A DNA stretch of 52,648 nucleotides from Candidatus Gottesmanbacteria bacterium. Its GTDB lineage: Bacteria; Patescibacteriota; Microgenomatia; UBA10105; UBA927. The stretch spans positions 1 through 52,648 of the forward strand of contig JACPFZ010000026.1 of assembly GCA_016182725.1 (NCBI GenBank), in the 5' to 3' direction. Made by a program: the position numbers and the translations under genes. The notes under the pieces are model-generated. The model was not told the DNA's origin. It did not search any database and worked only from the letters and a program-made list of their open reading frames with translations. This document shows, in pieces, positions 1 to 52,648 of this stretch (the stretch's first letter is position 1; every line of letters begins with the position of its first letter).

Positions 1-66
1 CAAGTCCGCCAAACAAGCCGAGTAGACTTCGCCCAAATGCCATAATCCGACAACGCCGATTTTCAT
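1..66 (-). CDS. Nucleotide-sugar dehydrogenase-like protein, N-terminal 22 codons only (gene runs off the left edge)
   Basis: Reverse complement of 1-66 starts with ATG and reads MKIGVVGLWHLGEVYSACLADL. This is a Rossmann GxGxxG-type N-terminus like the UDP-glucose/GDP-mannose dehydrogenase family. It is too short to appear in the ORF track. Confidence 0.4.
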   Translation of the reverse strand, partial: MKIGVVGLWHLGEVYSACLADL

Positions 67-120
67 ATTGTGTTCATATTTTCCGTCCTAACGGCCTATA
101 TTGCAAGTGGAAACTGAAAT

Positions 121-1122
121 ATGTATGATAGGGGCATGATTTTTGTCAGAGCGCCATTCCGCATTCCTCTTGGCGGAGGCGGAACAGATCTTCCATCGTA
201 CTATTCCAAATTCGGCGGCGCGCTTATTTCAGCCGCTATCAACCGTTACATGTTTATAACAGTCAATAGACCGCTTGTTGACAGGTTGATACGGGTTAAA
301 TACACACAAACGGAAATTGTCGATGATGTCAAAAAAATAAAGCACGAATTAGTCAGAGAGGCCCTGCGGTTAACACATATCAAAGATTCTATCGAAATTA
401 ATTCGGTTAGTGATCTTCCTGCAGGGACAGGCATGGGTTCTTCAGGAAGCTACTTGGTAGCTTTACTCAAAGCCCTGCACACGCTCAAGAACGAACACCT
501 TTCTGCCAAAGATTTGGCCGAGGAAGCATGCAACATTGAGATAGAAAGGTTACAAAGGCCGGTTGGCAAGCAGGATCAGTATATGGCAGCATATGGGGGC
601 ATCACCAAGCTTACCATAAGCAAACGTGGGCGAGTTGATGTAAAACGATTGACACTTCCGCAATTTTTTGTCAGAGAGTTGGAACATAGCTTACTCATTT
701 TTTATACGGGTATAGATCGGGAGGAAAAGCAAATACTAAAAAGGCAAAGTAGGGCAACCCACGAAAACAATAAAAAAGTGATAGAAAACCTGCATCGTAT
801 TACATCCATCGGGCACGCGATCGAACAAGCGTTGATAAAAAATGATATTAGCTCCTTTGGTACGCTCATGCACCAGCATTGGATGTCCAAACGCAATCTG
901 TCCTCTGCCATTAGTTCTTCCCGAATTGATTATCTGTATGAATTAGGGATAAAAAACGGTGCCTTAGGGGGTAAAATTATGGGAGCCGGAGGAGGGGGCT
1001 TTCTTCTGTTCTGCTGTCCCGATAAGAGAGACAAAATTAGAACAGAAATGGAGAAAGAGGGCTTGAGGGAGCTATTTTTTCATTTCGATATGGAAGGGGC
1101 AAAAGTCATTGCTGATCTTTAA
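121..1122 (+). CDS. GHMP-family sugar kinase (heptose-7-phosphate kinase HddA-like)
   Basis: 333-aa ORF with the GHMP ATP-binding motif PAGTGMGSSGS and a C-terminal GAGGGGF. The heptose specificity is guessed from the adjacent GmhA-/GmhB-like genes. The true start may be the Met at codon 6. Confidence 0.7.
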   Translation: MYDRGMIFVRAPFRIPLGGGGTDLPSYYSKFGGALISAAINRYMFITVNRPLVDRLIRVKYTQTEIVDDVKKIKHELVREALRLTHIKDSIEINSVSDLPAGTGMGSSGSYLVALLKALHTLKNEHLSAKDLAEEACNIEIERLQRPVGKQDQYMAAYGGITKLTISKRGRVDVKRLTLPQFFVRELEHSLLIFYTGIDREEKQILKRQSRATHENNKKVIENLHRITSIGHAIEQALIKNDISSFGTLMHQHWMSKRNLSSAISSSRIDYLYELGIKNGALGGKIMGAGGGGFLLFCCPDKRDKIRTEMEKEGLRELFFHFDMEGAKVIADL

Positions 1123-1152
1123 TTGACAAGAAGCTTGGGTAGGTATTATTAT
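1123..1152 (+). promoter_or_regulatory. Sigma70-like promoter abutting the gmhA-like start codon
   Basis: TTGACA at 1123-1128 and TATTAT at 1147-1152 (18-nt spacer). The ATG at 1160 lies only 7 nt after the -10 box. Confidence 0.4.
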
Positions 1153-1159
1153 TGGGCCC

Positions 1160-1801
1160 ATGGATTTCGAGAAATTTTCTTCGGACAAATACTTCGGGCT
1201 TATTGCAAAAAGCGCTCTGCATTTTATTGAATCTCATGACTATCAAAAGATAGTAACTATATTATTTGAGTGTTACAAAAGAGGGGGAACGGTGTTTACC
1301 ATGGGCTGTGGTGGCTCGGCTTCGACCGCAACACATTTTGCTGCTGATTTAGCCAAAACAACAATGGTCGGTGGAAAGTTTGGATTTAAGGCAATTTCGC
1401 TTGTTGACAATATTCCCCTTGTGAGTGCCTGGATCAATGATAAGGGATGGAGTTCTATTTTTGCAGGGCAACTTGAGCAGTGGATTACAAAAGACGACGT
1501 CTTGGTGGGATTTTCCGTGCATGGAGGAACGAAACAGGGAGACGAGGCAGGGCCTTGGTCGCAAAATTTGGTTGCTGCTATGAAGCTTGCCAAAGAAAGA
1601 AAAGCTAAAATTATCGGTTTTTGCGGATTTGACGGGGGCGCGATGAAAGAACTGGCTGATGCTGCAATAATAGTTCCAATACATTCCGAACCTTATGGAA
1701 CTCCCGCAATTGAGGCGATGCATATAGTACTGCATCATCCGATCATTTACGATTTAAAAGAAAGGATCAAAGGCCTCAATGGCAGAAAGAAAACCGCTTA
1801 A
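1160..1801 (+). CDS. gmhA: SIS-domain phosphoheptose isomerase-like protein
   Basis: 213-aa ORF with SIS signature GCGGSASTATHFAADL, followed by VGFSVHGGT and GFCGFDGG. The order of these motifs is collinear with GmhA-type isomerases. Confidence 0.6.
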   Translation: MDFEKFSSDKYFGLIAKSALHFIESHDYQKIVTILFECYKRGGTVFTMGCGGSASTATHFAADLAKTTMVGGKFGFKAISLVDNIPLVSAWINDKGWSSIFAGQLEQWITKDDVLVGFSVHGGTKQGDEAGPWSQNLVAAMKLAKERKAKIIGFCGFDGGAMKELADAAIIVPIHSEPYGTPAIEAMHIVLHHPIIYDLKERIKGLNGRKKTA

Positions 1802-2579
1802 TTCATCCGGTATTTTTTACGATTCAGCCAACCTTGAAGGTTTTAAGAAGTGGTTTGGTGCCCATATTCTGGGAGGTGCTACCACCAATCCGCTTCTCTT
1901 GCAAAGGGAAGGAATTTTTAATATTCCTGAACATATTGCAAGGATGGTGAACATAGCCGGAAAAAAGTTCCCCATATCCATTGAAATACCGGATTCCAAT
2001 ATGTCTCAGAACGACATGTTGAGTCTTGCAAGGAAATATACCAGAAGATTTCCGGGAAACGCGATTATTAAAGTCCCCATGGACCCAAGGGAGCCAGAGA
2101 AGGCTTTTGAGGTTATCTATGCATTAGGTCGGGAGGGGATCAGAGTAAACGCCACGTTGGGTCTGAGTATGGGACAATTAGTTGGCGCTGCTGAAGCTCT
2201 CCGCTTAAGCCGCGCTGATGGTGATAACTATATCAGTTTGTTTTGGGGAAGGCGTGATGAAGCGAAGGCTCAGAACATAAAACAGTTAATAAAAAGCGGT
2301 GTAAAAAGCAAAGTTGCAGGAGAGAAAGTTTCGGATGCTGCTTGCAGTTTATCTATGACATTAACATACCTTAAAACACATAACTTACCGGTTCGTGTGA
2401 TTGTTGGAAGCATCAGAGGTGTCGATCAAATCGAAAAAGCATTCTCTATCGGAGCGGATATTGTTACGATCCCGCCAAAATTGATTGAGGAATGGATGTT
2501 TACCCAAAGAGGAGTAGAGACGGTGGATGAGTTCAATAACGCGTATCTGAGTGTTAAGGATAAAATTACGCTGATTTGA
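1779..2579 (+). CDS. Transaldolase / fructose-6-phosphate aldolase family protein
   Basis: 266-aa ORF with FYDSANLE, GGATTNPLL and an IIKVP lysine strand, as in short transaldolase/FSA enzymes. It overlaps the upstream gene by 23 nt. Confidence 0.7.
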   Translation: MAERKPLNSSGIFYDSANLEGFKKWFGAHILGGATTNPLLLQREGIFNIPEHIARMVNIAGKKFPISIEIPDSNMSQNDMLSLARKYTRRFPGNAIIKVPMDPREPEKAFEVIYALGREGIRVNATLGLSMGQLVGAAEALRLSRADGDNYISLFWGRRDEAKAQNIKQLIKSGVKSKVAGEKVSDAACSLSMTLTYLKTHNLPVRVIVGSIRGVDQIEKAFSIGADIVTIPPKLIEEWMFTQRGVETVDEFNNAYLSVKDKITLI

Positions 2580-3174
2580 ATATGTTTTCTATGACGGGAA
2601 TGGCTTCTGAAATCTTCACTATTTTGTAATCTGTTTTTGCATATTTGGCTTCTTCTACTTTATGCTCTACATCTTCGTTGTGAATAAAAATAATTGTTTT
2701 GCACCCTGCACGTCTGCCGGCTTCGACATCATTGGCTTTGTCGCCCAGAAAAACACTTTTTTCCAGATCTATACGTAACTCCCTGGCAGCCTTAAGGAGC
2801 AGGCCGGGTTTTGGCTTTCTGCAGTCACATACCTTTTTAAGTTTGGAGACGATAGCTTGAGGGTGGTGGAAACAAATGTATGTGTTATCAATGACGGCAC
2901 CCTTTTCTCTGAGAAGTTGGTGAACTTTTCCCTCAATGGCATCGGAGGTTTTCTGCGACATGTTCCTTTTGGCGACTCCGGGCTGATTAGAAATCTCGAC
3001 TACCGGAATGTTCTGTTTGTTTGCCCACGAAATAACTTTTTCGATACCCTTTACGAGTTGTACATCTTGAGGTTTTTGCGGGCAGTCCCAACCGTGGGCA
3101 TATTTGATCATCCGATTTATGACCCCATCGCGGTCAATGTAAAGCGCTCCTCGTGCTCCCGGCACAATCTTCAT
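2566..3174 (-). CDS. gmhB: HAD-family phosphatase, D,D-heptose 1,7-bisphosphate phosphatase-like
   Basis: 202-aa ORF with HAD motif I DRDGVIN, CDCRKPKPGLL and GDKANDVEAG, as in the GmhB/histidinol-phosphatase subfamily. Confidence 0.65.
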   Translation of the reverse strand: MKIVPGARGALYIDRDGVINRMIKYAHGWDCPQKPQDVQLVKGIEKVISWANKQNIPVVEISNQPGVAKRNMSQKTSDAIEGKVHQLLREKGAVIDNTYICFHHPQAIVSKLKKVCDCRKPKPGLLLKAARELRIDLEKSVFLGDKANDVEAGRRAGCKTIIFIHNEDVEHKVEEAKYAKTDYKIVKISEAIPVIENIFKSA

Positions 3175-3282
3175 GGCACTTAGTTTTACATGGTAATCTG
3201 GAGAACGTCAAGATGTGTACAAAATGTGTACGAACTAGTGCCTAAAAGACATCGTTAAAGTAGTCAAGATTGACAATTGACA

Positions 3283-4266
3283 ATGCACATGGTTGACCGT
3301 ATCTTTGAATATAGTATGTTTTGGCGGACACTGCCGACACGAATGTGGTTGATGTGGCTCTGTTTGATGATCGGATTAGGTGCGACTTTTTATGGAGTCT
3401 TGAGTCTGGGGGCCAAAGCGACCATTGCCCAGCAGCTTCTGCATCGGCAGCAGATTCTGGCCAGGGCAGAGGGGAGTAATATCACGTCATACTTTCAGGT
3501 ATTCGGCGACGCGATTGCAGTGTTTGCGCAATTGGAAAGTACCAGGAGCCGCAACGTCAATGTCGTTAGGAATATGGATGCATTTGTCGAGCAGTGGCGC
3601 GACAGCGGTTTGGTCGGGGGAATCGTATTGACAGATAAACAGGGGGTCGTCCGGTTCAACTCCAACGTCTTGGGAACACGAGACATCGGTGCGTCTCTTG
3701 CCGACCGGGATTATTTTGTTTGGGCGAAAAACCAGAGCGGAGAGGGAGAATACTTCGTGGGTCAGCCGGTTGTCAGCCGACTGGGAGCAAGTAAAGACCA
3801 AGCGATCGTCGTCGTGGCCTCGCCGGTATTTCAACAGGGCGCCTTTACCGGTGTGTTGGCCGCCTCGGTGAAATTACAGCCATTAACCCAACGCTATTTG
3901 GAACTGCTGAAAGTCTCAGATTCGACCGATGTGTATCTTATAAATAAGAGCGGAGACCTATTGTACAGTCGTTCCGCCGCCGATGTAGGTGCACGTACGT
4001 TCAAACTTTTGAACGATGATACCGTTAAGCGTGCCGTCAACACAACAGGGGAGGGTACGCTAGAGACGGAGGAACACCTAATAGCCTATTCTTCGCTCTC
4101 ATTGCGCGATCAACACTGGCTGATCATCATGAGCACTCCTATCCAGACTGTCGTTTCTCTCACGACACCCATCTATATCCGGCAGTTGGCGATATTCCTC
4201 TTGGTGTCCTTGACCATTCTGCTGTTTGGGGTAGTAGCTGCCCGGCAACATCAGAAGAGTTTGTGA
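3283..4266 (+). CDS. Membrane protein with extracytoplasmic Cache-like sensor domain and no output domain
   Basis: The ORF track starts at TTG 3277; the first ATG is at 3283. It has an N-terminal TM helix, a ~250-aa external part containing ADRDYFVWAKN (Cache-type motif), and a C-terminal TM helix followed by only about 8 residues. Confidence 0.5.
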   Translation: MHMVDRIFEYSMFWRTLPTRMWLMWLCLMIGLGATFYGVLSLGAKATIAQQLLHRQQILARAEGSNITSYFQVFGDAIAVFAQLESTRSRNVNVVRNMDAFVEQWRDSGLVGGIVLTDKQGVVRFNSNVLGTRDIGASLADRDYFVWAKNQSGEGEYFVGQPVVSRLGASKDQAIVVVASPVFQQGAFTGVLAASVKLQPLTQRYLELLKVSDSTDVYLINKSGDLLYSRSAADVGARTFKLLNDDTVKRAVNTTGEGTLETEEHLIAYSSLSLRDQHWLIIMSTPIQTVVSLTTPIYIRQLAIFLLVSLTILLFGVVAARQHQKSL

Positions 4267-4883
4267 AAGTAGTCGTATTTGAGCCTTTGTCGGCCGGCCC
4301 AGTTGGCGGAAAATCCAGCATCCCCCTTCGTATAGCGGAAAGAATTTGTTTCTGTATCCTCTCTCATAATCATCCACGCGCCATCTTTGTTAATAAATCC
4401 GTAATACGAGATGATATCTTCGTCAATGTCGGAAATCCTGTATCCGTTCATGAGCACTGGTCCGGCCACTTCGGCTTCGCTTGCGGCTGGATTTTGGAGT
4501 GTATTCGGTATCCTTGCTACGGCTCTGTCGAAAAGCAACGCCTCAAGCCTTCTGCCCAAAATCGAAAGGACAAAAAATGAAAATCCGGCAGCTCCAATAA
4601 TCTTGAGAAATGTCCGCTTATCGATGTCTGCGATATCCACGGATTCCCTCTTAGCTTTATCCTTTTCTATTCTTAGTCTGAGATCCACTTTTGCCGGGAA
4701 GATACTTGCGATGGTCGGCGCTTTCCAGCGTGTACGCCGGAAGACATTGAAGCCGAAGTATGCAAGCGCAACATAGAGCACTACGGCGATAGCCAGCTGA
4801 CTGTAGCTCGTGGCAGTCATAAATGCCACGACTACGATCAGACTGGCAATGATAAAACTGGAATAGATGAAAATCTTTTTCAT
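4251..4883 (-). CDS. Hypothetical membrane protein
   Basis: 210-aa ORF with two N-terminal TM helices, then DKRTFLKIIGAAGFSFFVL (Tat-signal-like KR-x-FLK plus a hydrophobic stretch). Its start codon lies 1 nt after the stop of the RAYT-like gene, so the two likely form an operon. Confidence 0.5.
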   Translation of the reverse strand: MKKIFIYSSFIIASLIVVVAFMTATSYSQLAIAVVLYVALAYFGFNVFRRTRWKAPTIASIFPAKVDLRLRIEKDKAKRESVDIADIDKRTFLKIIGAAGFSFFVLSILGRRLEALLFDRAVARIPNTLQNPAASEAEVAGPVLMNGYRISDIDEDIISYYGFINKDGAWMIMREDTETNSFRYTKGDAGFSANWAGRQRLKYDYFHKLF

Positions 4884-4884
4884 G

Positions 4885-6066
4885 TTATTTTATATATGCT
4901 GCCGGTATAAAGCCTGTTCGGCCATCATACAGCTTGACTCCATACCACTCTGAATTAAAAGAAACGTATTCAAGAGTATCGCCATCTTTTGCTTCAGCGA
5001 CCTTTTTCGAATTGATCGTCGGTTTTTCGTGGATGTTCACCATCGCTGCCCCGTTATTCATTTTAACTGTCACTATTACTTTAGATTTTATTTCTTTGCT
5101 CTCTTCTGTTTTCGAGAGAACTGAGGGAGCGGATGTTGGGTTGGGAGTTTTGGTTTTGGAAGCTGTGACATTTCTTAATCCGAGCGTCAGCAGCAACGAA
5201 AATACGACCGCTGTCGCGAGTATTTCCGGTACCCTTTTGGTAGGATTCAGATACGGGTCTCGGTGTATCTCTTCAGAAGATACAATAGGCATGTCCGGAG
5301 GATAGTTTTTAAGATTTCTTTCAGGGCCTCTCCCTTCAAGGTGTTCAGGTTCGCTTTCAAAGGTGATTTTTTTCAGAGACTCCTGTTCCTCCTGGCTGAG
5401 TTCGTATTTCTCCATAAAGTCCCTATAGTTACCCGTTCCCTTTTTTGGTTTCACCCACGAAGTAGCTCTGGTGCCTACATATTCTGCGTACGATGAATGG
5501 TCAGCGGTACGATGGAGGTAGCGAGTGAGGAGGAGCAGGCGGGGCTCATCCCCGATGTGAACTGACTTATATGGGCCTTCGAAGAGCGTTCCGGTGCGTT
5601 GGTATTTTTTATTAAAATACATTGCGTATCGGGTACAGAGAGACCGTATAAACGTTTCGATGGAGCCGCGAGTTTTCTGATGCAAAAGCAAATGGAAACG
5701 GTCCGGCAGTAAGCTATACGCTATGAGTTCAACTTTGTTGAAGTAATTCTTCGGCTGATGGGGTATGCCTCGGAAAACGTTCCCGTTCACGGTAAAGGTT
5801 TTTTTGATACTTTTGGGATCGGCAGGAGGAGACAAATAGTCCTTCAGGAAGCCAAGAAAAACCTCGTAATCTTGGGCATCTCCGAAAATGATTTTCTTTT
5901 CAACTCCTTTATTATAAACGTGGGAATAAACCCCTTCTTCTTCTGTTCTGTAAAGATTTTTGGCAGGCATATATTTACAGTATCTTGAAAGAAGAAACTT
6001 TGCAAGTACCAATTTTGAAGCTAAATCACGACGAAACAAATTGTGTTCAAAAAATGAAGCTCCCAA
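4885..6066 (-). CDS. IS200/RAYT-like (Y1 transposase fold) domain fused to a TM helix and a C-terminal SH3b-like domain
   Basis: YSHVYNKGVEKKIIFGDAQDYEVFLGFL...IAYSLLPDRFHLLLH...YFNKKYQRTGTLFEGPYKSVHI...TRYLH matches the REP-associated/IS200-like tyrosine transposase pattern, but the HUH position reads R-F-H. A TM helix (ILATAVVFSLLLTLGL) follows, then GDTLEYVSFNSEWYGVKLYDGRTGFIPAAYIK. The real start is probably Met33 (coordinate 5970). Confidence 0.6.
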   Translation of the reverse strand: MGASFFEHNLFRRDLASKLVLAKFLLSRYCKYMPAKNLYRTEEEGVYSHVYNKGVEKKIIFGDAQDYEVFLGFLKDYLSPPADPKSIKKTFTVNGNVFRGIPHQPKNYFNKVELIAYSLLPDRFHLLLHQKTRGSIETFIRSLCTRYAMYFNKKYQRTGTLFEGPYKSVHIGDEPRLLLLTRYLHRTADHSSYAEYVGTRATSWVKPKKGTGNYRDFMEKYELSQEEQESLKKITFESEPEHLEGRGPERNLKNYPPDMPIVSSEEIHRDPYLNPTKRVPEILATAVVFSLLLTLGLRNVTASKTKTPNPTSAPSVLSKTEESKEIKSKVIVTVKMNNGAAMVNIHEKPTINSKKVAEAKDGDTLEYVSFNSEWYGVKLYDGRTGFIPAAYIK

Positions 6067-6128
6067 TGCTTCGGGAGGTATCAGATGGTAACGTAAAACA
6101 CAATTTCATTATTTCAAGAGAGTGAAAA

Positions 6129-6281
6129 CCATTCGCCGTGGCGAATGGATGAAACGCATAAAATATCAGGCCGAAGGCCTGCACAAGGCGAATCAAAAAA
6201 CCGCGAGCAAAAGTCGTCGGATTTTTATTTCGTCTGTTAACGGTGCGTTGAGAGCGAAACCAGGTACCAGACGGTACCTGG
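6129..6281 (-). other. Cluster of three GC-rich hairpins (candidate intrinsic terminators, sRNA 3' part, or REP-like sequences)
   Basis: Read on the minus strand: CCAGGTACC-GTCT-GGTACCTGG (6281-6260); CAGGCC-TTC-GGCCTG followed by ATATTTTAT (6181-6167); CCATTCGC-CACG-GCGAATGG followed by TTTTC (6148-6129). The U-tracts follow the stems only in the minus orientation. Confidence 0.4.
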
Positions 6282-6931
6282 CAAAACACAGACACCTCGA
6301 GGCATTTGTTGAGAGCTTGCAAGCATTCGCCTCTGTTTACGAAAGGGTAGGAGATGAGTTTTCTTTAGGAAATTGGAGCCGATAATGGAACTATTCCATG
6401 CAAATTTTTCTCAAATTATTATATAGGTCAATAATTTTCTCCTTCTTTTTTTATCGAACGTATGGTGTTTGCTGGATATTGAAACGGATTGTTCATATTT
6501 TGTACTCGGGAAATGAGGCTCTATAGTGACCTAAAATTGTCCAGTTCTTTCTCTATCGAGTGCATTTTCTTTGAGGAGGAGATTGAGAAAACTGAATAAG
6601 AAGTTTTCTTATAAGTCAAATGACTCTTACTATAAGCATTTTCGGCGAGACAAAAATCAAAAAAATCGGCATAGTAATTTTAACTACAGGTCTTGAATAT
6701 GTTTATATATGTTAAATATTCTTTGATAATGATACGCAGTGAATAGATGCTTTGTATCATAGATTAGCATTTTATGTTATGTTTTGTTGTGAATTGTTAA
6801 TTTCTCCTATAGTTTTTCAAATTAAAATCCTGTAGTTTGGTGAAGTGGAAGTTTGGATCGCTAAATCGCCTTTCTTTCGAATGCATCATTCAGCTTCGAT
6901 CTTTTCCGATCTTTTTTTCAAGGGTTTTTTA

Positions 6932-6940
6932 TGGTAGAAT
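6932..6940 (+). promoter_or_regulatory. Extended -10 promoter element (TGgTAGAAT) 9 nt upstream of an ATG
   Basis: TG at 6932-6933 and TAGAAT at 6935-6940. The ATG at 6950 implies a leaderless or near-leaderless transcript. Confidence 0.4.
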
Positions 6941-6949
6941 GGTATTCGT

Positions 6950-7636
6950 ATGAATCAAACGATACTCCTTCGGCGCATGGGCGGGAGAGCGAGGCTCGAG
7001 CAGTTCAAGCGATGCAAGAGCTCCGACGGCGGATGTATCCGATGGGGGAAACGCATGCGCGCTGAATTCATGGGACAGCGGGATCTTCTTATAATGGTTG
7101 CGCGTGCACTTAATGCGCACCGCGTCCCGTATCTTTTGTCTGGAAGTTTCGCGTCGTCATATTACGGATTTCCCCGGGCGACCCATGACATTGATTTTGT
7201 TGTAGAAGTTGACCGCCAACAACTCAAGCGTCTTGGGGCGGCGCTGAAACGATTAGGAAGAGGATTTGCGCTGGCGGCAAAGGAATTAGAACGCGTCTCG
7301 TCCCCGCAAATGATCAATAGTTATCATGCATAGACCGGTATCAAAATAGATTTTTGGATCACAGACGGAGAGGATTTTTCCGTAAAATACGCACGCCGCG
7401 GATTCATGACCATCGGCAAGACCCGCATAGCAGTGATCGCGCCCGAGGATTTGATCCTCACTAAACTTGCATGGTGTAAGGAGCTTCCTAGCGAGCGGCA
7501 CATGCAAGACTGCGCGGGTATTTGGCGTGTGCAGAAGGGGAAGCTCGATGAAGGGTATCTTCGTAGGTGCGCAGACGAGCTTGGGGTTGCTGATTTACTC
7601 CACGAAGTTACGACAATCACCATTCAACAAACGTAG
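6950..7636 (+). pseudogene. Nucleotidyltransferase-fold protein (MNT/DUF6036-like) interrupted by a single in-frame TAG
   Basis: ORFs 6950-7333 and 7406-7636 are in the same frame. Reading straight through TAG 7331-7333 gives continuous sense codons (..MINSYHA*TGIKIDFWITDGEDFSVKYARRGFMTIGK..). The N-terminal part carries LLSGSFASSYYGFPRATHDIDFVVEV and the C-terminal part carries IAVIAPEDLILTKLAW. Confidence 0.6.
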
Positions 7637-7695
7637 AACCTTGTCAAATCACTCCATACTGGAGGGATGTAGGTCGAAATTAGCTTGGAGATCAA

Positions 7696-7727
7696 AGGTG
7701 GCGATTTGCACCAGCAGGTGGCGATTT
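7696..7727 (+). repeat. 12-nt direct repeat AGGTGGCGATTT x2 with a 20-bp period
   Basis: AGGTGGCGATTT occurs at 7696-7707 and again at 7716-7727, in the spacer upstream of the LUD-domain gene. Confidence 0.6.
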
Positions 7728-7878
7728 TATGTATATTACCCGAGTAAAAAATGTACTCCAAGAAGATCGATTTTCTTTATCAATCGGTCTACAAGCAGTT
7801 TCATATACCACTGGTCTCATAACGATATAGTACAGAGTTGAAATCGAAAAGGAAATTTTATACACTAGAGCGAATACT

Positions 7879-8493
7879 ATGGCAGTATGGGACCAGTTAG
7901 CAAGTGACGAGTCCATTGACAAGACGGTGAAAGCCCTCATGGGTCATGGCATTGAGGCATTCGTTGTGGAAACTAGGAAAGAGGCAAAGAAGAAAGTTTT
8001 AGATATGATTCCTGCCAGAAGTGAAGTGATGACGATGACTTCAGTCACGCTGGATGCCATTGGTCTGTCGGCGGAAATAAATAGAGCAGACGGGAAATTT
8101 AAGCCCGTCAGAGACAAGCTCTATGCGATGGATAGAAAGACACAAGCGGTGGAGATGAACCGTTTAGGCGCTGCTCCAGAAGTAGCCCTTGGCAGCGTTC
8201 ATGCCGTCACCCAAGATGGCAGTCTCCTCATTGCTTCTGCGACAGGAAGCCAATTGCCAGCATATGTGTATGGCGCAGGCAAAGTCATTTGGGTTGCAGG
8301 TAGCCAAAAGATAGTGAAAGACACCAATGAGGGGATGAGAAGGATTTATGAGTACGTTTTTCCTTTAGAAAACGAACGGGCCAAAAAAGCATATGGGGTG
8401 GGGAGTGGAGTGAATAAATTATTAATTATTCATAAAGAGATAGCGCCTGGAAGAATGACGCTGATTGTAGTGAAAGAAAAACTGGGGTTTTAA
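7879..8493 (+). CDS. LUD-domain (lactate-utilization C/YkgG-like) protein
   Basis: 204-aa ORF. Its size and its N- and C-terminal sequence pattern resemble LUD/DUF162 proteins. This is recognition by eye only. Confidence 0.5.
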   Translation: MAVWDQLASDESIDKTVKALMGHGIEAFVVETRKEAKKKVLDMIPARSEVMTMTSVTLDAIGLSAEINRADGKFKPVRDKLYAMDRKTQAVEMNRLGAAPEVALGSVHAVTQDGSLLIASATGSQLPAYVYGAGKVIWVAGSQKIVKDTNEGMRRIYEYVFPLENERAKKAYGVGSGVNKLLIIHKEIAPGRMTLIVVKEKLGF

Positions 8494-8530
8494 GTCCTGC
8501 ATTTCCAGGATGTTACCAGTTTTTTTCTTG

Positions 8531-10027
8531 TCATCGAAAGTGTAATCCCGGATCAATGGCTGGATCAAAATACACTTGCTGTTCGTCTTTGGTTAACACA
8601 TACTTTTCCATTTTATATCCATTGGCAAATTCTATAACTCTTTCTGGGTTCTGGGTGATTCGCACCTGGTGAATGCGCCACCAGCTATCGAGCATGTACG
8701 GATCAGCTGGCGGATGTGGTGCGGCAACAAGGTACGTCACTGGCATTTTTTTGAATGCATAGATGTTCTTATTACTATGCCGAGTGAAATAATGCATGGT
8801 ATATTTCATCTCATATCCTAAAATATCTGGCGAATACACAAAGTAGCCAAATTCTTTTTCTGGACCACTAAATACCTGCTTGGCAACACCTGAAAGAAAT
8901 TTCCACGAATATTTATGGGTGCCCGTATGCCCAAATGAATCTTGCGCATCGCCAACAGAGCTGACCAGATTCATCGCGTATATTACGACGAACAATATGG
9001 TATATGCTTTTTTGTACCGACAGGTCAAGAGCGAACAAAATACCAGAAATACTAAGAGAAACAACGGATAGAGATGAAAGTAGAGAATTGGCCCTTTATT
9101 AATAAAACTTAAAAGGAAAAATCCGATATAAAAGTAGAGAAATGAGCGATATAGTACGACATGGTTGTGATCTCGGAGTTGCAAAGCAATTCCTGCAAGC
9201 ATTCCGAGAAAAAGGATGAGGTTTCGTCCCCCTGGATCGCGCCGTAAAATTTCGGTGCTAGAGAAAAGAAGAAACAAACGATTTTTGATAAACATGGTGT
9301 AGTCAAAGAGCCCCTCCCCTTGGTACGGAGTGATAAACCCGAGAAGTTTTTGGGCGAGGATATGCTCGTGGCGAATATCAAATATCAAAAAATTGCCTAA
9401 GGTAAGAGGAAGAAGGAGTAGTACCCCCAGATGTTGGTACTGTTGCTTTTTCCAGATAAGATAGAGGAGTGCGCCAATGGAGAGCGCGGCAAGTGGTATA
9501 CCAGGTGCAAGTTCCAGTTGTATGATCATTCCAGAAAGTATGACGTGAGGGATGAGAAAGCCTATGTTTGACGACGTCACATACCGCACGAAGCAGAAAA
9601 ACCAGAGGGGAATAAGAATCATCGCAGCATGCGGATGACTCATTCCCCGGGTATGAAACGAGAGATAGAGAGAAACCATGAGGGCATACATAGAGCCAAC
9701 TGGTTTGGAAAAAAGAGCATTTCCAATACCATAGCTTACTAGGGTCGCAACGAGTGCCAGAAGGACCCAGAACCACCCAACAATGACGGGGTTTCCGCGG
9801 CCTACAAGATACGCCGGATAGGTCAGATACGTCCAGAGCGGTCCATGATAGAGTTCGCCACTGGATCGCGGCCCGATCAAGACAATCTTTTTCTGATCGA
9901 GTTCCTCAAGGAGCAGAAAGTCTCGCCCGATGTCAGAGTTAAAAAATATATCCCCATGGAGGACATACCATGAGGCGAGTATGGTATTAGTGATAAGGAG
10001 ACCAAAAAATAACCAGCGCATGCTCAC
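8531..10027 (-). CDS. Polytopic membrane protein, GT-C (ArnT/PMT-like) glycosyltransferase candidate
   Basis: 498-aa ORF with more than 10 hydrophobic helices and a soluble C-terminal ~120 aa. It is divergent from a clearer GT39-like gene. Confidence 0.45.
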   Translation of the reverse strand: MSMRWLFFGLLITNTILASWYVLHGDIFFNSDIGRDFLLLEELDQKKIVLIGPRSSGELYHGPLWTYLTYPAYLVGRGNPVIVGWFWVLLALVATLVSYGIGNALFSKPVGSMYALMVSLYLSFHTRGMSHPHAAMILIPLWFFCFVRYVTSSNIGFLIPHVILSGMIIQLELAPGIPLAALSIGALLYLIWKKQQYQHLGVLLLLPLTLGNFLIFDIRHEHILAQKLLGFITPYQGEGLFDYTMFIKNRLFLLFSSTEILRRDPGGRNLILFLGMLAGIALQLRDHNHVVLYRSFLYFYIGFFLLSFINKGPILYFHLYPLFLLVFLVFCSLLTCRYKKAYTILFVVIYAMNLVSSVGDAQDSFGHTGTHKYSWKFLSGVAKQVFSGPEKEFGYFVYSPDILGYEMKYTMHYFTRHSNKNIYAFKKMPVTYLVAAPHPPADPYMLDSWWRIHQVRITQNPERVIEFANGYKMEKYVLTKDEQQVYFDPAIDPGLHFR

Positions 10028-10112
10028 AGAAATTCTTGAAGAAGTTTTTGAATTTTTGGGTCAATGACTACTTGGCAAAGAGTTGCCGTCTCCATAGAAT
10101 CATTGTGCTACA

Positions 10113-11744
10113 ATGAGGTGCATGAAGCAACTCTATCGTCCCCTCATGGTTATTTTTGCAATCGCATTACTCCTCCGCTTATATCATTTGGGAGTTCTCC
10201 CTAAGACATTTTACGTAGAAGAACTCACGAATACCTACGTGGGCAAGTTTATTTTGCTTCATGGCCGCGACATCACCGGCCACCTGTGGCCCTTGGTCTA
10301 TTTTGATAAATTCGGCGATTATCCGCCGGTTCTGCCTCTCTACCTTTCCGGGGCAAGCAGCCTCATTTTCGGAACCAATGAATTTGCGGGGAGACTTCCG
10401 ATTGCGATGTGGGGTGCGCTGCTCGTTTTTGCTGTCTATCAACTCTCGCTTCTTATCTTCAATGACAAGAGAGTCGGTATCTTTACCTCCTTTATCGTCG
10501 CCATCCTGCCGTGGCATGTCGTGCTGTCGCGGACGACTGCCGAGGGAGTTGTCGGACTCACGGTGTGGACATTTGGCATCGTTTGGGTTCTTCGGGGTAT
10601 GAGGGAAAAAAATAGAGGGCTCATTTTGAAAAGTTTTCTTTTATTTTTTCTCTGCTACTTTTTGTATCCAGCTTTACGAATTCTCGTTCCTCTGACAATC
10701 CTTCCCATCCCGTTATTTTTGTACAAAACGGATAAAAAGTTGACAAAACTCCTCATTGCCGGACTTTTCCTGTTTACTCTCCTTACCGGATATATAATAA
10801 CGACGAAATGGGGAAGAGCACGGTTTGAGCAGACATCACTCTTCAAAAGTCCGGAAATTGCCGCGTCCGTTTCTTTACGAAACCAGATATTCAGCAATGG
10901 GTTGGGTCCAAATCAGGTGCTCCGCGCCCGGATTTTTCATAATAAGGCAACTGGCTACACGCGGGAGTTTTTTAATCAATATCTCAGTTATTTTTCCACC
11001 AAATTTTTATTTCTGGAAGGCGGGGGAGGGCAGTATCGCTACTACAACGTACCGGATCAGGGTTTATTGTACATTTCTCTTCTGCCGTTTTTTCTTTTTG
11101 CCCTTGTTTCTGTATCACACGCCAAACGAACGTTTTTTACCTACGTTATATATCTATTGATTATCGCACCCATTCCTGCGAGTCTTACTGTAGATTTTAC
11201 CCCGCACGCGCACCGTTCGCTGTTCATGATCCTGCCCTTGATTCTCATTGCCGGCAGCGGATTTTATGCACTCCTGCAAGGAGGAATGGTTAAAAAGCTC
11301 GTCATTATAGGAAGTTTGGGATTATTGGGGTTAGAGTTTATCTATTTCTGGAATCAATACGCGTGGCAGTCCAATCATTTTCAAAGTACGCTTCGCAATG
11401 ACGGAGATCGGGAAATAGTCCTTTATATAAAGGAAGAGCGGACAAAGTACGACCGCGTCTTTGCTCCGGTCTACGAGCGGTTGCCTTTCTACTACCTTTT
11501 TTACACGCAAAACTTTACTCTAGAGCTTATCGGCAAATTCCACGATGAACTCCAGCTTGATGCGGTCGACAACATTTCTTTCGTGAGGGCATGGTGTCCA
11601 ACACGGCTCTCCGAGGTACAGCAGGCTTCAAAGAATATTCTGATCGTTGAGCGGGCAGACTGCGACATTCCTGCAGGGTATCAGGTGGTGAAGACCATAA
11701 GTCGCATGGATGGTACCACCGCATACAGAATTCTTACACCTTGA
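10113..11744 (+). CDS. GT39/ArnT-family membrane glycosyltransferase-like protein
   Basis: 543-aa ORF. The N-terminus LLLRLYHLGVLPKTFYVEELTNTYVGKFIL plus many TM helices is typical of PMT_2/ArnT-like proteins. The likely start is Met4 (10122). Confidence 0.55.
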   Translation: MRCMKQLYRPLMVIFAIALLLRLYHLGVLPKTFYVEELTNTYVGKFILLHGRDITGHLWPLVYFDKFGDYPPVLPLYLSGASSLIFGTNEFAGRLPIAMWGALLVFAVYQLSLLIFNDKRVGIFTSFIVAILPWHVVLSRTTAEGVVGLTVWTFGIVWVLRGMREKNRGLILKSFLLFFLCYFLYPALRILVPLTILPIPLFLYKTDKKLTKLLIAGLFLFTLLTGYIITTKWGRARFEQTSLFKSPEIAASVSLRNQIFSNGLGPNQVLRARIFHNKATGYTREFFNQYLSYFSTKFLFLEGGGGQYRYYNVPDQGLLYISLLPFFLFALVSVSHAKRTFFTYVIYLLIIAPIPASLTVDFTPHAHRSLFMILPLILIAGSGFYALLQGGMVKKLVIIGSLGLLGLEFIYFWNQYAWQSNHFQSTLRNDGDREIVLYIKEERTKYDRVFAPVYERLPFYYLFYTQNFTLELIGKFHDELQLDAVDNISFVRAWCPTRLSEVQQASKNILIVERADCDIPAGYQVVKTISRMDGTTAYRILTP

Positions 11745-11746
11745 TC

Positions 11747-12415
11747 TTATGGTTTCACCATGGTGCTCGCCAGGCGTTTGGCTTCCATCAGAAAAAATTG
11801 CTTGAGCTGGTCAAGGGTGAGTGTTTTCTTCATGATCGGAAGATCGGTAAGCTCCGAAACTTTTGCAAACAAAGAGGAGAGGTAAAAGGGTTCAATCTCC
11901 ATTTTGAACTTATGCTCCACGCCATGTTGCAGATCCCAGACGGTGTATTTTTTTTTGAGAATAAAATAGAGATCGACATAATCTTTCGATGCGGTTCGTT
12001 GGCTCATCGTGAGCAGTTTATTTACAGAGATGTCTTCGATACTATCGACGAAGATGCCGTCGCGGAATTGGGGTTTTTCGAGTTGTTTGAAGTCGTAGAA
12101 TACAAAATCAACTTTGAGCATCGTTTGTGATGGAAAGGTAAGCATGTAGGTAATTCTGTCAAATACATGCTGATATGATGAAGTGCAGTGAATTTTTTTC
12201 ATGATTGCTTGCATTGTGGCATGGATATGTTGTTCATTGAGTTTTTGTGGAGAAAACAGATCAATATCTTCTGACAATCGATGATTGAAATGGTACGCCA
12301 CAAGGGCAGTGCCGCCAGTAAGATAAAACGGCGCGAGTGTTTCTGGATGCTCAAGAAAAGCTGTCAGGAAGCGACGTTGATCTCTTGTGAAGTGACCGAT
12401 TATTTTTTGCCCCAT
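11747..12415 (-). CDS. AbiEii/AbiGii-family nucleotidyltransferase (type IV TA toxin-like)
   Basis: 222-aa ORF. FYLTGGTALVAYHFNHRLSEDIDLFS is the characteristic NTase core of the AbiEii (DUF1814) family. Confidence 0.65.
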   Translation of the reverse strand: MGQKIIGHFTRDQRRFLTAFLEHPETLAPFYLTGGTALVAYHFNHRLSEDIDLFSPQKLNEQHIHATMQAIMKKIHCTSSYQHVFDRITYMLTFPSQTMLKVDFVFYDFKQLEKPQFRDGIFVDSIEDISVNKLLTMSQRTASKDYVDLYFILKKKYTVWDLQHGVEHKFKMEIEPFYLSSLFAKVSELTDLPIMKKTLTLDQLKQFFLMEAKRLASTMVKP

Positions 12416-12633
12416 ATGAGAAAGCGCAAGAGATTGCGACGCAGTGGGTCAATATGTAGTTTATCCCACTCTTTTTTTACCTGGGAAAGAGAGATTTTCC
12501 TCCTTCCAGGACCGTAGTTGATCATGTTTTCCAGAATATACCGCCGGCCCCAGGTAGTTTTTTTGAGATCTTTTTCGCGGTAATCCCAGATATGCATAGA
12601 ATGTATTATAGCTGGTGTGGACAAAGAAGGCAA
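12400..12633 (-). CDS. Small protein upstream of and overlapping the AbiEii-like gene (possible cognate partner)
   Basis: 77-aa ORF overlapping the AbiEii-like start by 16 nt. It is far shorter than canonical AbiEi antitoxins. Confidence 0.4.
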   Translation of the reverse strand: MPSLSTPAIIHSMHIWDYREKDLKKTTWGRRYILENMINYGPGRRKISLSQVKKEWDKLHIDPLRRNLLRFLIWGKK

Positions 12634-12715
12634 AGCATATTTTGCAGTACAATCATGGTAGAGTGGGGGTAATGTATCCGCCGCTGAAAACTTCAGGAGA
12701 TGAAAGAAGAGTGAA

Positions 12716-14384
12716 GTGGTGTATGATAAGAAAAGTATGGTTGTTCCAGATGCACAGCTTGCCTCTCTGGTTATTCAGGCGGGGTTTACCAATCAAGCCG
12801 GGATTGATACGGTTTCTCAATATGCGGCAGGTGCTCATGTGTCTCTTGCCTCTGCTATACTCGAGAAAGGTGTCGCGACAGATGAGCAGTTGGGGTCACT
12901 CATTGCAACTTTTCTCAAACTGCCATTTGTGCAGCTTTCAAAGATTTCTATCCCCCCAGACGTTTTTCATATCATTCCAGAAAAAGTTGCCAGGATCCAT
13001 CACGCGGTGGCCTTTGCGCGCGATACGGATGGCGTAAAGGTAGCGTCATCCAACCCTCAAGATCAGGCACTGTTTGCCATGGTGGAGAAAAAGACTAGCC
13101 GTCGGGTCATTATCTACTATGCGACCCAGCGCGATATAGAGAGTACACTGCAGGTATACAAAACACTTCTTCAGAATACGATTGATGAACTCCTGAAAGA
13201 AGATGTCAGCAAAGCGGCAACGACGGTCGTTTTAGAGGACCCGCCGGTTGCTAAAATTGTGGACGTCCTCATTGATAACGCGTACCAGGATAAGGCATCG
13301 GATATTCATATTGAGCCGGAGGAGAGCCAGTCGCTCATTCGTTTTCGCATTGACGGGGTGCTCCGAGACGTGTCACGGGTTCCCAAGTCTCTGCACGACC
13401 GGATTGTTACGCGCATTAAAGTGCTCTCGAGCCTGCGTACCGATGAACATTTGAGCGCCCAGGATGGCAAGATGCGTATGGCATTAACGGAGGAAAATCT
13501 CGATATTCGCGTCTCCATTATTCCGGTTTCTGATGGGGAAAAAGTGGTTCTGCGGCTTCTGTCTTCCCGATCGCGGCAGTTTACGTTGACTGATCTGGGG
13601 ATGAACGAACGGGATCTCCAAAAAGTGACCAATGCATTTAACAAATCCTACGGCATGATGTTGTCTACCGGTCCCACTGGCTGCGGGAAAACGACCACCA
13701 TCTATGCCATTTTGAAAATTCTCAATACCCGCGAGAAAAATATCACCACGATCGAAGAACCGGTGGAGTACCGGATAGCCGGTGCCAATCAAGTGCAGGT
13801 GAACCCCAAAACCAACCTCACATTTGCAAGCGGATTACGCAGCATTCTTCGACAGGATCCCAACATCATTTTTGTCGGTGAAATCCGTGACAACGATAGT
13901 GCTTTCCACGCTTCACACCAATGATGCGGCAACGGCGATTCCGAGACTCACGGATATGAAAGTCGAACCATTCTTAGTAGCTTCCACGGTAAATATCATC
14001 GTTGCCCAGCGGTTAGTACGGAAAATCTGTGATTCCTGTAAGGGAGCGATGAGTATAACCATTGATGAGCTGAAAAAACATTTGCCTCCAGAGGTGATCC
14101 AAAAGCATTTCGGAGGAGGACAAGAGATAACCATATACAGAGGAAAGGGCTGCAACATTTGCCATACCACTGGGTATTCCGGCAGGGTGGGTATTTTTGA
14201 AGTCCTTGAAGTGACCAAGGGAATCAGAAAACTCATTACGGAAAAAAGCGATTCCGATGTTATTGCGAAAGCTGCCGTTGCCGAAGGCATGAATACCATG
14301 CTGGATGATGGGTTGGAAAAAGTCATAAAAGGGTTCACGACCATTGAAGAAGTCATCAGGGCCACGAAAGTGGAATTTCTATGA
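12716..14384 (+). pseudogene. pilB: Type IV pilus / T2SS assembly ATPase PilB (GspE family), split by an internal deletion plus frameshift
   Basis: ORF 12716-13924 carries the T2SSE_N domain, Walker A GPTGCGKTTT, EEPVEY and Walker [13 protein letters not shown] 13824-14384, in a different frame, carries the His box [10 protein letters not shown] and the CxxC..CxxC zinc site. About 13 residues normally found between GEIRD and STLHTN are missing. Confidence 0.8.
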
Positions 14385-14522
14385 CCAGGTAGTAGAATTT
14401 CGACACGCTTAGCGTTGTCCGATTCACGCCATAAATCTGGTGTATAGAAAAATTATTTTTTAAAGAAAGGACAGTGAGGTTTCGCCGGCGTTCTAGACAA
14501 CGGTCGAAATTTCACTACCTGG
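14385..14522. repeat. Long-hairpin intergenic element, copy 1 (138 bp, MITE/REPIN-like)
   Basis: Ends are CCAGGTAGTAGAATTTCGAC and GTCGAAATTTCACTACCTGG, which pair over 20 bp with 1 mismatch. The copy is flanked by TATGA on both sides and lies between the pilB TGA and the pilC ATG. Confidence 0.85.
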
Positions 14523-14523
14523 T

Positions 14524-15564
14524 ATGATAACCTTGAAGGGCAGTGAAAAAATCGGACTCATCAGCAACCTTGCGACCATGCTTTCTGCAGGCATTCCCAT
14601 TTTGGAAGTCGTTAATTCGCTTCTGGAAGATGCGAAAGGTAGTCCGAAAATAATCCTCGAAGCGCTCAAGGAAGATTTAACGAGCGGAAAACGAATCTCT
14701 GTGTCATTTGCCCGATTCCCCAGGGTATTTGATCCGGTGACCATCAACGTCATTACAGCAGCAGAAACATCGGGGACATTGGACATCACGCTCAAAGATT
14801 TGAAAGAGGGCATCAGGAAGGAAATGGAGTTTTCGGATAAGGTGAAATCATCGCTTCTCTATCCTATTTTCATCATGATTATATTTGCCGCAGTTCTTCT
14901 TTTGGTTCTTGTCGTCGTCATTCCCAAGATTGCAATGGTTTTTGAGAAATTACGTGTTTCTCTTCCGTTGCCGACCAGAATCCTCATCTTTTTTTCAACG
15001 GTACTTCTCCATTACACCGTGTTTGTTATTGCCGGAGTTACCCTGCTCGTTATTGGGATTATTATTCTCTTCCGAATCAAGAGAAACGTTGTTTTCGACC
15101 TTCTTTTTTCTTTCCCTCTCATAAGTACTCTCATAAAGGAAATAGATCTCACCCGATTTTCCCGCAATCTTTCCCTCCTTCTTTCCTCGGGTCTGCCTAT
15201 TGCAGTGGCCCTTGAGCTTATTGCTCATGTGGTCATCAGGCGGCAAACCGCGCGCATTCTTCTGACCTCGCGTGATATGGTGATGGCGGGCAAAACTCTT
15301 TCGGAAGGATTCCGAGTATCCAAAGGATATTTCCCGGCGATTATGGTGAAACTGGTGGAAGCAGGGGAAAAAACCGGCACCCTGGATAAATCCATGCAGG
15401 AAATATCCGAATACTTTGATTATCAAGTGACCAATCGGTTAAAACTCCTCACGAGTCTACTCGAGCCTATCATGCTGGTGGTCGTGGGGATTGTGGTTGG
15501 TGGCATGATGCTTGCGATTGTTGGTCCTATCTACGGTCTGGTCAGCCAGGTCGGCGCACGGTGA
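14524..15564 (+). CDS. pilC: Type IV pilus platform protein PilC (T2SSF family)
   Basis: 346-aa ORF with two T2SSF repeats (NLATMLSAGIPILEVVNSL and NLSLLLSSGLPIAVALELI) and TM helices. It is shorter at the N-terminus than typical ~400-aa PilC proteins. Confidence 0.8.
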   Translation: MITLKGSEKIGLISNLATMLSAGIPILEVVNSLLEDAKGSPKIILEALKEDLTSGKRISVSFARFPRVFDPVTINVITAAETSGTLDITLKDLKEGIRKEMEFSDKVKSSLLYPIFIMIIFAAVLLLVLVVVIPKIAMVFEKLRVSLPLPTRILIFFSTVLLHYTVFVIAGVTLLVIGIIILFRIKRNVVFDLLFSFPLISTLIKEIDLTRFSRNLSLLLSSGLPIAVALELIAHVVIRRQTARILLTSRDMVMAGKTLSEGFRVSKGYFPAIMVKLVEAGEKTGTLDKSMQEISEYFDYQVTNRLKLLTSLLEPIMLVVVGIVVGGMMLAIVGPIYGLVSQVGAR

Positions 15565-16040
15565 TTATGACTTCAAGCAATCAATCAGGCTTCACTACTC
15601 CCGAACTTATTGTCGTAGTGGGGATTATTGCGGTGTTGGCAGGCCTTGCCACCGTGAATCTCTTGGGAGTTGCGCGCAAACCCACCCTCACCGCAACCGT
15701 TGATACGCTGACTAGCGACCTGCGGCAGCAACAAACAAAGGCAATGGTTGGTGAACGTTTGTCTTCCCATGGTGTGTACTTTGGGTCCGGGCAGTATGTT
15801 CTGTTTGCCGGAAGCTCGTATAATCCTGGCGAGGTGTCTAATGCGGCAGTCGCTTTGGAACAGTACGTCGGTTTTTCACAAGTGTCACTCCCGAATGCCA
15901 GTGTGGTATTTGCGTCCGGCAGTGGAGAAGTCACCAATTTTGATCCAAATCAGCATGCCGTGACTATCGCACACGAGCAGAGCGGGGAGCAAAAGACGAT
16001 CGAGGTAAATAGACTGGGGGTCGTGACCGCAGTGCAATAA
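15561..16040 (+). CDS. Prepilin-type (pseudo)pilin
   Basis: The N-terminus GFTTPELIVVVGIIAVLAGLA is a prepilin cleavage/methylation motif plus hydrophobic helix. It overlaps the pilC stop by 4 nt. Confidence 0.7.
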   Translation: MIMTSSNQSGFTTPELIVVVGIIAVLAGLATVNLLGVARKPTLTATVDTLTSDLRQQQTKAMVGERLSSHGVYFGSGQYVLFAGSSYNPGEVSNAAVALEQYVGFSQVSLPNASVVFASGSGEVTNFDPNQHAVTIAHEQSGEQKTIEVNRLGVVTAVQ

Positions 16041-16043
16041 TAT

Positions 16044-17954
16044 ATGAAGCAAAAAGGATTTACCCTGGATGCGGGGCAGGCCTTGGTTGAGCTGTTAGTC
16101 GCTATTGGCATAGCTACGATTCTCCTGCCGGCACTCCTTACCGGGTTTGTTGCTTCCCGTGAGGGGAAAGCACAGGGGAGGCAGCGAGCGGACGCAGTAG
16201 CTATTCTTGTCGAAGCCAGGGAAGCGGTGCGGATTGTCCGTGATAGAGGGTGGACCGAGTTTGCAGTGAACGGGACGTTCCACCCCGTGGTTTTGGGATC
16301 TACCTGGGTGCTTTCCGCAGGGGGAGAAACAGTCAGTGGTTTTACGCGAAGTATCGCAATCAGTGATGTCCTGCGGGATGCAAACGGCGTCATTGTCTCA
16401 AGTGGCGGTTCGGTAGATCCGTCAACAAAACAGGTGGCAATCACCGTTTCATGGAATAGCCCTCTTCCTTCCGATGTTTCCGATACATTCTATCTGACTC
16501 GATTTACCAACAGAATATTCGTGCAAACTACGAAAGCAGATTTTACTGCCGGGACAAAAACAAATGTGATTGTCACCGATACTGACGGTGGTGAAGTGAC
16601 CCTAGCTGCCGGCGGAAGAGCGGATTGGTGTGGGCCTAATCTTTCCATTACTCCCTTGGATTTGCCCAAAAGCGGTGTTGCTAATGCCATTACCGCCATT
16701 GAAGGAAGAGTGTTTGCCGGTACCGGAGAAAATGCGTCTGGCATATCGTTTGCCAATATTGGCATCAGCAACACCAATCCGCCGGCGGCAGCGGTACTGG
16801 GAACATTTGACGGATACAAAACGAACGGCATATTCGGCGAAACCAACTATGCGTATCTTGCGACGGATAATAACTTCAAAGAAATTGTCATCATCAACCT
16901 GACAAGCACGCCGTATACTGAAGTAGGGTATTTTAATGCGCCCGGCAACGGCAACGGAAACAGTATATTTGTCGCTGGTGTGGTTGGATATATGACGAGC
17001 GGCAATACACTGTACACATTTGATCTTACCAGTCAGACCGGGTCTCGACCGCAGTTGGGGAGCGTGACGCTTGCCGCGACTGGTAAAGAAATTGTCGTTG
17101 TTGGTCAGTATGCGTATGTTGCCATCGATGCGACGAACACGCAACTTCAGATTATTGACGTGAGTGATCCCAGAAACCTCGCTATCTCTGGGACGGCGAG
17201 CGTGAGCGGGGGAAAGGGGAAAGACGTGTTTGTGGACACTTCAGGGACGCGCGCATACCTCGTGACCGAAACATCAGTAGCGGAGCGTGAATTTTTTATT
17301 ATCGATATATCAACGAAAACCGGCAGTCGTCCGACTGTAGGCAGTTATGATGCCAATGGCATGGATCCTAAGGGAATCACCGTGGCACCGGGGAATCGAG
17401 CAATCGTCGTAGGAACTGGTGCCGAAGAGTACCAGGTGGTAGATATAAGTACTGAATCAGTGCCGGTTCGCTGTGGAGGACTCAATATTGATACGGGCAT
17501 CAATGGAGTTTCCTCGGTGAATGAGGGAGATGGTGATGCGTATTCGTATGTCATTACCGGTGATAGCTCAAGCGAACTGAAAATTATCGAAGGCGGCCCG
17601 GGGGGTGGAGCGGTGTTGTCGGGAGTCTTTGAATCCTCCGCGTTTGATGCCACCATGGCTGCCATGTTCAACCGATTTGACCCCAATGCAATCTTGCCTT
17701 CCCAAACAAATATTACGTACCAGGTGAGTAGCGCGGATGCAGTGATGGACAGTTGTTCCGGCGTCTCATTTTCGTTTGTGGGACCCGATGGCACCAGCAA
17801 CACATTTTTTGCAACAGGAAGCGCTATTCCGTTTTCTGCAACGGGAAGTTACAAAAATCCTAGCCGCTGTTTTGTCTACCGCGCGTACCTTACCTCTTCA
17901 GATTCAGCCTACGCACCGATATTTACGGATATTACGGTAAGTTACAGCCCATGA
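16044..17954 (+). CDS. Large pilin-like protein with LVIVD-type beta-propeller repeats (candidate tip adhesin)
   Basis: 636 aa. The N-terminus is MKQKGFTLDAGQALVELLVAIGIATILL. The body has recurring YAYLATD..IVIINLTS, YAYVAID..LQIIDVSD and RAYLVTE..FFIIDIST segments. Confidence 0.6.
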   Translation: MKQKGFTLDAGQALVELLVAIGIATILLPALLTGFVASREGKAQGRQRADAVAILVEAREAVRIVRDRGWTEFAVNGTFHPVVLGSTWVLSAGGETVSGFTRSIAISDVLRDANGVIVSSGGSVDPSTKQVAITVSWNSPLPSDVSDTFYLTRFTNRIFVQTTKADFTAGTKTNVIVTDTDGGEVTLAAGGRADWCGPNLSITPLDLPKSGVANAITAIEGRVFAGTGENASGISFANIGISNTNPPAAAVLGTFDGYKTNGIFGETNYAYLATDNNFKEIVIINLTSTPYTEVGYFNAPGNGNGNSIFVAGVVGYMTSGNTLYTFDLTSQTGSRPQLGSVTLAATGKEIVVVGQYAYVAIDATNTQLQIIDVSDPRNLAISGTASVSGGKGKDVFVDTSGTRAYLVTETSVAEREFFIIDISTKTGSRPTVGSYDANGMDPKGITVAPGNRAIVVGTGAEEYQVVDISTESVPVRCGGLNIDTGINGVSSVNEGDGDAYSYVITGDSSSELKIIEGGPGGGAVLSGVFESSAFDATMAAMFNRFDPNAILPSQTNITYQVSSADAVMDSCSGVSFSFVGPDGTSNTFFATGSAIPFSATGSYKNPSRCFVYRAYLTSSDSAYAPIFTDITVSYSP

Positions 17955-18538
17955 CTAATACCCGTGGCTTCACCCCGTACCACAATGTCTCGCTCGTTAG
18001 AGTGAGGATTCATAAAAAAGCGCAAAACGACATTCCTCAATGCCCCAACCGGAAGGTCGTAGGTACGGGGTTCACGATTGTTGAGATGCTCCTTTATATG
18101 GGGCTTTTGAGTGGATTTCTCGTGATTTTAACCTCGATATTCCTTTCAGCACTCGACGTTTCCAGTGAATCGCAAACATTTAGCCGTATGGAAGAGGATG
18201 GCCGGTACATCCTGGCGAGGCTCACCTATGACATTGCCCGCAGTCAGGCAGTGACGATTCCGACGACACTTGGTACTCCTGCCAACAGCCTTCAGCTTAC
18301 CATCGGTGGTGAGTCCGTGATCTATGGGATAAGCGGCACAAATTTGACCATCGCGTCGGGTTCGGAGACGAACATACTCAATAGCTTTGGATCATACGTC
18401 TCTGGGTTTACCGTGGTTCGCTTGGGGAACCCGGGCGGGAAGGAATCCGTGACTGTGGATGTAACACTCACGAGTGCTACCCAGAGGCCAAGCGGACCCG
18501 AGGTGCGCTCGTTTCATATGACGCAAGGAGTACGATGA
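17951..18538 (+). CDS. Minor pilin (PilW/PulJ-like)
   Basis: GTGFTIVEMLLYMGLLSGFLVIL is a prepilin-type motif that follows a ~38-aa leader. It overlaps its neighbour by 4 nt. Confidence 0.6.
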   Translation: MTNTRGFTPYHNVSLVRVRIHKKAQNDIPQCPNRKVVGTGFTIVEMLLYMGLLSGFLVILTSIFLSALDVSSESQTFSRMEEDGRYILARLTYDIARSQAVTIPTTLGTPANSLQLTIGGESVIYGISGTNLTIASGSETNILNSFGSYVSGFTVVRLGNPGGKESVTVDVTLTSATQRPSGPEVRSFHMTQGVR

Positions 18539-18810
18539 AACAAAAAGAATACGGACAAGCGCTGGTGGCACTGCTCTTTTTTGTGATTGTGGGGGCGGAG
18601 AATGCGCTTCTTCGGCTTCTTCGGATGCCCACATATACCGGTGAAACCTTGACGATTGCGACAGGAAGTGTCACAGTGGGAGTGACCGGTGGTGATACAA
18701 AGACGATTGTCTCCCGGGGGACCATAGGGAATGTGACCCGCACCGTCCAGGTGATCGTGTCATTTGTCAATGGCATCTGGACCATTGCGTCGTGGAAGGA
18801 GGTATTTTAG
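18535..18810 (+). CDS. Small PilX-N-terminal-like pilus protein
   Basis: 91 aa. MKQKEYGQALVALLFFVIVG resembles PilX-type N-termini. It overlaps its neighbour by 4 nt. Confidence 0.45.
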   Translation: MKQKEYGQALVALLFFVIVGAENALLRLLRMPTYTGETLTIATGSVTVGVTGGDTKTIVSRGTIGNVTRTVQVIVSFVNGIWTIASWKEVF

Positions 18811-19379
18811 TGATTGTACTCTATATAGACCGCAACCGCCTGCAATTTTTTGAGGCTGGCTGGTCTTCTATTGCATCCCTTGATCTTCCTGAGACCGTGG
18901 TTCGGGATCTAGAGGTAGTGAGTCGCGGGGAATTTGTGAAGCTTGTGCAATCATTTCTTCGTAAGAACGCCCTCCGGCCAGCAGCCATGCTCTTTATTCT
19001 TTCCGAAGCAACATATTTTTCGCAGGTTTTAGTTGGGGAAGAGCCAGTAAAGGAACAGCAACTGGAAAACGTGATACCAAAAAATTTTACCGAGACCATG
19101 GAACAGACGTTCGAAGAAGAAGGGTTTTCTGTTACGGCTATGGTTCCGGCCCACGTGTTGGGATCCATGCGTGAAAAACGGTGGCTGGATATTGCCATGG
19201 GAACCTATGCCCTGAAGGAGGCAAACGCGCTAGTTAGGCAGAGTATCCTCACTCATAGTGAATCGGCAACTTCTCGTGGAGCAAAGGAGCCGACGAAACA
19301 GAACCAACGGCTCATGATATTCATGGGTATTTTTATATTTCTTATCCTTATTTTTATCTTCTTTATTCTTCGTTCTTGA
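18810..19379 (+). CDS. Hypothetical pilus-cluster protein with a C-terminal TM anchor
   Basis: The ORF track starts at GTG 18792. GGAGG at 18797-18801 favours GTG 18810, which overlaps the preceding TAG. The C-terminal helix is LMIFMGIFIFLILIFIFFIL. Confidence 0.45.
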   Translation: MIVLYIDRNRLQFFEAGWSSIASLDLPETVVRDLEVVSRGEFVKLVQSFLRKNALRPAAMLFILSEATYFSQVLVGEEPVKEQQLENVIPKNFTETMEQTFEEEGFSVTAMVPAHVLGSMREKRWLDIAMGTYALKEANALVRQSILTHSESATSRGAKEPTKQNQRLMIFMGIFIFLILIFIFFILRS

Positions 19380-19426
19380 CAAATGACACCCAACGGTCTA
19401 CGGTAGATAAAGAGGAGTGTTTTTTT

Positions 19427-19873
19427 ATGAAACAAAGAGGATTTACCTTGGTCGAATTGCTCGTTGTCATTGGTATTTTAGCGGTGCTTTTGTCCATTGT
19501 TCTGATTGCCATCAATCCGGCGCGGCAATTTTCTCAAGCAAATAACACCAAGCGCGCAAGCGATGTGAATGCAATTTTAAATGCCATTCACCAGTATGCC
19601 GCGGATAATAAAGGGGCGATTCCGGCAGGCATCACGACGACTGCGCAAACCATCAGTGATACCGCTGCCAATATTTGTAGTGCGGTGGTGCCTACCTACA
19701 TTGCGGCATTGCCGGCAGATCCCACCATTAATAATGGGGCGGCAGTCACCGATTGCGCTGCGGTAGGAGGATATACTACCGGCTACACGGTCGTCAAAAG
19801 CGCAACGGACAATCGCATCACCGTCACCGCTCCTTCCGCAGAACTTAGTCAAACCATATCTGTGACTCGGTAA
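19427..19873 (+). CDS. Type IV major pilin (PilA-like)
   Basis: An AGAGGAG Shine-Dalgarno sequence precedes ATG 19427. MKQRGFTLVELLVVIGILAVLLSIVLIAINP is a canonical class III signal peptide. Confidence 0.75.
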   Translation: MKQRGFTLVELLVVIGILAVLLSIVLIAINPARQFSQANNTKRASDVNAILNAIHQYAADNKGAIPAGITTTAQTISDTAANICSAVVPTYIAALPADPTINNGAAVTDCAAVGGYTTGYTVVKSATDNRITVTAPSAELSQTISVTR

Positions 19874-19875
19874 CA

Positions 19876-20664
19876 ATGGAAGTTCTTCGGCGCTCCTGGC
19901 GAGATAGTCGGGGCAAGGTTATCGTCACGCTCCTTGTCCTGTGGGTTGCAGCGCTCGTTCACCAGTTTTCTCTCATTGCCTTTCTCTATCCGATTGTTGC
20001 AGTTTTGGTAGTGAGTGCGTTGGATCAGCTTTTCACGCGGTTGCGGTTTGGCCGCGATATTTTTTCCCTTTCCTCTGTGGTCACTGGGTTTCTCATCGGA
20101 CTTATTCTCGATCCCAAAAGCGCAGCAACGACCCTTCTTCTCGCTTGCCTTATTGCCTCACTTGCAAAACAATTTATTGCCAAAGGTTTACATCGGCACA
20201 TGTTTAATCCTGCCGCCATCGGTTTGGTCGGTGTATCTGTAGTGCCTGAAGCTTTGATTTCCTGGTGGGGTGTGAGTTGGGGACTACTCCCTGTTGCGAT
20301 TATTTTGGTTGGTATATTTGTTGTACTTCGTCAGCTTGGCCGGTTATGGATGCCTATTACTTTTCTCTTGGTGTATATTGTTTCTCTCACATTTTTTCAT
20401 TCTTTGGAAACCGCGATCCGGTTGACCGTGGATGGTACGGTATTTTTGTTTGCTTTTGTCATGATCACGGAACCTATGACCTCGGTCAATAGCAAGTGGT
20501 GGCGGTATGGCTGGGGGATACTCGTGGGACTTTTGGTAGTTGTACACACCATCCTGGGGACCTCATGGACTGATCCGCTCCTATTGGGACTATTAGTTGC
20601 TAACCTTTTAGGTTTTCTTCTTGTCCGCAGGAGAGTCCTTAGATCCGCAATCGGTAGCGTTTGA
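19876..20664 (+). CDS. RnfD/NqrB-like polytopic membrane protein (orphan)
   Basis: 262 aa and all-TM. HMFNPAAIGLVG and FVMITEPMTS resemble the FNPA and TDP-x-TS motifs of the RnfD/NqrB family. No other Rnf/Nqr subunits are present in the window. Confidence 0.45.
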   Translation: MEVLRRSWRDSRGKVIVTLLVLWVAALVHQFSLIAFLYPIVAVLVVSALDQLFTRLRFGRDIFSLSSVVTGFLIGLILDPKSAATTLLLACLIASLAKQFIAKGLHRHMFNPAAIGLVGVSVVPEALISWWGVSWGLLPVAIILVGIFVVLRQLGRLWMPITFLLVYIVSLTFFHSLETAIRLTVDGTVFLFAFVMITEPMTSVNSKWWRYGWGILVGLLVVVHTILGTSWTDPLLLGLLVANLLGFLLVRRRVLRSAIGSV

Positions 20665-21055
20665 TGTATGTGGCGCCTGTGGTTAAGGTGGTGGTGACAG
20701 TGAACGTTGCGTTCCGAATGTTGTAGTGAGGTGTACAGACTCCATGGCTGCAGGTGCCAAAGTAGAGATCCCGGCTGTCGGTGAGCTGGCCCATCGGAAC
20801 AAGCGTCCCCATAGCTCCTTGTTGTATGCCGTTTGCCGCGTAACTCAACACATACTCCACCCGTTTTGTTTTGTCTAAGTGGGAAAGGGTGACCACAATA
20901 CTATTCGTTGATCGGGAGAGTCGGGCAGAGGAGTAGGAAATGCCCGCAACCTTCGGCGCACGGATGCGTTTTTTTAACGCATGAAGAGGGGTAAGAGGGG
21001 GAAGAAGGAAAAGAGGGACAAGAAGGATGAAAAAACCTAATACCGTTCGTTTCAT
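20639..21055 (-). CDS. Hypothetical secreted protein
   Basis: 138-aa ORF with an N-terminal signal-like helix (VLGFFILLVPLFLLPPL). No motif recognised. Confidence 0.4.
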   Translation of the reverse strand: MKRTVLGFFILLVPLFLLPPLTPLHALKKRIRAPKVAGISYSSARLSRSTNSIVVTLSHLDKTKRVEYVLSYAANGIQQGAMGTLVPMGQLTDSRDLYFGTCSHGVCTPHYNIRNATFTVTTTLTTGATYIKRYRLRI

Positions 21056-21078
21056 AACTATAGTATACTACTCGTGCT

Positions 21079-21672
21079 ATGCAAAAACGATTCGTCTTTA
21101 TCGCAGTACTAGGTATTGTAGCACTTGCCGCAGGGACCGGGCTTTTGATTTTTTCTAAAAAGACGGTCATACAGCCTCCTACGTCCATCGAAACTGCACC
21201 CATGCCGACACCAGCAGTCAAGCTTTTGACCTGGGATGATCCGGCAGGATTCACGTTCTCCTATCCGGAAGGACTTACCGTAAACAAACACGACGAAGAC
21301 CAAGAAAACTATGCACACGTCGAGTTGACCAATACGGATCATCCCGGAAGTTTGATTGTCTGGGCCAAGGATACTCTTGCCGCCGATGTGGTCGCCTGGG
21401 TGCGCACGGAAAAACAGTTCGCAGGGGCAACTATCCTCGATACCACCCTTGGCAATCAGCCAGCCAAAAAAATTGTCTTTCCACCCAATAAGCTCATTAT
21501 TGGGACCATTTACGATGAATTGCTATTTACTATTGACGCAATGCTTGAGGATAAAACCTACTGGACACAGGTGCAAGATGCTGTTGTCAATAGTTTTGCC
21601 TTCAAGCAGGTGCAAGATGCTTCTGGTGTCTCTAGTGAAGGCGCCATAGATGAGGAAGAAGTGCTCCAGTAA
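21079..21672 (+). CDS. Hypothetical membrane-anchored/secreted protein
   Basis: 197-aa ORF with an N-terminal TM helix (FVFIAVLGIVALAAGTGLLIF). No motif recognised. Confidence 0.4.
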   Translation: MQKRFVFIAVLGIVALAAGTGLLIFSKKTVIQPPTSIETAPMPTPAVKLLTWDDPAGFTFSYPEGLTVNKHDEDQENYAHVELTNTDHPGSLIVWAKDTLAADVVAWVRTEKQFAGATILDTTLGNQPAKKIVFPPNKLIIGTIYDELLFTIDAMLEDKTYWTQVQDAVVNSFAFKQVQDASGVSSEGAIDEEEVLQ

Positions 21673-21816
21673 TTCCCAATTTGTGCATTCTTAAAGAGTA
21701 TGGTATACTCCATCTTGATCCATTCGACAGGCTCAGGATTACCCTGAGTCAAATCGAAGGGTGACCTTGGAAAGAAGTGGCAACGTCCTGTAAGAAAGCA
21801 TGAGTTTATCTCTGGT

Positions 21817-21863
21817 CTTTCTCCTTAGGCGTATGATGTCCTCTTTAAGTCCTAAGGAGAAAG
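21817..21863 (+). promoter_or_regulatory. 5'-UTR hairpin occluding the RBS of the RRM-protein gene
   Basis: Perfect 13-bp stem CTTTCTCCTTAGG (21817-21829) / CCTAAGGAGAAAG (21851-21863). The 3' arm contains AAGGAG and runs into the functional GGAG located 6 nt before ATG 21873. Confidence 0.5.
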
Positions 21864-21872
21864 GAGTCCCAT

Positions 21873-22139
21873 ATGGCTACCAATTTGTTTGTAGGGAATC
21901 TTCCCTATACCGTAGATTCGGCCAAGCTTGAGGAAATATTTGCTCAGGCAGGAACTGTCGCCTCAGCAAAAGTGATTGCTGATAAGTACTCAGGCCGATC
22001 ACGAGGTTTTGGCTTTGTTGAGATGTCATCTGACGCCGAAGCCAAGAAAGCCGTTGAGATGTTTAACGGCAAAGACATGGAAGGTCGTGCACTCGTGGTA
22101 AATGAAGCACGTCCTCGCGAAGATCGTCCGCGAAGATAA
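21873..22139 (+). CDS. RRM-type RNA-binding protein
   Basis: 88 aa with RNP-2 LFVGNL and RNP-1 RGFGFVEM. Confidence 0.85.
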   Translation: MATNLFVGNLPYTVDSAKLEEIFAQAGTVASAKVIADKYSGRSRGFGFVEMSSDAEAKKAVEMFNGKDMEGRALVVNEARPREDRPRR

Positions 22140-22176
22140 GTGACTTAAGTAACTTAGGTAACTTAAAAAAAATACA

Positions 22177-22204
22177 AAACCCCGACCTTTTGATCGGGGT
22201 TTTG
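22177..22204 (+). terminator. Rho-independent terminator after the RRM gene
   Basis: AAAACCCCGA..TCGGGGTTTT stem followed by a T-rich tract. Confidence 0.7.
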
Positions 22205-22218
22205 CTATAATACACACT

Positions 22219-22689
22219 ATGTTCCATAGTCCCACGTACGGGAGCCTCGAGCTTCCCCAAGTTCACGAAAAAATTCTCACATTTTTATCAAAAGATCCCG
22301 AAGGCACATATCAACTCGTGGTTGGTACGGATTCGCAGCCGCACAATGGCGCAGGGGTTGATTTTATCACGGCAATTGTGGTCCATCATGTGGGGCATGG
22401 CGGTATTTATTTTTGGAAGCGCATAGTGAACAAGAAACACTATGTGCTTCGGCAACGCATGTATGAGGAAGCAAGCCTTTCTCTTGCGATGGCAGAAACT
22501 GTTCTTGCCCTCTTGCACAAAGATGGCGTTACCCGCTATGATGTAGAAATTCATGTAGATATTGGACAGTTCGGAGATACACGAGAGATGATCGGTGAGA
22601 TTGTGGGCATGATTCGCGGGTCGGGATATCGCGTGAAAACGAAGCCGGAAAGCTACGGAGCAAGTAAAGTGGCGGATCGGTATACCTAA
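22219..22689 (+). CDS. YkuK/DUF458-family RNase H-like protein
   Basis: 156 aa. The pattern ..YQLVVGTDSQPH..ITAIVVHHVGHGGIYF.. is typical of the DUF458 family. Confidence 0.55.
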   Translation: MFHSPTYGSLELPQVHEKILTFLSKDPEGTYQLVVGTDSQPHNGAGVDFITAIVVHHVGHGGIYFWKRIVNKKHYVLRQRMYEEASLSLAMAETVLALLHKDGVTRYDVEIHVDIGQFGDTREMIGEIVGMIRGSGYRVKTKPESYGASKVADRYT

Positions 22690-22757
22690 CGGTAATAATC
22701 CAATACTACCAATAAACGCAAAACTAGTGTATTGTATACTACAAAGGGGGTAATCTT

Positions 22758-23249
22758 ATGAACAAAATTCTTGTCGGATTGGTAGTTTTGGTAGGAGGAG
22801 CCCTTGCCGGTTGGTATTTCTTGGGACCCGTGGGACTCAAAGGCAAATTACCGTCCTATGTGCCCACTCCTCCATCACAGACAAATGAGACCCCGTCAGG
22901 GGTGAGTCCAACAGCAGGCACGGTGGGAGGCGAAATACCCGGCAGTGTCGCAGGGGGAGAAAAAGGTGGTACGAATGAGCGAACCGTCGTCACCTACACT
23001 GCAAACGGTTTTAATCCGAAGACCGTAACGGTAAAAGCAGGGACAACCGTCGTATTTATGAACGATAGTTCAGCCGTTATGTGGGTGGCGTCAGCGGTTC
23101 ATCCGACGCACCAGCTCTTGCCTGGGTTTGACCAGCTCGCAAGCGTTGGCCGCGGTGGGTCGTATGAGTATACGTTTACGAAAGTAGGAACATGGAAGTA
23201 TCACAATCACGTCAATCCCAGCGACACCGGTACGGTTGAGGTACAATAA
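22758..23249 (+). CDS. Secreted cupredoxin-fold protein
   Basis: An N-terminal TM helix is followed by TVTVKAGTTVVFMNDS..HP.H..GGSYEYTFTKVGTWKYHNHVNP, a plastocyanin-like pattern. Confidence 0.5.
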   Translation: MNKILVGLVVLVGGALAGWYFLGPVGLKGKLPSYVPTPPSQTNETPSGVSPTAGTVGGEIPGSVAGGEKGGTNERTVVTYTANGFNPKTVTVKAGTTVVFMNDSSAVMWVASAVHPTHQLLPGFDQLASVGRGGSYEYTFTKVGTWKYHNHVNPSDTGTVEVQ

Positions 23250-23252
23250 CAT

Positions 23253-25514
23253 TTATTTTTTGGGAGTGGGAGACGGCGTAGGAAGAGAGCCACACCTCCC
23301 AAAGGGAGGTTCGGTGCCGGTCATAAAATACTCGATTCGTCCGTAGTAGCAAGGAACGCTCGTTACCGTATCGGGTTTCACCAGCACCTCATCCGGTTTG
23401 CCTTTCAAAAGTTCGCTTGTGATATCGTGCCAGATGGGAGCCGCACCAGTGACACCGGAGGTGAAGTATGGATCCATGGGATTATTGTTATTGTTGCCTA
23501 CCCAGACGGCAACGACGTAGGACGGTGTGTACCCAATAGTCCAGTTATCTCGTTTATCATTACTCGTTCCTGTTTTGACGGAGACGGTTTTCCCATCAAC
23601 AACCAAAGCTGAACTTGGTCCAAATGCAGCGGTGCGGGCGATATTGTCGCTTAAGATATTTCCCAGTATCCATGCAGCTTCGGGTTTGACTGCGAAAACG
23701 GGCGGTTTTAGGGCGTTTCGTTCCACGACGCGTCCGGTATAATCGGTAATTTCCAAAACAGGAAGAAGATCTTGCCTCTTGCCGTCATTGGCAAGCGTGC
23801 CAAAGACTTTTGCCATATCAAGCATGGTTACCTCACCGCCCCCCAAGGTGAGGGAGAGGCCATAGCGGCTTTCATCTTCCCACGATTCAATTCCCATCAT
23901 TCGCCCTTTTTCAATCATCGCATGGACACCGATTTTTGCTAACACTTTGACCGCCGGGATATTATAAGAATTTCCTAATGCATAGCGAAGTGGAGTCACT
24001 CCGTGAAACTTGCTGTCATAGTTGACCGGCGCATACGGCGTTGTCCCCGGGATTTGGTACACAATAGGGCTATCGTCAAGAAGGGATGCAGCAGTAAATC
24101 CGTTTTCCAGCGCTGCTGCATAGTTGACTACCTTGATCGCTGAACCCGGTTGGCGCAAACTCGTCGTTACATTCACATTGCCTTCATCTTTTATATTGAA
24201 GTAATCTTTGCTCCCTACCATAGCAAGAATTTCTCCGGTTTTGGGGTTGGTGATAAGAGCCGCTCCGTTGCCGACGCGAAGATAGGAAAGTTGCGCTACA
24301 TGAGACCGCAGGATTTCCTCTGCTTTTTCTTGGATGGTAACGTCTAAGGACGTTTTGATGCGCAGTCCGCCGCGATCCACGAATCGTGTTCCGTATCGGC
24401 GTTCCAGGAGGTCTTTGACGTAGAGGACAAAATGGGGGGCGCGGATAGGGATATTTGGAGATGCAAACGTGATTTTTTCAGAGAGAGCCATAGAAGCTTC
24501 TTCTTTCGTAATGTAGCCGTCTTCTCTCATGCGGCGCAGCACTTCCTTTTGCCGTTCAAATGTATTCTGTGGATGAGATCCAAACGGCGAGTTTTCCGTA
24601 GGAGCGGCGGGGAGTCCTGCAAGAAGAGCTGCTTGGGCAAGGGTCAAGTTTTTTGCCGATTTGCCAAAGTAGGTTTGACTTGCAGCTTCGATACCCCATG
24701 CCGTCCCACCGTATGGCACCTGGTTGAGATACATTTCCAGGATTTGTTTTCGGGAGAGTGTTATTTCGGGAGTAAGAAGCGACGATTTCATAAGCTGCTG
24801 GGTGATCGTTGAGCCGCCCTGGAGCTTCCCATGGAGCTTGGTCTGTACAATTGCCCGAACAATGCCCCGAAGAGAAAACCCCTGATGGCGGTAAAAATCA
24901 CGATCTTCGATTGCAATAGTTGCCTGTTTTACGTGTTCGGGAATATCGGCAAGCGCAAGCGGTGTCCGGTTCTGATCCGCGTAGATTTCATACAAGAGGA
25001 TACCGTTTCGGTCAAAGATTTTTGTGGTGACCTCCAGATCTTTGTGGGTAAGAAGGTAAGGATTTGGTAGGCTTGCCAGCCACTGATAAGCGGTATATGG
25101 GACAAAAAGGAGGAGCGCAGTCACGACAACTCCAAGAAAAAACGATTTCCATAGGTCTTGTTGCTTTCTTCTTCGATAAAGGACTGCAGTACGGGGAAAA
25201 CGCAGAGAAGGGAGAGAGAATGTGGGAAGTGTTGGTAGCGTTATGGCGGGAAGGGAAATATGCGGGAGTTCCACCATGGGCACCTTGACCTTTGGTGTTT
25301 TTTCTTTGATCCAGTCGTTTATTCCCTGTCGCGTTTCTTGGACAGTTATCTTTATGATGTTATAGGATATAAAGAAAAGAGAAAAAAGAAGATGAAAGAA
25401 GAATCGAATAATATCGCCAATGCTTATGAGGACAAGCGGAACGCTAGAGACCAAAAAAAGAAAAAGACTTTTTTGATCTCGATTATGAGAAGAAATCTTT
25501 TTATAACGGGCCAT
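23253..25514 (-). CDS. Class A penicillin-binding protein (GT51 + transpeptidase) with a degenerate GT51 motif-3 region
   Basis: 753 aa with EDRDFYRHQGFS, GGSTITQQL and the transpeptidase motif RQPGSAIK. It lacks 17 residues after the RK of GT51 motif 3 when compared with its neighbouring paralog. Confidence 0.8.
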   Translation of the reverse strand: MARYKKISSHNRDQKSLFLFLVSSVPLVLISIGDIIRFFFHLLFSLFFISYNIIKITVQETRQGINDWIKEKTPKVKVPMVELPHISLPAITLPTLPTFSLPSLRFPRTAVLYRRRKQQDLWKSFFLGVVVTALLLFVPYTAYQWLASLPNPYLLTHKDLEVTTKIFDRNGILLYEIYADQNRTPLALADIPEHVKQATIAIEDRDFYRHQGFSLRGIVRAIVQTKLHGKLQGGSTITQQLMKSSLLTPEITLSRKQILEMYLNQVPYGGTAWGIEAASQTYFGKSAKNLTLAQAALLAGLPAAPTENSPFGSHPQNTFERQKEVLRRMREDGYITKEEASMALSEKITFASPNIPIRAPHFVLYVKDLLERRYGTRFVDRGGLRIKTSLDVTIQEKAEEILRSHVAQLSYLRVGNGAALITNPKTGEILAMVGSKDYFNIKDEGNVNVTTSLRQPGSAIKVVNYAAALENGFTAASLLDDSPIVYQIPGTTPYAPVNYDSKFHGVTPLRYALGNSYNIPAVKVLAKIGVHAMIEKGRMMGIESWEDESRYGLSLTLGGGEVTMLDMAKVFGTLANDGKRQDLLPVLEITDYTGRVVERNALKPPVFAVKPEAAWILGNILSDNIARTAAFGPSSALVVDGKTVSVKTGTSNDKRDNWTIGYTPSYVVAVWVGNNNNNPMDPYFTSGVTGAAPIWHDITSELLKGKPDEVLVKPDTVTSVPCYYGRIEYFMTGTEPPFGRCGSLPTPSPTPKK

Positions 25515-25592
25515 AGTTGGGTTTTTATACCACGTCTATGGGACTCTCTACAAGAGGCAAATAGGTCTTATGAGACGTATATGTCTTATGAG

Positions 25593-27791
25593 CTATTTTA
25601 TAAGAACCGGTTTTTCTTCGGGGTGGGGACAGTCTAAACACCATGTGGTAACGGCATCACGCAGTACCTGATGTTCTTGGGGTTCAACGTTATCTGTTTG
25701 GTTAGGACTCGCAAGATCGTGCGTCGTTTTGTCAATCATGACGACTTGCTTGAGCTGTTCACGCTGATTTGGTACGGTGCCTCGGATAAAGTATTCGAAG
25801 CGTGTCGGACATCCCCTATCTGCGTCATTTGGAGCGTCAGGATTGGGAGGAAGAAGTCCGGTCAGGGCACACACCTGCGCCCCCACAATGCCGTCGGGTT
25901 GCTTGGGCCAAATGTCCGGTTTTCCTTCTAATACCTTTCGCATCAGCTTATTCCAGATGGGAGCCGCGCCCGTGACACCGGAAACGAGTGCAGAGTTCAT
26001 TCGTGAGTTATCATTATTGCCGACCCAGGTCGCTACCAGGTACTGCGGGGTAAATCCAATCGTCCAGTTATCGCGAAGATCATCAGTGGTACCAGTCTTG
26101 ACGGATACAGCAGGATGTCCGGGCACGAGAAGAAGTGAATTTGGACCGAATGCCTCCTGGCGCGCATTGTTGTCGAGGAGTATGTGGGAAATAAGAAATG
26201 CAGTTTCCGGGCTTATGACCCGCGGTCCTTGGAGGAGAAGTTGAGACGCGATGTCGCGATCAAGGTTTGGATCTTTGTATTCTTCCAATATTTTTCCGTT
26301 CTTGTCCGTGACGTTCAGAATGGAAACTAAATCCTTGCGAATTCCTGCATTGGCAAATACGCCGAATGCTCGTGCCATATCCGTCATGCGTACTTCTCCT
26401 CCGCCCAGGGTGAGCGAGAGGCCGTAGCTTCTCGGGTCAGTAAACGTCGTTATGCCGAATGCGCTTGAGGAGGCGATCATGTCAGTCACCGTATTAAGGT
26501 ACAGCATTTTGACGGCAGGGATGTTAAACGAGTTGCCCAGAGCAAAGCGAAGCTGGGCCGGGCCATGAAATTTGCCGTCGTAGTTACGCGGACAGTAGGG
26601 AGGTTTACCAAGATTTGCAAAGCAGGTAGGAGTATCTAGAAACATGGTAGCTGGGGTGACGATGCGCTTTTCCAGTCCCAAGGCGTAGTTAATGGGTTTA
26701 ATAGCAGAACCAGGTTGCCGGATGGCCGTGGTGACGTTGAAATTCCCCGAAGGGCTGGCGAAATAATCAGTTGAGCCTATCATCGCTAAAATTTCTCCTG
26801 TTGCGGGTTTCGTTATGAGTGCTGCGCCATTGGTGACATGCCATCCGGAAAGTTTTTTGACTTCGGCGCTAACCGTTGCCTGCGCATATTCCTGGAGACT
26901 CCAATCAAGCGTGGTGGTTACTTTGAGTCCGCCGCGCTCGACCAACTGTTCTCCGTATGTTTGCACCAACTGTTCTTTGACATACATGACAAAGTGGGGC
27001 GCTTTGATATCGGCGGGTTGAGTATAGGAAAGCGGTGCATTTTTTGCTTCCTGGGCTTGTTTTCCCGTAATATATCCATCTTCAACCATCCGTCGTAGTA
27101 CTTCTCCTTGACGTTCCTGCGCAAACTCAGGATGTGCGCCCAGCGGAGAATACAGTGTCGGCGCTTGAGGAAGACCTGCAAGGAGTGCTCCTTCGGAAAG
27201 GGTCAGCTCTTTTGCCTTTTTGCCAAAATATTTCTCGCTAGCGGTTTCAATGCCCCAGGCAGTACCGCCGTAGGGCACCTGATTTAAATACAACTCCAGG
27301 ATTTTATCTTTCGGATAGAGGAGTTCCACCCAGAACGCAAGAATTACTTCTTTGATTTTTCTTGTTACTGTGCGCTCTGAAGAGAGAAGAGCAGATTTTA
27401 CCAACTGTTGCGTAATGGTCGAGCCTCCTTGCAAGCGTCTGCGGGTGAGGGTCGCGATGACGGCGCGAATCATGCCGCCGATGGGACTTACTCCTCCATG
27501 TTGGTAAAAGGTTTTATCTTCAATAGCAATCGTTGCCTGCTGGACCTCCTTGGGGATTTCGGAAAGTGGTACAGGGCTACGGTTCTCTTTGGCATAAATA
27601 TCAAAAAGGAGCGTCCCGTTGCGGTCATAAATTTTTGTTGCGAGCGGCACGTTGTAATTTGCTAAACCCGAAGGAGACGGCAGATCCTTGAGAATAAGAA
27701 GGTAAGAACCGACGAGAAGTCCAAGAGGAAGCAGCCAAAAAAGATATGCTGCTATGCGGCGCTGTTTTCGAATGGGGGATTTCTTTTTCAT
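25593..27791 (-). CDS. Class A penicillin-binding protein (PBP1A family)
   Basis: EDKTFYQHGGVS, GGSTITQQL, RKIKE and RQPGSAIK are present. The start is taken at MKKKSPIRKQRR (27791). The longer ORF-track start at 28121 would run antisense through sodA. Confidence 0.85.
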   Translation of the reverse strand: MKKKSPIRKQRRIAAYLFWLLPLGLLVGSYLLILKDLPSPSGLANYNVPLATKIYDRNGTLLFDIYAKENRSPVPLSEIPKEVQQATIAIEDKTFYQHGGVSPIGGMIRAVIATLTRRRLQGGSTITQQLVKSALLSSERTVTRKIKEVILAFWVELLYPKDKILELYLNQVPYGGTAWGIETASEKYFGKKAKELTLSEGALLAGLPQAPTLYSPLGAHPEFAQERQGEVLRRMVEDGYITGKQAQEAKNAPLSYTQPADIKAPHFVMYVKEQLVQTYGEQLVERGGLKVTTTLDWSLQEYAQATVSAEVKKLSGWHVTNGAALITKPATGEILAMIGSTDYFASPSGNFNVTTAIRQPGSAIKPINYALGLEKRIVTPATMFLDTPTCFANLGKPPYCPRNYDGKFHGPAQLRFALGNSFNIPAVKMLYLNTVTDMIASSSAFGITTFTDPRSYGLSLTLGGGEVRMTDMARAFGVFANAGIRKDLVSILNVTDKNGKILEEYKDPNLDRDIASQLLLQGPRVISPETAFLISHILLDNNARQEAFGPNSLLLVPGHPAVSVKTGTTDDLRDNWTIGFTPQYLVATWVGNNDNSRMNSALVSGVTGAAPIWNKLMRKVLEGKPDIWPKQPDGIVGAQVCALTGLLPPNPDAPNDADRGCPTRFEYFIRGTVPNQREQLKQVVMIDKTTHDLASPNQTDNVEPQEHQVLRDAVTTWCLDCPHPEEKPVLIK

Positions 27792-27827
27792 GGATGTATT
27801 ATATAATAAATGAATAAAGGAGGTCCT

Positions 27828-28436
27828 ATGTTTACCTTGCCGGAGTTGCCTTATGCGTACAACGCACTCGAGCCATATATTGATGAGGCTACGATGCGGA
27901 TTCATCATGATAAGCACCATGGTGCTTATGTGAAAAATCTCAACGATGCGTTTATGGGGCAGGATGATCTGTTGGCAATGTCTGTTGAAGATTTGGTAAA
28001 GAAGCTTTCTCAAGTCCCGGAAGCAGTCCGGATAAAAGTACGAAACAACGGAGGAGGACACGCCAATCATAGTTTGTTTTGGCAGGTGATGAGTCCTAAT
28101 CCCGCGGGGGCCCTTCGGCAAGCTCAGGGCGATTTAGATGCTGCTATTAAAAAATCGTTTGGGAGTTTTGACAAGTTTCAAGAATTATTTAGCGCTGCTG
28201 CCCTAAATCGATTTGGTTCAGGGTGGGCGTGGTTGGTTAAAGATAACGGAAAGCTTGTAGTTATGGACACGCCCAATCAGGATTCGCCGCTTATGGAAGG
28301 AAAGACGCCGATTTTGGGTCTTGATGTCTGGGAACACGCGTATTATCTCAAGTATCAAAATTTGAGGGCTGACTACATAAAAGCATGGTGGAGTGTGGTG
28401 AATTGGGCGGAAGTCGAAAAACGGTATGCCAGGTAG
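27828..28436 (+). CDS. sodA: Fe/Mn superoxide dismutase
   Basis: An AGGAGG Shine-Dalgarno sequence precedes ATG 27828. Signatures are [22 protein letters not shown] and DVWEHAYYL. The TAG stop at 28434-28436 lies inside repeat copy 2. Confidence 0.9.
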
Positions 28437-28568
28437 TAGAATTTCGACACGCTTTTCATGTTGTCCGGTTCGCAACGCTACCTTGGCCATACAAAGGTAT
28501 TTTTTAAAGAAAAGGGGGCCTGAAATTTTGACAGCGTAAAAGACAACAGTCGAAATTTCACTACCTGG
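28429..28568. repeat. Long-hairpin intergenic element, copy 2 (140 bp)
   Basis: It has the same 26-nt left end and the same ~20-nt right end as copy 1. It also shares the inner stem GTTGTC/GACAAC and the central TATTTTTTAAAGAAA block. It is flanked by TATG on both sides. Confidence 0.85.
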
Positions 28569-28569
28569 T

Positions 28570-29307
28570 ATGCGGGGAGTGCGTGATCCGAGGCTCCGGG
28601 TATTCAAGCTTCCTAAAGAAGCGATTATTTTCGCCTTTGCCCAGTGGCAGGGAAGTCGTAGCCGGCAGGAAGATTTCGTCGGAAATTTTAAGGACGAGTG
28701 CTTTGTTGTCTGTGATGGCGTCAGCGGACTGCCACATGGGGACGTAGCTGCCAATCTTGCCGGAGAAACCGCTCTGTGGGCGTACAAACAGGTGCGTCTG
28801 CGCAAAGGCTATTGGGCAGATAAGCGCCTCCTTATCCGGAGGATTTTTCGATCAACGAACCTTACCATCTGGCAGAAAAAAAGAGAACCAGGATTTGAAG
28901 ATGGGCTGGCAACCACGCTCCTTGTCGCTATTGTCGGACCCATGACCATCTGGGTGGGGAGCGTGGGGGATAGCAGTGCATGGGTTTATAACGGAAACCT
29001 CCTGAGGTTGACGCGTGAAGACCGCGATAGGAGCGGGAATCTCACGCGAGCCTTGGGGTATCAGCGCCTGGGGCTTTGGCCAAACGCCAGCCAGCAGCGA
29101 TTTTTATCAGGCGACCTTCTTATCCTTGCTACGGACGGCATTACATCCGTCCTTTCTCCGAAAGAGGTGTCAGCATTGGTGAAAAACGCCGGAGATACGT
29201 CAGATGGACTTACCAACACTGCTCAAGAGATTATACGAAAAGCTCGAAACATGGGTGCCACAGACAATATGACGGTCTGTTTAGTTAAGCGCATTGCACT
29301 CCCTTGA
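28570..29307 (+). CDS. PP2C-family Ser/Thr protein phosphatase
   Basis: 245 aa with SRSRQEDF, VCDGVSG, LILATDGI and ATDNMTV (PPM metal-binding motifs). Confidence 0.8.
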   Translation: MRGVRDPRLRVFKLPKEAIIFAFAQWQGSRSRQEDFVGNFKDECFVVCDGVSGLPHGDVAANLAGETALWAYKQVRLRKGYWADKRLLIRRIFRSTNLTIWQKKREPGFEDGLATTLLVAIVGPMTIWVGSVGDSSAWVYNGNLLRLTREDRDRSGNLTRALGYQRLGLWPNASQQRFLSGDLLILATDGITSVLSPKEVSALVKNAGDTSDGLTNTAQEIIRKARNMGATDNMTVCLVKRIALP

Positions 29308-29332
29308 TAAGTTACTGATATACTAGTACCAT

Positions 29333-29536
29333 CCAGGTAGTGAAACTTCAGAAACGTATGTTCTTTTCAGAGACTATACGATACATGAGGAGGTTCCACT
29401 GGAAAAGAACATACGTTTGAAATATGAAGCAAAACGCAGAAGTGACTATTCAACAAATAAAGAGAGGAGACTTTTCAAGCGCAGAATAAAAGATTGTTTC
29501 TATTCTCTGCGTTTTGCCTGAAGTTCTACTACCTGG
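29333..29536. repeat. Long-hairpin intergenic element, copy 3 (204 bp, variant interior, opposite arm polarity)
   Basis: Ends are CCAGGTAGTGAAACTTCAG and CTGAAGTTCTACTACCTGG. The interior holds two further perfect stems: 29352-29368/29402-29418 and 29429-29440/29506-29517. Confidence 0.8.
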
Positions 29537-29537
29537 T

Positions 29538-31022
29538 ATGCCCGATGATTTTTTTGCCGATATTTCTGATGGCAAAACCCCGCCGACGTACCGATTTTTC
29601 AATGGCAAAGAATGGGTGGTATCTACAAGTGGGAAAATAACAGCGGTGCATTCTCCGATTGATGCGTCTATTGTTGGTCATCTTCAGGTGGTCACTACTG
29701 CGGAAATTGATGCGGTGATGGAAACTGCTAAGGCGGCCCAGCCAGCGTGGGAGGCAATACCCCTGAATCAGCGCGTCAAAATCATGCATTTGGCCGCAGA
29801 CTGGACTGCCCATTTTGCTGATTACCTTATTGCGCTTTTGATGCGGGAGATTGGAAAAACGACCGATGAAGCCAAGGGAGAAATTATGCGCACCGTAGAC
29901 CTTACGGATTACTTTGCCGATGAAGCCCAGTCACTGCGCGGAGAAACACTGGACAGTGATAATTTTCCCGGGTTTGAAAAAGGACGTATTGCGCTCGTTG
30001 AGCGCGTCGCCTATGGCGTGGTGGTCGCCATTAGCCCGTTTAACTATCCGGTCAATCTCTCTGCAAGTAAAATTGTCCCGGCCCTCCTTATGGGTAATAG
30101 CGTGGTCTTTAAGCCGCCGACCCAGGGAGCAATCAGTGGACTGCATTTGACGAAAATTTTCCAAAAAGCTGGTGTGCCTGCTGGCGTTTTGAGTTGTGTC
30201 ACTGGGGGAGGAGGAGAGATTGGTGATTATTTGGTGAGCCATCCAAAAGCAGACCTTATTACCTTTACGGGAAGTAGCGATACAGGAAGGGCGATTGCTG
30301 TAGCAGGCGGCATGAAGCCTTTGGTATTTGAATGCGGCGGCAACAATCCGGCCGTTGTTTTTCCTGATGCGGATATGAGTTTGACTGTTCGGGAAATTAT
30401 TAAAGGCGGCTTTTCCTATGCCGGTCAGCGCTGTACGGCCATTAAATACGTGCTCGGAACATCGGGAGTGTTAGAAAGCCTTTTGCAAGAGGTCCTCTTG
30501 CAAATGAAGACACTTGTTCACATGGGTGACCCGCGAAGTCCCGAGACCAAACTCGTCGGGCCGGTGATATCAGAACAAGCCGCCCTTCATATTGAAGAAG
30601 TTATTCAAGAGGCGGTGGGTGACGGGGCAACCATCGCAACTGGTGGCAAACGCACTGCCAGCTACATCGAACCGACGATTTTGACCAATGTCAAGCCAAC
30701 GATGAAGATTGTAGGAACGGAGGTTTTTGGACCGGTAATTTCTTTTATGAGCGTCAACAGTATGGATGAGGCGGCTACCATCATCAATGGGTCACATTTT
30801 GGACTCCAGGCATCGGTATTTACGAAAGACGAGGGGACAGGGATTGTGTTTGCTCGGCAGCTTAATGTCGGTACAGTTCAGATTAACGGTTCGCCCCAGC
30901 GCGGCCCGGATCATTTTCCATTTTTAGGCGTCAAGCGCTCCGGCTTGGGCGTCCAGGGCGTGCGGTATTCTTTGGAAGCTATGAGTAGACTCAAACCCAT
31001 CGTCCTCAATAAACCCGCTTGA
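29538..31022 (+). CDS. Aldehyde dehydrogenase family protein (non-phosphorylating GAPDH GapN-like)
   Basis: VFECGGNNP, the catalytic-Cys region YAGQRCTA and EVFGPV are present. The start is placed at ATG 29538 (MPDDFF), directly after the repeat. The ORF-track start at 29514 lies inside the repeat arm. Confidence 0.75.
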   Translation: MPDDFFADISDGKTPPTYRFFNGKEWVVSTSGKITAVHSPIDASIVGHLQVVTTAEIDAVMETAKAAQPAWEAIPLNQRVKIMHLAADWTAHFADYLIALLMREIGKTTDEAKGEIMRTVDLTDYFADEAQSLRGETLDSDNFPGFEKGRIALVERVAYGVVVAISPFNYPVNLSASKIVPALLMGNSVVFKPPTQGAISGLHLTKIFQKAGVPAGVLSCVTGGGGEIGDYLVSHPKADLITFTGSSDTGRAIAVAGGMKPLVFECGGNNPAVVFPDADMSLTVREIIKGGFSYAGQRCTAIKYVLGTSGVLESLLQEVLLQMKTLVHMGDPRSPETKLVGPVISEQAALHIEEVIQEAVGDGATIATGGKRTASYIEPTILTNVKPTMKIVGTEVFGPVISFMSVNSMDEAATIINGSHFGLQASVFTKDEGTGIVFARQLNVGTVQINGSPQRGPDHFPFLGVKRSGLGVQGVRYSLEAMSRLKPIVLNKPA

Positions 31023-31064
31023 CAACTGTTTTGATTTGTAGTAAATTCATACTAGTATGAATTT
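31019..31064 (+). promoter_or_regulatory. Promoter plus 22-bp perfect palindromic operator over the vapB start
   Basis: TTGACA (31019-31024), a 17-nt spacer, then TAAATT (31042-31047). The palindrome AAATTCATACT|AGTATGAATTT (31043-31064) covers ATG 31057. Confidence 0.5.
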
Positions 31065-31353
31065 AGGTATAGTTACCAAACCCAATGCAAAGGGACAAAT
31101 TGTCATCCCCAAAAGAATGAGGGATGCGCTTGGTATTGATGAAAACGCCCTCTTAAGCCTTACGATCAAAGGGTACGGCGTATACATTACGCCACTGGAG
31201 AAATCGCTGGGTACCTCTGATTCTAGAAACATTGCCGTAGAGGTACTCAAAAAGACCATGGGTACATGGAAGAGGGATACGTGGACAAAAACTGAAAAGC
31301 AGAGAAGAAAACTTGAGCTTGCCGCTTCGGCAAAAAGAAAACAGGCATGGTAA
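31057..31353 (+). CDS. AbrB/MazE/SpoVT-family antitoxin (VapB-like)
   Basis: 98 aa. KGQIVIPKRMRDALGIDENALLSL is a SpoVT-AbrB looped-hinge pattern. It overlaps the downstream PIN gene by 7 nt. Confidence 0.7.
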   Translation: MNLGIVTKPNAKGQIVIPKRMRDALGIDENALLSLTIKGYGVYITPLEKSLGTSDSRNIAVEVLKKTMGTWKRDTWTKTEKQRRKLELAASAKRKQAW

Positions 31354-31742
31354 TTGTCGATACGAATATTATCATTGATCACCTACGAAGCCAGTCGAGT
31401 ACATCTGTTCTGATACGGCTGTTTGACGCATATCCTGAGGAGCCCATTACTACTTCTGTCATTTGTCTGCAGGAGCTCTATGAAGGAGAAAGTACCAGAG
31501 ATGATCAAAAAGAACAGTATTTATTATCGACATTGGGATCATTAGACGTATTGCCATACACAGTTGAGATTGCAACGCTTGCCGGTAAATTAGCCAGAGA
31601 CGCAAAACAATCCATGGAATTTGCCGATGCCGCCTTTGCGGCTACAGCTCTGGTCAACGAAGCGGAACTTTTTACATTGAATCAAAAGCACTTTACAGGC
31701 ATACTCAACTTGAAGCTCCGTACGCTTCCATCAAAGCCGTAA
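31347..31742 (+). CDS. PIN-domain toxin (VapC-like)
   Basis: 131 aa. It has the MVIVDTNIIIDHL N-terminal acidic motif and a later FADAAFAATA motif. Confidence 0.7.
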   Translation: MVIVDTNIIIDHLRSQSSTSVLIRLFDAYPEEPITTSVICLQELYEGESTRDDQKEQYLLSTLGSLDVLPYTVEIATLAGKLARDAKQSMEFADAAFAATALVNEAELFTLNQKHFTGILNLKLRTLPSKP

Positions 31743-31878
31743 TGAGATAAAAATTTATTCTCAATAAGCCGCAGTAAGAAGTATTATTCTGAAACCATCA
31801 ATAATCTCATTTACATTTAGAAGAAGCTATAGTATGTTCTCTCTAGTCTAGACATAGTATTTTTCTGGACGTATATAT

Positions 31879-33084
31879 ATGCCGGAAATACTTAAAGAAA
31901 GAGGAATGAGTTTGGATGAGGTGACATTTGTTCCAGGAACAGGTCCGTTCAACGGCGCTCCTAATTCAGGTGACCCACAAAAAGAAAAATACGATATTAA
32001 TTTGCGATGGGGAAATATAGGGGGAGCAGGTACACCATTTGTGTCATCAAACATGGAAAGTGTTACTAATGAAACTAACGTATTAGCTCTAGCGAGAGTC
32101 GGAGTAACACCAATAATTCATCAGTTTTCTTCAATCGAATATCGTGAAGCATTAGCTCGTCAATTGAGTGAAGTTACGATAGATAGAGAACAATATCCGT
32201 ATGCTGCTGTTCGTCCGGATGGACGCATGATTTTTGGTATTGCTGTAGGTTTTCAGGGCATGAGAGAAGAAACGATCAGGCTTTTTCAGGCAGGAGCACC
32301 GATAGTACGGATTGATTCTGCAAATGGATACACACCAGCGTTTGTTGAATCTCTTATTTATACACGAGAAGCTCGAGATTATGATTTGCAAAATGCTCAA
32401 CAATTGTCCGATGGCGTAAAGAGAGTGAGAGATGCCGATGCCAGTGGAAGATGGATTATTCTTGCAGGTAATATAGCAACAGCAGAAGGAGCGCAGCGAC
32501 TCCTATCGGCAAGTCCTGATGGAGAGTGGGTAGGTATTGCAAGCGGAACTGCGTGTGGTACCTGGAATAATCTTGATGTGCATGTACCACAGTTGACAGC
32601 GCTTGATTGGGTATATCCGATATTGAAAGAGACTGATGTATTTCTTTTTTCTGATGGAGGCGCACGGGATCCACATGCTACAGCGGTTGCTCTGGCATTT
32701 AGTCAGGGAGTAGTAATGGGAGGCGTATGGGCAGCAACAGAAGAAGCTCCGAGTGAAAAGAAACGTGGTAGAGATGGTATTGTTTATGCAAATTACATAG
32801 GTTCAGCTGCCCGTGAAGCACGGTTAGACAGGGTAAGTCGTCATCCCGATATGTATAAAATGAAAGACCATGAGGTTGAGGAAGGTTTTAGTGTTTGGTT
32901 GCCAGTGAGAGGAACGACTGAAGAAGTTGCCCGAGATTTTGTACGGCATTTGATTCGGGTCATGTGGTATGTTGGCGTTCATTCGTTGGCTGATCTTCGT
33001 AATTACGCAAAGCTTTTGCCTCTCAGCCCTGCTGCGTTAGCAGCTGTTCAGAAGGCGCAGATATTAGGTCAAAAAGTACCATAA
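31879..33084 (+). CDS. IMP dehydrogenase/GMP reductase-family TIM-barrel protein without CBS domains
   Basis: 401 aa with SSNMESVTNE..LARVG..PIIHQF, IDSANGYT and GIASGTACGTW (Cys-loop equivalent of GIGPGSICTT). It is convergent with guaA. Confidence 0.55.
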   Translation: MPEILKERGMSLDEVTFVPGTGPFNGAPNSGDPQKEKYDINLRWGNIGGAGTPFVSSNMESVTNETNVLALARVGVTPIIHQFSSIEYREALARQLSEVTIDREQYPYAAVRPDGRMIFGIAVGFQGMREETIRLFQAGAPIVRIDSANGYTPAFVESLIYTREARDYDLQNAQQLSDGVKRVRDADASGRWIILAGNIATAEGAQRLLSASPDGEWVGIASGTACGTWNNLDVHVPQLTALDWVYPILKETDVFLFSDGGARDPHATAVALAFSQGVVMGGVWAATEEAPSEKKRGRDGIVYANYIGSAAREARLDRVSRHPDMYKMKDHEVEEGFSVWLPVRGTTEEVARDFVRHLIRVMWYVGVHSLADLRNYAKLLPLSPAALAAVQKAQILGQKVP

Positions 33085-33087
33085 ATC

Positions 33088-34605
33088 CTATTCCCATTCC
33101 ATCGTGGCAGGGGGTTTGGTGGTGATATCATACACCACGCGCGAGACATTGGGTACTTCATTGACGATTCGCGATGACATTCGTTGCAACACGTCATACG
33201 GAATATGTGCCCATTGGCTCGTCATGACGTCGCGGGATTCGTATGCGCGGATGGCAACGACTTCGGCAAACACCCGAGCATCACCCTTGACTGCGGTTGA
33301 ATTGGTTCCGGTCATAACCGCAAAACATTGGAACACTTTATCGTAGAGACTTGCGGTTTTCATTTCTTCCACAACAATGCTATCGGCAATTTTTACCTGC
33401 TCAAGACGTTTTTCCGTTACTTCACCGCGAATACGAATCGCGTATCCTGGGCCGGGGAAGGGGTGCTGCATCAAAATATCTTCCGGAAGTCCCGCTAATC
33501 GGCCAAGCTCACGCACTTCGTCTTTATAATACGAGCGAAGAGGTTCAAGAAGGGAAAGACGAAGATTTTTTGGAAGGCCGCCGACGTTGTGGTGCGATTT
33601 AATATGTGAGGCAAGTTTGCTGCCTTTGGACTCAATCACATCCGAATAAATCGTTCCTTGGCCTAAGAAGGCTACGTCTTTATGTTTAGCCGCTTCTTTC
33701 TGAAAAATATCCACGTAGAGCTTGCCAATGGTTTTGCGTTTCACTTCGGGATCAGTAATACCAATGAGCGCTTCCATAAATTGTTTGCGCGCATCGACAA
33801 ACACCAAATCAGCATGGACAAACGTGGTAAAAATTTCCTTGACCCGAATGTCTGTTTCTGGTCGCATGAGGCCGGATTCCACATAGACAGGGATAAGGTG
33901 TTTACCGATGGCTTTGCCAATCAAAAAAGCTGCTACTGTTGAATCCACACCGCCAGACACTGCACAGATCACTTTTTTACCACCCACGGTATCTTTGACG
34001 GTTTGAATAATACTATCAGGGGAAAGCTTAAGGGGAGAAAGTGTTTCACCACAGATATCGCAGGCAAAATTTTCCAGGATTTTTAAACCATACTGGGTAT
34101 GAGCTGCCTCTGGATGAAACTGCACGCCAAAGAGTTTACGCTTGAGGTCACAAACTGCGGCAAAGCGAACACTCTTTGTGCTTCCTGTGACCGTAAATCC
34201 TTCAGGAAGTGAAGTAACCGTATCTCCGTGAGACATAAAGACGATTCCCGTTTTGACAAGGCCTCGCCTTGCGGAATTGTAAGGCGAGGCCTTAAGAAAT
34301 TCCGGTCCGTACTCCTTTTGCGTATTTTGTACGTCTCCGTCGAGAAGTTTTGCCATCAACTGCCAGCCATAGCAGATGCCGAGCACTGGGATTTTCAAAG
34401 TAAACAGTTGTTTATCTATGGTAGGAGCTCCTTGTTCGTACACACTTGCTGGACCGCCCGTTAAGATAATACCTCGCGGTTTTTTTTCTTTGATTGCAGC
34501 AAGAGCATTCTCTGGATCCACATAGTCGCTCATCACGCCTAATTGCCGAAACCTGCGTCCGATAAGATGGGCAGTTTGGGAACCGAAGTCGATGATGAGA
34601 ATCAC
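33088..34605 (-). CDS. guaA: GMP synthase (glutamine-hydrolysing)
   Basis: 505 aa with GATase GICYGWQLM, PP-loop SGGVDSTV and the C-terminal KPPATMEWE. Confidence 0.9.
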   Translation of the reverse strand: MILIIDFGSQTAHLIGRRFRQLGVMSDYVDPENALAAIKEKKPRGIILTGGPASVYEQGAPTIDKQLFTLKIPVLGICYGWQLMAKLLDGDVQNTQKEYGPEFLKASPYNSARRGLVKTGIVFMSHGDTVTSLPEGFTVTGSTKSVRFAAVCDLKRKLFGVQFHPEAAHTQYGLKILENFACDICGETLSPLKLSPDSIIQTVKDTVGGKKVICAVSGGVDSTVAAFLIGKAIGKHLIPVYVESGLMRPETDIRVKEIFTTFVHADLVFVDARKQFMEALIGITDPEVKRKTIGKLYVDIFQKEAAKHKDVAFLGQGTIYSDVIESKGSKLASHIKSHHNVGGLPKNLRLSLLEPLRSYYKDEVRELGRLAGLPEDILMQHPFPGPGYAIRIRGEVTEKRLEQVKIADSIVVEEMKTASLYDKVFQCFAVMTGTNSTAVKGDARVFAEVVAIRAYESRDVMTSQWAHIPYDVLQRMSSRIVNEVPNVSRVVYDITTKPPATMEWE

Positions 34606-35804
34606 AAAAGACCTCCTATGGTAATAACGGCGTTGATTGCATGCATGAATCTCTCTTCTGTTTCATATCGGGCGATACTCGGATCAATAAGAAGCGGGTT
34701 TTGATTATCAATGGTAACCTGTATTTTCCATCCTCGGGGTGTTTCGTGTCCGGGGCGGGTGTTTACCTGAATCGGGCGATTATACGCCTCTTCCACAATG
34801 CCGGAAATATCAGAAAGGTCTTCAGCCGGTTTCTCCAGAGGAAGTTTACCATCGGGGTTTTTCCCTACAAGTACCACGCTCATCAGACGGGCATTAGTGA
34901 CTGCTTCTTCCCATAATGAGATCATTCGTCGGTTCTGATGATACTCGTCAAGGTAAAACTGTCGTGCTTGTTCAACGAATGCGCCCCTTTTGGCTTCGGC
35001 CACTGCTTTCCCGGTTTCTGTATAAAAGGCGGTTGAATTCATTTCTTTGAGCACTGCACTCAAACGATCACCCAGCCAGCGATCTCCATATTGCCAATCC
35101 CGCCGCTCTTCAGGGGTAATGTCATCGCGGATGAGATACCAACCCGCAGGTCCGATTCCTCCTTTTTTGTTTCGTTCTAGTGCGTCGTGGGCAAGATCGT
35201 TGGGGTTGTGAGACAGTCCGGCGCCAAACAATTTGTCTGAATCGGCAAGCAGGTTTCCGATAGGACTCATCCGACTGTATGTTTGTCCTGTACTATATGT
35301 GTCGTCATGATGACGGATATCCATTGCCATCCATCGTGCACCAGAAACGGATAGTCCCAGTTTGATTCCGAACAACAGAATCATCCTGGCCATCGTATCA
35401 GGGTGAAGTTTTCGAACATCACCAGGCAGTGGTTCACCGGTAGCGGGATGTTGGAGCGGAAACGTTTGTGCAAGGTCATGGAGCACGGCATAGGCTTGGT
35501 ATATATTGTCCTGTTCTGGTTTCCAGATGCCTTCTTTTTTGGCGATGTGTACTATGCCTTCATAAACAAAATAACTATGCTGGCTCCCGTGGTCTTGGTG
35601 ATGTTTCCATTCGTCAATAGAATTTCGCGCAGTTTGACTAACATGCTGTTGGATAGCATGTTCGCCTTTTGCAAGCGCTCCCACGATCTTCAGAAGTTCT
35701 GATTGCCATGTATCGGCTAACAACCTTCCTTTGTCCTCTGAAGGAGGGAGGTAGGAAAGAGTATTTTTGAAAAGTGAGTGTTTTGCAGGTATTTCCAAAA
35801 CCAT
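34602..35804 (-). CDS. HD-domain protein with an uncharacterised C-terminal half
   Basis: 400 aa. H..HD..D pattern (GIVHIAKK, YAVLHDLAQ, IRHHDD, ADSDKLF). It overlaps guaA by 4 nt and lies 2 nt from the dNK stop. Confidence 0.5.
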   Translation of the reverse strand: MVLEIPAKHSLFKNTLSYLPPSEDKGRLLADTWQSELLKIVGALAKGEHAIQQHVSQTARNSIDEWKHHQDHGSQHSYFVYEGIVHIAKKEGIWKPEQDNIYQAYAVLHDLAQTFPLQHPATGEPLPGDVRKLHPDTMARMILLFGIKLGLSVSGARWMAMDIRHHDDTYSTGQTYSRMSPIGNLLADSDKLFGAGLSHNPNDLAHDALERNKKGGIGPAGWYLIRDDITPEERRDWQYGDRWLGDRLSAVLKEMNSTAFYTETGKAVAEAKRGAFVEQARQFYLDEYHQNRRMISLWEEAVTNARLMSVVLVGKNPDGKLPLEKPAEDLSDISGIVEEAYNRPIQVNTRPGHETPRGWKIQVTIDNQNPLLIDPSIARYETEERFMHAINAVITIGGLL

Positions 35805-35806
35805 AG

Positions 35807-36442
35807 TTAGGTAACCAGGCGTCGTACTTTTTGTACTACATCTTTCTGATTTTTGGAACTATTGATGACATCATGCCCGTTGACGTGGGTATATTCCAGT
35901 ACTTTTTGCCCTTGACTTTTCAGACGAACGATCAATGTGTCTAACGACCGTTGGATTCCTTCAAGATATTGCGGGGTGAAGTATTTCATTTCGAACTCGC
36001 GACCTCGATCGTTAATGCGTTCTAGCAGTAGCGGAACAGGGAGTTTGAGATTGATGACCAGGTTTTCCCTGACGGTTGTTTTTGTACATTTTTCAAAAAG
36101 TTCATTGTATAGTTCCATTTCTTGCTCGTTCATGTGTTTGGCAGCAAGCCGGCTGTTGGCATAGACCCACGACATCAGGAGTCCGCTGTCCTGGACGACG
36201 GCTTGTTTTGTGAGTATTTTTTCCAGTTCCTGTGCCATTTCCACGCGACGAGTCAGAAACCATATATCAGAGGCAAGCGACCAACGAGCGCGGTCAACGA
36301 CTGCATCCTGGAAAAAGGGATTGGTTTTGTATAATTCATCCGCAGCTACTAAATGAGCAGGAAGTTTTTGAGCAAGAAACCGCGCAAGTGTTGACTTTCC
36401 TGCTCCCACGTTACCAATGACGGTGATAAACGGATGCTTCAC
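35807..36442 (-). CDS. Deoxynucleoside kinase family protein
   Basis: 211 aa with a GTG start and P-loop GNVGAGKSTLARFLA. Overall layout is dNK-like. Confidence 0.6.
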   Translation of the reverse strand: MKHPFITVIGNVGAGKSTLARFLAQKLPAHLVAADELYKTNPFFQDAVVDRARWSLASDIWFLTRRVEMAQELEKILTKQAVVQDSGLLMSWVYANSRLAAKHMNEQEMELYNELFEKCTKTTVRENLVINLKLPVPLLLERINDRGREFEMKYFTPQYLEGIQRSLDTLIVRLKSQGQKVLEYTHVNGHDVINSSKNQKDVVQKVRRLVT

Positions 36443-36514
36443 AGGTATTCAAAATTTTTTGTCAATAAGATGCGCAGTCTGAAACTAAAGTCAACGATAA
36501 GTATCATGGGTAAG

Positions 36515-36548
36515 AAATGTTATCATGTTCTAGAACATGATAACATTT
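36515..36548. repeat. 34-bp perfect palindrome (copy A)
   Basis: AAATGTTATCATGTTCT|AGAACATGATAACATTT. Its 28-bp core TGTTATCATGTTCTAGAACATGATAACA recurs at 49104-49131. Confidence 0.9.
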
Positions 36549-36615
36549 GCATCGCCGTTTGGAAATTTGATTTGGCAGGTGCAACAGGGATGTTCCGGTG
36601 AGATGGCCACATGCA

Positions 36616-36864
36616 TTACTTTCGACTAAATTCGTACTCTGTCTTGCCGTCTCTCGTATTCATTCCTAAATTACCCTGAACTTCTGTTACCGTTAAATTG
36701 TAATGTCCCCCAACTTCATCCTCAAAACGTATCTCTTGAATAACCCGTAATCCTCCGTCAGGCGAAGCAGAGACATTAACGAGCTCATTCGGTCCTAATT
36801 CTCTGGTTACTGGCTCATCAGGGGTTACGATAATTTTTTCAGTCACTATCATTTCTGGTGGCAT
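36616..36864 (-). CDS. Small hypothetical protein
   Basis: 82-aa ORF located 15 nt downstream of the PRTase gene on the same strand. No motif recognised. Confidence 0.35.
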   Translation of the reverse strand: MPPEMIVTEKIIVTPDEPVTRELGPNELVNVSASPDGGLRVIQEIRFEDEVGGHYNLTVTEVQGNLGMNTRDGKTEYEFSRK

Positions 36865-36879
36865 AGCATCCTCCTTTCT

Positions 36880-37455
36880 TTACAGATGGTATTTTCGGAC
36901 AAAGGCAATTTGGCTGTCTTTGTAATGGAGACGTTCTAAAAATGTTTGAATCTGGGCCTTGGATTTCCCTTCTTTTTCCATTTGCTTTGTGATAAGGAGG
37001 ATCATTTCTGTGGGCTCATAGGGGAAAAGAATCCATTTCCTTGTTTGCCGGGCAACATAGTCCGGTCGGAACGTGGAGTGGGGCTTGTAAAACATGGTGA
37101 CCGTGGTTACATCCTTGGGGCCGCATTTTTTGAGATACCGCACCGCGCGCAACAAGGTTTTGCCCGAGTCTGCCACATCGTCTACCAAAAGGATACGCTT
37201 TCCCCGGATAGACGTGGGGAGTTTGGCAAGAATCTGTATTTCTCCGCGCGTCTGGATGTCGGTATAACTTTGGATGGAGATGGTGGATATGGGGACGCGC
37301 AAAAAATCAGTGAGAAGATGCCCTAAAGTTAGTCCGCCACGAGAGATGGCAACGAGTTCATCCACGGGTTGTTTTTGGGCAAGGATTGAGGCGGCAAGTT
37401 TTTGGGCGAGCGTGTGATATTCGTTCCAACTGACCGGAAGATACTGTATGACCAT
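36880..37455 (-). CDS. Purine phosphoribosyltransferase (Gpt/Hpt-like)
   Basis: 191 aa with VAISRGGLTLGHLL and the PRPP motif ILLVDDVADSGKTL. Collinear with xanthine-guanine PRTases. Confidence 0.7.
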   Translation of the reverse strand: MVIQYLPVSWNEYHTLAQKLAASILAQKQPVDELVAISRGGLTLGHLLTDFLRVPISTISIQSYTDIQTRGEIQILAKLPTSIRGKRILLVDDVADSGKTLLRAVRYLKKCGPKDVTTVTMFYKPHSTFRPDYVARQTRKWILFPYEPTEMILLITKQMEKEGKSKAQIQTFLERLHYKDSQIAFVRKYHL

Positions 37456-37458
37456 ACG

Positions 37459-38211
37459 TTACTGGGCAGTATATAAACCTGGTTCTTTCATGTGTTTTCC
37501 TAATGCAGGATGGCGGATGATCGCTGCTTGGACATTTGCACCAATATCGCCAAAACCGGCTAGCCACCGTCCGTTTCCGTCTGGCGCAGGAATCCAGCTA
37601 TCTTCAATATCTGCCGTGACAATGTGAAGGGCAGGGTATTGTTCAAGAAGGCTCCGTACGGTTGGGGAGTGTGCAATGACTCCAAGGGCAATAACGTGAT
37701 CAGCCACGATACCTCGTTGGTTTAATCCTCCGATTGTTCGTCTGAGTGTTTCGCCAGTATCAATAACAGGATCTATCAACAGGAGGCGTCCGACGCTTGT
37801 TGGCTGGACTGCTTCTGGGATAAGGGGTTTGATAGGATTTTTATTACCACCATCGTTCGTAATGATAAAGGGGATGTGAGGAGAGTACTGACGGATTCCA
37901 TATAAAAAAGGATATGCGCCTCGAGGGATGGCAATGGCAAGCGCAGGAGTATGATGATTATTCTGATTGAGTTGAGGAAGCATCACACCCGTGGCTTTTT
38001 GCATGGCAAGCCGTCCCAACTTTTCTGTTGCCTGCCAAAATGGCAGGAGTGTTGCCTCGTCAGCGGGTGTTGCCCTCCGGAAGGCTTCAACATATGGTTG
38101 TGTCCAACTCTGGGAAAGGAGCAAAAATCTGTTTCCAAATTCTTGGGATAATTGTTCGGCTGTCTGTAAGGTTTCTGGTCTACTTGGCATACGCTCTCCT
38201 TTTGAGTTCAC
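37459..38211 (-). CDS. Uracil phosphoribosyltransferase-like protein with an N-terminal extension
   Basis: 250 aa with the PRPP motif LLLIDPVIDTGETL, then YPALHIVTADIED and GFGDIGAN (compare Upp GLGDAGDR). Confidence 0.6.
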   Translation of the reverse strand: MNSKGERMPSRPETLQTAEQLSQEFGNRFLLLSQSWTQPYVEAFRRATPADEATLLPFWQATEKLGRLAMQKATGVMLPQLNQNNHHTPALAIAIPRGAYPFLYGIRQYSPHIPFIITNDGGNKNPIKPLIPEAVQPTSVGRLLLIDPVIDTGETLRRTIGGLNQRGIVADHVIALGVIAHSPTVRSLLEQYPALHIVTADIEDSWIPAPDGNGRWLAGFGDIGANVQAAIIRHPALGKHMKEPGLYTAQ

Positions 38212-38746
38212 TGATGACGTTTTCTACGAGTGGCTTTGGATTTTTTGAGACAATATAGGAGGGTTTATGCCGATGGGAAATTGCCGCAACCTGCTCCCGA
38301 AGATCAATTGCTCCTCCGGAACCATCCAGGATACCAATGACTTTTTGGAAATCAATCGCAAGTGTCAGTTCAAGAAGCGTCCCCACGCCGCCACCGATAA
38401 GTATCGCCGCATCAATACTTCTCATCATAACGACATCGCGTGCCTTGTATCCTATACCAGTATAGACGATGGTGTTCCAGAGCTTCGGGTCAATATGCTC
38501 ATAGCGTTCTAACTGTTCATGAAGATTTTCAGCCGGTGAGATGCCAATCGTGAGTCCTCCTGTATCATGTGCTCCCCGCGTGGCGTCACAGGAGTACCCA
38601 AGAGTTGCGCCGGAAAATAGGATGCAGCCCTGTGTTGCAAGGTATTTACCGATTTCGTAGGCTTTCTTGGCGATGGTGTTTGAGAACGTGCCGCCTGCTG
38701 ATCCGCAGACCGCTACAGTGAAGTGAGAAGAGTTATCAACTGCCAT
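38180..38746 (-). CDS. LOG/TIGR00725-family (SLOG superfamily) Rossmann protein
   Basis: 188 aa with VAVCGSAGG, a GA..GG.TIGISP region and ILIGGGVGTLLEL. It overlaps the UPRT-like ORF by 32 nt. Confidence 0.6.
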   Translation of the reverse strand: MAVDNSSHFTVAVCGSAGGTFSNTIAKKAYEIGKYLATQGCILFSGATLGYSCDATRGAHDTGGLTIGISPAENLHEQLERYEHIDPKLWNTIVYTGIGYKARDVVMMRSIDAAILIGGGVGTLLELTLAIDFQKVIGILDGSGGAIDLREQVAAISHRHKPSYIVSKNPKPLVENVISELKRRAYAK

Positions 38747-38766
38747 AGTTAATGGTACTTCAAACC

Positions 38767-38795
38767 TTGACGCTTGTCAATATGGTCGTTAGAAT
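38767..38795 (+). promoter_or_regulatory. Sigma70-like promoter giving a leaderless transcript
   Basis: TTGACG (38767-38772), a 17-nt spacer, then TAGAAT (38790-38795). ATG 38802 is 6 nt downstream. Confidence 0.5.
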
Positions 38796-38801
38796 AGGAA
38801 C

Positions 38802-39461
38802 ATGGATACGATGCCTGGAGGGAAAAAAGTGCAATACCCAGAAGAATTTAAGCCAAAAGAGACGGAAAAACCATTAAAGTACAACAGTATTGCGATCTCG
38901 AGCCGACCAGGTGCCGGACGCTCGACACTTCTTCGAAACCTCAAACCTTATCTTGAACCGCTTGGCTGGGAAACATTTTCCGGCGGCGACTGGGCGAGAA
39001 AATTTGCCATTGAATCTGGAAAACACAATGCTCATGACGTGACCCATCACAAAGCCACGGATTATGGCGACGATATTGATTTGCAAATTGATGTTGCGAT
39101 GAGAGAAAAACTTACCAATCCAGCTAGTCACGTAGCAGTCGAATCCTGGATTGCCGGATGGAACATGCGGGGCTTGAAGCATGTATTGAAAGTACTCCTT
39201 ATGTGCGACGATGCGCTCCGGATTGATCGCATCGTCAATCGCGATAATATCACGGTAGAACAAGCAAAAGAGCACGTACGGGATCGGGAAGAAACCAATG
39301 TGAGTAAGTGGAGGCGGATGTATGGCGTGAGTGATTTTTGGGATCCGAAGTATTACGATCTGGTCATTAACACCTATTCTCATGGACCCAAAGAAACATT
39401 AGACTTGGTTCTTCAGGCGCTTGGGTACTTTATCGTAAATGGTCAACACCCGCAAAAGTAA
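38802..39461 (+). CDS. Cytidylate kinase-like P-loop NMP kinase
   Basis: 219 aa with P-loop SSRPGAGRSTLL and an NMP-kinase-like length and layout. Confidence 0.5.
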   Translation: MDTMPGGKKVQYPEEFKPKETEKPLKYNSIAISSRPGAGRSTLLRNLKPYLEPLGWETFSGGDWARKFAIESGKHNAHDVTHHKATDYGDDIDLQIDVAMREKLTNPASHVAVESWIAGWNMRGLKHVLKVLLMCDDALRIDRIVNRDNITVEQAKEHVRDREETNVSKWRRMYGVSDFWDPKYYDLVINTYSHGPKETLDLVLQALGYFIVNGQHPQK

Positions 39462-39467
39462 TACATC

Positions 39468-39496
39468 TTGACAAAAGTATTACGATAGTATATAAT
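39468..39496 (+). promoter_or_regulatory. Consensus sigma70 promoter of the second VapBC module
   Basis: TTGACA (39468-39473), a 17-nt spacer, then TATAAT (39491-39496). ATG 39506 is 9 nt downstream. Confidence 0.6.
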
Positions 39497-39505
39497 TCTT
39501 ACTAT

Positions 39506-39763
39506 ATGACCATGCTCACAACCATTACGACCAAAGGTCAGGTGACGATACCGGAGGCGGTACGTCGAACTCTTGGAGCATCTGTGGGGGATAAAGTAAT
39601 ATTTACGGATGTTGCTGTAGACAAAAAGCAAGCAGTAATTCGTATTATCCCCACTACCGTGGTTGAGAAGTTGGCCGGTTCGCTGAAGTCCTCTGTAGGG
39701 TATGTTCCGCAGGAAAAAGCACGTAAAATTGCGGCGCGTGCTCTTGGCAAGCGGTATGCATGA
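39506..39763 (+). CDS. AbrB/SpoVT-family antitoxin
   Basis: 85 aa with TKGQVTIPEAVRRTLGASVGDKVIF. It overlaps the PIN gene by 4 nt. Confidence 0.7.
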   Translation: MTMLTTITTKGQVTIPEAVRRTLGASVGDKVIFTDVAVDKKQAVIRIIPTTVVEKLAGSLKSSVGYVPQEKARKIAARALGKRYA

Positions 39764-40155
39764 AAGCTATTCGTTCCGTTCTCATTGACGCAAATATCAC
39801 CATTCGCTTCTTGCTTCAGGATCATCAAGGCCTGTTTATACGAGCAAAACAATTATTTCATCGTGCAGAACGAGGAGAAATTGATTGTTATTTCGATGAA
39901 GTTACTCTAGCGGAAGTCATTTGGGTATTAACATCTGTATATAAAATGAAACGCGAGGATATCGTAGGCAAGCTTGAGACATTATTTGTTCAAGAGTGGG
40001 TGGTAAATATACGGAAACATACCATGCTGCGGGCGCTTGCTTTTTATCGCATGAGTACCCTCAATTATATTGACTGCTGGCTTATGTCTGTGTCGGAGGA
40101 AAAGCATATTCCCTTGGAAACATTTGATGCGAAACTCAAGAAACATACAATATGA
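39760..40155 (+). CDS. PIN-domain toxin (VapC-like)
   Basis: 131 aa with VLIDANITIRFLL near the N-terminus and a C-terminal DCWL...ETFD. Confidence 0.65.
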   Translation: MKAIRSVLIDANITIRFLLQDHQGLFIRAKQLFHRAERGEIDCYFDEVTLAEVIWVLTSVYKMKREDIVGKLETLFVQEWVVNIRKHTMLRALAFYRMSTLNYIDCWLMSVSEEKHIPLETFDAKLKKHTI

Positions 40156-40694
40156 TTCCCAACGAAGAGGAAGTAAAAGCACTCTGGGACAAATATCAGT
40201 TACCTGATAAAAAAAGGCTGCATGTGAGTTTGGTGGCAAAAGTTGCGTTATTTTTGGCAAAAGAATTACGATTTACGATTTACGATTTACGAATAAATGA
40301 CAAATTACTTCTTGCAGGAGCCTTGCTTCATGATATTGATAAAAACATTCCCAAGCTTCCCGGCGAAGTCCATCCGGATGCAGCGGTTCGGATACTTCGA
40401 CAAGAGGAGATGAGGGAGGTGGCAGACCTCGTCAAAACGCATCCACTCCACGCGATCCTTGATCCGAAGCTTGCTCCCAAAACTTGGGAAGAGAAACTGC
40501 TGTTTCTTGCGGACAAAATGGTGAAGCATGAGATTGTTGGCGTTGATACGCGCTTTAGTTTGTGGAATGCCGAACATTTACCGCAGAAAGAGCAAAAGAT
40601 ATTAGATCGAGCGTATCCAAAAGTAAAGGCACTGGAACGGGAAATTTTTGATATGATGGGTATAAAACCAGAAAAAGTTGCGCAGTTTGCATAA
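40152..40694 (+). CDS. HD-domain phosphohydrolase
   Basis: 180 aa with AGALLHDIDK and a later H..FLADKM. Confidence 0.6.
   Translation: MIPNEEEVKALWDKYQLPDKKRLHVSLVAKVALFLAKELRFTIYDLRINDKLLLAGALLHDIDKNIPKLPGEVHPDAAVRILRQEEMREVADLVKTHPLHAILDPKLAPKTWEEKLLFLADKMVKHEIVGVDTRFSLWNAEHLPQKEQKILDRAYPKVKALEREIFDMMGIKPEKVAQFA
40268..40291 (+). repeat. 7-nt tandem repeat (ACGATTT x3.4) inside the HD-protein CDS
   Basis: ACGATTT ACGATTT ACGATTT ACGA, encoding ..LRFTIYDLRI.. Confidence 0.8.
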
Positions 40695-40724
40695 AGGAGT
40701 ATACTTAGTGTAAAGGAGGACGCT

Positions 40725-41321
40725 ATGGTACATCGCTTTCTTACGCTGTTGAGTCTCGGACTATCTTTGATGTTTCTTTCTCCCGAACTCGTTTTTGCGA
40801 AAACTCCCGTTCAAGCAACGTCTGTGATACAACCTTCTCCCACTCCGCAAATTAGCGGGGAAGTGCTGGGAACGGTAACTAAGAAAGTGGATTACGTGTT
40901 GCCGTACCCAGGGATATCTTTGGATCACCCGCTCTATGTCTTAAAGCAACTTCGGGACATGATTTTAGAAAAACTTATCTCTGATCCTATTCGAAAGGCA
41001 GAGTTTTATATGTTGCAGGCAGATAAATTCGTCAATATGGCGGTTTTTGCCATTGATCAAGGAAAGACAAAAATTGTGGGTAAGGCAGTTACTCAAGGAG
41101 AATGGTACCTCCAGCAATCAGAAATCAAGTTGATAACACTCAAAAATAACGGTATATCCATTCCTGGCAGTGTCACTGATCGTCTGGAGAAGTCGGTAGC
41201 GAAGCATATCGAAGTCCTAACGGAATTACTTACGAACGTGAGCGCGTCAGAGAAAGAAGTAATCACCGACGCCCTTACCTTGGCCAAAAAGTTGCAAGCT
41301 GACTTGTCAAAGCTTAAGTAA
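40725..41321 (+). CDS. Secreted helical protein (DUF5667-like N-terminal motif)
   Basis: 198 aa with a signal peptide, then YVLPYPGISLDHPLYVLKQLRDMI. I recall this motif from CPR secreted proteins; the family name is uncertain. Confidence 0.45.
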   Translation: MVHRFLTLLSLGLSLMFLSPELVFAKTPVQATSVIQPSPTPQISGEVLGTVTKKVDYVLPYPGISLDHPLYVLKQLRDMILEKLISDPIRKAEFYMLQADKFVNMAVFAIDQGKTKIVGKAVTQGEWYLQQSEIKLITLKNNGISIPGSVTDRLEKSVAKHIEVLTELLTNVSASEKEVITDALTLAKKLQADLSKLK

Positions 41322-41366
41322 GTGAGAAGTAATAAGTGAATACAAATTTTTTCTTCACGTTTTTCA

Positions 41367-41394
41367 TATCCCGTATCACGTATCCCGTATCACG
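41367..41394 (+). repeat. 14-nt tandem duplication TATCCCGTATCACG x2 (7-nt CGTATCM periodicity)
   Basis: The two copies occupy 41367-41380 and 41381-41394 and are bracketed by CACGTTTTTC on both sides. Confidence 0.8.
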
Positions 41395-41482
41395 TTTTTC
41401 CCCGTACTTTTTCCTCACTTGACGACTATTGAGGCTGTCAAAAAATATTGAGTAGTTCTGATGTAGAAATTGCCAGTTGACG

Positions 41483-41530
41483 ACATGCCATTTAGTGTCC
41501 TAGGATCGTGAGTGGCACCAGATGTAGTGT
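41483..41530 (+). promoter_or_regulatory. Two candidate NrdR boxes
   Basis: ACATGCCATTTAGTGT (41483-41498) and GCACCAGATGTAGTGT (41515-41530) partly match the consensus acaCwAtATaTwgtgt. They are 32 bp apart and sit just upstream of nrdR-nrdJ. Confidence 0.45.
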
Positions 41531-41544
41531 TTTTTATTTCACAG

Positions 41545-41991
41545 ATGAAGTGTCCCTATTGTTCCAACGAAGCAACAGAAGTTATTGAGACGAGGGAAAG
41601 CGAAGATCTGTCGGTGACGCGCCGCAGGCGAACGTGTACGAAGTGCGAGAAGCGGTTTACGACGTACGAACGGGTAGAGCATGTGCCGCTCACCGTTATT
41701 AAAAAGGATGAGCGCAGGGAATCGTTTGATCGGGAAAAGCTTAAGCGCGGTATCTGGCGGGCAAGCGGCAAGACGACACTCAAAGCCGCAGACATTGATA
41801 GAATTGTTGATGAAGTGGAACGAGAACTCATTGGAGGAGAAGGAACGGAGATAGTCAGTAAAAAAATTGGAGAACTCGTTGCACGACGTTTAAAAAAATT
41901 AGACAAGATCGCCTATATTCGATTTGCAAGCGTATTTCGACAATTTGTGGATATAGAAGATTTTGAAAAAGAGTTACGAAAACTCCAATAA
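41545..41991 (+). CDS. nrdR: Transcriptional repressor NrdR
   Basis: MKCPYCS..C.KC zinc ribbon plus an ATP-cone (KKDERRESFDREKLKRGI). The ORF-track start at 41512 would overlap the NrdR boxes. Confidence 0.9.
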   Translation: MKCPYCSNEATEVIETRESEDLSVTRRRRTCTKCEKRFTTYERVEHVPLTVIKKDERRESFDREKLKRGIWRASGKTTLKAADIDRIVDEVERELIGGEGTEIVSKKIGELVARRLKKLDKIAYIRFASVFRQFVDIEDFEKELRKLQ

Positions 41992-42025
41992 CGATTATAC
42001 ATGTTATATAAATTATAAACCTTAT

Positions 42026-45000
42026 ATGGACCTTACCGGCATTCGTCAAACAGTCTTTTTAGATCGTTACGCGCTCAAAGATGAGACCGGTAAACCGGTC
42101 GAAAAAACTCCCGAGGAAATGTGGCGCAGAGTGGCGCACGCGATTGCACAGGTGGAGCCGAAAGCCAAACGGGAGCACTGGGAAGAGCAGTTTTATGATG
42201 CCATGCAGAATTTTATCCTCGTGCCGGGCGGACGTATCCTCTCTGGAGCAGGTACCGGCTACAAGGTTACATTTTATAATTGCTTCGTGGTTCCCAGCCC
42301 TGCAGATTCGCGCGGCGGCATACTCAAGACATTAGGTCAAATGGTAGAAATTATGTCGCGCGGCGGAGGGGTGGGCATCAACCTTTCCAGTTTGCGCCCC
42401 CGCGGCTCGCGCGTCAAGAAAGTAAACGGATTTTCTTCGGGTCCGTGCAATTGGGCGGAGTTGTTTAGTGTGGCTACCAAAGACATCATTCAGCAAGGCG
42501 GGTGCTTTGCGCCGGGGACGCGGATTATGACGCACCGGGGGCTCGTGCCAGTTGAAGAGATCGTCATGGGGAAGGCGCGCTCATTTGCCGCAACACACCA
42601 GGGGTATAAAGAGGTAACGGCGAGGTTTCATAACGGGAGAAAAGAAGTATATGAGGTAACGACTGCAGCCGGGTTTAGGGTCACGGCAACCGGAGAGCAC
42701 AAGTTCGTGACGTTTAACGAACGGGGCGAGTTCTTTCTTACACCGCTATCATCGCTTCGTGAGGGCGATCATACCGTGATGCTTTTGGGAGACTGGCGTG
42801 ATGACGTGCCGTGCGTGCAGCTTTCAACGAGCCTGCCGGAGCCCTCGAAACACTCATGGGGCAGAAAAGACATTGTGTTGCCCGAAGCATTTACCCAGGA
42901 TCTGGCATTCCTTATTGGTGCCTACCACGCCGACGGCTCTAAAATCAGCGATGAGTATAGTCCCAACGGGAAAGGTATCCGGATTGCCATGGCCCATGAC
43001 AGGCCGGAGGATCTCAAGACGCTTTTGAGTGCTATCACGCGATGCTTTGCTATAGAACCAAAGATCCATCACGGTGATGGGGCAGTGTGGGACGTGGAGA
43101 TATTCTCGCGTAGACTCAACGAATACCTTACCGAAAACAAACTCATGAAGGCATCAAGTGTCACGGTGACTGTGCCGGAGCAGGTCTTCCGTTCGCCCAA
43201 GTCTGTGGTATCGGCCTACATCGCCGGAGTATTTATGGGTGATGGTACCAACCGCGGCGGGAAAGGGGGCTTGCGCATTACGACGGTAAGCCGCCGCTTT
43301 GCCCAAGAACTCCAATTACTACTCATCAATGTAGGGATTGCATCGCGGATTGCAGTACAGGAAAGAAAAGAAAATCTTTTGGCTCCGTGGACCGAGAAAG
43401 TAGCAGACCACGAGGTATCGGTGCGGGATGGCGCGTTTGGATGGCCATTTAACGTCGTTAATCGGTTTGCGTACCTTGCAAATTTTCAGCGGACCATGGC
43501 GCGCACCAACCCGACGACGAGCCAGAAAGCGGCGTTGTTTCTCCAGGAACATCTCCCGCAGGTCTTCCAATCGGATCAACAGGACGTTGAGTTTCTCGCC
43601 TCCTGTGTTCCCGATGAAATCGTCAGTATCACCCCGAAGGGAATATTGCCGGTTTATGATCTGGAGGTTAGCGATACGCACCTTCTTTCCGGCAACGGAT
43701 TTTACACATCCAATAGCCGTCGCGGCGCCCTTATGCTCATGCTGTGGGACTGGCACCCGGATATCGAAGAATTTATTACGGTCAAACAAGACCTCACCCG
43801 CATCAACGGCGCCAATCTTTCCGTCTGTGTGTCCGATGCATTCATGGAGGCGGTGAAAAACGATAGCGATTGGGAGCTCGTGTTTCCGGATAAAGAAGAT
43901 CCGGACTACGATACGAAGTGGGACGGATATCTTTCTAATTGGCTTGCCTTGGGGAAAAAAGTGATTGTCCAAAAGACCGTCAAGGCACGAAAAATTTGGG
44001 ACCTGGTTGCCGAAGCCGCGTGGAAGAGCGCCGAGCCCGGCGTGGTGTTTATGGAGCGCTACAATAAATGGTTTAACAATTATTATTGGGAGCACGTCAA
44101 CTGTGTAAACCCATGCGTGACGGGAGATACGATCGTTTCTACTACGAACGGTATGCGCACCATTACAGATCTTTACCAGGAAGGTAAACCGTTCGCTGTG
44201 ATGGTTGACGGGAAACCATATCTTTCTTCGCCCGTTTTTAAAACCGGAACAAAAAGAGTCTACCGATTGAAAACCCGCGAAGGGTATCAACTCCGTTTAA
44301 CCCATGATCATAAGGTGTATACGCCATCAGGCAAGGTGGAGGCAAGGCAATTACAACAGGGAGACAACATTGTGTTAACGAGCGGTGGCGCATTTGGTGT
44401 GCATGGCACATTGGAAGAGGGTCAGGTACTTGGATGGCTTGTGGGAGATGGGAGCATGAAAGAAGATGTTGCGACATTATATTTTTATCGTAAAGAGAAA
44501 GAAGAGCTTGCGCCACGATTTGCTGCGATGGTGAGTGCTATGGTTGATGGCGAACAAATAGTTTCGCGTTCGTATCCTGTGGGTGCTCAATATATTGAGA
44601 AAGAAGATAAAGCAGTAGTTGAATCCGTTCGCCTATGGCGTATGGCCAAGCGGTATGGACTTTCTCATGAAAACAAATATCTTGTGCCGCAGACAATATG
44701 TACTGGTTCAGAAGCAATGCAGCGAGGATTTTTACAGGGACTATTTTCTAGCGATGGACATGTTGCCGGTACCCCAAAAAAAGGTGTTTCTGTGCGACTT
44801 ACCTCTGTAAGCCATAAACTTCTTATCGATGTACAACGGTTGCTTCTCAATTTTGGAATCGTAAGCAAGCTATATCAAAACCGCCGAGACGCTGGTATGC
44901 GACGTTTGCCCGATGGGCATGGAGGTTATAAGGAATATACCTGTCAAGCCTATCACGACTTGGTGATTGCAAAATCAGATCTTCATCTTTTTGCAAGTTT

Positions 45001-46702
45001 GATCGGTTTTTTACAGGAAGAAAAACAAGAGAAGCTTCGATCGCTTTTGGCAACGTATGTTCGTGGACCGTATAAGAAGTCCTTCATAGCGACATTTGAT
45101 GGTTTAGAAGAAGAAGGGATGGAAGATGTCTTTGATATTACCGTTGCCGGTATTCATCGGTTTGCTGCAAACGGCATGATAGTTTCCAATTGCGGTGAGG
45201 AAGCTCTTCCAGATTGGGGCGTTTGCAATTTGTGTTCCATCAATCTTGCGGCACTCGTGACCGATGCGGGAGAGATGGATTACAAGCGCCTGGCAGACAT
45301 TGCCAAAATTGGCGTGCGATTTCAGGATGACATTGTGGATGCGGATTTCTACGTGTTTGATGAAATTTCTAAGGTCCAGAAGGGAGGCGAGCGGCGGATA
45401 GGGCTAGGGACCATGGGGTTGGGCGATGCGCTTATTAAAATGAAACTGCGCTATGGCTCAGCTGAATCGTTGCCGGTTATTGATAAAATCTATCGCACCA
45501 TTCGCGACGCCGCGTATGAAGCATCCGTGGACATTGCGAAAGAAAAAGGAGCATTTCCAAAGATAGATATTGAAAAGCATCTTGATGCGTACTTTATCAA
45601 ACAACTTCCCGAAGATACGAGAAAGAAAATGAAAAAGCATGGGGTGCGAAATAGCGTGGTGCTCCAACAGGCGCCCACAGGGTCAACCTCGCTCCTTTCC
45701 GGAGTTTCCAGTGGCATTGAGCCGGTGTATGAATTTGAATTTATTCGGCGTGACCGGCTCGGAGAACATACGCTGCGCCATCCGCTCTATGATGCATGGT
45801 TTGATGCGTTTAAAAAAACGAATGGGCGGGAACCCACCAAAGAAGAACGTCCCGGTTGGTTTGTGTCGGCAAATGATCTGACGCCGGAAGACCACGTGCA
45901 CGTGCAGGCAACGATTCAAAAGTATGTAGATGCCAGCATTAGTAAAACCGTCAACGCGCCCAAAACGCACACAGTGGAAGATGTCAAGCGACTCTACACG
46001 TTGGCGTATGAACTAGGATGTAAAGGCATCGCGTATATGCGCGAAGGGAGCAGGCAAGGAGTGCTGTCTCGCCCTGACTCCGCCAAGGCTTCGTCGGGCA
46101 AGCAGGAAGAAAAACGAGCAGAGCAGTCGCGACCCGAAGTAAAGCCTCGGCCAATGATTGCCCACGGATCAACCTATCAGATAGAAACGCCGGTGGGACA
46201 GGCATTTATCACTATCAATACCAATGGTGGCATGCAGCCGTTGGAGATATTTATTAATGTTGGGAAAGCAGGAAGCGACGTAACGGCTATGGCAGAGGCA
46301 ATGGGTCGGTTGATATCATTAACATTGCGCATGGCCTCTCCTATTCCCGCCTTGGACCGTGCCCACAAAATAGCAGCGGAGCTTATCGGCATTGGCGGCG
46401 CCCGTAGTTTAGGTTTTGGAGAAAATAGAGTGCGCAGTTTGCCTGATGCTATTGCCAAAGTGATTGACCGGCACTTTGGTTTTTTCACGAAACACCGTTT
46501 AAGTGATTCTGCGCCCGATGCAGTGAATGGTCATACCTCGGAAGACCTCGGTACAAGTACGCCAGCGCAACAATTACCGTTACCGCAAACGCAATCCCAG
46601 CGCATGGTGACCGTTGACTTATGTCCCCAATGTGGCGAAGGAAGCCTGGTGTTTGAAGAATCCTGCAAGAAATGTTATAGCTGCGGCTATTCGGAATGTT
46701 AA
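42026..46702 (+). CDS. nrdJ: Class II (adenosylcobalamin-dependent) ribonucleotide reductase carrying two inteins
   Basis: The extein sequence reads MDLTGIRQTVFLDRYALKD.., QQGG|SRRGALM, NP|CGEEALP..CNLCSINL, ends in a CPQC..CKKCYSCG zinc ribbon, and totals about 795 aa. The start is taken at ATG 42026. Confidence 0.85.
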   Translation: MDLTGIRQTVFLDRYALKDETGKPVEKTPEEMWRRVAHAIAQVEPKAKREHWEEQFYDAMQNFILVPGGRILSGAGTGYKVTFYNCFVVPSPADSRGGILKTLGQMVEIMSRGGGVGINLSSLRPRGSRVKKVNGFSSGPCNWAELFSVATKDIIQQGGCFAPGTRIMTHRGLVPVEEIVMGKARSFAATHQGYKEVTARFHNGRKEVYEVTTAAGFRVTATGEHKFVTFNERGEFFLTPLSSLREGDHTVMLLGDWRDDVPCVQLSTSLPEPSKHSWGRKDIVLPEAFTQDLAFLIGAYHADGSKISDEYSPNGKGIRIAMAHDRPEDLKTLLSAITRCFAIEPKIHHGDGAVWDVEIFSRRLNEYLTENKLMKASSVTVTVPEQVFRSPKSVVSAYIAGVFMGDGTNRGGKGGLRITTVSRRFAQELQLLLINVGIASRIAVQERKENLLAPWTEKVADHEVSVRDGAFGWPFNVVNRFAYLANFQRTMARTNPTTSQKAALFLQEHLPQVFQSDQQDVEFLASCVPDEIVSITPKGILPVYDLEVSDTHLLSGNGFYTSNSRRGALMLMLWDWHPDIEEFITVKQDLTRINGANLSVCVSDAFMEAVKNDSDWELVFPDKEDPDYDTKWDGYLSNWLALGKKVIVQKTVKARKIWDLVAEAAWKSAEPGVVFMERYNKWFNNYYWEHVNCVNPCVTGDTIVSTTNGMRTITDLYQEGKPFAVMVDGKPYLSSPVFKTGTKRVYRLKTREGYQLRLTHDHKVYTPSGKVEARQLQQGDNIVLTSGGAFGVHGTLEEGQVLGWLVGDGSMKEDVATLYFYRKEKEELAPRFAAMVSAMVDGEQIVSRSYPVGAQYIEKEDKAVVESVRLWRMAKRYGLSHENKYLVPQTICTGSEAMQRGFLQGLFSSDGHVAGTPKKGVSVRLTSVSHKLLIDVQRLLLNFGIVSKLYQNRRDAGMRRLPDGHGGYKEYTCQAYHDLVIAKSDLHLFASLIGFLQEEKQEKLRSLLATYVRGPYKKSFIATFDGLEEEGMEDVFDITVAGIHRFAANGMIVSNCGEEALPDWGVCNLCSINLAALVTDAGEMDYKRLADIAKIGVRFQDDIVDADFYVFDEISKVQKGGERRIGLGTMGLGDALIKMKLRYGSAESLPVIDKIYRTIRDAAYEASVDIAKEKGAFPKIDIEKHLDAYFIKQLPEDTRKKMKKHGVRNSVVLQQAPTGSTSLLSGVSSGIEPVYEFEFIRRDRLGEHTLRHPLYDAWFDAFKKTNGREPTKEERPGWFVSANDLTPEDHVHVQATIQKYVDASISKTVNAPKTHTVEDVKRLYTLAYELGCKGIAYMREGSRQGVLSRPDSAKASSGKQEEKRAEQSRPEVKPRPMIAHGSTYQIETPVGQAFITINTNGGMQPLEIFINVGKAGSDVTAMAEAMGRLISLTLRMASPIPALDRAHKIAAELIGIGGARSLGFGENRVRSLPDAIAKVIDRHFGFFTKHRLSDSAPDAVNGHTSEDLGTSTPAQQLPLPQTQSQRMVTVDLCPQCGEGSLVFEESCKKCYSCGYSEC
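42503..43714 (+). mobile_element. Intein 1 (404 aa) with LAGLIDADG homing-endonuclease domain
   Basis: It begins CFAPGTRIMT and has block B GEHKFVT and LAGLIDADG-like LAFLIGAYHADGS and YIAGVFMGDGT. It ends VYDLEVSDTHLLSGNGFYTSN, followed by the +1 Ser of SRRGA. Confidence 0.85.
44114..45190 (+). mobile_element. Intein 2 (359 aa) with LAGLIDADG homing-endonuclease domain
   Basis: It begins CVTGDTIVST and has block B LTHDHKVYT and LGWLVGDGSM and FLQGLFSSDGHV. It ends VFDITVAGIHRFAANGMIVSN, followed by the +1 Cys of the NPCGE active site. Confidence 0.85.
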
Positions 46703-46780
46703 TCCGATAAATCCGACAAATAAGCAAATCCGACAAATGTTTTTATTTGTAGTATTTATCGGATTTGTAGTATTTGTTTA
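46701..46780 (+). terminator. Compound hairpin / likely terminator after nrdJ
   Basis: 12-bp perfect stem AATCCGATAAAT (46701-46712) / ATTTATCGGATT (46754-46765), with an inner hairpin ACAAAT..ATTTGT. A T-rich tract follows. Confidence 0.5.
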
Positions 46781-46786
46781 TTGTTT

Positions 46787-47344
46787 ATGTCTATTTACAC
46801 CCGAACCGGTGACACCGGAACCACATCGCTTTTTGGTGGTAAACGCGTGCTCAAATGCGCGGAACTGGTGGATGTTTATGGCTCTATTGATGAGCTCAAT
46901 AGCTGGGTGGGGCTTATTGCTTCGCAAATTACGGTTCCCGATGTCCAACAATTTTTGGCAATGATTCAATCTGATTTATTTACCATAGGAAGTCTGTTAG
47001 CTGGATGGAAGCCAGCTTCGCAAGAGGTCCTCTTGCGAAAGATGGAAGGGCGAGTAAAGGAAATGGAGGCGCGGATTGATGCATTAGAGAAAGACTTGCC
47101 AGCTATCAAAAACTTTATTCTTCCCGGCGGTTCGGTTTTGGGTTCCTATGCGCATGTAACACGGAGTATCTGTCGCCGTGTGGAGCGTCAGACGGTAGCA
47201 TTGGCGCAAAAGCAACCAGTGAATCCGTTCATCATCAAATATCTCAATCGATTATCGGACTTGTTTTTCATGCTTGCACGGTTTATAAATAAAAAGACGA
47301 ATCAGCCGGAAATTATTTGGTCTGGTATGAAAAAAGGTAAATAG
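46787..47344 (+). CDS. PduO-type ATP:cob(I)alamin adenosyltransferase
   Basis: The MSIYTRTGDTGTTSLFGGKRV N-terminal signature is present. The ORF-track start is TTG 46781; the first ATG is at 46787. Confidence 0.8.
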   Translation: MSIYTRTGDTGTTSLFGGKRVLKCAELVDVYGSIDELNSWVGLIASQITVPDVQQFLAMIQSDLFTIGSLLAGWKPASQEVLLRKMEGRVKEMEARIDALEKDLPAIKNFILPGGSVLGSYAHVTRSICRRVERQTVALAQKQPVNPFIIKYLNRLSDLFFMLARFINKKTNQPEIIWSGMKKGK

Positions 47345-47550
47345 TCAAAAGCTCCGAATCCCGTGACCCCACTCCGCGTAAAGCTACGCGGGGCGAGGAA
47401 TTCGGGAACTGTACCGCAACGGTATTTCGATAGCTTGCTCTGAGAGAGCGAAGCGAATCGAAGAGTCCGGTCGCAGGCTTTTGACAAGCGCGTATCCTTC
47501 GAGTGAGAGGAGATGCGACTTTATAAAACTTCTCACTCGAGAAGTTTTTT
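47344..47550 (+). ncRNA. Unclassified structured RNA (riboswitch-like leader or sRNA) with terminator/antiterminator
   Basis: The closing stem is GTCAAAAGC (47344-47352) / GCTTTTGAC (47477-47485), enclosing at least 3 internal hairpins. It is followed by terminator AAAACTTCTC-ACTC-GAGAAGTTTTTT (47525-47550). The 5' arm of that terminator can alternatively pair with TTCGAGTGAGA (47498-47508). Confidence 0.45.
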
Positions 47551-47636
47551 GATGCGTTAGTTAATAAGCAAATTTTTATTTGCGAATTTACTAACCATCA
47601 ATCCGTCCGAAGTCCCGTCAAGCGGGACGAAGGAGG

Positions 47637-49541
47637 ATGATGGAGAAAACTATGGCAGGATGCGCGTGTGAACAAAGTAAAGGAATGTATTTATCTTCTT
47701 ATGACGATGTTGTTGAGCAACTTAAAGTATCAACTCCAACGTTGAGTGAACACGAGGTTCGTGTGCAAGCCGCTCAAACATTCCGTCCTCGATATCATCA
47801 AGATAAAATATCAGAAAAGCGCGAGGCAGCGAACTTACCAGAATACGAGATAGGCCACTTTACACTAACTGACAGTGGTGATGTTCGATATATCGAATAT
47901 GGAAAAACACTTGAGGAAATGCAACAAAGTCAAATACGTCAACGACCTGATGAATACTCACCAGAAGAACATCAAACTTCCCGGATGATCCAAGAAGCGT
48001 TCAGAAATGGGGCTACCGTGGTTTCTACGGTGTATGCCCGCAATGACGGTGAACACCGTGATATTCTTGTTATGAAATACGATCCGGTAACTCGTATTGG
48101 GACAGCATCAATTATCAATACAGCCATAGAGGGAACATATCATTCTTTTACATCGGTTCACATGCTTTCTCGTCAGCAATTTACCAGTCTAGCAGAATCA
48201 AAACCGGCAGAAAGAGTATTTATTCTTTCTGATGTGAAAGTAGAAGAACAACGGGGTAACGAGATTGTTCAAGAGGTACAGCAGATTGCTTCAGAAGTTA
48301 GTAAGACGAATCCTGTTAAAGAACGTGGTTATTGGAGGCAAGATACGTCGAGTATTCCAGAAAGAGACAGTATAGATAGGGATACATTGATGCCTCAACA
48401 TGTAGTTTTAGAAAATACTCCCCAATCCCAGAGTGTAATAATGGGATTTGTTAAAGAAGGGGAGGAAACTGGAAGGCGCGTAGTTAAAGATACTATTGCA
48501 ACGTTTTCGAAAGTGGCAGAGGTGGTGCGCGATAGTCCAATGAACGAAAACAAAAGGTCTGAAAGTCAGCCAGTTTTGGTGCAAGGTATTGAAGATTCTA
48601 AGCGGACAAAGAAAACACAGAATGATAGTAAACAGAAAAATTCCATGTTGATTATAGAGGAAACTCAAGAATCTCAAGAAGAAAAATATTTACCAAAACA
48701 ACAACACCGTAGAGTTAAAGAGTATTTACGAGTAGCAATGCAGAACAAATTGACGGAGGTTGCTCGTGTAAGAGCATCGGTAATTTTAGCAGCAAAGGTT
48801 CACTCTGTAAGTAAAACAGAAAGAAGAAGTTTCAGAGAGCTAAAGAAAAAATTACAAGAGAAAAAGGTACACTACCTGAAAGGGTTGAACCCTGTTTTGG
48901 GGCGTTACGAAAGAATAAAAAGAGAAACACGATTATTTTTACGACGTAAGGAAAAGAGACAGAAAAAGCAACAAGATCAATTGAGTAGTGTCTTGGTTTG
49001 GTTGGCCAACAAGATAGCCAAAAAAGAAAAACCCATTCAGGTTGATAAGCCAACCATACAAAAACCACAGAAAGAGATTACATCTGAAAGACGCCTTCAG
49101 ATTTGTTATCATGTTCTAGAACATGATAACAAATCTCATATGATAAGAAGGTTGAAGAAAGAGAAGGTTCTAGAGTTTTCTTTTGCTTGGATGCTTTGGA
49201 TACTTTTGCAATCACTGCGGGAGGAGAAAGTATCCTTCTTTACAACCATTTTTCAACAGCACTTCGATGTATCGATACATCGAAGTGAGCTGACAGGTGA
49301 GGAAAAGGCAAAGACAACTTCATTAGTAGAGATAAATAATTTGAGATCAATGGATAGGTTAGTTGAAAACGAACCGACCCACTGGGTGCTGTTGGCGATT
49401 ATTTGGTATTTGGCGATGATTCGGGAAGGAGGAATGAGTAATTATCCAATAAAAAGGCAGGGACAAAAAAGATTGGTACACACGGGAGTAATATTTGCCT
49501 ATCAGCCGCCAGTTCGTGCTATGATGGAGATATATGGATGA
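47637..49541 (+). CDS. Large hypothetical protein, Lys/Glu-rich with C-terminal hydrophobic helices
   Basis: 634-aa ORF preceded by GGAGG. No motif recognised. It contains a 38-bp perfect palindrome at 49099-49136. Confidence 0.5.
   Translation: MMEKTMAGCACEQSKGMYLSSYDDVVEQLKVSTPTLSEHEVRVQAAQTFRPRYHQDKISEKREAANLPEYEIGHFTLTDSGDVRYIEYGKTLEEMQQSQIRQRPDEYSPEEHQTSRMIQEAFRNGATVVSTVYARNDGEHRDILVMKYDPVTRIGTASIINTAIEGTYHSFTSVHMLSRQQFTSLAESKPAERVFILSDVKVEEQRGNEIVQEVQQIASEVSKTNPVKERGYWRQDTSSIPERDSIDRDTLMPQHVVLENTPQSQSVIMGFVKEGEETGRRVVKDTIATFSKVAEVVRDSPMNENKRSESQPVLVQGIEDSKRTKKTQNDSKQKNSMLIIEETQESQEEKYLPKQQHRRVKEYLRVAMQNKLTEVARVRASVILAAKVHSVSKTERRSFRELKKKLQEKKVHYLKGLNPVLGRYERIKRETRLFLRRKEKRQKKQQDQLSSVLVWLANKIAKKEKPIQVDKPTIQKPQKEITSERRLQICYHVLEHDNKSHMIRRLKKEKVLEFSFAWMLWILLQSLREEKVSFFTTIFQQHFDVSIHRSELTGEEKAKTTSLVEINNLRSMDRLVENEPTHWVLLAIIWYLAMIREGGMSNYPIKRQGQKRLVHTGVIFAYQPPVRAMMEIYG
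49099..49136. repeat. 38-bp perfect palindrome (copy B) inside a CDS
   Basis: AGATTTGTTATCATGTTCT|AGAACATGATAACAAATCT. It has the same 28-bp core as 36518-36545. Confidence 0.9.
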
Positions 49542-49923
49542 TGTAGTGAAAAGCACCCCGAGTGTGCCCAGCGGGGGATTAGGTATTGGCGGAAAAGAAA
49601 AGGAAGTTGTCGGCGCTATCGCCGGCGAACTCCCATTGACGCCGGTGGGGCAGGAAGCGGAGCTTCCGAAGGAAGTTGCTTCAGCTGGAGTAAGCGCACA
49701 ACCCACGAGCATTTCTATCCCGCCAAACGTTTCGCAAATGGGGGTTACGCCACTGGGACAAAATGTTTCCGCAACGCCGAGTGGAGGGACCGTTACATTA
49801 CCGCTTTCCGATGATCAGATTGCCCAGGGAATGCGACAAAACATCACCAATTCCTGGCGTTGGCTTGCGCAGTGGTGCAAACGAAGGTTAATGCAGATTC
49901 ATGCTCGATTACGGGGAAGTTAA
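49534..49923 (+). CDS. Small hypothetical protein (Pro/Gly/Ser-rich N-terminus, basic Trp-rich C-terminus)
   Basis: 129-aa ORF overlapping the upstream stop by 8 nt. The C-terminus is NSWRWLAQWCKRRLMQIHARL. Confidence 0.45.
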   Translation: MDDVVKSTPSVPSGGLGIGGKEKEVVGAIAGELPLTPVGQEAELPKEVASAGVSAQPTSISIPPNVSQMGVTPLGQNVSATPSGGTVTLPLSDDQIAQGMRQNITNSWRWLAQWCKRRLMQIHARLRGS

Positions 49924-50015
49924 ACAATTCTTGTCACTCCGCATCATAAGAATGTGCGGAGTACAGAGGCCACTGGGCTCCCGCTTGAGAAAGCGGATCG
50001 CCTGTGGACACTAGT

Positions 50016-52364
50016 ATGCCCGATATTTTTCTTGATCTTGTCTACCGATTAGAAGTACTCACGATAAGCCTCATTATTACGGCCATTCTTTTTGGTGGAA
50101 TTGCTGGTCTTGCCTACATTGTTTTTCTTCTTTGGAAGTATCGCGATCGGGAACAGCGTTCTCTGGATTATATTTTGTTGCAGGTAGCCGTGCCCCGCGA
50201 CAACGAAATTAAAATTGATGCGGCGGAACAGTTGTTTGCCAGTCTTCACGCGATTTTTAAAGGCGGTTTCTGGTCCTTTCTTACGCCGCAGCCGCACATT
50301 TCCTTTGAAATTGTTGCGAAAGCGGAAGATATTCGTTTTTATGTGTCTGTACCAAGGAAGCTTACCGATCTTGTCGAAAAGCAGATTCATGGTGCGTATC
50401 CGGGAGCGGACATTAAAGAAGTTGAGGAATACAACATTTTTTCCAAAGAGGGAAAAGTAGCATTTGCGGCGCTGCGACTAAAAAATACAGATTATCTCCC
50501 TATCCGTATTTACCGTGATTTGCCCACGGATCCGTTATCTTCTGTTACGTCGGTTCTGGCCAAGATGCAGGGGAGTGAAGGAGCTGCCATACAAATTCTC
50601 ATCCAACCCACGAGTGGCACGTGGCGATCGTTCGGTCGTTCCTATATTTCTAAAGTGAAAAAAAACGAAGCAAATCCGGAAAAGGCAAGCTTCAAAGTGG
50701 ACCAAAAGTCTCTGGAAGCAATCGAGCAAAAAACCAGTAAACCCGGATTTAAGGCGGTCGTTCGACTCGTTGTATCTTCTGATAGTGGGGAGTCGGCAAA
50801 GCTTCACCTGCAAAATCTGCTTTCGGCCTTTGAGCAGTTTTCGTCAGACTCCAACAACTTCAAGAAAGTGCGCTTGCCTCTTGCAAAATTATTCATGGTT
50901 GATTTTATTTATCGTTATTTTCCGATGTTTAGCATTCCATTTTTTCAGCAGTACAGCGTTCTTAACAGCGATGAACTTGCGACCATCTACCACTTTCCCA
51001 ATAAATCCGTTGAGACACCGCATATCTTTTGGCTCAATGCCAAAAGGGCCCCTGCTCCGGCGCAGATCCCCACCAGCGGTATGTTTTTAGGGAAATCCCG
51101 CTACCGGGGGATCGAGCGGCCGATTTACATCGATAACGACGATCGCAGGCGCCACGTCTACATCATCGGGAAAACCGGTACCGGAAAGAGCCAGCTTCTG
51201 GAAGAAATGATCATGCAGGATATTGAAGCGGGTCGGGGAGCGGCAGTTATTGATCCGCACGGAGATCTGATTGACGGCGTCCTCTCACGGATCCCGCCGT
51301 CGCGGGCGGAAGACGTCATTTATTTTGACCCTTCAGACATCGAACGGCCGATGGGCCTCAATATGCTCGAAGCTAAAACCGAGGAGCAGAAGCATTTTGT
51401 CGTCACCTCCATCGTCGGCCTCATGTACAAGCTCTACGACCCTATGAAAACCGGTATCATCGGCCCCAGGTTTGAACATGCCATCAGAAATGCGATGCTC
51501 ACGGTCATGAGCGAGCCAGGGAATACCTTTGTTGAGGTGGTTCGGGTACTTACGGATAGTTCTTTCGTGCAGGAACTTCTGCCGAAAGTGACTGATCCGA
51601 TTATCCGCCGGTACTGGACCGATCAGATAGCGCAAACCGCTGATTTTCATAAATCTGAAGTGCTGGATTACATTGTATCCAAATTTGGCCGGTTCGTCAC
51701 CAATAAACTCATGCGTAACATCATCGGCCAGTCGGACTCAAGTTTTGACTTTCGTAGCGTGATGGATGAAGGGAAGATTCTTCTCGTTAACCTTGCGAAG
51801 GGAAAGATCGGGGAGGAAAACAGTAACTTTCTGGGCCTTATTTTGGTCCCGCGCATCCTGATCTCTGCCATGAGCAGGCAAGAGCTTCCGGAGGAGCAAA
51901 GGCGGGATTTTTACCTCTATGTGGATGAGTTTCAAAATTTCGCCACACCCGATTTTGCCCAAATTCTCTCTGAAGCGCGTAAGTACAGACTCAACTTAAC
52001 GGTTGCGAATCAATTTATCGGCCAAATGGAAGAAGAGGTAAAAAACGCGGTATTTGGCAATGTGGGAACTTTGATTACCTTCCGCGTGGGCGTGACGGAT
52101 GCCAATTACTTGCAGCATGAGTTCCAGCCCACATTTAACGAACCCGATCTTATCAACATTGACCGATTTAATGCGTATGTCAAAACGATCGTCCGCAATG
52201 AACCGGTGAAGCCTTTTAGTATGGATTTGACCAAAGATATGGCAAAAGTGAATGCAATGCGCAGTCCCGCAGTTGCCCGTGCCATCATCCAGCTTTCGCG
52301 CCTCAAATACGGCCGCTCCAAAGAGCTGGTCGAAGCGGAAATTGCCCAACGCGCGAGGCTTTAG
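50016..52364 (+). CDS. Type IV secretion coupling protein (VirD4/TraD/TraG)-like membrane ATPase
   Basis: N-terminal TM helix, Walker A IIGKTGTGKSQLL, Walker B FYLYVDEFQNFAT and RKYRLNLTVANQFIGQ. The start is taken at ATG 50016; the ORF track uses GTG 50004. Confidence 0.65.
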   Translation: MPDIFLDLVYRLEVLTISLIITAILFGGIAGLAYIVFLLWKYRDREQRSLDYILLQVAVPRDNEIKIDAAEQLFASLHAIFKGGFWSFLTPQPHISFEIVAKAEDIRFYVSVPRKLTDLVEKQIHGAYPGADIKEVEEYNIFSKEGKVAFAALRLKNTDYLPIRIYRDLPTDPLSSVTSVLAKMQGSEGAAIQILIQPTSGTWRSFGRSYISKVKKNEANPEKASFKVDQKSLEAIEQKTSKPGFKAVVRLVVSSDSGESAKLHLQNLLSAFEQFSSDSNNFKKVRLPLAKLFMVDFIYRYFPMFSIPFFQQYSVLNSDELATIYHFPNKSVETPHIFWLNAKRAPAPAQIPTSGMFLGKSRYRGIERPIYIDNDDRRRHVYIIGKTGTGKSQLLEEMIMQDIEAGRGAAVIDPHGDLIDGVLSRIPPSRAEDVIYFDPSDIERPMGLNMLEAKTEEQKHFVVTSIVGLMYKLYDPMKTGIIGPRFEHAIRNAMLTVMSEPGNTFVEVVRVLTDSSFVQELLPKVTDPIIRRYWTDQIAQTADFHKSEVLDYIVSKFGRFVTNKLMRNIIGQSDSSFDFRSVMDEGKILLVNLAKGKIGEENSNFLGLILVPRILISAMSRQELPEEQRRDFYLYVDEFQNFATPDFAQILSEARKYRLNLTVANQFIGQMEEEVKNAVFGNVGTLITFRVGVTDANYLQHEFQPTFNEPDLINIDRFNAYVKTIVRNEPVKPFSMDLTKDMAKVNAMRSPAVARAIIQLSRLKYGRSKELVEAEIAQRARL

Positions 52365-52515
52365 GGATACTCCTTTAAGGACTAACCTTTCAAGATTTTC
52401 AAGACAAGAGTGCCGCATCGTTGTAGAAATGGTAAAAATCGAACACCGTCAAGGAGTATACAAATAGGTGTTTTCCCTCTTTACATTTTTCCCAAATGCA
52501 GTAGTGTAGGTAATT

Positions 52516-52648
52516 ATGCACATTGCGTTTACGTTTAATGTCCGGCATACCAAGCCAGGCTACGAAAAAGAAGCGCAGAGTGAAGCGGAGTTTGATGAGC
52601 CTAAAACGATTACTGCTATCCATCAAGCCATTGTTGATAACGGGTATG
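52516..52648 (+). CDS. ATP-grasp (D-Ala-D-Ala ligase family)-like protein, N-terminal fragment running off the right edge
   Basis: ATG 52516 opens MHIAFTFNVRHTKPGYEKEAQSEAEFDEPKTITAIHQAIVDNGY, which resembles the N-termini of Ddl-family ATP-grasp proteins. Only 44 codons are visible. Confidence 0.4.
   Translation, partial: MHIAFTFNVRHTKPGYEKEAQSEAEFDEPKTITAIHQAIVDNGY

Follow-up and report, generated by a model that had tools for sequence, protein, structure and literature searches.

In the window, by which we mean the whole 52,648-nt stretch of DNA that was analysed, three intergenic elements probably represent one family of tiny palindromic transposons found in Patescibacteria (CPR bacteria). 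The family comprises a cassette of about 310 bp, which encodes a GIY-YIG nuclease, and non-coding derivatives of it, and its members insert mostly at the T|ATG of gene starts; they would be moved by the nuclease via their paired ends and spare the translation of the host gene. Judged by its best-named homologues, the window is Gottesmanbacteria-like. We assign a probability of about 0.75 to this explanation as a whole. Genomes of Patescibacteria are thought to be streamlined and repeat-poor, and the elements described here are common in them.

Three hairpin elements and their junctions

The elements, their flanking duplications and the neighbouring genes, whose identities were taken from Pfam matches, are the following:

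13824-14384, plus strand: 3' portion of pilB (T2SSE ATPase), the gene before copy 1
14380-14384, plus strand: TATGA, left target duplication of copy 1, holding the pilB stop codon TGA
14385-14522, plus strand: copy 1, a 138-nt non-coding hairpin element of the AATTTCGAC subfamily
14385-14404 and 14503-14522: arms of copy 1, the GTAGAA arm distal and the GTGAAA-type arm proximal to pilC
14523-14527, plus strand: TATGA, right target duplication of copy 1, holding the pilC ATG (14524-14526)
14524-15564, plus strand: pilC (T2SSF, PF00482), start codon directly after copy 1 and a T
27810-28436, plus strand: sodA (Fe/Mn superoxide dismutase), upstream of copy 2
28425-28428, plus strand: TATG, left target duplication of copy 2, inside the 3' end of sodA
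28429-28568, plus strand: copy 2, a 140-nt non-coding hairpin element, subfamily and orientation as copy 1
28569-28572, plus strand: TATG, right target duplication of copy 2, holding the PP2C start ATG (28570)
28570-29307, plus strand: PP2C phosphatase (PF13672, PF00481), between copies 2 and 3
29333-29536, plus strand: copy 3, a 204-nt internally deleted relic of a GIY-YIG nuclease cassette
29537-29540, plus strand: TATG to the right of copy 3, holding the aldehyde dehydrogenase start (29538)
29538-31022, plus strand: aldehyde dehydrogenase (PF00171), start codon after copy 3

The three elements, their paired ends and their T-ATG junctions were all found where the first-pass annotation had placed them, and each copy is followed by a T and then by the ATG of the next gene (pilC at 14524, PP2C phosphatase at 28570, aldehyde dehydrogenase at 29538). 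Copies 1 and 2 had also been said to abut or contain the upstream stop codon. Indeed, the pilB TGA adjoins copy 1, and the sodA TAG (28434-28436) is supplied from within copy 2, which shortens the C-terminus of the superoxide dismutase to ...RYAR* as compared to ...RYAERA* in the relative L131. The pilB gene itself is split by a frameshift, its other part being the open reading frame 12716-13924.

All three copies end in CCAGGTAGT(AG/GA)AA(T/C)TTC... and the complement of this sequence. The 17-mer used in the earlier work has six exact matches in the window; with up to three mismatches there are eight, compared to 0.66 expected, and eight matches were reached in no shuffle. Copies 1 and 2 are identical over their first 26 and last 20 nt and have the inner stem GTTGTC/GACAAC and a TATTTTTTAAAGAAA block in common, as previously described. 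They are short (138 and 140 nt), non-coding and bounded by 20-bp inverted arms, and they are MITE-like members of a mobile family. The terminal stem is the minimum-free-energy fold of the elements as RNA on both strands (z = -4.7 to -7.3) and also as DNA (z = -4.0 to -5.7). Its length of 20 bp agrees with the earlier description, but where one mismatch was reported, positions 10-11 comprise both an A·C mismatch and a G·T pair. The three copies share their ends as described, but copy 3 is of a different kind: it is a decayed coding cassette in opposite orientation to copies 1 and 2, with the GTGAAA arm on its left, and its duplication is imperfect because the left flank is CAT (29330-29332) and the right one TAT. 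The inverted orientation of copy 3, its descent from a nuclease cassette and the conservation of the stem mismatch had been missed.

The two arms of the element pair with each other. Among the matches listed, arm positions 13, 14 and 17-20 co-vary such that the 20-bp stem is kept, with compensatory double changes in 6-48 copies per position. These variable positions are paired in 96.8% of cases, compared to 74.7 ± 0.9% with shuffled partners and 18-38% with slid partners. Since the inner arm positions co-vary and are not conserved, they point to pairing and not to recognition of a sequence in double-stranded DNA. Positions 10-11, in contrast to these, hardly vary: the A·C/G·T bulge is present in 141/143 and 138/143 copies, respectively, among the matches listed. 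Conserved inner blocks of the non-coding copies include GAAAGGAG and GCGTAAAAGGCAAAGG. The idea that the 138-nt subfamily has a conserved mini-ORF after its GAAAGGAG block was considered and rejected; the motif is combined with a start codon in only 22 of 48 copies, and lengths and frames vary.

No Rfam 15 covariance model reached its gathering score in the whole window, and none matched at E <= 1 around copy 1. A scan for intrinsic terminators did not call any of the three elements, whose stems are not followed by a T run. Outward promoters or terminators inside the elements were rejected, as consensus scans remained at background level.

Mobility and the start-codon target

The elements are mobile. 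At the pilB/pilC overlap, where the window reads TATGA-element-TATGA, the related L266 has a single TATGA, and the site is also empty in L268. The sodA/PP2C junction, with TATG on both sides of copy 2 in the window, is a single TATG in L131 and L129; the site of copy 2 is empty in L131, L130 and L129 and reads AAACGC-TATG-CCGAACGTGCTTGA in L131. Empty PP2C/aldehyde dehydrogenase junctions, corresponding to the site of copy 3, are present in L130 and L131. The first two sites bear out the earlier proposal of an insertion with target duplication into stop/start junctions. Beyond the window, at least 152 unique copies at different sites were collected from Patescibacteria genomes and metagenomes, so that target duplications, empty sites in relatives and dispersal are present as in MITEs. 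Among the matches listed, 107/150 copies have a target duplication of 4-5 bp, mostly TATG (4 bp in 94/150 and 5 bp in 13/150), and pairs of elements that are 90-95% identical are located at different genes. The two-ended pattern gave 0 matches in viral contigs, and searches of phage DNA and plasmid proteins gave no match.

The insertion target is overwhelmingly the T|ATG of a gene start, of which 4-5 bp are duplicated; the right-hand duplicate therefore regenerates the start codon. Placement 1 nt before an ATG, first noticed in the window, is general: among the matches listed, 105/150 copies end 1 nt before the ATG of an open reading frame of at least 60 codons, and 69 of the 71 copies with a TATG/CATA duplication are located at gene starts. 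A model that combines a 4-nt target with the loss of intragenic insertions predicts only 25-45% at starts. No extended target motif was seen beyond T-ATG, except for A-richness on both sides. A search for an IS608-style guide tetranucleotide that matches the target from inside the element yielded nothing consistent; TTGAC occurs in the arm of the TTGA subfamily, but the TATG and GAGG subfamilies are without such a counterpart. Target tetranucleotide and orientation go with the repeat subfamily. A strict single orientation toward the gene, as seen in the first 12 copies, was rejected, because the 95 copies of 100-160 nt among the matches listed are divided 61 vs 34, depending on the subfamily. 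Judged by its bulge, the 138-nt subfamily has the opposite orientation to that of the coding cassettes, yet it too faces genes non-randomly, which a purely end-directed mechanism does not predict.

Among the matches listed, 99 start-adjacent copies precede 84 different, unrelated gene families. The host genes include essential and highly expressed ones, such as those for ribosomal proteins, EF-G and GroEL; exact insertion at the start codon of such genes without killing them is unusual, and no MITE family located 1 nt before start codons in about 70% of its copies was found in the literature. Most host genes are without a Shine-Dalgarno sequence (about 18%). In seven copies among the matches listed, an AAGGAG-type sequence adjoins the 5' arm, and the AUG lies 1 nt past the 3' arm. 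Insertions at start codons offer a natural system for the study of translation starts directly after a 20-bp stem, in organisms mostly devoid of Shine-Dalgarno sequences. They also matter for genome annotation: gene callers extend open reading frames through them, and several database proteins start with the translated repeat.

The exact placement at the AUG and the non-random orientation could also be the mark of host regulatory or processing elements under selection, i.e. RNase III sites or translational insulators or couplers, with mobility being a matter of the past. The RNase III processing and near-leaderless mRNA suggested in the first-pass annotation belong to this reading. RNase III could act on an RNA stem of 20 bp, and the conserved inner blocks and the Shine-Dalgarno sequences that adjoin the stem in some copies are in line with such a role. 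We nevertheless consider it quite improbable. At the same junctions, close relatives have the genes but not the elements; the downstream genes, of 84 families among the matches listed, have nothing in common; and the elements occur in both orientations. In addition, there is no Rfam match, the elements show no enrichment of promoter or terminator consensus sequences, and the same ends enclose a nuclease gene.

The GIY-YIG cassette and a possible mechanism

The full-size unit of the family is a cassette of about 310 bp with 20-bp terminal inverted repeats. Between the same ends as those of the MITE-like copies, it carries a weak purine-rich ribosome site and an open reading frame of about 89 codons for a single-domain GIY-YIG nuclease, a candidate transposase only. 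About ten intact cassettes were found (L015/L119, L030, L103, L221, L254, L259, L271, L273 and two copies in L274), and each cassette protein that was looked up occurs at one locus across many samples. Most of the examined cassettes have the stop codon of this reading frame within the right repeat; at the 3' junctions that were read (L015/L119, L254 and L274 at fusA), this codon is located 16 nt before the host ATG. The seven start-adjacent cassettes are all co-oriented with the host gene. The repeat occurs in the variants CCAGG, CCGGG, CCCCG and CCAGCAG, and the two ends of a cassette vary in concert.

Copy 3 derives from such a cassette by internal deletion and aligns to the ends of the L015 and L274 cassettes. 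It keeps the first 35 nt, including the start ATGTTCTTTT (ATG at 29358), and the last ~115 nt with a C-terminal coding remnant (29426-29518), which is followed by a stop TGA (29519-29521) within the right arm; the remnant has 51.5% identity to the nuclease over 33 amino acids (tblastn). In the derivatives represented by copies 1 and 2, only the cassette ends remain, together with unrelated conserved inner blocks. No intact nuclease gene is present in the window. Nuclease homologues are not found near non-coding copies above chance frequency, and the homologues in L183, L187 and L006 have no recognisable repeats.

The cassette protein (about 89 amino acids) matches PF01541 only, with E = 4e-16 to 9e-19, and consists of the catalytic domain and one C-terminal helix, without a DNA-binding domain. 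Residues Y6, Y17, R27, H31, E51 and E63 are invariant in 30 homologues. The predicted structure (pLDDT 86) matches UPF0213 (cd10456) protein BH0048, the best solved match, and Slx1 nuclease domains with TM-scores of 0.6-0.65 (rmsd of ~2 Å for Slx1; sequence match to 1zg2 with E = 2e-4). Judged by these residues and the modelled fold, the nuclease looks active. To our knowledge, BH0048 has no known function, no GIY-YIG enzyme carries out strand transfer, and GIY-YIG nucleases do not form the basis of any prokaryotic transposon family.

Terminal inverted repeats combined with a duplication of fixed length are the classic signature of DDE transposases, and CC ends with 4-5 bp duplications are typical of the IS1380/piggyBac family. 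The 20-bp repeats and 4-5 bp duplications seen here are what such enzymes leave, and the elements might therefore be ordinary MITEs that depend on a conventional DDE-type transposase acting in trans from another locus, the GIY-YIG reading frame being a passenger or addiction gene. The window, with its three elements and zero nuclease genes, would agree with this, as would the fact that GIY-YIG nucleases are hydrolytic and not known for strand-transfer activity (PMC1564403). We regard a DDE enzyme as unlikely, however. The genome fragments searched contained no unit of 400-4000 nt between such repeats, which argues against an IS1380/piggyBac-like parent, but since the search covered fragments only, the lack of a larger element carries little weight. 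In diverged lineages, ten cassettes retain the reading frame between the repeats, with the stop codon mostly inside the right repeat, and the repeat variants change together at both ends. The co-variation of the inner arm positions likewise speaks for pairing and not for recognition of a double-stranded sequence.

GIY-YIG is also a classic homing-endonuclease fold, and the cassettes lie between conserved genes and would be co-transcribed, like the seg and mob genes of phages. Together with the occurrence of each protein at a single locus across many samples, this could indicate a free-standing homing endonuclease gene that spreads only between homologous sites by break repair. Such an origin is very improbable, given that inverted repeats and target duplications are not products of homing, that near-identical non-coding copies occur at unrelated genes and that the targets comprise 84 distinct gene families among the matches listed. 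The protein, an 89-residue catalytic domain, is also without a DNA-binding domain.

If the nuclease does move the elements via their paired ends, as we favour, the two ends would pair in single-stranded or cruciform DNA, with the conserved A·C/G·T bulge marking the stem. The Slx1-like, structure-specific nuclease could then cut at the stem base and thereby move the element. Action at the base of a hairpin would suit such an enzyme, since Slx1 is known to cut branched DNA and stem-loops. The flanking tetranucleotide may travel with the element or be read by it, and either would explain why target sequence and orientation go with the subfamily. Once inserted, the element would be co-transcribed with its neighbours, and its RNA hairpin might loop itself out, so that the AUG downstream comes to lie beside the stop codon or Shine-Dalgarno sequence upstream. 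In the coding cassettes, it is the nuclease reading frame that would end 16 nt before the AUG. Through this loop-out and the position of the stop codon, translation of the host gene would survive.

A stronger version of this proposal, which we put forward tentatively and with somewhat less than even odds, is that the ~310-bp cassette is a complete autonomous transposon and the smallest one known, with the 89-residue nuclease representing a new chemical class of transposase that recognizes the hairpin, marked by its A·C/G·T bulge, over its whole length, cuts at the stem base, inserts at T|ATG and relies on loop-out. The cassette is possibly the smallest self-contained transposon described. If so, the lower size limit of autonomous mobile DNA would be reset to 310 bp and one protein of 89 residues, and a transposase class would be added. 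A structure-specific nuclease of this small size, with a hairpin as its defined substrate, may also serve as a reagent.

Comparison with known systems

The best fold and sequence matches of the cassette protein are found in the Slx1/UPF0213 (URI-type) group. Slx1, however, is a repair enzyme that needs Slx4 and a RING domain and is located outside mobile elements. A free-standing GIY-YIG homing endonuclease is not in accordance with a protein of 89 amino acids, the presence of repeats and target duplication and the 84 unrelated gene families among the matches listed.

The elements share with Correia elements of Neisseria, ERIC and RUP the non-coding nature, a size of 100-300 bp, inverted repeats and target duplication, together with predicted co-transcription and long RNA stems. 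Correia elements, in contrast, duplicate TA and not 4-5 bp, mostly TATG, and the partner of bacterial MITEs is an insertion sequence of 1-2 kb and not a 310-bp nuclease cassette. The first-pass annotation had likened the elements to MITEs, REPINs, Correia and ERIC elements. Its view of a MITE-like mobile family holds, and its interpretation as a whole is partly supported, but membership in the Correia, ERIC or REPIN families was rejected: there is no Rfam or sequence match, and duplication length and enzyme differ from those known for these families.

Similar to IS200/IS605, PATE and REP/RAYT systems, the elements are small, probably depend on DNA hairpins, have many non-coding derivatives, use a target of 4-5 nt and show an orientation tied to the target strand. 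In contrast to the HUH (Y1) tyrosine transposase of IS200/IS605, the partner here is a GIY-YIG protein; IS200/IS605 elements have a subterminal hairpin at each end, whereas pairing here is end to end, and they cause no target duplication, which is present here in 107/150 copies among the matches listed. On these three grounds, membership in IS200/IS605 or PATE/REP was rejected.

The seven copies with AAGGAG and AUG on either side of the hairpin recall, as a structural analogy, the split ribosome-binding sites of phage T4 gene 38 and gene 25. Folding of the hairpin would restore a normal AAGGAG-AUG spacing in these copies.

The closest published system is that of the Ssn nucleases with their NTS/SRM hairpin repeats, which cleave single-stranded DNA site-specifically next to the hairpin (Chenal et al. 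2025, Nat Commun, PMC11893778). In both systems, the gene for a single-domain GIY-YIG protein (about 90 residues) lies between two copies of a repeat that forms hairpins and is also scattered in many further copies, mostly outside genes. Ssn proteins are delimited by a single GIY-YIG domain of <150 residues, which holds for the cassette protein (about 89 amino acids, PF01541 only), and by homology, i.e. a blastp match to SsnA (CAX49033.1) with E < 1e-10 and 75% cover, or cd10448 as top CDD hit. The SRM motif, HGTCWYN(0-2)YYVSBRHN(0-5)WNVSBRGN(0-2)RNCYNB, gave no flanking match in five cassettes with 500-nt flanks (one stray match) and none in the window. Each flanking repeat of Ssn forms its own hairpin of ~28 nt, whereas the ends of the Patescibacteria element pair across the whole element, and a start-codon target is not described for Ssn. 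Its authors noted that the repeat-gene-repeat arrangement resembles an insertion sequence; mobility, target duplication and empty sites were not demonstrated, and the question was left open (PMC11893778). For the Patescibacteria elements, in contrast, filled and empty sites as well as target duplications were found, and the mobility of Ssn thereby becomes directly testable. If the stronger version of our proposal is correct, it would provide the first direct evidence that combinations of GIY-YIG gene and hairpins such as Ssn either are mobile elements or originated from them.

Structure of the window elements and their empty sites

The three hairpin elements of the window belong, as non-coding or decayed members, to a nuclease-cassette family not described before, which has a striking tropism for start codons. 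They share the left end CCAGGTAGT and the right end ACTACCTGG, and each is followed by a T and then by the ATG that opens the next long ORF. Re-reading of the three regions bore out the coordinates, common ends and T-ATG junctions reported in the first-pass annotation:

14385-14522: copy 1, before pilC (PF00482), flanked by TATGA on both sides
28429-28568: copy 2, before the PP2C phosphatase gene, flanked by TATG on both sides
29333-29536: copy 3, before the aldehyde dehydrogenase (ALDH) gene, flanked by CAT and TATG

Copy 1 adjoins the pilB stop codon, the sodA stop codon TAG sits within copy 2, and the flank repeat of copy 3 is imperfect. Copy 3 is inverted relative to the other two, because the GTGAAA arm lies on its left, where copies 1 and 2 carry GTAGAA. 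The 17-mer arm sequence has six exact matches in the window, and eight with up to three mismatches against a chance expectation of 0.66. End-to-end pairing of the arms, previously described with one mismatch, is indeed the minimum-energy fold on both strands (z = -4.7 to -7.3 for RNA and -4.0 to -5.7 for DNA), but positions 10-11 of the 20-bp stem in fact hold an A·C mismatch adjoining a G·T pair.

Homologues of PP2C and pilC gave access to syntenic loci in related genomes. Two of them (L130, L131) have the window's gene order, PBP-sodA-PP2C-ALDH-IMPDH, with both element junctions empty. At sodA/PP2C, L131 reads AAACGC-TATG-CCGAACGTGCTTGA with one TATG, whereas in the window a TATG stands on each side of the element, AAACGG-TATG-(140 nt)-TATG-CGGGGAGTGCGTGA; insertion of copy 2 swapped the sodA C-terminus from ...RYAERA(stop) to ...RYAR(stop). 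The pilB/pilC junction in L266 and L268 is an ordinary ATGA stop/start overlap, GAATTTT-TATGA-AGACT, compared with TATGA-(138 nt)-TATGA in the window. The empty PP2C/ALDH sites read TACATC-ATG-CCC and ACTGGT-ATG-CCG, where the window has GTACCAT-(204 nt)-TATGCCC. As the first-pass annotation had proposed, the elements have inserted with duplication of 4-5 bp: the orthologous empty junctions hold a single TATGA (L266, L268) or TATG (L131).

Other features were recorded near these junctions. The empty PP2C/ALDH junctions (L130:3745-3775, L131:3735-3765) both contain TATACT exactly 6 nt before the ALDH ATG, where the -10 box of a leaderless transcript would be expected; copy 3 stands between this box and the ATG in the window. 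In L129 (1730-1910), where PP2C is 80% identical to that of the window, the sodA/PP2C TATG site is empty and a different insertion lies about 110 nt upstream. It has the inverted repeat CTTCGACTCG/CGAGTCGAAG, is flanked by a duplicated piece of about 25 nt of the sodA 3' end, and may represent another hairpin element family. Within the window, the following were also observed:

12716-13924: pilB (T2SSE ATPase) ORF, Pfam profile positions 4-226
13824-14384: overlapping pilB ORF, profile positions 238-370
22174-22205 (minus strand): strong terminator-like hairpin (14-pair stem, then a T run)

The split pilB (12716-14384), just 5' of copy 1, reflects a frameshift, which marks either a pseudogene or an assembly error. 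The hairpin is the clearest intrinsic terminator within the 16 kb scanned.

Family size and placement at start codons

The 17-mer was scanned in one genome per species, and a two-ended pattern was run on metagenome contigs. Among the matches listed, paired 17-mers occur only in Patescibacteria (CPR) assemblies, the hosts being Gottesmanbacteria, Giovannonibacteria, Saccharibacteria and unclassified CPR bins. The two-ended pattern gave at least 120 loci, and both scans pooled at least 152 unique copies. Most copies measure 126-150 nt because the search pattern spanned that range; a few have 66-86 nt, and units of 204 and 309-314 nt also occur. Element pairs that are 90-95% identical and precede unrelated genes indicate fairly recent movement. 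The 9-mer CCAGGTAGT with AAAAT directly after it in L022, L038 and L107 (Atopobium) belongs to CRISPR repeats with a 66-bp period, which are unrelated to the family.

Duplication and placement were counted in 150 collected copies with full flanks. A direct repeat of 4 bp is present in 94 and one of 5 bp in 13; 71 copies have TATG or the complementary CATA, nine have TATGA/TCATA and five have ATGA. In 105/150 copies, exactly 1 nt separates the element from the ATG of an ORF of 60 codons or more, and 69 of the 71 TATG/CATA-flanked copies stand at such starts. The 99 start-adjacent copies whose downstream ORF is translatable precede 84 different gene families, including ribosomal proteins S14, S19 and L6, GroEL, HrcA and thioredoxin. 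Given filled and empty sites and many further copies, the earlier mobile-element reading was right as far as it went, and the start-codon distance that it described for three copies recurs across the family.

This placement can be read as targeting, as lineage-inherited flanks or as strong survivorship, and none of the three is preferred. If only TATG were required and intragenic insertions were lost, 25-45% of the surviving copies would be expected at starts, compared with 97% observed for TATG/CATA. T-ATG starts number 22 in the window and 284 in 646 kb of related loci, and non-coding TATG/CATA sites about 30 and 856, respectively; crude gene calling inflates the last number. The tight operon junctions, which make up about half of the sites and have the upstream stop -16 to +8 nt from the element, agree with survivorship in genomes as compact as these, while the other half falls outside this explanation. 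Reconstructed empty sites contained no motif past T-ATG, only A-richness on either side. Minor repeat subfamilies duplicate other tetranucleotides, again at the 5' edges of expression signals. Copies with AACTTCGAT arms (L138, L139, L153, L231) duplicate GAGG inside GGAGG, 8 nt before the start codon. Those with arms ...AATTTTGAC/GTCAAAATT... (L211, L216, L240, L155, L210, L209, L247) duplicate TCAA/TTGA inside TTGACAAAA, a -35-like hexamer; TTGA is found within TTGACA, and a further target is TATAA or TAT within TATAAT-N6-ATG. Repeat subfamily goes with both target tetranucleotide and orientation.

The GIY-YIG cassette and the pairing of its ends

The elements share their ends with a nuclease cassette of about 310 bp. 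A tblastn search with the ORF beside a solitary end in L103 matched inside a 313-bp unit (L015) and a 309-bp unit (L030). The L015 unit comprises the repeat, AGAAGATT, ATG, 90 codons and a TGA inside the right repeat, and is followed by the host T-ATG. More cassettes were read in L221, L254, L259, L271, L273 and L274 (two). Both ends change together in the repeat variants CCGGGTAGTGAAG, CCCCGTAGAGAAA and CCAGCAGTGAAAA, and the GA/AG asymmetry is kept in L259, the cassette checked. Seven cassettes lie at host start codons (including those of fpg, hrcA and fusA), all in the orientation of the host gene, with a TATG repeat in five, ATGGAT in one and a degenerate repeat in one. The three others follow a stop codon (L030), have a TGAAA repeat (L221) or are cut by the contig end (L103). 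No end pairs 400-4000 nt apart were found in the genome fragments searched, and no intact nuclease gene within the 52.6-kb window. Copy 3 aligns to the cassettes over their first 35 and last ~115 nt, and its remnant translates into a recognisable cassette C-terminus; it is thus a deletion relic.

The cassette encodes a GIY-YIG catalytic domain (PF01541, E = 4e-16 to 9e-19). It is shared by over 1000 clusters at 90% identity, most of about 89 residues; those with a name are few and come from Patescibacteria or Gottesmanbacteria. A profile search returned 3538 clusters at 50% identity (E <= 1e-10). Y4, Y6, Y17, G19, R27, E30, H31, N32, E51 and E63 are invariant, and the numbering of Y6, Y17, R27 and H31 is identical to that of the I-TevI catalytic residues. 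The AlphaFold model (pLDDT 86) is far from I-TevI; its nearest matches are UPF0213 BH0048 and the Slx1 nuclease domain (TM 0.6-0.65, rmsd about 2 Å). Slx1 is a nuclease that acts on branched DNA in a structure-specific manner.

Homologues with 43-66% identity and no recognisable terminal repeats were seen at L183:1703-1954, L187:729-977, L006:5508-5765 and L252:499-1015, the last with two in tandem beside a tRNA-like stretch. Possible readings are immobilised or domesticated copies, or ends that have diverged. Database gene calls for three cassette proteins (P0021, P0087, P0118) start upstream and take in the translated left repeat (for example ...VKLQTIMFFY); the repeats therefore mislead gene callers.

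The search pattern partly fixed arm positions 1-16, with Y/R allowed independently at each end at position 14, and left 17-20 free. Cells at positions 13, 14 and 17-20 are paired in 96.8% of cases, compared with 74.7 ± 0.9% (maximum 77.3%) after partner shuffling and 18-38% with slid partners, and each position has 6-48 copies with compensatory double changes. Although the pattern permitted perfect pairing at positions 10-11, A·C is kept in 141/143 copies and G·T in 138/143. That complementarity persists through free variation argues for physical pairing of the two ends at some stage, be it as DNA or as RNA. Plain duplex-DNA recognition of each end would not produce this pattern; judged from arm co-variation, the ends have been selected to pair.

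Proposed movement and comparison with known systems

We consider it somewhat probable (roughly 0.55) that the putative cassette nuclease mobilises coding and non-coding forms via the hairpin or cruciform of the paired ends. The main counter-argument is that GIY-YIG enzymes are hydrolases and, to our knowledge, have no joining activity, so that host ligation or repair would have to complete insertion. A flanking tetranucleotide carried or read by the element would explain the subfamily-specific targets, but seems rather unlikely.

We tentatively suggest that host genes survive by folding away of the transcribed element. In non-coding copies, the stem has the upstream stop codon at its 5' base and the AUG at its 3' base, which keeps their original proximity in space. 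In cassettes with the 3' junction read, the nuclease ORF ends 16 nt before the host AUG, a gap that would suit termination-reinitiation. Seven copies have lost the left duplicate, and an AAGGAG-type sequence adjoins the 5' arm with the AUG 1 nt past the 3' arm, which looks like a split ribosome site bridged by the hairpin. Copies of this kind include L151:5684, L178:9373, L192:4395, L154:361, L035:3763 and L047:2428 (AAGGAG, AAAGG or CAGGG at the 5' arm), two of which precede groEL-like genes. A Shine-Dalgarno-like motif precedes only about 18% of ORF starts in 71 Patescibacteria loci (646 kb), so initiation may depend little on upstream sequence here and seems largely Shine-Dalgarno-independent in these lineages. 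T directly precedes ATG in 41% (284/689) of ORF starts, or roughly a third without element-adjacent genes. The stem could also be an RNase III processing site, a possibility raised in the first-pass annotation.

Both MITE-like elements and small GIY-YIG genes associated with hairpins have precedents. The closest published system is Ssn, which has the same logic: single-domain GIY-YIG proteins of ~94 residues cut single-stranded DNA beside a hairpin repeat, which occurs on both sides of the gene and is also scattered through the genome. Its authors noted a resemblance to an insertion sequence, mobility not being demonstrated there (PMC11893778). The published SRM motif, one defining test for Ssn, is absent from the present family, and, unlike in Ssn, the two ends form one hairpin. 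In our incomplete coverage of the literature, no account turned up of a repeat-bounded GIY-YIG transposon, of CPR MITEs with a T-ATG target or of start-codon-specific MITEs. IS200/IS605 and their hairpin derivatives work similarly, but with an HUH enzyme and without duplication, and classic bacterial MITEs have the anatomy in common but differ in partner and target. There is a substantial chance that the present family is a new class of transposon.

Follow-up and report, generated by a model that had tools for sequence, protein, structure and literature searches.

Background

The closest described system to the elements reported here is the Ssn/NTS family. Ssn nucleases are 94-aa single-domain GIY-YIG proteins that cut single-stranded DNA (ssDNA) exclusively, beside the hairpin repeats by which their own gene is flanked (PMC11893778). 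The nucleases and their NTS/SRM hairpin repeats were described by Chenal et al. (Nat Commun 2025), who likened the arrangement NTS-ssnA-NTS to an insertion sequence; mobility of Ssn/NTS, present or past, was only hypothesised (PMC11893778). This paper (PMC11893778), whose discussion also treats IS200/IS605, PATE derivatives and REP/RAYT, was the only publication found in the literature on GIY-YIG in connection with TIR, MITE, CPR or start codon.

The family described in this article, referred to as GIY-YIG/TIR elements, shares with Ssn a single-domain GIY-YIG protein of ~90-94 aa, a gene flanked on both sides by hairpin-capable repeats, the dispersal of these same repeats in many copies, mostly outside genes, an apparent co-evolution of repeat and protein, and a directional asymmetry of the hairpin. 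It differs in that the flanks are the arms of one long-range stem, i.e., true TIRs, whereas Ssn genes are flanked by two self-contained hairpins. Target duplications, empty sites, placement at start codons, co-orientation with the host gene and conserved intragenic stems further distinguish it from Ssn as described. The published SRM consensus HGTCWY..RNCYNB has no match in the window, i.e., the whole 52,648-nt stretch of Candidatus Gottesmanbacteria DNA analysed here (0.32 expected), and none in 67 elements including 150 nt on either side.

In consisting of very small elements with short, hairpin-containing non-autonomous derivatives, the family also resembles IS200/IS605, PATE derivatives and REP/RAYT. 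In IS200/IS605 and REP/RAYT (HUH Y1), a small nuclease recognises imperfect ssDNA hairpins in which stem mismatches set strand and orientation, and IS200/IS605 have subterminal hairpins and neither TIRs nor a target duplication. The GIY-YIG/TIR family is different in having TIRs and 3-5-bp duplications, and in a nuclease of GIY-YIG rather than HUH fold. Correia-type MITEs fold into long transcript hairpins that can affect expression of neighbouring genes, and they are either ascribed to DDE transposases or lack a known partner. Like the Correia elements of Neisseria (Correia-type MITEs are reviewed in PMC3184786), our family includes TIR-bounded elements of ~100-150 bp with short target duplications and many copies near gene starts. 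Unlike them, it has a matching, putatively autonomous partner that carries only a GIY-YIG nuclease, and the placement exactly on start codons, with the ATG within the duplication, is unusual.

Among proteins, the closest solved structures to the family nuclease are those of Slx1 and UPF0213 (YhbQ/BH0048-type). Slx1, which depends on Slx4 and contains a RING domain, cleaves branched and hairpin DNA in a structure-specific manner; UPF0213 proteins are, to our knowledge, encoded by single-copy housekeeping-like genes, and we know of no repeats flanking them. A further parallel is found in free-standing homing genes (T4 seg, I-TevI), which are likewise selfish GIY-YIG genes situated between host genes, co-oriented with them and relying on host expression signals. 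Homing enzymes carry DNA-binding domains and reach allelic sites by recombination, and they are without TIRs, TSDs and MITE-like derivatives.

Results

Anatomy of copy 3

The word CCAGGTAGT is found 7 times in the window compared to 0.16 expected, a number reached by no shuffle, and six of the seven occurrences are the arm tips of three elements, referred to as copies 1, 2 and 3 (Table 1). Copy 3 belongs to the same family as copies 1 and 2. All three copies terminate in the ...CCTGG-T-ATG that the sequence-only reading had pointed out, and a long ORF starts at that ATG, encoding T2SSF after copy 1, a PP2C phosphatase after copy 2 and an aldehyde dehydrogenase (ALDH) after copy 3. Type IV pilus / T2SS genes are present in the window.

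The arms of copy 3, CCAGGTAGTGAAACTTCAG and CTGAAGTTCTACTACCTGG, are 19 nt each and 89% complementary, which is a TIR of the kind found in MITEs. The inverted arms and the nested stems of 17 and 12 bp were recovered at the same coordinates as in the sequence-only reading, and so was the swap of the GA/AG asymmetry, which in copy 3 lies on the opposite arm from copies 1 and 2. The conclusion drawn from the swap, that the element is inverted, was wrong. Arm polarity is a subfamily trait, and ORF-bearing elements whose ORF faces the host gene come in both polarities (43 GA..AG and 22 AG..GA); copy 3 agrees in polarity and orientation with the GA..AG subfamily to which it belongs, and its gene remnants read toward ALDH.

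Table 1. Positions of the elements, their parts and adjoining features in the window
Feature	Start	End	Strand	Description
Copy 3	29333	29536	+	204 nt; probable non-autonomous, internally deleted GIY-YIG/TIR element; gene-remnant sense +
Copy 3, left arm	29333	29351	+	GA type: CCAGGTAGT-GA-AACTTCAG
Copy 3, right arm	29518	29536	+	Reverse complement is AG type: CCAGGTAGT-AG-AACTTCAG
Inner stem A	29352	29418	+	17 bp perfect, 29352-29368 with 29402-29418; loop 33 nt
Inner stem B	29429	29517	+	12 bp perfect, 29429-29440 with 29506-29517
GIY-YIG ORF, C-terminal remnant	29427	29521	+	Frame 0 translation ..EAKRRSDYSTNKERRLFKRRIKDCFYSLRFA(stop); compare L006 ..DAKRREKYLKTSQGGRLLKRRLKEYFFQHLRFA(stop)
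Target duplication of copy 3, left copy	29330	29332	+	Probable, imperfect, 3 bp: CAT; right copy TAT, 29537-29539
-10-like box	29319	29324	+	TATACT, 6 nt upstream of ancestral ALDH ATG; kept in empty sites
Host gene, aldehyde dehydrogenase (ALDH)	29538	31022	+	Pfam Aldedh, E 9e-139
Copy 2	28429	28568	+	140-nt short element, AG..GA, AATTTCGAC subfamily; perfect 4-bp TSD TATG, 28425-28428 and 28569-28572
Copy 1	14385	14522	+	138-nt short element; 5-bp direct repeat TATGA, 14380-14384 and 14523-14527

The interior of copy 3 had been described as unrelated to copies 1 and 2. This holds in the sense that blastn finds nothing in common beyond the 20-nt arms, but the interior is not arbitrary. The ORF-bearing elements L130, L127, L126, L006 and L132 are 80-84% identical to copy 3 over its positions 94-204 (E 2e-24 to 2e-17) and ~90% identical over its positions 1-35. 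What is left of the nuclease gene are the codons M-F-F and the C-terminal 32 codons, in different frames, so that copy 3 encodes no intact GIY-YIG domain; the relic nuclease ATG (29358-29360) is within stem A and the right arm includes the ancestral stop codon TGA (29519-29521). Copy 3, with a decayed GIY-YIG nuclease gene inside, is probably a dead and non-autonomous copy of a very small mobile element whose family occurs mostly in Patescibacteria. The window itself contains no intact nuclease gene.

In intact relatives, stem A is formed by the start-codon region of the nuclease (GATTATGTTC) pairing with the K-E-H-N codons (GAACATAATC). Copy 3 has it at position 20-36, as in L006, L112, L126, L130 and L132, with four compensated differences. 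In stem B, the A-K-R-R-E codons (GCAAAACGCAGA) pair with the C-terminal L-R-F-A codons (TCTGCGTTTTGC), and the position is shared, with compensatory variants, by L006 (12 bp), L126 (13 bp), L127 and L130 (15 bp each) and L132 (11 bp). Nested stems are real and conserved, and the suggestion that interiors might fall into discrete subfamilies was borne out. The deletions in copy 3 took out loop sequence only, and both of its stems are the conserved inner stems of intact elements; two internal deletions led from an intact element to copy 3 and destroyed the gene, with the arms and both inner stems retained.

Folding, which had been proposed as a check, showed copy 3 to be far more stable than shuffled sequences, both as RNA (-71.1 kcal/mol, z = -7.3) and as ssDNA (z = -6.7 for the + strand and -7.8 for the - strand). 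Rfam covariance models gave no match at gathering score in the whole window and none at E <= 1 in the segment 28380-29600, which contains copies 2 and 3. The promoter/terminator scan found no terminator-like site in copy 2 or copy 3, and the one promoter-like site adjoining copy 3 is the host's.

The GIY-YIG/TIR family

The recovered set comprises 67 insertions that carry the ORF and 53-56 short derivatives, most of them from MAGs of Patescibacteria. The intact element is 305-350 bp long and consists of two inverted arms of 19-25 nt and a single ORF, filling the interior, for a ~90-aa single-domain GIY-YIG nuclease. The arms follow the consensus C-C-N-G-G-TAGT-(GA or AG)-AA..., and every element has one GTAGT-GA-AA arm and one GTAGT-AG-AA arm, whose pairing always leaves positions 10-11 mismatched, one as G·T and the other as A·C. 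The arm tips of ORF-bearing insertions differ between lineages, and the arms are all that copies 1 and 2 share with ORF-bearing elements. Short derivatives range from 58 to 170 nt, with hairpins down to 31 nt; the 31-nt hairpin elements are found nested in ORF-bearing elements with duplications of their own, tandem elements occur among the fetched loci, and one MAG has seven copies, 71-90% identical, at different loci. As is characteristic of MITEs, the short elements are small, have no intact ORF and are present in many copies at unrelated loci. Partners longer than copy 3 with the same ends exist, and their sole encoded product is the GIY-YIG nuclease, the candidate mobilising enzyme.

Protein homologues of the nuclease number more than 1000. 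A nuclease relative is encoded by 514 of 600 metagenome candidates, and in nearly all of 80 fetched loci the ORF is bracketed by arms. The P0001 nuclease, encoded by the ORF of L006/L116, is identical on 24 contigs, all representing one locus in different samples. In four groundwater runs, the depth of the arm word is 8-10x the depth of the flanks and the Logan contigs contain many other family members with shared arms; none of the Logan contigs from these runs skips a whole element, as a presence/absence polymorphism within the population would require. The nuclease scan found no relatives in viral contigs.

The relatives' ORFs match Pfam GIY-YIG (PF01541) with E from 4e-16 to 7.5e-18, and NCBIfam gave only sub-threshold matches. 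The family proteins are 85-103 aa long and have one Pfam domain and no DNA-binding domain, as in the definition of the Ssn family (cd10448), and residues Y4, Y6, Y17, R27, H31 and E63 are invariant in the alignments. The GIY-YIG superfamily is characterised by a GIY...YIG beta-hairpin and by conserved Arg, His/Tyr and Glu residues within some 80-100 aa, and the ORFs of the intact relatives conform to this. The AF2 model (pLDDT 87.6) has UPF0213 BH0048 and Slx1 as its nearest folds (TM ~0.6, rmsd 2.1 Å), and the nearest PDB sequences by profile are 1zg2 (UPF0213; E 1e-7) and Slx1 (E 1e-5).

Insertion sites

Target duplications in the family are 3-5 bp long (4 bp in 45 and 3 bp in 10 of 65 relatives) and usually read TATG. 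They are clear in 55 of the 65 relatives as well as in copies 1 and 2. The TATGA repeat of copy 1 preserves the TGA at which T2SSE stops as well as the ATG at which T2SSF starts, and copy 2 is followed by the PP2C ATG at 28570. The PP2C homologues, 245-250 aa, span 100% of the query; an exact-protein look-up of PP2C returned no record.

Copies 2 and 3 are both missing from the syntenic loci L207 and L208. Empty sites were drawn from fairly distant relatives, with protein identity of 61-86%. At the copy 3 site, L207 reads ..tatacttacatcATGcccgat and L208 reads ..tatactactggtATGccggaa, compared to ..tatactagtaccat(copy 3)tATGcccgat in the window. No target duplication had been visible here on inspection, and that is still the case by eye, but the comparison with the empty sites gives a net gain of 204 + 3 nt, which fits an imperfect 3-bp duplication CAT/TAT. 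The ALDH ATG sits 1 nt past the right arm and the orthologues in L207 and L208 begin at the same ATGCC; copy 3 is inserted exactly on the ALDH start codon, and the syntenic relatives are without it. For copy 2, the empty site in L208 (..aaacgcTATGccgaacgtgcttga) is identical to the window once the element and one TATG are removed. An ORF-bearing element provides a third case: the one in L116 (..AAATATG, 313 nt, TATGGCC) is missing in L210-L212 (host protein 83-86% identical), where the empty site reads GATACTAGAAGTATGGCA.

The overwhelming majority of family members lie right at a host start codon, and the nuclease ORF is directed into the host gene. A co-directional host ORF (at least 60 codons) directly adjoins 47 of the 67 insertions that bear an ORF and, among the short elements, 42 of 53. 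The preference for start codons could reflect selection instead of the insertion mechanism. A Shine-Dalgarno-like motif is present in only 6 of 51 left flanks, and a Shine-Dalgarno sequence bridged by the hairpin, considered on account of AAGGAG directly left of the element in L075 and L083, was dropped as a general rule for that reason. A -10 box at leaderless spacing is found in only about a third of left flanks, and TAnnnT boxes family-wide peak at a 6-nt spacer. The TATACT box upstream of copy 3 suggests that ALDH may once have been leaderless and that its transcript would now start with copy 3.

Covariation of the arms and inner stems

The arm differences preserve pairing in the larger copy set, as predicted from the three copies in the window. 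Among 64 ORF-bearing relatives the arms are 98.9% paired, with changes on both sides in 13 of 18 pairs; doubly changed cells number 192 compared to 54 in shuffles, and none of 500 shuffles was as high. Stem A is 95.1% paired family-wide, with 70 doubly changed cells compared to 24.8 in shuffles (0/500 as high). In 8 sequences, the synonymous change TTC->TTT in F2 is paired with GAA->AAA (E to K) in stem A. Since G·U pairs are no commoner than A·C (13 vs 13 in stem A and 4 vs 6 in the arms), these counts suggest that pairing of the arms and stem A is at the DNA level and not at the RNA level.

The sequence-only reading took the paired changes on the arms to mean that the hairpin itself is maintained, rather than one-sided protein sites. 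The changes are indeed compensatory, but the arms alone cannot separate a hairpin from two ends that match for recognition by one protein, as their covariation fits both alike. It is the covariation of stems A and B, inside coding sequence, that provides the real evidence for single-strand folding.

Discussion

We tentatively propose that the family represents a new class of autonomous prokaryotic transposon, which at ~310 bp would be the smallest known, and in which a single-domain GIY-YIG nuclease of 90 aa, the sole protein, would act on the folded ssDNA of the element itself. Insertion would be start-codon-specific, often at a leaderless +1 AUG; the duplicated ATG would give the element the host's promoter and initiation, and translational coupling across the hairpin would keep the host gene alive. 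We regard this as a serious possibility that still falls short of being probable.

In the mechanism that we envisage, the GIY-YIG protein made by an intact copy would mobilise elements such as copy 3 in trans. By analogy with Ssn and Slx1, it may recognise folded ssDNA or a cruciform, namely the arm stem with its fixed mismatch and the inner stems, and may then cut at the stem base, after which host repair and ligation would finish the insertion and give the short duplication. Because the duplication contains ATG, its left copy would leave the element with the host's promoter and start signals, in many cases a leaderless +1 AUG, and its right copy would preserve the ORF of the host. The host ATG follows 14-22 nt after the stop codon of the nuclease, behind which the arm hairpin closes, an arrangement that would let host translation continue by coupling or reinitiation. 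A guide function of stem A, in which CATAA would pair with the TATG target as in IS608, was considered and dropped because stem A is invariant across subfamilies with differing duplications. GIY-YIG enzymes are hydrolytic nucleases and we know of no strand transfer or transposition chemistry among them.

The elements could instead be a domesticated nuclease and hairpin-repeat system, as Ssn/NTS in Neisseria, where ssDNA, incoming or in replication, would be cleaved at the dispersed hairpins, modulating natural transformation or recombination, and copy 3 would be one such site beside ALDH. Ssn nucleases do cut ssDNA at hairpin repeats and modulate transformation (PMC11893778), the type IV pilus / T2SS genes in the window would suit such a role, and the stems of copy 3 have been retained despite the dead gene. 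We nevertheless consider it unlikely as the main account, given that duplications, empty sites, and nested and tandem insertions show spread by insertion, and that start-codon placement and orientation bias are left unaccounted for. It is compatible with the transposon reading and not exclusive of it.

Rather unlikely, too, is that the elements are ordinary MITEs, with the arms as sites of an unseen DDE-type transposase encoded elsewhere and the GIY-YIG ORF as a passenger or an invading homing-endonuclease gene. TIRs of ~20 bp combined with 3-5-bp target duplications are typical of DDE elements (a 4-bp TSD with TIRs being the classic signature), the arms are the only sequence common to copies 1 and 2 and the ORF-bearing elements, and an external DDE enzyme would supply the chemistry that GIY-YIG nucleases are not known to have. 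The ORF, however, fills the whole interior in 67 insertions from diverse lineages with lineage-variable arm tips, and neither conserved inner stems nor a fixed G·T/A·C mismatch is known from DDE ends. In ~200 fetched loci, arm pairs 0.9-2.9 kb apart enclose host genes only, with no transposase and hence no DDE gene between the same TIRs as an insertion sequence would have; L021, L042 and L093, long arm pairs considered as DDE partners, were rejected for having only host genes inside. The inspected neighbouring genes include no transposase family.

Very improbable is a free-standing homing-endonuclease gene with incidental arms, whose spread by double-strand-break repair would be confined to allelic sites: GIY-YIG is the classic homing-endonuclease fold (I-TevI) and co-oriented intergenic insertion recalls the phage T4 seg genes, but the family occupies many non-homologous loci with short duplications, its non-coding derivatives retain only the arms, and its protein lacks a DNA-binding domain. 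A cis-regulatory structured RNA leader of the ALDH mRNA (riboswitch- or attenuator-like), kept for gene control, would agree with the position of copy 3 between a promoter-like site and the ALDH ATG and with its very stable RNA fold, and is equally improbable and largely refuted by the homology of copy 3 to a protein-coding element, the unrelated genes that the family precedes, orthologous ALDH genes with no element upstream, the lack of an Rfam match even at E <= 1, and G·U pairs that are not in excess over A·C.

The known transposition enzyme classes are DDE, HUH, serine, tyrosine and Cas1. If the GIY-YIG protein truly moves these elements, it would add a sixth class and push down the lower size limit known for autonomous mobile elements. 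The question of Ssn mobility is now directly testable, because the family supplies target duplications and empty sites, and each nuclease with its matched hairpin could widen the site-specific ssDNA tool set proposed for Ssn. Insertion at start codons with the ATG in the duplication would be an unusual, low-cost way for a parasite to borrow host expression signals, and it bears on repeat tolerance in the tiny, gene-dense genomes of Patescibacteria. There are also consequences for annotation, in that gene starts may be mis-called and gene ends shift. The SOD gene now ends at a TAG inside the left arm of copy 2 (28434-28436), and in database proteins such as P0087 and P0101 translated arm sequence shows up as spurious extensions at the N or C terminus.

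Identity of copy 3

The arms and the nested 17- and 12-bp stems that the sequence-only reading had described in copy 3 are confirmed (see the table below), as is its CCTGG-T-ATG end, which is also found in copies 1 and 2, the other arm-bounded elements of the window. In all three cases this ATG starts a real gene; the PP2C ATG following copy 2 is the true start because homologues of 245–250 aa span the entire query. The assignment of copy 3 to the same family as copies 1 and 2 also holds. The 9-mer CCAGGTAGT occurs 7 times in the window compared to 0.16 expected, and 6 of the 7 occurrences are tips of the three copies. The solo occurrence lacks a partner arm in its vicinity and may be due to chance or be the relic of an arm. 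Upstream of copy 1, the gene for a T2SSE (PilB/GspE-like) ATPase is broken into two overlapping ORFs, which suggests a frameshift, a pseudogene or faulty assembly.

Coordinates of the described features (window positions unless a locus fetched from another genome or metagenome, L-number, is named)
Feature	Position	Description
Copy 1	14385-14522	ATG at its end starts T2SSF gene
Copy 2	28429-28568	ATG at its end starts PP2C phosphatase gene
Copy 3, arms	29333-29536	ends inverted, 19 nt each, CCAGGTAGTGAAACTTCAG / CTGAAGTTCTACTACCTGG, 89% complementary; ATG at its end starts aldehyde dehydrogenase (ALDH) gene
Copy 3, stem A	29352-29368 with 29402-29418	nested, 17 bp, perfect
Copy 3, stem B	29429-29440 with 29506-29517	12 bp, perfect
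Solo CCAGGTAGT	12550-12558	
TAnnnT -10-like boxes	29319-29324 (TATACT, at copy 3); L207 3262-3267; L208 3254-3259; L210-L212 upstream of 1501	6 nt before ALDH / GalT-like starts
Nested mini-elements	L136 1474-1823; L165 1290-1320; L087 and L093 interiors	~31 nt; own 5-bp duplications TCAAA, CAAAG
Split T2SSE gene	12716-14384	ORFs 12716-13924 and 13824-14384, Pfam profile positions 4-226 and 238-370
Other insertion in L206	L206 1770-1900	inverted repeat ..cttcgactcg...cgagtcgaag..
Perfect palindromes	36515-36548; 49099-49136	34 bp; 38 bp
Further inverted repeat	46701-46765	23-nt arms, 19 nt apart
Further inverted repeat	51903-52049	16-nt arms, 115 nt apart

Copy 3 is a decayed GIY-YIG element. 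Its 3' 110 nt are 80–84% identical (E 2e-24), and its 5' 35 nt ~90% identical, to ORF-bearing elements, i.e., intact relatives with a GIY-YIG nuclease gene. Of this gene, it retains the M-F-F codons and the C-terminal ..AKRR...RRLFKRRIKDCFYSLRFA, which is read in a different frame and followed by a TGA stop within the right arm. The interior had been called unrelated to copies 1 and 2; this is true because it is a dead nuclease gene, and copies 1 and 2 have only the 20-nt arms in common with the ORF-bearing elements.

The family of nuclease elements

Scanning one genome per species for the arm pattern yielded many matches in Patescibacteria MAGs (Gottesmanbacteria, Saccharibacteria-labelled and others). 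Elements of 313–318 nt with copy 3-type arms (L006, L106, L111) have as their entire interior a single 85–91-aa ORF, which encodes a GIY-YIG nuclease (Pfam PF01541, E 4e-16 to 7.5e-18). Its homologues number more than 1000 (~88–100 aa) and, where a source is named, are listed as "GIY-YIG nuclease family protein" of Gottesmanbacteria or Patescibacteria. A protein-alignment scan of metagenomes recognized 514 relatives among 600 candidates; in nearly all of the 80 loci fetched, inverted arms of 19–25 nt bracket the nuclease ORF in an element of 305–350 bp. Gene prediction seems to go astray at these elements, the N- or C-terminal extensions of some deposited homologues (P0087, P0021, P0101; ..QVVKLQ.., ..ARNSTTRYV) being translated arm sequence.

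The arm tips vary by lineage (CCAGG/CCTGG, CCGGG/CCCGG, CCCCG/CGGGG, CCCAG/CTGGG, TCCCG/CGGGA), yet within an element they always match. One arm of each pair always carries ..GTAGT-GA-AA and the other ..GTAGT-AG-AA, so that positions 10–11 of the paired arms invariably hold one G·T and one A·C. Among elements with the ORF directed toward the host gene, 43 are arranged GA..AG and 22 AG..GA; polarity is therefore a subfamily trait, and the earlier description of copy 3 as inverted is wrong, as copy 3 (GA..AG) matches its own subfamily in both polarity and orientation. Copies 1 and 2 belong to an AG..GA subfamily of short elements, derivatives without the nuclease gene, in which nearly every member is placed AG..GA-TATG-gene; this near-uniform placement suggests an orientation-dependent role for the interior. 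An alignment of copies 1 and 2 with 19 relatives reveals a conserved interior, in which CTTTGCC covaries with its partner GGCAAAG (GTTGTCC/GACAAC in the window) and this pair is crossed by ACGCT/AGCGT; the arm tip recurs internally as ACTACCTG, and the motif GAAAGGAG lies ~50 nt ahead of the host ATG.

Evidence for insertion

The elements are flanked by direct repeats of 3–5 bp (4 bp in 45 of 65, 3 bp in 10 of 65), most often TATG (27), followed by TGGA (8), ATG (6) and ATGA (4); at sites off start codons other A/T-rich repeats are found, e.g., TTTG, TAAG, TCAA, TATAA and CAAAG. Two loci of related genomes that have the PBP/SOD/PP2C/ALDH synteny in common with the window (L207 and L208, PP2C identity 65% and 61%) lack both copy 2 and copy 3. 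The SOD/PP2C overlap of L208 reads ..aaacgcTATGccgaacgtgcttga, and the window takes on this arrangement (..aaacggTATGcggggagtgcgtga) once copy 2 and one TATG are removed. Copy 2 thus inserted at the start codon of PP2C and duplicated TATG perfectly; the left arm supplies the TAG at which SOD now stops, so that the SOD C-terminus is ..KRYAR instead of ..KRYAGSA. Copy 3 was inserted at the ALDH start codon: the empty sites in both loci read TATACT-N6-ATGCC and the window reads TATACTagtaccat, the 204-nt element and tATGCC, a net gain of 204 + 3 nt, which would fit an imperfect 3-bp duplication (CAT/TAT). An occupied site elsewhere (L116) reads ..GATACACTAGAAATATG, a 313-nt ORF-bearing element and TATGGCC, the empty counterpart in three relatives being GATACTAGAAGTATGGCA or GATACTAACTATATGGCA, with the downstream GalT-like protein 83–86% identical.

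One MAG carries seven copies at different loci (71–90% identical), and tandem elements with a common TATG or TGGA spacer occur in six loci (L145, L147, L162, L168, L182, L200). L136 and L165 harbor nested mini hairpins of 31 nt, each flanked by a 5-bp duplication of its own. These hairpins consist only of arm tips, GA/AG mismatch included, and a loop of 3 nt; mobilization may require no more than ~14 nt per arm. In four groundwater metagenomes the depth of arm words is 8–10 times that of the flanks and many alternative interiors occur within identical arms; within-population presence/absence polymorphism was not seen in them. This is the first comparative evidence we found that units of a single-domain GIY-YIG nuclease and hairpin repeats insert as transposons, and do so at start codons.

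In the closest relative (L206, PP2C 80% identical), the SOD junction is struck by an element unrelated to the GIY-YIG family: another inverted-repeat insertion lies at the SOD 3' end, alongside a duplicated SOD C-terminus.

Placement at start codons

In 47 of 67 ORF-bearing insertions, a host ORF that spans 60 codons or more and reads in the same direction starts a few bases past the right arm, compared to a single divergent ORF against the left arm (1/67), and a co-directional host ORF lies at the right end of 42 of 53 short elements. The nuclease stop codon is usually 14–22 nt upstream of the host ATG. Duplications of TATGA or ATGA, as at copy 1, preserve the upstream stop and downstream start of overlapping genes. 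Shine-Dalgarno-like motifs upstream of elements are rare (6/51), and TAnnnT boxes peak exactly 6 nt before the left-junction ATG (11/49 ORF-bearing, 6/32 short elements). The same spacing before the ALDH and GalT-like starts is seen in occupied and empty sites, the TATACT box at copy 3 included, and therefore many target genes in the lineage look leaderless. At a leaderless gene, duplication would place a 5'-terminal AUG ahead of the element, and the host ORF would begin with another ATG.

CC follows the host ATG (Met-Pro) in 8 of 45 right flanks of ORF-bearing elements (L126–L205), a frequency that we judge to be above expectation. The resulting TATGCC mimics the left junction of the element (TATG-CC), which may reflect a target preference.

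Covariation of arms and stems

Copy 3 forms far more stable folds than shuffled sequence both as RNA (z = -7.3) and as ssDNA (z = -6.7 and -7.8 on the two strands). The compensatory arm changes noted in the sequence-only reading hold in 64 ORF-bearing elements, where 98.9% of arm cells are paired, 13 of 18 pairs are changed on both sides and 192 cells are doubly changed (shuffled mean 54); for stem A the values are 95.1% and 70 (24.8), and none of 500 shuffles is as high in either case. The reading's further claim that the hairpin itself is maintained is not proven by the arms alone, as a single protein that binds both ends would likewise require them to match. The inner stems are more telling, and their covariation stands in its favor. 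In stem A, GATTATGTTC at the nuclease start codon pairs with GAACATAATC (E-H-N codons), three non-coding bases ahead of it covary with the codon after N (AAG/CTT, TTG/CAA, GCG/CGC), and in eight sequences the F2 codon has changed synonymously from TTC to TTT and its pairing partner from GAA to AAA (E to K). In stem B of the copy 3 subfamily, K-R-R-E codons pair with the C-terminal tail, with compensatory variants in L006, L126, L127/L130 and L132. Copy 3 retains both stems at the positions of its intact relatives, with four compensated differences in stem A, and its deletions took out loop and linker sequence only, which supports the view that the fold itself was kept; template-switch repair of a quasi-palindrome could yield perfect stems without selection. 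Counts of G·U versus A·C (13 and 13 in stem A, 4 and 6 in the arms) reveal no G·U excess, which speaks against a structure specific to RNA and in favor of pairing at the DNA level. Overall, the initial interpretation is partly supported.

Relation to known systems and possible mechanism

In the AF2 model of the nuclease (pLDDT 87.6), a plain GIY-YIG domain is extended at the C-terminus by a long basic helix, and the closest solved structures by sequence and fold are UPF0213 BH0048 and the structure-specific nuclease Slx1. The only closely relevant literature found (Chenal et al. 2025, PMC11893778) describes Ssn proteins, single-domain GIY-YIG enzymes of 94 aa whose binding sites are hairpin repeats (NTS/SRM) and which cleave only ssDNA, on one strand; the repeats, present in hundreds of copies, flank ssn genes on both sides, and the NTS-ssnA-NTS layout resembles an insertion sequence. 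The copy 3 family is a variant of such systems. It differs in that its flanks pair with each other as one long stem instead of each forming a hairpin, and it shows duplications, empty sites and start-codon placement, none of which that paper reports. The published SRM consensus has no match in the window or in the GIY-YIG elements.

We infer a mechanism in which an intact copy elsewhere would supply the nuclease, which would recognize the folded single-stranded or cruciform element and cut at the stem base, the fixed mismatch telling the two strands apart; insertion would be completed by host repair. The host promoter and ATG would drive expression of the element, and host translation would go on via coupling across the closed hairpin. 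The main weakness of nuclease-driven insertion is that, to our knowledge, DNA joining is not known for GIY-YIG enzymes, and a DDE transposase acting in trans may mobilize the elements.

Other inverted repeats in the window

Two perfect palindromes, where none is expected by chance, have the common core TGTTATCATGTTCT-AGAACATGATAACA and resemble an operator or a small palindromic element of another kind; the similarity of ATGTTCT/AGAACAT in this core to stem A of the nuclease elements may be coincidence. The two further inverted repeats are unrelated in sequence to the GIY-YIG family.
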